IMG/VR virus record: IMGVR_UViG_3300045988_000590
Location: 1 to 5,617 of that record
Length of the DNA: 5,617 nt
Source of the DNA: a virus
Reading direction: 5' to 3' (one strand)
Part shown: positions 1 through 5,617 of the stretch, in pieces
How the letters are laid out: each line of letters begins with the position of its first letter
Numbering within the stretch: position 1 is the stretch's first letter
Notes under the pieces: generated by a model
Told to the model about the DNA's origin: nothing
Seen by the model: the letters and a program-made list of their open reading frames with translations, nothing else
Database searches by the model: none
Position numbers and translations under genes: made by a program

Positions 1-55
1 GAAAAGCAGCATCGGCCTTTAAAGACAGCTGGGAAAAAGGCGGGAAAAACATCAC
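1..55. repeat. Left copy of an exact 55-nt terminal direct repeat (circular-genome assembly overlap)
   Basis: gaaaagcagcatcggcctttaaagacagctgggaaaaaggcgggaaaaacatcac occurs at 1-55 and again at 5563-5617. The repeat lies inside the VP2 coding frame, so it is not a biological terminal repeat. Confidence 0.95.
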
Positions 56-110
56 ACCATACACGTCAATCAATCCTAATCAGATAATGGGCGCATATAG
101 AGGAGATTAA
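1..110 (+). CDS. VP2: 3' end of the VP2 (DNA pilot / minor capsid) gene, continuing across the circular junction from 4782-5617
   Basis: Positions 1-55 are identical to 5563-5617. 5562 is divisible by 3, so the reading frame is preserved across the junction. The frame reads ...KNITPYTSINPNQIMGAYRGD and stops at TAA 108-110. With 4782-5562 this gives a 296-aa protein. Confidence 0.8.
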   Translation, partial: KAASAFKDSWEKGGKNITPYTSINPNQIMGAYRGD

Positions 111-285
111 GTTTTCAACAGTTTCAACAGTTTCAACAGGTTTTCAACAAAGAAAAACACAAAAAAATTGGCCGTTAAAGAACTTTCAACAATTCAACAA
201 GTTTTCAACAAAACTTTCAACAAAAAAGAAGGTGATAAATATACGTATCAACGCTAAAAATTAGACTATTCAACAGTTTAAACAG
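111..285 (+). repeat. Iteron-like array of TTCAACA / GTTTCAACA repeats in non-coding DNA
   Basis: Perfect TTCAACA at 114, 123, 132, 143, 185, 193, 204, 216 and 269. Degenerate copies at 246-253 (tatcaacg) and 276-284 (gtttaaaca). The array has two clusters of four (114-149 head-to-tail with 9-11 nt period, and 185-222) plus a third pair. All copies share one orientation. No ORF with a ribosome-binding site is present. Confidence 0.9.
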
Positions 286-288
286 GGC

Positions 289-303
289 CTACTACTACTA
301 CTA
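289..303. repeat. (CTA)5 microsatellite
   Basis: ctactactactacta read directly at 289-303, in non-coding DNA. Confidence 0.9.
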
Positions 304-422
304 CAACAAGTAATAGATAGAGCAAATAAAGTAAAATAAAAGCCCTTCCGCGCAAAGCTAAGGTTTCCCAACACAGGGACACCAAAGAGACAAAAAGAAG
401 AAGAGCATAAGAGTAGTAAAAC

Positions 423-453
423 AGGGGCCGTCAAACTACCGTTGACGGCCCCT
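423..453. other. Perfect 12-bp GC-rich stem-loop (candidate terminator and/or ssDNA origin hairpin)
   Basis: aggggccgtcaa (423-434) pairs perfectly with ttgacggcccct (442-453). The loop is actaccg (435-441). It is followed by ttt on + and by gtttta on the complement. Confidence 0.7.
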
Positions 454-457
454 TTGC

Positions 458-485
458 GACAGCGTCCCCTAACGCGGGGACTGTC
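458..485. other. Second, imperfect stem-loop immediately after the first
   Basis: gacag (458-462) pairs with ctgtc (481-485). After a 2-nt bulge, tcccc (465-469) pairs with gggga (476-480). The loop is taacgc. Confidence 0.5.
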
Positions 486-507
486 ACATCGATAGATGCT
501 AAGGTAT

Positions 508-542
508 TGCGCGCACGCGCGCGAAACGCGCACGCGCACGCA
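508..542. repeat. Alternating pyrimidine-purine CpG-rich tract (two 16-nt blocks separated by AAA)
   Basis: tgcgcgcacgcgcgcg (508-523), aaa, cgcgcacgcgcacgca (527-542). Every position within each block alternates Py-Pu. gcgcacgcgc is directly repeated at 511-520 and 528-537. The two blocks can also pair as a hairpin (13 of 16 positions). Confidence 0.8.
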
Positions 543-574
543 ATTTAAATCAAAAACGAAAGAGAGGTGTCAAC

Positions 575-605
575 TGGCGCAAGATAGACAAGTAAGCTTG
601 CGCCA
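575..605 (+). promoter_or_regulatory. 9-bp inverted repeat ending 5 nt upstream of the Rep start codon
   Basis: tggcgcaag (575-583) pairs with cttgcgcca (597-605). The loop is 13 nt. The Rep ATG is at 611 and no Shine-Dalgarno lies between. Confidence 0.5.
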
Positions 606-610
606 AACCT

Positions 611-1609
611 ATGCCATGTACAAATCCGAATGTTTTCCAGATGAACACGAAAAAGCCAACCATGTGGGGAAGTCTAAACTACCTAAAGAAACAGAACCTA
701 GAACAAACCATCATGGACGGCGTAAAAAAAGGAAACCTTGCATTATTGCCATGCGGAAAATGTGAATACTGCCGAAAACAGATGGCAGACCAATGGGCAA
801 CGAGAATAGAACTAGAGGCCCAAAAATGGAAAGATGTGATTTTCGTTACAATGACCTACGACGAAGAACACGTTCCATACGGCGAAATTCTAAAAGGATA
901 CCAAAGTATTCAATCTCAAACAGTAAGCAAAAGAGACGTGCAGCTTTTTCTAAAGCGTCTCAGAAAAGCATACAAGAAGCCGATAAAATACTTCATAGCA
1001 GGAGAGTACGGAGACAAAACAAAAAGGCCACACTACCACGGAATTTTTTTCGGACTAAAACCAAAGGATGGAGTATGGTACAAAAACCAAAAGGGCAACG
1101 CGTACTTTAAGAGCGAATGGCTAACGAACTTATGGGGAAAAGGCTTTGTAGACTTTTCCCCAGCAGCACCGGGTTCCTACGCATATGTGGCACAGTACGT
1201 CAATAAAAAAGCAATCGGCGCAGAGCAGAGCGCAAAATACTGGATGCAAGGCCGTGAACCAGAGTTTAGAATCATGTCAAAAGGCATCGGGGAAGAGTAC
1301 CTAAAAGAGCACATGAACGAAATACTAGAAACCGACAACATCACATGCGCAGGAGGACGGCAGAAAAGGCCACCAAGATACTTTGACAAGCTTCTTGATA
1401 AAGAAGATACCAAAAAAGACACTGAAAGCTATTTCAAGGCTCATTCTGACAAGCTGAGAGCGGTAAGAGCCAAAAGACGAAGAAACGCAGTGCTAAGCCT
1501 TGTAAACTTAGAGCAAAACAACAGTGTTCCATACTCAACATACCTAGAGATACAAAAAGAAAAAAACAAGCAAAAACAAAAGTGGAGAGAACCAAAAGAG
1601 ATCTTATAA
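611..1609 (+). CDS. VP4: Rolling-circle replication initiator, Microviridae VP4 / HUH endonuclease
   Basis: 332-aa ORF. The N-terminus MPCTNPN and PCGKCEYCR (nt 749-775) are typical of gokushovirus VP4. RCR motif 1 is FVTMTY (842-859). The HUH motif is PHYHGIFFG (HYH at 1031-1039). The tyrosine motif is YAYVAQYVNKK (1178-1210). It ends at TAA. Confidence 0.93.
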   Translation: MPCTNPNVFQMNTKKPTMWGSLNYLKKQNLEQTIMDGVKKGNLALLPCGKCEYCRKQMADQWATRIELEAQKWKDVIFVTMTYDEEHVPYGEILKGYQSIQSQTVSKRDVQLFLKRLRKAYKKPIKYFIAGEYGDKTKRPHYHGIFFGLKPKDGVWYKNQKGNAYFKSEWLTNLWGKGFVDFSPAAPGSYAYVAQYVNKKAIGAEQSAKYWMQGREPEFRIMSKGIGEEYLKEHMNEILETDNITCAGGRQKRPPRYFDKLLDKEDTKKDTESYFKAHSDKLRAVRAKRRRNAVLSLVNLEQNNSVPYSTYLEIQKEKNKQKQKWREPKEIL

Positions 1610-1674
1610 CCAATAAAGCAAAACGCCTGCAGCGGGCAAGTGTGCGCAACGTCAAAATTTTTCAACGAAAAACC

Positions 1675-1703
1675 TTGACTTTTGCACACACTGACAATAT
1701 AAT
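1675..1703 (+). promoter_or_regulatory. Near-consensus sigma70/sigmaA-type promoter for the late (structural/lysis) gene block
   Basis: TTGACT (1675-1680), a 17-nt spacer, then TATAAT (1698-1703). An A/T-rich stretch aaaattttt lies upstream. It sits in the Rep-to-ORF8 gap, about 30 nt upstream of the ATG at 1734. Confidence 0.65.
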
Positions 1704-1733
1704 AAAACCAGAACGCAGAAAGGAGGTAACACA

Positions 1734-1850
1734 ATGGCACATCGTAGCGGCGCAGGCCGTGGCGATCAACGGAAGTTTACACAGACCGCAAAGCGGACGA
1801 AAAACATCAACGTCCGGCCGAAGGTCAGCCGGGGCGGCATCCGGCTGTAA
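1734..1850 (+). CDS. Small arginine/lysine-rich DNA-binding protein (functional analogue of phiX174 J / gokushovirus ORF8)
   Basis: AGGAGG at 1721-1726 lies 7 nt before the ATG at 1734. The 38-aa product is MAHRSGAGRGDQRKFTQTAKRTKNINVRPKVSRGGIRL, with 11 R/K and 1 D. The C-terminal RGGxRL ending matches what I recall for small basic microvirus proteins. It is below the length cutoff of the ORF track. Confidence 0.75.
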   Translation: MAHRSGAGRGDQRKFTQTAKRTKNINVRPKVSRGGIRL

Positions 1851-1884
1851 TGTTCCAAACGGAACAATGAAAGGAGGTGAACAA

Positions 1885-1992
1885 ATGGACTTTAATGAAA
1901 GCATGAACATCTTTCTGAAAATTCTCGCAATGCTGGATAAGATTTACCACGCAATTGTGAAGGAAGAGGAAGAGACTGAAGAGGAAGAGTAA
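1885..1992 (+). CDS. 35-aa hypothetical protein, amphipathic N-terminal helix with poly-Glu tail
   Basis: AGGAGG at 1872-1877 lies 7 nt before the ATG at 1885, the same aggaggt(g)aaca..atgg context as the 1734 ORF. The product is MDFNESMNIFLKILAMLDKIYHAIVKEEEETEEEE. The stop TAA (1990-1992) is 1 nt before the peptidase ATG. An alternative in-frame ATG at 1867 lacks an SD. The 136-aa track ORF 1582-1992 starts at a GTG inside Rep and is not credible as a whole. Confidence 0.55.
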   Translation: MDFNESMNIFLKILAMLDKIYHAIVKEEEETEEEE

Positions 1993-1993
1993 G

Positions 1994-2389
1994 ATGCCAC
2001 GTGAAGAATACAGCTTATTTAATCAGAGCACCCACCAGATAAGTGAACACTTCAAAGTAAAAGAATTTGCACAAAAAGACTTCCGATGCGACAAGGTAAT
2101 TGTGGACACAGAACTTATAGACGTTTTGGAAGATATACGCGCACATTTCAACAAACCGGTGATTGTAACATCTGGATACCGGACACCAGAATACAACGCA
2201 AAAATCGGCGGTGTAAAAAACTCACAACACACAAAAGGCACGGCGGCCGATATCCAAGTATCTGATATTCCGGCAAGATGGGTACAAAAGTATCTGAAAG
2301 ACAAATATCCAAATAAATACGGCATCGGAAGTTATTTAACTTTCACACACATAGACATAAGAGCTAAAAAAGCACGTTGGAGGGGCTAA
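1994..2389 (+). CDS. Zinc D-Ala-D-Ala carboxypeptidase-like cell-wall peptidase, M15 family (Peptidase_M15_3 / M15A-like)
   Basis: 131 aa. It carries SEHFKVKEF, SGYRTPEYNAKIGGVKNSQHTKGTAADI and FTHIDIR. This is the H-x6-D...H zinc triad (H79 at nt 2228-2230, D86, H119) and the SGYR..N..GG..S.H..G.A.D signature of this family. No N-terminal hydrophobic signal is present. Confidence 0.9.
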   Translation: MPREEYSLFNQSTHQISEHFKVKEFAQKDFRCDKVIVDTELIDVLEDIRAHFNKPVIVTSGYRTPEYNAKIGGVKNSQHTKGTAADIQVSDIPARWVQKYLKDKYPNKYGIGSYLTFTHIDIRAKKARWRG

Positions 2390-2392
2390 AAA

Positions 2393-2647
2393 ATGACACT
2401 GAAATTCTACAGTTTTCACGATGCAATCACGAATGGCTACAGCAGCCCTTTCTTGCAGCAGAACAGGGCGCAGGCAATCCGAACCGCAAAGTGGAAGGCA
2501 AACGAGTCCAAACTGCAGGAAATCGAGGACATCAGTTTGGTAGAGCTGGGCGACTTCAACACGGAAACCGGCGAAATGTTCGGAGCAAAACCGAACCAGC
2601 TGTGCAAGCTGGTAGACCTTAAGGAGACGTACAATGCTAAATCCTAA
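2393..2647 (+). CDS. VP5-like non-structural protein (gokushovirus ORF5 family, proposed ssDNA synthesis/packaging role)
   Basis: GGAGGGG at 2379-2385 lies 7 nt upstream of the ATG at 2393. The 84-aa product has FYSFHDAITNGYSSPFLQQNRAQAIR and EDISLVELGDFNTETGEM. These match the remembered VP5 pattern (..yD.....y..PF......A.R.f ... eD..L.e.G.fd..tG). Confidence 0.75.
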   Translation: MTLKFYSFHDAITNGYSSPFLQQNRAQAIRTAKWKANESKLQEIEDISLVELGDFNTETGEMFGAKPNQLCKLVDLKETYNAKS

Positions 2648-3065
2648 CGTTCTGGTACGGTACTACGGAATGCCAACCGAAAGAGTGACAAGCAAAACCG
2701 GCAGCGAAACGGCACCAACGTGGAAAGCGGTAAAGCGACCGAACGGCAAAACGGACTACATCCGACAACCGGATGAAAATGTCTACGAAAAAATTCAGAA
2801 GGCGGGCGAGGGGTACGACCTCGCAAGCGCAATCGCGAGACTAGAAGCCGGAGATTTTTCCATCAAAGCAAAGAGCACAATCTACACAGAAGGCACGCCA
2901 CTGGAAAATCTGCCTAAAGACATCGTGACGATGCACGAAACGGCACAGAGGGCAGCGGAAACGCTGGAACAGCTGAAACAGACACAGAAGACCGAACAGC
3001 CGAAGCCGGAAGAGAAGCCGGAAGAAAAAAAAGAGGAGGTGAAGCAGAACGAACCGGAACAGTGA
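2634..3065 (+). CDS. Putative internal scaffolding protein (VP3-like) with E/K/P-rich C-terminal tail
   Basis: AAGGAG at 2621-2626 lies 7 nt before the ATG at 2634. It overlaps the VP5-like stop by 14 nt. It is 143 aa and sits directly upstream of VP1. The segment TEGTPLENLPKDIVTMHETAQRAAETLEQL loosely resembles the VP3 'D.t.lP......a...F..L' region. Coding status is likely. The functional call is tentative. Confidence 0.6.
   Translation: MLNPNVLVRYYGMPTERVTSKTGSETAPTWKAVKRPNGKTDYIRQPDENVYEKIQKAGEGYDLASAIARLEAGDFSIKAKSTIYTEGTPLENLPKDIVTMHETAQRAAETLEQLKQTQKTEQPKPEEKPEEKKEEVKQNEPEQ
3002..3025 (+). repeat. Perfect 12-nt tandem duplication inside the VP3-like gene
   Basis: gaagccggaaga at 3002-3013 and again at 3014-3025. 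It encodes the repeated KPEE/KPEE part of the low-complexity tail. Confidence 0.9.
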
Positions 3066-3090
3066 AAGCCATTTCGCGCAAGTACCGAGA

Positions 3091-4743
3091 ATGGAAAGAC
3101 CGCGATCAAAATTTGACCGCGGTCATCAGCTTTTGACGACCATCAACGAAGGCGAACTGGTACCAATCTATATGGATGAAGTGCTGCCGGGTGACACGGC
3201 ACGGATACAGCTTAACGGGCTTATTCGTATGAGCACACCTATCTATCCCATCATGGATAACTGCTACATGGACACATATTTCTTCTTTGTGCCTGCAAGA
3301 CTTTTGTGGGAACACTTTGAAAATATGTTCGGTGAAAACGACACCGACTATTGGGCAGAAGATACAGAGTATTCCACTCCTAAATGCACCATCGGCGGCA
3401 CCAGCGGCCTTGAAAATGGTTCCATCGGTGACTACTTCGGACTGCCGACACAGGTAACGAACGCGCTGGAAGTAAACGCATTACCTGCACGAGCATACTG
3501 CAAAATTTACAACGAGTGGTTCAGAGATGAAAATCTCGAAGCGCCGCTTATGTTGGGATACAAAAAAACGGATGACGGTGGAACGACCGCAGACGCAAGC
3601 AAAGTAACCGAAAATGCAAACGCTCTCGACCAGACGACCAACACCAACGAAGCAACGCTGTATGCAATGAAACCGGCAAGGGCGGGCAAATTCCACGATT
3701 ATTTCACATCTTGCCTTCCTTCGCCGTTGAAAAATGCAGAACCGGTAACACTGCCAATGGCAGGAGCAGCGGGAGTATATGCATACTCAGACAAAGAACT
3801 TAAAAATAAAACGGGACAAACAATAAACAGCTTTACAAGTCAAACAGATGCCGGAGGAACAACAAATCAAAGGCTTTACGATATGTTACTCTGGGAAGGA
3901 ACGCCGGCACAAACATATGTAGGAAACGGAACGGCAAAAGAAATAAGCTATCTCGGAGCAGACCTAAGCAACGTAACAGCAACAACCATCAACGACTTAC
4001 GACAAGCTATAGCGCTGCAGCACATCTTCGAAGCCGATGCCAGAAACGGCACGAGGTACAGAGAATTCCTTTCCGGGACATGGGGCGTAACAAGTCCGGA
4101 CAGCCGTCTGCAAATTCCTGAGTACATCGGCGGGCAGCGCATTGCAATCAATGTGAATCAGGTGGTGCAGACCAGCCAGACAGACACCACGACCGGGCAG
4201 GCACTGGGCAACACGGCGGCATACAGCCTGACAACCTGTTCAAAACAGATGGCAGACTATGCAGCAACGGAGTACGGCTATATCATCGGTCTGGCAGTGG
4301 TACGAGTGGAACACAGCTACCAACAGGGCCTTGGAACCAAATGGACGCGCGGCGGTCGTTTCACGTACTACGACCCACGTCTTGCAGCACTGGGTGAACA
4401 GCCAGTATACAATCGCGAGATCTACGCAGACGGAAGCGAAAAAGATAGCCAGATTTTTGGCTATCAGGAAGCTTGGGCGGATTACCGCTACAAGCCTTCC
4501 TACGTAACCGGAGAAATGAGGTCAAACTATCAGACGTCTTTGGATGCATGGCACTATGCAGACGACTATGACAAGCTGCCGACACTGTCGGCGGAGTGGA
4601 TTCAGGAAGGACGTGAAAACATCGATAGAACTATTGCGGTAACGTCCGCAGTAAGCCACCAATTCTTGTGTGATTTCTGGTTCAATGAAACGTGGTTCAG
4701 GGAAATGCCTATCTATAGCATCCCGGGAATCGAAAGAATTTAA
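3091..4743 (+). CDS. VP1: Major capsid protein VP1 (Microviridae F-protein family)
   Basis: 550-aa ORF. RSKFDRGHQLLTTINEGELVPIYMDEVLPGDT followed by YFFFVP is the hallmark N-terminal block of Microviridae capsid proteins. Large T/N/G-rich insertions lie at aa ~158-190 and ~221-296. It ends at TAA 4741-4743. The true start is probably upstream of 3091 (see findings). Confidence 0.95.
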   Translation: MERPRSKFDRGHQLLTTINEGELVPIYMDEVLPGDTARIQLNGLIRMSTPIYPIMDNCYMDTYFFFVPARLLWEHFENMFGENDTDYWAEDTEYSTPKCTIGGTSGLENGSIGDYFGLPTQVTNALEVNALPARAYCKIYNEWFRDENLEAPLMLGYKKTDDGGTTADASKVTENANALDQTTNTNEATLYAMKPARAGKFHDYFTSCLPSPLKNAEPVTLPMAGAAGVYAYSDKELKNKTGQTINSFTSQTDAGGTTNQRLYDMLLWEGTPAQTYVGNGTAKEISYLGADLSNVTATTINDLRQAIALQHIFEADARNGTRYREFLSGTWGVTSPDSRLQIPEYIGGQRIAINVNQVVQTSQTDTTTGQALGNTAAYSLTTCSKQMADYAATEYGYIIGLAVVRVEHSYQQGLGTKWTRGGRFTYYDPRLAALGEQPVYNREIYADGSEKDSQIFGYQEAWADYRYKPSYVTGEMRSNYQTSLDAWHYADDYDKLPTLSAEWIQEGRENIDRTIAVTSAVSHQFLCDFWFNETWFREMPIYSIPGIERI

Positions 4744-4753
4744 GAAAGGAGGA

Positions 4754-4780
4754 AGCCGGGCAAAGACCCGGCTATTTTTA
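4754..4780 (+). terminator. Rho-independent terminator downstream of VP1
   Basis: The 7-bp stem pairs agccggg (4754-4760) with cccggct (4767-4773). The loop is caaaga. It is followed by attttta (five consecutive T at 4775-4779). It begins 11 nt after the VP1 stop. Confidence 0.7.
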
Positions 4781-4781
4781 A

Positions 4782-5617
4782 ATGGGTACACTTTTATCAT
4801 GGATGCCGTACATCATGCAGGGGCTTAGCCTGCTGACAAGCGTTGCAATGAGCTCAAACCAGAGCAGTGCAACAAGCAGCCAGAGAGCCGGAAAAGAAAC
4901 ATCAAGCGGAAGCGAAACAACAACCGGAAGCCTGACAGCACCGCAGCAAATTGGCTCAACACAGATTGGAACACCAACAGGCATCACCACATACAACAAT
5001 CAGGGCAGCGTAAACATGGCAAACGGCATGAGCTTTTTAAGCTCTATTATCAGTAATCTGATGAACGCAGGAAGCCAAGCAAGCGCAAAAAAGTACAACT
5101 CCGCAGAAGCGGCGGCAGAAAGAGCCTTTGCAAAGGAAATGCGCGGCACAGCATATCAGGACACTGTAAAGGACATGATCGCAGCGGGCATCAATCCAAT
5201 ACTAGCGGCAAACAACGGCGCAACAGCAACGCCAAGCGGGGCAAGTGCAAGCATCGGAACACAGCACTACAACCAGCAGAGCGCACAAGCGGCGGCAGTA
5301 TCAGCTATGTACGAATACGGCAACAACACCGCAGAGCTGGCAAACCGATATCTAGAGCTGGCAAAGAAAAGCACCAGTGCAAAGCAGTACCATTCTGCAA
5401 AGAGCTTTAATGAAGCGGCAAGCAGTCTGGCACAATCAAGTGCAAAACAGGTCAGTAATTACAACTATGCGGCAAACAACTTACTCGACGAGCTGGGAGA
5501 CGCAGGAAACAAACTAAGAGACGCAGGAGACAAAGCGGCCGAATCAGCAAAAGGCGCAGGCAGAAAAGCAGCATCGGCCTTTAAAGACAGCTGGGAAAAA
5601 GGCGGGAAAAACATCAC
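4782..5617 (+). CDS. VP2: DNA pilot / minor capsid protein VP2 (5' part; continues through the circular junction to 110)
   Basis: The frame is open from the ATG at 4782 to the window end, so it has no stop and is absent from the ORF track. It contains AERAFAKEMRGTAYQDTVKDMIAAGINPILAA, the conserved TAYQ..v.DM..AG(I/L)NP.LA core of Microviridae VP2/H-like proteins. The flanks are S/T/A/G/Q-rich low-complexity sequence. Other in-frame ATGs are at 4803 and 4815. Confidence 0.9.
   Translation, partial: MGTLLSWMPYIMQGLSLLTSVAMSSNQSSATSSQRAGKETSSGSETTTGSLTAPQQIGSTQIGTPTGITTYNNQGSVNMANGMSFLSSIISNLMNAGSQASAKKYNSAEAAAERAFAKEMRGTAYQDTVKDMIAAGINPILAANNGATATPSGASASIGTQHYNQQSAQAAAVSAMYEYGNNTAELANRYLELAKKSTSAKQYHSAKSFNEAASSLAQSSAKQVSNYNYAANNLLDELGDAGNKLRDAGDKAAESAKGAGRKAASAFKDSWEKGGKNI
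5563..5617. repeat. Right copy of the exact 55-nt terminal direct repeat
   Basis: Identical to 1-55 base for base. Confidence 0.95.

Follow-up and report, generated by a model that had tools for sequence, protein, structure and literature searches.

Bacterial chromosome origins contain a basal unwinding system (BUS) composed of two tandem DnaA boxes in the 5'-TTATCCACA-3' sense, a GC-rich spacer of about 4 bp, at least three DnaA-trios (3'-GAT-5') on the opposite strand and AT-rich DNA beyond them, with examples in B. subtilis (incC), S. aureus, C. difficile (oriC2) and C. botulinum (Richardson 2016/2019; Pelliciari 2021, PMC8287927). The top strand of the S. aureus element reads ACTTATCCACCAATCCACAGCAC-CTACTACTATTACTA, and a (TAG)5 oligonucleotide has been called 'perfect DnaA-trios' (Pelliciari et al. 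supplement, PMC8287927). The C. difficile BUS reads CACCTACTACTATTACTACTA and that of C. botulinum TTATTAACA-TATCAACA-AGCC-(CTA)6 (table of the BUS paper); the box-motif column of that table holds both TTTTCAACA and TTATCAACA, printed as complements. Opposite the trios, TnnT repeats are the recognition element of DnaD in B. subtilis. The base-specific contacts of E. coli DnaA are made by residues 432-435 and 438-439, and among these, 435 and 438-439 differ between DnaA proteins of different box specificity.

Several mobile replicons (P1 oriR, pSC101, F, RK2, R6K and lambda) likewise have DnaA boxes beside AT-rich DNA in their origins. The microvirus module described here resembles them as part of a mobile replicon that would recruit the host initiator through such boxes. 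These replicons, however, are theta-type and have one to a few boxes together with iterons for their own initiator, whereas the microvirus is a rolling-circle replicon with a full box cluster and trios; the searchable literature describes no DnaA-trios for origins of the plasmid and lambda type. A second resemblance is to the bind/nic loci of pMV158 and the iterons of CRESS-DNA viruses, which likewise place direct repeats near a conserved-loop hairpin beside an HUH Rep gene. Those repeats are Rep-specific and change with Rep, whereas the phage repeat is of a host DnaA-box type common to very different Reps. Finally, phiX174 belongs to the same family and has a homologous initiator. Its origin is a 30-nt site inside gene A, its replication needs no DnaA, and to our knowledge neither iterons nor DnaA boxes belong to that origin. 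Known priming sites include the PriA site and the DnaA-box hairpin of R6K (the 'ABC primosome'); the phage boxes are not in hairpins, so a single-strand model of the latter kind does not fit them.

Here, we show that a gap between two genes of a gokushovirus-like microvirus contains a module that has the anatomy of a BUS, matches bacterial origins, is conserved selectively in its boxes and trios, has moved between genome positions and ends on the weakest duplex of the genome. We put at roughly 70% the probability that positions 112-343 form an oriC-type module for recruitment of host DnaA and for unwinding. Full-text searches (subscription journals lay outside them) returned no paper linking Microviridae or gokushoviruses to DnaA boxes, or DnaA-trios to any phage origin. 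As far as the searchable literature shows, the module is thus a known element in an unreported setting.

Anatomy of the VP2-Rep gap

The window (the whole stretch of DNA analysed, 5,617 bases) holds IMGVR_UViG_3300045988_000590, a circular microvirus genome of 5,562 nt, plus a 55-nt terminal overlap. The same 55 nt stand at 1-55 and at 5563-5617, as is typical when a circular genome is assembled, and VP2 spans the junction. All genes are on the + strand (Table 1). The nearest GenBank record, Gokushovirus WZ-2015a from human faeces, is 94% identical and has four annotated genes and an unannotated VP2-Rep gap. Two ORFs (1582-1992 and 496-765), considered as possible DnaA-contacting phage proteins, had no match in Pfam or PHROG. 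The module occupies the start of the 500-nt, non-coding VP2-Rep gap. Within 1-610 no sigma-70-like promoter was found, and a search for known RNA families gave nothing exceeding chance in 1-700. A promoter or terminator reading of the gap was rejected on the former result, and because the hairpin at 423-453 is terminator-like on the - strand only and lies within an optional insertion.

Table 1. Features of the window, with the corresponding modules of other microvirus lineages in the last line (positions are those of the window unless a locus is named)
Feature	Position	Strand	Remarks
Box block 1: TTTTCAACA, GTTTCAACA, GTTTCAACA, TTTTCAACA (DnaA-box-like 9-mers)	112-149	+	starts 9, 9 and 11 nt apart
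Box block 2: CTTTCAACA, AATTCAACA, TTTTCAACA, CTTTCAACA	183-222	+	
Variable AT-rich spacer, contains 232-244	229-266	+	column conservation mostly 40-70%
Trio-proximal tandem box pair, TATTCAACA + GTTTAAACA, abutting	267-284	+	
GC-rich spacer GGGC	285-288	+	GCCC or CCCC in bacterial loci
(CTA)5 on the + strand, i.e. five perfect DnaA-trios (3'-GAT-5', or 5'-TAG-3') on the - strand	289-303	-	96% conserved
CAACAAGTAA, phage-specific, always joined to the trios	304-313	+	kept in nearly all group 1 and group 2 relatives
AT-rich candidate unwinding element (DUE)	305-343	.	least stable duplex of the genome
Optional insertion, ~230 nt	~320-550	.	hairpins 423-453 (12-bp) and 457-487; alternating purine-pyrimidine (CGCGCA)n 507-541
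GGTGTCAAC then stem-loop, candidate Rep origin hairpin	566-605	+	arms 575-583 and 597-605, loop ATAGACAAGTAAG
Rep/VP4, HUH rolling-circle initiator	611-1609	+	PF23343, E = 3e-19; phrog_942 replication initiation protein, E = 3e-104
Unknown ORF	1582-1992	+	
M15 peptidase	1994-2389	+	
VP5	2393-2647	+	
VP3-like scaffold	2634-3065	+	
VP1	3091-4743	+	Phage_F, E = 6e-146
VP2	4782 through the 55-nt terminal overlap to 110	+	stop TAA 108-110
Other-lineage modules (Rep 30-37% identical)	L336:4080-4300; L399:2300-2470; L352:4170-4410		box cluster, tandem pair, (CTA)5-6

Perfect TTCAACA copies start at 114, 123, 132, 143, 185, 193, 204, 216 and 269, nine in number and every one on the + strand; elsewhere the window has perfect copies at 2147 and 2555 only. 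Over its full length, 200 dinucleotide shuffles gave 1.13 copies on average and never more than 4. Two further sites, at 278 (TTAAACA) and 302, differ from the repeat by one base. An earlier sequence-only reading of this DNA had described nine copies in one orientation with just two elsewhere, a block structure with a period close to a helical turn, and a location in non-coding DNA. All of this was borne out, the repeats being spaced 8-12 nt apart and the array lying between the end of VP2 at 110 and the beginning of Rep at 611. What that reading missed is the continuation of the array into GGGC, (CTA)5 and CAACAAGTAA (285-313), the most conserved part of the module.

The window reads TATTCAACA-GTTTAAACA-GGGC-(CTA)5, which has the order and strand sense of the BUS and five perfect trios, and its box pair is laid out as in S. 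aureus (TTATCCACC/AATCCACAG) and in the oriC of Oscillospiraceae (TTTTCAACAGTTTCAACA). The published rules allow the better box up to two mismatches and the other up to four, counted against the species' own motif where available, and place the first trio 0-16 bp from a box; the gap that follows the proximal box is usually GC-rich and close to 4 bp long. Against TTTTCAACA, TATTCAACA (267-275) has one mismatch and GTTTAAACA (276-284) two; against the E. coli consensus TTATCCACA they have three and four, and so are degenerate, more so than in most relatives, in which the pair is TTTTCAACA + GTTTCAACA (two and three mismatches to TTATCCACA) or TTTTCAAC + TTTTCCACA. The exact box-pair strings of the phages were not found in the published BUS table. 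GGGC separates the trios by 4 bp from the proximal box and by 13 bp from the distal one, five perfect GAT trios follow on the - strand (five or six in relatives), and the + strand of the same CTA run is a series of TnnT repeats, the motif of the DnaD recognition element. Directly past the trios, at 308-313, start the least stable 30-mers of 1-700, which rank in the top 0.1% of the genome.

A scanner built to the published rules and run on both strands finds the site in the window, and gave a match in 1 of 2,000 simulated genomes. With the same scanner, no BUS-like element was found on either strand of the cultured gokushoviruses phiMH2K, Chp2 and SpV4. Since these cultured phages lack the module and phiX174 has no need of DnaA, the module is not a family-wide requirement.

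The bacterial and phage elements have in common the same-sense box pair, the GC spacer, the trios, the AT-rich DNA and further boxes upstream, and the Oscillospiraceae version of the BUS is close to a base-for-base match over the core. Unlike the bacterial elements, the phage copy belongs to a 5.6-kb single-stranded DNA genome, where it adjoins an HUH Rep gene instead of dnaA and dnaN. It may point along the genes or against them, and it is followed by the phage-specific CAACAAGTWA, which nearly all relatives keep. This last sequence (CAACAAGTAA in the window) was not found after the trios of bacterial oriC or of group-3 microviruses. Chromosomal origins lie on a chromosome, typically by dnaA or dnaN, and drive replication in both directions; the phage module lies between VP2 and Rep in a circular microvirus genome, and we therefore call it BUS-like and not a chromosome origin. 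The insertion of about 230 nt beyond it is missing from most relatives and so is not part of the core; its presence varies among relatives whose Reps are 89-96% identical, and in those without it the module ends about 30 nt before the hairpin just upstream of Rep. Group 2 microviruses (below) have comparable CGCG-rich repeats after the module.

TTCAACA boxes in bacterial origins

The pattern TCAACA(2-5)TCAACA(0-6)CTACTACTA was scanned in one genome per species across 185,579 bacterial and archaeal species, and at least 120 loci matched, against about 8 expected by chance on our own estimate. Neither dnaA nor dnaN is part of this pattern, the bacterial scan being conditioned on the motif, and yet 105 of the 120 matches listed have dnaA just upstream and/or dnaN just downstream in the correct orientation; in most of the one-sided cases among them, the end of the locus cuts off the other gene. 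The matches listed are mostly from Clostridia. None of these 120 listed loci encodes a microvirus protein, which identifies them as chromosomes and not prophages, and which also means that the host of the phage is deduced from box type alone. The suggestion in the sequence-only reading that the repeats might instead bind a host factor pointed in the right direction. The TTCAACA unit, arranged in this way with CTA triplets, is that of the Clostridia dnaA-dnaN origin.

Close bacterial counterparts are the dnaA-dnaN spacers of gut Oscillospiraceae/Ruminococcus MAGs (L216, L240, L274, L286, L292, L295 and L185), which hold 12-21 TTCAACA boxes and 0-7 canonical ones. They share the unit variants of the phages at spacings of 9-12 nt, and the units and spacings of block 1 recur in Ruminococcus/Oscillospiraceae oriC. 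They carry an inverted TGTTGAAAACTT that resembles TGTGGAAAACTT of the phage, and they finish in gtttTCAACAgTTTCAACAccccCTACTACTACTACTA and AT-rich DNA, where a phage relative (L005) reads tttTCAACAGTTTCAACAGGCCCTACTACTACTACTAC. Overall, phage modules and bacterial oriC are about 65% identical over 190-230 nt.

The initiators of these bacteria differ as well. In loci L185-L304, TTCAACA-rich origins go with a DnaA recognition helix that reads DHSTIVY, and those of canonical species with DHTTV(I/L)H; DHSTIVY places Ser at E. coli position 435 and Tyr at 439, the position of His439. Species with a Tyr-type DnaA have a median of 5.5 TTCAACA boxes against 0 for the His-type (p = 3e-9, in a test that ignores shared ancestry), which points to a shift in DnaA-box specificity particular to the Oscillospiraceae/Ruminococcus lineage. 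Origin context and this co-variation both point to TTTTCAACA as the DnaA box of the gut members of that lineage, and the TTCAACA units of the phage most likely form the core of 9-bp boxes for DnaA, of type TTTTCAACA. Gut Oscillospiraceae/Ruminococcus would then be the probable host lineage, solely on the strength of box type. Because box type tracks the DnaA recognition helix in bacteria, it may serve as a sequence-only host predictor for uncultured gut microviruses.

Conservation and movement among microviruses

We fetched 69 IMG/VR relatives with Reps 78-99% identical to that of the window. The conserved repeat array that the sequence-only reading had proposed to look for in the VP2-Rep gap of relatives was found there: the complete genomes keep it with the same blocks, spacing and orientation, and two partial contigs (L043 and L052) have one or two copies only. 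The module as a whole is kept in about 90 relatives, including microviruses whose Reps are 32-45% identical, and nearly every one has a short GC-rich spacer and five or six CTA triplets followed by CAACAAGT(A/T)A. Conservation was counted by column in 20 module representatives of less than 85% mutual identity, most relatives coming from one large gut metagenome data set. Box columns are 90% conserved against 68% between boxes (Mann-Whitney p = 2e-14, again ignoring shared ancestry), and the columns of the CTA trios and CAACAAGT reach 96%, so that the trios, the GC spacer and CAACAAGTWA are the best conserved parts of the module.

The more distant relatives (group 2, as distinct from group 1, to which the window belongs) were found by scanning viral contigs for three close TTCAACA copies. 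Their Rep and VP1 are 32-45% and 40-51% identical to those of the window, and they share its module, in which three or four units and GTTGCACAA precede four more units, a pair (commonly TTTTCAAC + TTTTCCACA), CTA trios and CAACAAGTTA. In these genomes it lies in the gap after Rep, on the strand opposite to the genes. It had been argued that close relatives without an array in an otherwise intact gap would speak against a Rep-binding origin module at this place. One genome, L040, partly answers to this description: it has group-1 proteins and keeps the rest of the VP2-Rep gap, and no array lies there. The array is gone from the gap, however, because the module sits elsewhere and inverted, an inverted group-2-type module having been inserted exactly past the Rep stop codon (L040:1580-1830; compare L016:2370-2400). 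The module can thus be regarded as a mobile cassette.

Boxes of the TTATCCACA or TTTTCCACA type, with (CTA)5-6, are found in further lineages of microviruses. In L336, L338, L397 and L408, four TTATCCACA boxes are followed by TTTCCACATTTCCACAATGC(CTA)5 and AT-rich DNA, and L399 and L352 have TTTTCCAC(A/C) boxes with (CTA)6. After the trios, L336 and L399 have AT-rich DNA without CAACAAGT, whereas L352, which also has TTCAACA boxes, retains CAACAAGTAA. In GenBank, about 37 microviruses from the faeces of six mammal hosts (human, pig, monkey, mink, raccoon and dog) contain the TTCAACA module, most of them with no feature annotated at the match. That the module could be passenger DNA, a recently captured and functionless piece of host oriC, is hardly credible: the 65% identity to bacterial oriC would agree with it, but the module is present in every complete genome found of two deeply diverged groups and in the GenBank records just mentioned, and its boxes and trios are more constrained than its spacers.

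Proposed role, competing readings and candidate Rep sites

From established DnaA biology, we infer that host DnaA-ATP would fill the ten boxes on the double-stranded replicative form, that a DnaA filament would grow from the pair at 267-284 onto the - strand trios of (CTA)5, and that the AT-rich DNA at 305-343 would be opened, leaving the + strand free. What the phage does with the opened DNA is more speculative. The likely use of the opening would be to start phage duplex replication, and it might do so by exposing a single-stranded site for Rep to cut, with CAACAAGTAA at 304-313 and the hairpin at 575-605 as candidates; alternatively, it might load the host helicase through the DnaA/DnaD pathway. 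Tentatively, the idea can be carried further: in a large group of mammalian-gut microviruses each round of replication may be licensed by host DnaA-ATP, and not by supercoiling or Rep alone, whether by melting of the Rep site or by helicase loading, with the replicative form also copied, or maintained episomally, in time with the cell cycle of the host, and with box type (TTTTCAACA, TTATCCACA or TTTTCCACA) reporting the host lineage. If the proposal is true, this would be, as far as the searchable literature shows, the first Microviridae genome with DnaA boxes and DnaA-trios, and it would tie a rolling-circle ssDNA phage to the chromosomal initiator of its host in a form of hybrid dependence. 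It would also offer, in two named candidate sites for VP4, a concrete entry to the so far undefined origins of gokushovirus-like phages.

The same DnaA binding could serve a different end. Multicopy clones of the B. subtilis incA, incB and incC box regions block chromosome initiation, for which the regions are named, and datA titrates DnaA in E. coli. With these precedents, the module might be a decoy: hundreds of replicative-form copies, each with about ten boxes plus trios, would absorb DnaA-ATP and halt host initiation in the course of host takeover, while the phage itself replicated independently of the module. All of the evidence for DnaA binding applies equally here, and a module in either orientation at two genome positions is what a position-independent sink would allow. 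Titration, however, requires boxes only, and conservation here is highest in the trios, the GC spacer and CAACAAGTWA, with the least stable DNA next to them; together these make up the unwinding half of a BUS. We give the decoy a small chance of being correct, and how strongly the trios, the spacer and the DUE are conserved speaks for a start of replication rather than for a DnaA sink or transcription control.

The sequence-only reading had seen in the array a protein-binding site of origin type, and this part of it holds, the array being conserved, in one orientation and of the replication-origin kind. It had gone on to interpret the repeats as iterons flanking a phiX-like nick site. On such a view, VP4 would bind TTCAACA to reach the nick, as happens in pMV158-type plasmids or CRESS-DNA viruses. 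In its favour, the repeats are direct, all point the same way, recur about once per helical turn and adjoin the Rep gene in the window genome, and a conserved hairpin with a co-varying stem lies downstream. Specific iterons should, however, co-vary with Rep, and here one unit serves Reps only 32-45% identical with the same blocks and spacing, the recombinant L040 carries the module of the other group, and the TTCAACA unit fills bacterial oriC. In other microvirus lineages the arrays are canonical DnaA boxes. Nor is there a fixed position close to a nick hairpin: the distance from module to hairpin ranges from about 30 nt in compact relatives through about 270 nt in the window to about 1 kb in L040, and their relative orientation flips in group 2. 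The CTA trios would be left without a role. A repeat common to divergent Reps, swapped between genomes and varying with the presumed host is more readily understood as a host-factor site, and Rep-specific iterons are an unlikely interpretation with, in our view, a slim chance.

The proposed nick site itself did not survive. The string gtgataaatatac is present at 232-244 as described, but this segment is among the least conserved of the module (column conservation 40-60%, against 90% for the boxes), and it was rejected as a phiX-like nick site. An origin of the phiX174 type (CAACTTGATATTAATAACACTATAGACCAC, 30 nt, inside the Rep gene) was not found in the window; the best look-alike, at 304-333, agrees at 13 of 30 positions by hand count and is intergenic. 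CAACAAG and the AT-rich DNA at 304-320 loosely recall the CAACTTG^ATATTAATAAC of phiX. Around 231-260, an XerCD/dif-like site was considered and set aside, no XerD arm being recognisable on reading the sequence.

Transcription control is a very unlikely explanation. DnaA doubles as a transcription factor and Spo0A boxes silence phi29, so that boxes for DnaA or a Spo0A-like factor could make Rep or early transcription depend on the state of the host without any opening of DNA. The array is indeed upstream of Rep in group 1, and the 0A box TGTCGAA is one base away from TGTTGAA. In group 2 and in L040, however, the module is downstream of Rep and inverted, 1-610 holds no sigma-70-like promoter, the trios and the DUE are left unexplained, and in bacteria the motif marks oriC. 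Spo0A boxes as the main reading were rejected, since the motif fills dnaA-dnaN origins that have few or no canonical DnaA boxes.

Two sites may be where Rep acts. The hairpin at 566-605 is present in 63 variants across groups 1 and 2. In its stem, six of nine pairs have changed on both sides and still pair, and neither the GTGTCA flank nor the CAAG of the loop varies. In every genome checked it is oriented like the genes, lying upstream of Rep in group 1 and downstream in group 2. It is a candidate Rep origin hairpin, or else an RNA element, and a likelier site for Rep than 232-244; HUH-Rep origin hairpins usually present a conserved loop on a stem that co-varies. CAACAAGTWA, at 304-313, is a second candidate for the recognition or nick sequence of Rep. 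Since the module lies about 1 kb from the hairpin in L040, a direct link between unwinding and a cut at the hairpin cannot hold for all genomes.

Two + strand copies of the 8-mer ACAAGTAA are found in the window, one immediately after the trios (305-312) and one in the hairpin loop (588-595), and group 2 genomes have two CAAGTWA copies on opposite strands. One contig of about twice genome length (L024, 10,711 nt) has nine forward and eight reverse TTCAACA copies and is possibly a head-to-head dimer or a chimeric assembly. A 14-kb contig (L170), in which TTCAACA repeats apparently lie inside a coding region beside other iterons, was set aside. Modules of similar form are also found in larger phage contigs: 22 viral contigs, of which 1.3-14.5 kb was covered (among them L406, L379, L412, L333 and L342), have at least two canonical DnaA boxes, a spacer, at least four CTA trios and AT-rich DNA, and neither dnaA nor dnaN is present in these loci. 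These are possibly DnaA-dependent phage origins, and their occurrence raises the prospect that hijacking of the bacterial unwinding system by phages may be common. In L406 and L379, the flanking ORFs look RecT-like and exonuclease-like by eye.

Follow-up and report, generated by a model that had tools for sequence, protein, structure and literature searches.

Known and proposed lysis genes of described microviruses

Few ssDNA phages of the human gut are as abundant as gokushoviruses and, to our knowledge, none of the latter has an experimentally defined lysis mechanism. In having one dedicated lysis gene and no holin, phiX174 (gene E, which acts through inhibition of MraY) is comparable to the virus described here and its candidate gene, but E is a non-enzymatic transmembrane protein embedded in another gene, whereas the present candidate is a soluble enzyme with its own reading frame. 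An endolysin that comes without a holin, a signal sequence or a spanin poses the question of how a folded cytoplasmic enzyme gets to the wall.

Genes for M15_3 peptidases were reported by Roux et al. (2012) in 11 human-associated microviruses, five of which were gokushoviruses, and an unknown ORF lay beside 5 of the 11 peptidase genes (PMC3394797). The M15_3 proteins of human-gut Gokushovirinae and Alpavirinae were proposed in that study to act as endolysins, and were shown to have been acquired horizontally from prophage lysis modules (PMC3394797). In the marine Occultatumvirinae, most members have a gene for a peptidase or an endolysin-like protein (PMC11499846), and a lys gene is present in Rhizobium microviruses (PMC9512667). 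Degradation of peptidoglycan by Gp7 of Ebor was shown in 2025; to its authors, no earlier case in an ssDNA phage had been verified by experiment (PMC11980548). A tblastn search with the peptidase of the present virus returned relatives in 799 phage records, at least 111 of them microviruses. An earlier note on this DNA had held muralytic genes to be rare in microviruses, a view that is outdated in the light of these four reports and of the tblastn count. The peptidase is a known type of gene, correctly read in that note, and the genome joins a group that is already documented and adds little as a discovery. Literature searches on how microvirus peptidases might be released without a holin yielded only the 2012 hypothesis.

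The human-gut gokushovirus peptidases of Roux et al. have their Pfam family, subfamily, habitat and slot after VP4/VP8 in common with the gene described here, as well as the proposed endolysin role and horizontal origin, and nothing essential differs (PMC3394797). At the protein level, the peptidase is 94% identical to an unannotated homologue in KT264784.1 and 73% identical to the 'peptidase M15' of KX513864.1. What the present comparison adds to that study is that the neighbouring ORF represents a lineage-wide family independent of the peptidase, that the nearest donors are complete holin-endolysin-spanin cassettes, and that the coding strand is wholly without a transmembrane segment. Gp7 of Ebor, a Tainavirinae microvirus of Rhodobacter capsulatus, is likewise a microvirus-encoded peptidoglycan hydrolase (a predicted one in the case of the present peptidase), but it is apparently of a different family; it is termed a lysozyme in the authors' methods, and its HHpred match is 6SSC (PMC11980548). 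Ebor also has a 45 aa predicted membrane protein, Gp1 (PMC11980548), whereas the present genome is without one.

The genome and its peptidase gene

The window is the whole stretch of DNA that was analysed (5,617 nt; IMG/VR record IMGVR_UViG_3300045988_000590). Its first 55 nt are identical to its last 55 nt, so that it represents a complete circular genome of 5,562 nt, and IMG/VR lists it among its virus records as having direct terminal repeats. It is a complete gokushovirus, an ssDNA phage of the human gut. The window is 93.9% identical over its full length to KT264784.1 (Gokushovirus WZ-2015a isolate 36Fra03, from human faeces, France), and 79.5% identical to KX513864.1 (Human gokushovirus SH-CHD1) across 91% of the window. 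Only VP1, VP2, VP4 and VP5 are annotated in KT264784.1 (L001 in our comparison), and its peptidase (4461–4853), ORF35, VP8-like and VP3-like genes are unannotated.

Every gene of the genome lies on the + strand. The replication initiator VP4 (nt 611–1609, PF23343) is followed by the late block, the first gene of which specifies a 38 aa, arginine/lysine-rich, VP8/J-like DNA-binding protein (nt 1734–1850; PHROG 10695, E 2.7e-6) that is almost unchanged across the relatives examined. Next come ORF35 (35 aa, nt 1885–1992), which has no Pfam or PHROG match, the M15_3 zinc peptidase (131 aa plus stop, nt 1994–2389; PF08291) and a VP5-like non-structural protein (nt 2393–2647; PF20577 Phage_ORF5, E 1.2e-12). 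The VP5-like gene begins 4 nt past the peptidase stop and is the downstream boundary of the accessory slot. A scaffold-like (VP3) protein with a weak PF09675 match (nt 2634–3065), the major capsid protein VP1 (nt 3091–4743; PF02305, E 6e-146) and the pilot protein VP2 (nt 4782–5617, continuing over the circle junction through nt 1–110; PHROG 18604, E 1e-131) complete the map.

A promoter-like site (TTGACT-17-TATAAT, nt 1675–1703, + strand) precedes the VP8-ORF35-peptidase-VP5-VP3-VP1 block; it is the sole 11/12 match in the window, and the total of such sites is not above that in shuffled sequence. A terminator-like hairpin with a T-run (nt 4754–4773, + strand) is found 3′ of VP1, and is likely to be where transcription through the peptidase gene ends. 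The two elements, which are consensus matches only, flank VP8, ORF35, the peptidase, VP5, VP3 and VP1, and since they bracket this block the peptidase would probably be made alongside the structural proteins.

The peptidase ORF runs from an ATG at nt 1994 to a TAA at nt 2387–2389 (+ strand), with a GAGG-type ribosome-binding site 5′ of the ATG. The protein matches the Pfam family PF08291 (Peptidase_M15_3) with 94.1 bits, where the cut-off is 23.2 (E 7.1e-27, profile positions 2–108 of 108), and the match was also recovered in a profile search at the DNA level. The second family that the earlier note had named, PF13539, gave no match; a second, weaker Pfam match was to PF05951. PHROG 894, annotated as 'endolysin', matches with E 9.3e-44. 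The signature SGYR...GG..SQH..G.AAD...H.D described in the earlier note is complete, and S60, R63, G72, G73, S77, H79, G82, A84, D86, H119 and D121 do not vary among 21 homologues with identities down to 50%. Two of these residues, H79 and D86, form an H-x6-D zinc motif, and lie within the block that HMMER aligns to NSRH...AAD of 1LBU. The sequence F117-T-H119-I-D121 is also invariant in the homologues and falls on strand 118–121 of the predicted model; H119 and D121 are the candidates for the third zinc ligand.

The AlphaFold2 model of the peptidase has a pLDDT of 93.2 and a pTM of 0.87. Foldseek matched it, with probabilities of 0.9–1.0, to 1LBU, VanY, the Sonic hedgehog N-domain, ChiX, LysECD7, Ply500 and the T5 endolysin; as judged from the model, the peptidase and its top PDB matches have the LAS (lysostaphin / D-Ala-D-Ala peptidase / Sonic hedgehog) fold in common. 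Among solved structures, the top match in both sequence and fold is the zinc D-Ala-D-Ala carboxypeptidase of Streptomyces albus G (1LBU, MEROPS M15A). Its H-x6-D zinc motif aligns with that of the peptidase, but identity is just 21%, the TM-score is about 0.5, and 1LBU has an extra N-terminal domain. The top viral matches in BFVD were phage "Peptidase M15A" proteins (TM-score 0.93), several of them from microviruses. Comparison with 21 relatives gave dN/dS values of 0.10–0.50, which show that the peptidase gene is under purifying selection. The reading of the gene as an intact M15 zinc peptidase of the peptidoglycan type is borne out by the PF08291 and PHROG 894 matches, the invariant residues and the fold match, with its activity being predicted.

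Origin of the peptidase and its path to the cell wall

Among the matches listed, the tblastn relatives at 45–56% identity were mostly from Enterobacterales podophages (SP6/K1E-like, Acadevirus, Vectrevirus). In a tree of M15 domains, the window lineage (22 gokushovirus sequences) was sister to the endolysins of Proteus Acadevirus and the enzyme of a Gilliamella prophage, with an SH-aLRT of 96. Over the whole catalytic domain, the peptidase shares 50–56% identity with the endolysins of the Gilliamella prophage and of podophages of the SP6/K1E-like and Acadevirus groups (e.g., Proteus phages PM 93 and BigMira), which are, like it, of single-domain size (about 117–131 aa). These endolysin genes adjoin holins and spanins, whereas the microvirus gene has neither. 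In Gilliamella, a 95 aa holin with two transmembrane segments ends at the peptidase start, and the peptidase is followed by an Rz-like protein with an embedded, lipobox-containing Rz1-like ORF. In Proteus phages, annotated holins or membrane proteins and spanin-like ORFs all lie 3′ of the M15 gene, and a Geosporobacter prophage encodes a two-TM protein 5′ of its M15 gene. As the nearest non-microvirus relatives reside in complete lysis cassettes, the microvirus took the enzyme only, and not the holin or spanins; tree and gene neighbourhoods together indicate that the peptidase was captured alone from a tailed-phage lysis cassette.

The Gilliamella prophage cassette (L022/L037, nt 5708–6845) is a compact, textbook arrangement of holin, M15 endolysin, Rz-like i-spanin and Rz1-like o-spanin. 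As a guide to the host, the relatives of the peptidase were set aside, as the nearest of those from bacteria and prophages, in Gilliamella (53%), Geosporobacter (49%) and Papillibacter (47%), leave the choice between Gammaproteobacteria and Clostridia ambiguous; the top BFVD matches, which bear on the same matter, were multi-domain gut phage peptidases.

Acquisition of M15 genes has occurred more than once. At least four M15 lineages were present among the sampled gokushoviruses, and a separate acquisition is seen in L069 and L081 where, judged against their M15-less sister genomes, about 430 nt with M15 alone stand in place of about 600 nt of unrelated small ORFs. An M15 gene is present in each of the 24 genomes that make up the VP1 clade of the window, and this one clade contains at least three M15 lineages, on either side of ORF35 (L003, L043, L045, L046 and L048 versus the window clade), a mixture that is consistent with repeated capture or replacement and with selection to retain such an enzyme. 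More than 100 protein clusters (at 90% identity) are 69–97% identical to the peptidase, and those for which a long contig is on record come from contigs of 5.4–6.1 kb. The peptidase has become fixed throughout a large group of related human-gut gokushoviruses, in a variable accessory slot that the VP8-like gene bounds on one side and the VP5-like gene on the other.

The slot that M15 uses in L069 and L081 contains other small, soluble ORFs in their sister genomes (L070, 4434–5033; L074, 5405–5527; L079, 5482–5649), one of which is Cys-rich (…CxGACEKCPCHD…).

Hydrophobic segments were sought in all + strand ORFs of at least 20 aa, and from stop to stop in all three + frames, using the Kyte-Doolittle mean over 19 residues. 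None of the + strand ORFs of at least 20 aa reached a mean of 1.4, and just three windows exceeded 1.0 in the stop-to-stop scan: one in an alternative frame of VP1 (1.45), one in ORF35 (1.29) and one at the N-terminus of VP2 (1.18). The first of these (nt 3261–3317) was rejected as a gene, as it spans 19 codons from stop to stop and has no suitably placed ATG, GTG or TTG. No small protein with one or more transmembrane domains (a holin) was found in the ORFs and open frames scanned on the + strand, nor did the all-frame scan of this strand reveal a short transmembrane protein of the phiX174 E type, including one embedded in another gene. Spanins (an i-spanin with an N-terminal transmembrane segment, an o-spanin with a lipobox) were sought on the same strand, and no ORF had a hydrophobic N-terminus. 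As to a SAR or signal segment, the peptidase N-terminus (MPREEYSLFNQSTHQISEHFKVKEF) is polar, and no part of the protein ranks among the genome's ten most hydrophobic windows. The claim that the peptidase is accompanied by no holin and has no signal peptide therefore holds for every frame of the + strand and, as the earlier note also stated, the route of the enzyme to the wall is unexplained by any recognisable holin, SAR domain, signal peptide or spanin.

The sole moderately hydrophobic segment in a known gene is the N-terminus of VP2 (LLSWMPYIMQGLSLLTSVA), which is a candidate for the cause of membrane damage. Hydrophobic ORFs on the minus strand (e.g., nt 278–385 and 2023–2325) were discounted, because a T-rich strand, such as the complement of this A-rich + strand (AT skew of 0.2–0.47), is expected to contain them. 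The first of them is a translated (CTA)5 microsatellite. This microsatellite/iteron non-coding module reads …LLVVVVVVG… on the minus strand in the window, and does so on the gene (+) strand in an M15-less clade (L053, L057, L061, L068, L071, L076, L077), and so may be oppositely oriented relative to the genes in the two clades.

The peptidase is probably a captured endolysin that serves the release of progeny, with a membrane-passage step that was not identified in the genome. The M15_3 zinc peptidase, of LAS fold, would cut the peptide part of peptidoglycan. Its transcription would probably begin at the promoter-like site at nt 1675 and take in the structural genes as well. The enzyme would build up as a folded protein in the cytoplasm, and be harmless there until the membrane fails; once the cytoplasmic membrane is breached, the wall would be degraded and progeny released. 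A role in lysis is inferred by homology with the holin-dependent relatives, and the substrate is most likely the mature wall, to judge from the holin-gated enzymes with 50–56% identity. Directly shown are the family and fold of the protein, the conservation of its catalytic residues, purifying selection on the gene, its capture as a single gene, and the lack of any transmembrane or signal sequence. Counting against the endolysin reading is that, with no holin, SAR domain, signal peptide or spanin encoded, the peptidase, as a cytoplasmic protein, would have no evident path to the wall.

That same lack of an export device would be accounted for if the enzyme never had to leave the cytoplasm. As an 'enzymatic amurin', it would act on precursors in the cytoplasm (UDP-MurNAc-peptides, or lipid I/II in the inner leaflet), whose stem peptides it would cut, thereby starving the synthesis of new wall and leading to lysis of the phiX174 E kind without a holin. 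Capture of a single gene would also be explained, and there are M15 relatives, such as VanX, that use cytoplasmic substrates (fold match 1r44). Yet the nearest relatives (50–56% identity) are holin-gated endolysins, in which toxicity to the cytoplasm would spoil the timing set by the holin, and no residue change was found that sets the microvirus clade apart, so that we regard such a mechanism as highly unlikely.

A peptidase carried in or on the virion could instead open the wall locally for DNA delivery at entry. In BFVD, large tailed-phage proteins that are associated with the virion, Gp5-like and 'cell wall hydrolase' proteins among them, do contain M15A domains, and Gp7 of Ebor is present in virions at trace level (PMC11980548). 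The gene is, however, unfused to VP2 or any other structural gene, many close gokushovirus relatives infect without a peptidase, and the nearest relatives are cassette endolysins rather than virion proteins; we give an entry role, which none of the present results favours, very little credence.

The ORF35 family and a transmembrane micro-ORF in M15-less relatives

ORF35 starts 7 nt from a consensus Shine-Dalgarno sequence (AGGAGGT), and its product consists of an amphipathic helix and a poly-Glu tail. It is kept in all close relatives (L001, L002, L005–L021) and, summed over comparisons of residues 1–26 with 21 relatives, showed 40 non-synonymous and 92 synonymous differences. ORF35 is a real gene. 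The family has a core of I-L-x-x-x-D-x-I-Y-H, and residues I13, L14, D18, I20, Y21 and H22 are invariant in the family alignment. The core motif was found at 60 IMG/VR loci, all on microvirus-sized contigs (4.1–6.0 kb), and all 19 ORF35 matches in the phage collection, weak ones included, were to microviruses. ORF35 is, on the evidence of these matches, a member of an unannotated, gokushovirus-wide family of small proteins.

In mycobacteriophage Ms6, a small acidic chaperone (Gp1) escorts LysA out of the cell. ORF35 in the window clade is also small, acidic and coupled to the peptidase gene, and the two could form a two-component lysis unit in which ORF35 either opens the membrane as an oligomer (holin- or disruptin-like) or escorts the enzyme out. 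The ORF35 stop lies 1 nt before the peptidase ATG in this clade, and the gene has its own strong Shine-Dalgarno sequence, is the most hydrophobic real ORF of the coding strand and is under strong purifying selection; in the ORF35-based sample, every M15-positive genome has both genes close together, and usually adjacent. Partnership is not what the wider distribution suggests. Among the 64 near-complete genomes tallied, nearly all with the ORF35 motif, M15 is present in 35 and absent from 29. Gene order flips among lineages, with ORF35 upstream of M15 in the window clade, L031, L032, L044 and L047, and downstream of it in L003, L029, L034, L035, L043, L045, L046, L049–L052, L059, L069 and L081. 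In Dulem virus 203 (L088), ORF35 is missing although an M15 gene occupies the same slot. An acidic partner of the Ms6 Gp1 type would be tied specifically to the endolysin, whereas ORF35 occurs without M15 and on either side of it, and M15 occurs without ORF35. Adjacency of the two genes is accounted for by their common use of an accessory slot, which holds unrelated cargo in the M15-less relatives.

The properties of the protein point the same way. Across the family, the hydrophobic moment is high throughout (0.52–0.74), but mean hydrophobicity takes values between -0.12 and 0.41, and net charge values between -9 and +1. Three of the invariant residues are polar (D18, Y21, H22), and distant members have charged residues all along the helix, so that a membrane span is not conserved, nor is the acidic tail. 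These features describe what would be a soluble amphipathic helix with specific polar contacts, neither a membrane span nor a dedicated partner of the peptidase. ORF35 as a holin was rejected in view of the co-occurrence data, the gene order and a hydrophobicity that is not conserved. A two-component unit is accordingly distinctly unlikely, and ORF35 is an unlikely membrane-passage factor for the captured endolysin. The dependence on the upstream 35 aa protein that the earlier note had considered is thus weakened, both by a family that lacks M15 in about half of the sampled genomes and by the two-sided gene order and the M15-bearing L088. ORF35 is no longer the prime holin candidate, and attention shifts to the peptidase alone and to a transmembrane micro-ORF of the M15-less relatives.

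Many M15-less relatives have a conserved micro-ORF of 32–38 aa with a single transmembrane segment (e.g., MSAVYTGVTVACLAAGLVFIVFAIDIIKEWFK in L055) and a C-terminal I-D-I-I-K-x-W. Examples are found at nt 5227–5325 of L055, 3824–3922 of L053, 3422–3538 of L030, 3394–3510 of L033, 3441–3560 of L034 and 5366–5482 of L077. This ORF is a candidate lysis or holin-like gene. By raw counts, 32 genomes had M15 only, 18 the transmembrane micro-ORF only, 11 neither and 3 both. Of the three with both, just L052 looks real; L034, a partial locus, is a further case. Mutual exclusion was rejected as statistical evidence, because the VP1 tree implies two changes per trait, which provide only two independent contrasts, and the pattern is a lead rather than evidence.

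On a more speculative reading, the soluble M15 peptidase would be the only lysis effector of its clade, acting without a membrane-spanning helper and interchangeable with the transmembrane micro-ORF, which M15-less sister clades have in the same accessory region, an arrangement that we consider unlikely. Conceivable routes would then be cytoplasmic attack on wall precursors, or a non-transmembrane factor such as the ORF35 helix or VP2. Were the two indeed interchangeable lysis modules, the micro-ORF would be the long-missing lysis gene of gokushoviruses. In L030, L033 and L034, where its position was checked, the micro-ORF directly follows the VP8-like gene and overlaps its stop.

Follow-up and report, generated by a model that had tools for sequence, protein, structure and literature searches.

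The DNA analyzed here, the window, is the whole 5,617-nucleotide stretch of IMG/VR virus record IMGVR_UViG_3300045988_000590. It corresponds to a circular gokushovirus genome with a 55-nt terminal repeat, giving a circle of 5562 nt. Its Pfam matches (REP_ORF2-G2P, Phage_ORF5, Peptidase_M15 and, weakly, Chlamy_scaf) constitute the gokushovirus gene set, and the GenBank records closest to it belong to the Gokushovirinae. All features described below lie on the + strand. The major capsid protein VP1 is encoded, in the full-length form proposed in this work, by positions 3049–4743 (564 codons plus stop). Translated from 3049, it matches the Pfam family Phage_F (PF02305; E=9.2e-147, 490 bits) over residues 10–560, a match that spans profile positions 1–500 of 501, as well as the capsid proteins of PDB entries 9cgm and 8des (E=1e-117 and 1e-107, respectively). 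Immediately upstream, a VP3-like internal scaffolding ORF of 143 aa (2634–3065) overlaps the VP1 start by its last 17 nt. The similarity of this ORF to Chlamy_scaf is weak (E=0.002, 18.7 bits, under the 25-bit cut-off), and the syntenic ORF is labelled 'internal scaffolding protein' in records PP511784 and MN379640. It carries its own Shine-Dalgarno (SD) sequence, AAGGAG, 7 nt ahead of its ATG at 2634, and SDs precede most other genes in the window. Since the phage genes are mostly SD-led, the host is likely to be an SD-using organism. The MAG label Bacteroides sp. CAG:545 was rejected as a host assignment: the sole genome-contig match was a whole-phage contig of 5739 nt, indicating binning and not integration. 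A 10.9-kb metagenome contig in which bacterial genes (GC 59%) are joined to the phage in the VP3 tail is probably a chimera; its junction is a shared low-complexity stretch.

The VP1 frame is closed by a TGA at 3040–3042 and open from 3043. The 16 codons from 3043 to 3090 read SRTNRNSESHFAQVPR and lead directly into the ATG at 3091–3093, from which the protein continues as MERPRSKFDRGHQLLTT; no ATG, GTG or TTG is found in frame among them. The TGA also forms the last three bases of an extended SD, AGGAGGTGA (3034–3042), which comprises AGGAGG at 3034–3039. Two codons beyond this stop, and 9 nt from the last G of AGGAGG, lies an ACG at 3049–3051, the proposed initiation codon of VP1. It is followed by 13 VP1 codons (NRNSESHFAQVPR, 3052–3090) that are absent from the database annotations of relatives. 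ATG 3091, which encodes Met-15 of full-length VP1 and serves as the database start, has no purine-rich SD in the sequence preceding it (gcgcaagtaccgaga). The stop of the VP3-like ORF, a TGA at 3063–3065, begins 14 nt after the A of the ACG, and VP1 is read in the +1 frame with respect to VP3. A first-pass annotation made from the sequence alone had described this arrangement, and its account of the open frame, of the SD and its spacing, of an SD-less ATG 3091 and of the VP3-like stop agrees with the sequence. The same is true of its remark that the ORF at 1885 has a similar context, with AGGAGGTGAA at 1872–1881 ahead of ATG 1885. Its statement that 3043–3090 contains no ATG, GTG or TTG holds in frame only, as an out-of-frame GTG occupies 3062–3064.

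The central proposal of that annotation was that a conserved VP1 N-terminus, shared with other gokushoviruses, lies upstream of the first ATG and follows an ACG placed at SD distance. When the protein is read from the ACG, Phage_F homology indeed sets in at residue 10, which precedes Met 3091 by five residues, and the capsid protein of gokushovirus EC6098, whose structure has been solved (PDB 8des), aligns from residue 2 (NRNSESHFAQVPRMERPRS versus NAKSQHNFSVIPSANIQRS). The alignment of homologues that had been suggested as a check showed both similarity and purifying selection extending upstream of Met 3091; about 118 clade members and 38 outgroup genomes concur in this respect.

The limits of this selection were defined by counting Fitch changes in the VP1 frame on a 55-tip tree. 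The two codons preceding the ACG (−2 and −1) underwent 22 codon changes, 20 of them altering the amino acid. Codons 1–5 display 21 codon changes and one amino-acid change, and codons 7–13, situated outside any other ORF, 38 codon changes and again one amino-acid change, which brings both segments together to 59 and 2. The changes in codons 7–13 include switches between AGC and TCA for Ser and between CGA and AGA for Arg. Arg codon 2 changed 14 times and always encoded Arg, although in VP3, which overlaps it, the same changes exchange P with Q or E with K; it follows that translation of the VP1 frame extends from position 3055 at the latest and that this frame outranks VP3 there. Purifying selection on the VP1 frame starts exactly at the codon after ACG.

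The layout, with no normal start and a codon positioned by an SD, is common to about 118 independently assembled relatives, about 110 of which lack a canonical start anywhere from the upstream stop to the point where codon conservation sets in. The stop two codons before the ACG is TGA in 60 of 64 relatives and TAA in 2. Among 64 clade members, consisting of the window, GenBank records and IMG/VR contigs, the start position is occupied by ACG in 54, ATA in 5, GTG in 2, ATG in 1 and GCG in 1, the remaining one (L058) being frame-broken. A metagenome-contig scan using a pattern blind to the start codon yielded ACG 44 times, ATA 6, ATG 3 and GTG once; after removal of duplicates, 87 distinct sequences comprise 70 ACG, 11 ATA, 3 ATG, 2 GTG and 1 GCG. 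The GenBank relatives, from France, China and Ireland, have ACG in three cases and ATA in one (KX513864), with no canonical start at this position. ATG is carried in the clade by L015, L166, L185 and L213. Leaving aside GCG, in L044 only, the variants GTG, ACG and ATA account for every codon one transition away from ATG; neither the six transversion neighbours of ATG nor ACA, ACC or ACT occur at the start position in the clade. In the tree, ACG is ancestral in the clade and the switches to ATG or GTG are tip-ward. One tight cluster mixes ATG (L015), ACG (L017) and GTG (L013), and the ACG state is kept across more than 25% protein divergence. These comparisons suggest that ACG is ancestral to, and retained in, a large clade of human-gut gokushoviruses.

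Some features of the start position deserve separate mention. GCG is not a recognised start and its occurrence in L044 counts against a start-codon reading, and a T/I/V/M/A series at codon 0 would also resemble conservative replacement at a sense codon. The C at 3050 is not forced by the overlap, AAC to AAT being synonymous in VP3, and it shows no preference: 4 Fitch changes between C and T were counted there, against a median of 4 at 85 two-fold synonymous sites. Selection against ATG, under which unusual conservation of C at 3050 would be expected, was rejected since the turnover equals that of ordinary two-fold sites; nothing therefore points to ACG being favoured over ATG. Were ACG truly about 100-fold weaker, a sweep by ATG would be expected.

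Outside the clade, ATG occupies the VP1 start position in all 38 outgroup genomes examined (35 IMG/VR loci with VP1 48–63% identical, and GenBank records PP511784, MN379640 and KX513873), two of them having it one codon upstream. The outgroup ATG is followed by [NS]RN[SAT]E.H[FY], and the spacing of the SD before it equals that in the clade. ACG 3049 is orthologous to these starts, and the distribution argues for ATG as the source state, from which the ACG of the clade would derive and which all outgroups still hold. Nearly all clade members possess GAGGTGA or GGAGGTGA, the latter placing GGAGG 9 nt from the candidate codon as in the ATG-start outgroups. Pairing of the SD to the 3' end of 16S rRNA has a mean predicted energy of −13.2 kcal/mol for the clade and of −9.5 for the ATG-start outgroups, a comparison that represents a single evolutionary event because only one clade is involved. 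RNA structure at the start (3010–3120) is no more stable than that of shuffled sequence (z=0.70). The position of the VP3 stop, 14 nt past the VP1 start codon, is invariant in 55 of 55 tree sequences; the VP3/VP1 overlap amounts to 17 nt in outgroup PP511784 and to 4 nt, reading ATGA, in outgroup KX513873. With a conserved VP3 stop near the VP1 start, the pair has the kind of overlap associated with termination-reinitiation.

From this comparative evidence, we consider it probable, at about 0.8, that ACG 3049–3051 is the functional initiation codon of VP1 through SD-driven near-cognate initiation, which is strongly favoured among the three explanations put forward by the first-pass annotation. 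The extended SD would position the 30S subunit 9 nt upstream of the ACG, with which the initiator fMet-tRNA would pair at the cost of a single C-A mismatch in the middle position. The product would be a 564-residue VP1 beginning (f)Met-Asn-Arg-Asn-Ser-Glu-Ser-His-Phe. In E. coli, ACG initiates with an N-terminal Met, as confirmed by mass spectrometry, and its class does so at ∼0.1–1% of AUG (Hecht et al., bioRxiv 10.1101/063800). Given how poorly ACG initiates in E. coli, some assistance is probably required for efficient synthesis of the capsid protein. Two candidates may be considered: compensation by the unusually strong SD, and translational coupling to the overlapping scaffold (VP3-like) gene, whose end 14 nt downstream would deliver terminating ribosomes to the ACG site. 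Without compensation, be it from coupling, SD strength or host factors, so weak a codon is hard to square with a protein that outnumbers all others in the virion.

A bolder possibility, to which we give rather little credence, is that the identity of the VP1 start codon is nearly irrelevant in the clade, ACG, AUA, GUG and AUG interchanging almost neutrally. Such indifference could reflect start-codon-tolerant reinitiation by ribosomes leaving the scaffold gene, which would hard-wire the scaffold-to-capsid ratio; alternatively, the weak ACG combined with a newly gained AUG 3091 could produce two VP1 proteoforms in a fixed ratio.

Dual initiation taken as an explanation in itself, with ACG 3049 giving the full-length protein and AUG 3091 a capsid form 14 residues shorter, at a ratio that would be set by the weak ACG codon, seems unlikely. 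ATG 3091 is clade-specific, being invariant in 64 of 64 members with Ala as the aligned residue in all outgroups, so that the internal AUG appears to have been gained on the very branch that lost the ATG start; in addition, E. coli figures indicate that an SD-less AUG and an SD-led ACG may have comparably low efficiencies. However, the synonymous choice upstream of ATG 3091 (CCG CGA or CCG AGA) has created no SD, and Met-15 persists where ATG or GTG has been regained at the upstream position, so that it may simply be a structural residue. Moreover, the strong purifying selection on codons 1–13 implies that the long form of VP1 is needed.

Initiation at ACG was further weighed against a programmed +1 frameshift, proposed by the first-pass annotation, whereby ribosomes translating VP3 would slip before its stop and either produce a scaffold-capsid fusion or supply VP1. 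This mechanism is very improbable even though the VP1 frame is +1 to VP3 with an overlap of 17–23 nt, the SD-like element ahead of the stop resembles the prfB site and T/I/V/M/A at codon 0 would be tolerable for a sense codon. Because TGA 3040–3042 closes the frame and VP1 selection is evident at 3055, slippage would be confined to 3043–3054, where the VP3-frame codons (AAG CAG AAC GAA, AAG GAA AAC GAA or AGC GAA GAT AAA) are neither slippery nor conserved; none of those in the window (AAG CAG AAC GAA) re-pairs in the +1 frame. A prfB-like combination of a conserved slippery P-site codon with an SD ∼3 nt upstream is absent from 3043–3054, and the SD lies at least 20 nt from the VP3 stop as opposed to 3 nt in prfB. 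The same overlap occurs with a plain ATG in all outgroups and in 3–4 clade members, and a fusion of this kind is without precedent in Microviridae. Other ways of bypassing the upstream stop were discarded. Transcriptional slippage on the A8 run (3025–3032) fails because the run precedes the VP1-frame stop at 3040; stop readthrough or an alternative genetic code would encounter a second in-frame stop further upstream and a stop that is mostly TGA and, in some relatives, TAA, and translation with table 11 leaves the large ORFs uninterrupted.

It is slightly less probable still that VP1 starts at ATG 3091 only, the upstream similarity representing either a remnant or a non-coding element. ATG 3091 is invariant, no canonical start precedes it in the open frame and VP1 is annotated from it in four GenBank relatives (KT264784, KX513864, KX513876 and MT121961), but it has no SD, the Phage_F and 8des homologies start upstream of it, and the ratio of codon to amino-acid changes in codons 7–13 is a signature of translation that no other ORF can account for. 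Finally, a single transition separates ACG from ATG and a few relatives do have ATG, which could suggest a mistake in sequencing or consensus building, or a T-to-C change peculiar to this assembly. This reading is refuted by the recurrence of ACG in GenBank records and in about 98 assemblies made independently from numerous samples, studies and countries, and by its reconstruction as the ancestral state of the clade.

Annotation of VP1 from the internal ATG in GenBank means that 14 residues are lost in an abundant human-gut gokushovirus clade, and the same truncation probably affects collections generated by gene callers restricted to ATG, GTG and TTG. It distorts alignments, structure models and start-anchored genome coordinates. 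An ACG at the most highly expressed structural gene would imply that the SD or coupling compensates strongly, that start-codon scrutiny in the host is relaxed, or that capsid output is deliberately tuned.

ACG is not among the starts of translation table 11 and, to our knowledge, hardly any conserved natural use of it as a start has been reported for bacteria or phages; a literature search for ACG or non-canonical starts in Microviridae or Gokushovirinae found nothing relevant. The closest bacterial parallels are the natural non-canonical AUU starts that follow an SD in infC and pcnB of E. coli. As in these genes, the VP1 start offers no AUG, GUG or UUG and a conserved codon one base away from AUG stands at a proper SD distance where Met is expected. 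The differences are that the VP1 codon is ACG, or AUA in a subclade, and that VP1 is the most abundant structural protein and not a low-abundance autoregulated factor, with no feedback logic of the IF3 type being evident. The outgroup gokushoviruses (Dulem virus 206, PP511784; KX513873; MN379640) share the succession of SD, ∼9 nt, start and NRNSE.HF..QVP, and in PP511784 the scaffold gene likewise overlaps the first VP1 codons and stops 14 nt after the start; they differ by an ATG start, a weaker SD and Ala where the clade has Met-15.

Termination-reinitiation coupling is known from ATGA-type overlaps and, as a scanning model, from restart at the MS2 lysis gene. VP3 similarly ends less than 20 nt from the VP1 start and the SD lies inside the VP3 coding sequence, whereas coupling at VP1 is deduced from this arrangement and the restart codon would be non-canonical. 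In prfB (RF2), too, an SD-like element precedes an in-frame UGA and the frame that follows is +1, but VP1 has no slippery site of the CUU UGA C type, more than 20 nt separate its SD from the VP3 stop and the region is variable. Beyond bacteria, VP2 of AAV is initiated at an ACG, a weak codon that sets capsid protein stoichiometry, and plant organelles edit ACG start codons to AUG. The likeness, an ACG where the start of a capsid or organelle gene is expected, is one of analogy only, as AAV relies on eukaryotic leaky scanning and organelles on C-to-U editing, neither of which is known in bacteria. If VP1 were nonetheless made as two proteoforms in a fixed ratio, a bacterial virus would offer a parallel to the way in which an ACG governs capsid stoichiometry in AAV.

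The start of the major capsid gene is best explained by near-cognate initiation at ACG 3049-3051, a reading to which we give a probability of about 0.8 from the sequence comparisons, and which would open a VP1 coding sequence running from 3049 to 4743 on the plus strand. The genome that carries it is a complete circular gokushovirus: positions 1-55 are repeated exactly at 5563-5617, as is usual for circular contigs in k=55 assemblies, leaving a circle of 5562 nt whose VP2 ORF (from about 4782) crosses the junction. Pfam matches identify a replication protein (611-1609), an M15 peptidase (1994-2389), an ORF5-family protein (2393-2647), a scaffold-like ORF (2634-3065, weak Chlamy_scaf match) and VP1 itself (Phage_F, E=9e-147). 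The replication protein ORF (ATG 611) shows no recognisable Shine-Dalgarno (SD) motif in 583-613 (gcgccaaacctATG), in contrast to most of the phage's other genes, and its true start or initiation mode may merit attention.

As the first-pass annotation had stated, AGGAGG at 3034-3039 is followed by a VP1-frame TGA (3040-3042) and by 16 open codons (SRTNRNSESHFAQVPR) among which ATG, GTG and TTG are absent; ATG 3091 comes next, without an SD, and the ACG is positioned 9 nt past the AGGAGG. The scaffold ORF, in a frame one base behind VP1, stops at 3063-3065. VP1 homology does begin upstream of the first ATG, since, with residues counted from the ACG, the Phage_F match starts at residue 10 and the solved EC6098 capsid protein (PDB 8des) can be aligned from residue 2. 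Parsimony counts on a 55-tip tree gave 22 codon changes and 20 amino-acid changes for the two VP1-frame codons preceding the ACG (-2 and -1), 21 and 1 for codons 1-5 (NRNSE), and 38 and 1 for codons 7-13 (HFAQVPR), which lie outside any other ORF. The Arg codon 2 changed 14 times among CGG, CGA and AGA, remaining Arg every time, and in the overlapping scaffold frame these substitutions interchange P with Q and E with K. From 3055 at the latest, then, the VP1 frame is translated and dominates the constraint on the sequence. On these counts constraint sets in directly after the ACG, which rules out a VP1 confined to ATG 3091.

The arrangement recurs among relatives. The nearest GenBank genomes, KT264784 (94% identical), KX513876, KX513864 and MT121961, share the layout: a VP1-frame stop that forms part of the SD, two variable codons, ACG (ATA in KX513864) and NRNSE.HFAQVPRM. 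All four have VP1 annotated from the internal ATG (MERPRS or MQRPRS), and KT264784 is linearised there, so that its true VP1 start is split across the record ends. Together, the window, the GenBank genomes and 71 retrieved IMG/VR relatives supply 64 clade sequences that span the start site and carry ACG (54), ATA (5), GTG (2), ATG (1) and GCG (1). The remaining one, a partial contig (IMGVR_UViG_3300045988_030479, about 1480-1525), has ATG followed by a 5-nt deletion (GAAAC), by which ATG AAC CAG TGA terminates and VP1 falls out of frame; either the assembly introduced the indel or the genome is defective. Metagenome contigs, scanned independently with a search pattern without the start codon, yielded 54 more members (44 ACG, 6 ATA, 3 ATG, 1 GTG). 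Duplicate removal left 87 distinct sequences: 70 with ACG, 11 with ATA, 3 with ATG, 2 with GTG and 1 with GCG. The relatives and the selection boundary thus confirm what the first-pass annotation had read from the sequence, a VP1 N-terminus behind an SD-positioned ACG.

As outgroups we used 35 loci from a profile search (VP1 48-63% identical) together with GenBank PP511784, MN379640 and KX513873. In every one an ATG occupies the aligned position (in two, the position one codon upstream), with an SD before it at the clade's spacing and [NS]RN[SAT]E.H[FY] after it; in PP511784 the scaffold/VP1 overlap is also 17 nt, with the scaffold stop at the same place. By this alignment the clade codon is orthologous to a start codon. 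In the VP1 tree the ancestral clade state is ACG, from which ATA arose once, defining a subclade, GCG once, and ATG and GTG at tips, one tight cluster containing ATG, ACG and GTG.

With the single GCG set aside, only ATG and the three codons one transition away from it (GTG, ACG and ATA) are seen, and base-pair geometry suggests that each would pair with the CAU anticodon with a single mismatch of the G-U or A-C type; transversion neighbours of ATG and synonymous Thr codons number zero in about 118 sequences. Of the codons reached from ACG by one or two substitutions, 36 in all, seven are start-like (about 19%), and the probability that four of the five independent derived states on the tree are start-like is about 0.006, by our own arithmetic, which is not phylogenetically rigorous. 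This rough calculation supports a start codon over a sense codon. The GCG contig (IMGVR_UViG_3300045988_013551, about 770-800), two transitions from ATG and with no alternative start near the GCG, may reflect an error, a very weak start, or a site that accepts almost any codon.

Escherichia coli ACG supports initiation with an N-terminal Met, in a class reported at about 0.1-1% of AUG (Hecht et al., bioRxiv 10.1101/063800). Predicted pairing of the clade SD (GAGGTGA or GGAGGTGA) with the 16S 3' end is stronger than in the ATG-start outgroups (mean -13.2 vs -9.5 kcal/mol; Mann-Whitney P=4e-11, a single clade being one evolutionary event), and may compensate for the weak ACG. The start region is unstructured. 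Scaffold termination always falls 14 nt downstream of the ACG, delivering terminating ribosomes beside the SD and ACG, and scaffold-VP1 translational coupling could likewise help the weak codon. The overlap does not force ACG, because ATG would be silent in the scaffold Asn codon whose third base is C3050. At 3050, C and T have replaced each other as often as at ordinary synonymous sites (4 changes vs a median of 4), which counts against ACG being specifically favoured. Start-codon identity looks close to neutral, which is odd if ACG is 100-fold weaker than ATG and is the main unexplained point.

Possibly ATG 3091 acts as a second start, giving two VP1 proteoforms. This Met-15 is invariant in the clade and aligns with Ala in every outgroup, so the internal ATG was gained on the branch that lost the ATG start; because it lacks an SD and is retained where ATG or GTG was regained at the first site, we regard Met-15 as structural. 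A +1 shift out of the scaffold frame into VP1 is very improbable: it would be confined between the VP1-frame stop and 3055, where the scaffold-frame codons vary by subclade (AAG CAG AAC GAA, AAG GAA AAC GAA or AGC GAA GAT AAA) and all preclude +1 re-pairing; the SD, unlike that of prfB, is over 20 nt away from the stop of the scaffold ORF; and the outgroups that share the overlap have a plain ATG start. The A8 run at 3025-3032 in the scaffold EEKKEE tail, kept as A7-A8 in most relatives, is a potential hotspot of transcriptional or replicative slippage in VP3; lying upstream of the VP1-frame stop, it cannot feed VP1. A T-to-C variant or consensus error, the other option first proposed, is excluded by the recurrence of ACG in 70/87 distinct sequences and by the layout common to GenBank, IMG/VR and metagenome contigs.

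Two contigs bear on the host. In ERZ772867.4266 (10896 nt; 1-9000 and 8965-10896), bacterial genes of about 59% GC (topoisomerase I, thymidylate kinase, DNA pol III delta', a LacI regulator and the N-terminal half of a PEP-utilising enzyme) run into phage sequence precisely at the low-complexity tail of VP3 (gccgaagccgaaagaggaag), with VP1 next; it is probably a chimeric assembly and could be a host or integration clue. CAVKUS010000079.1 (5739 nt; VP1 78% identical) is a whole clade-member genome on a single contig in a MAG labelled Bacteroides sp. CAG:545, through binning and not integration, a weak indication of the host and one at odds with how heavily the phage uses SDs.

Non-canonical initiation as such is already known. 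Searches of the open-access literature turned up no account of ACG or ATA starts in Microviridae, and for the major capsid gene of a phage a putative ACG/AUA start used across a whole clade appears to be new.
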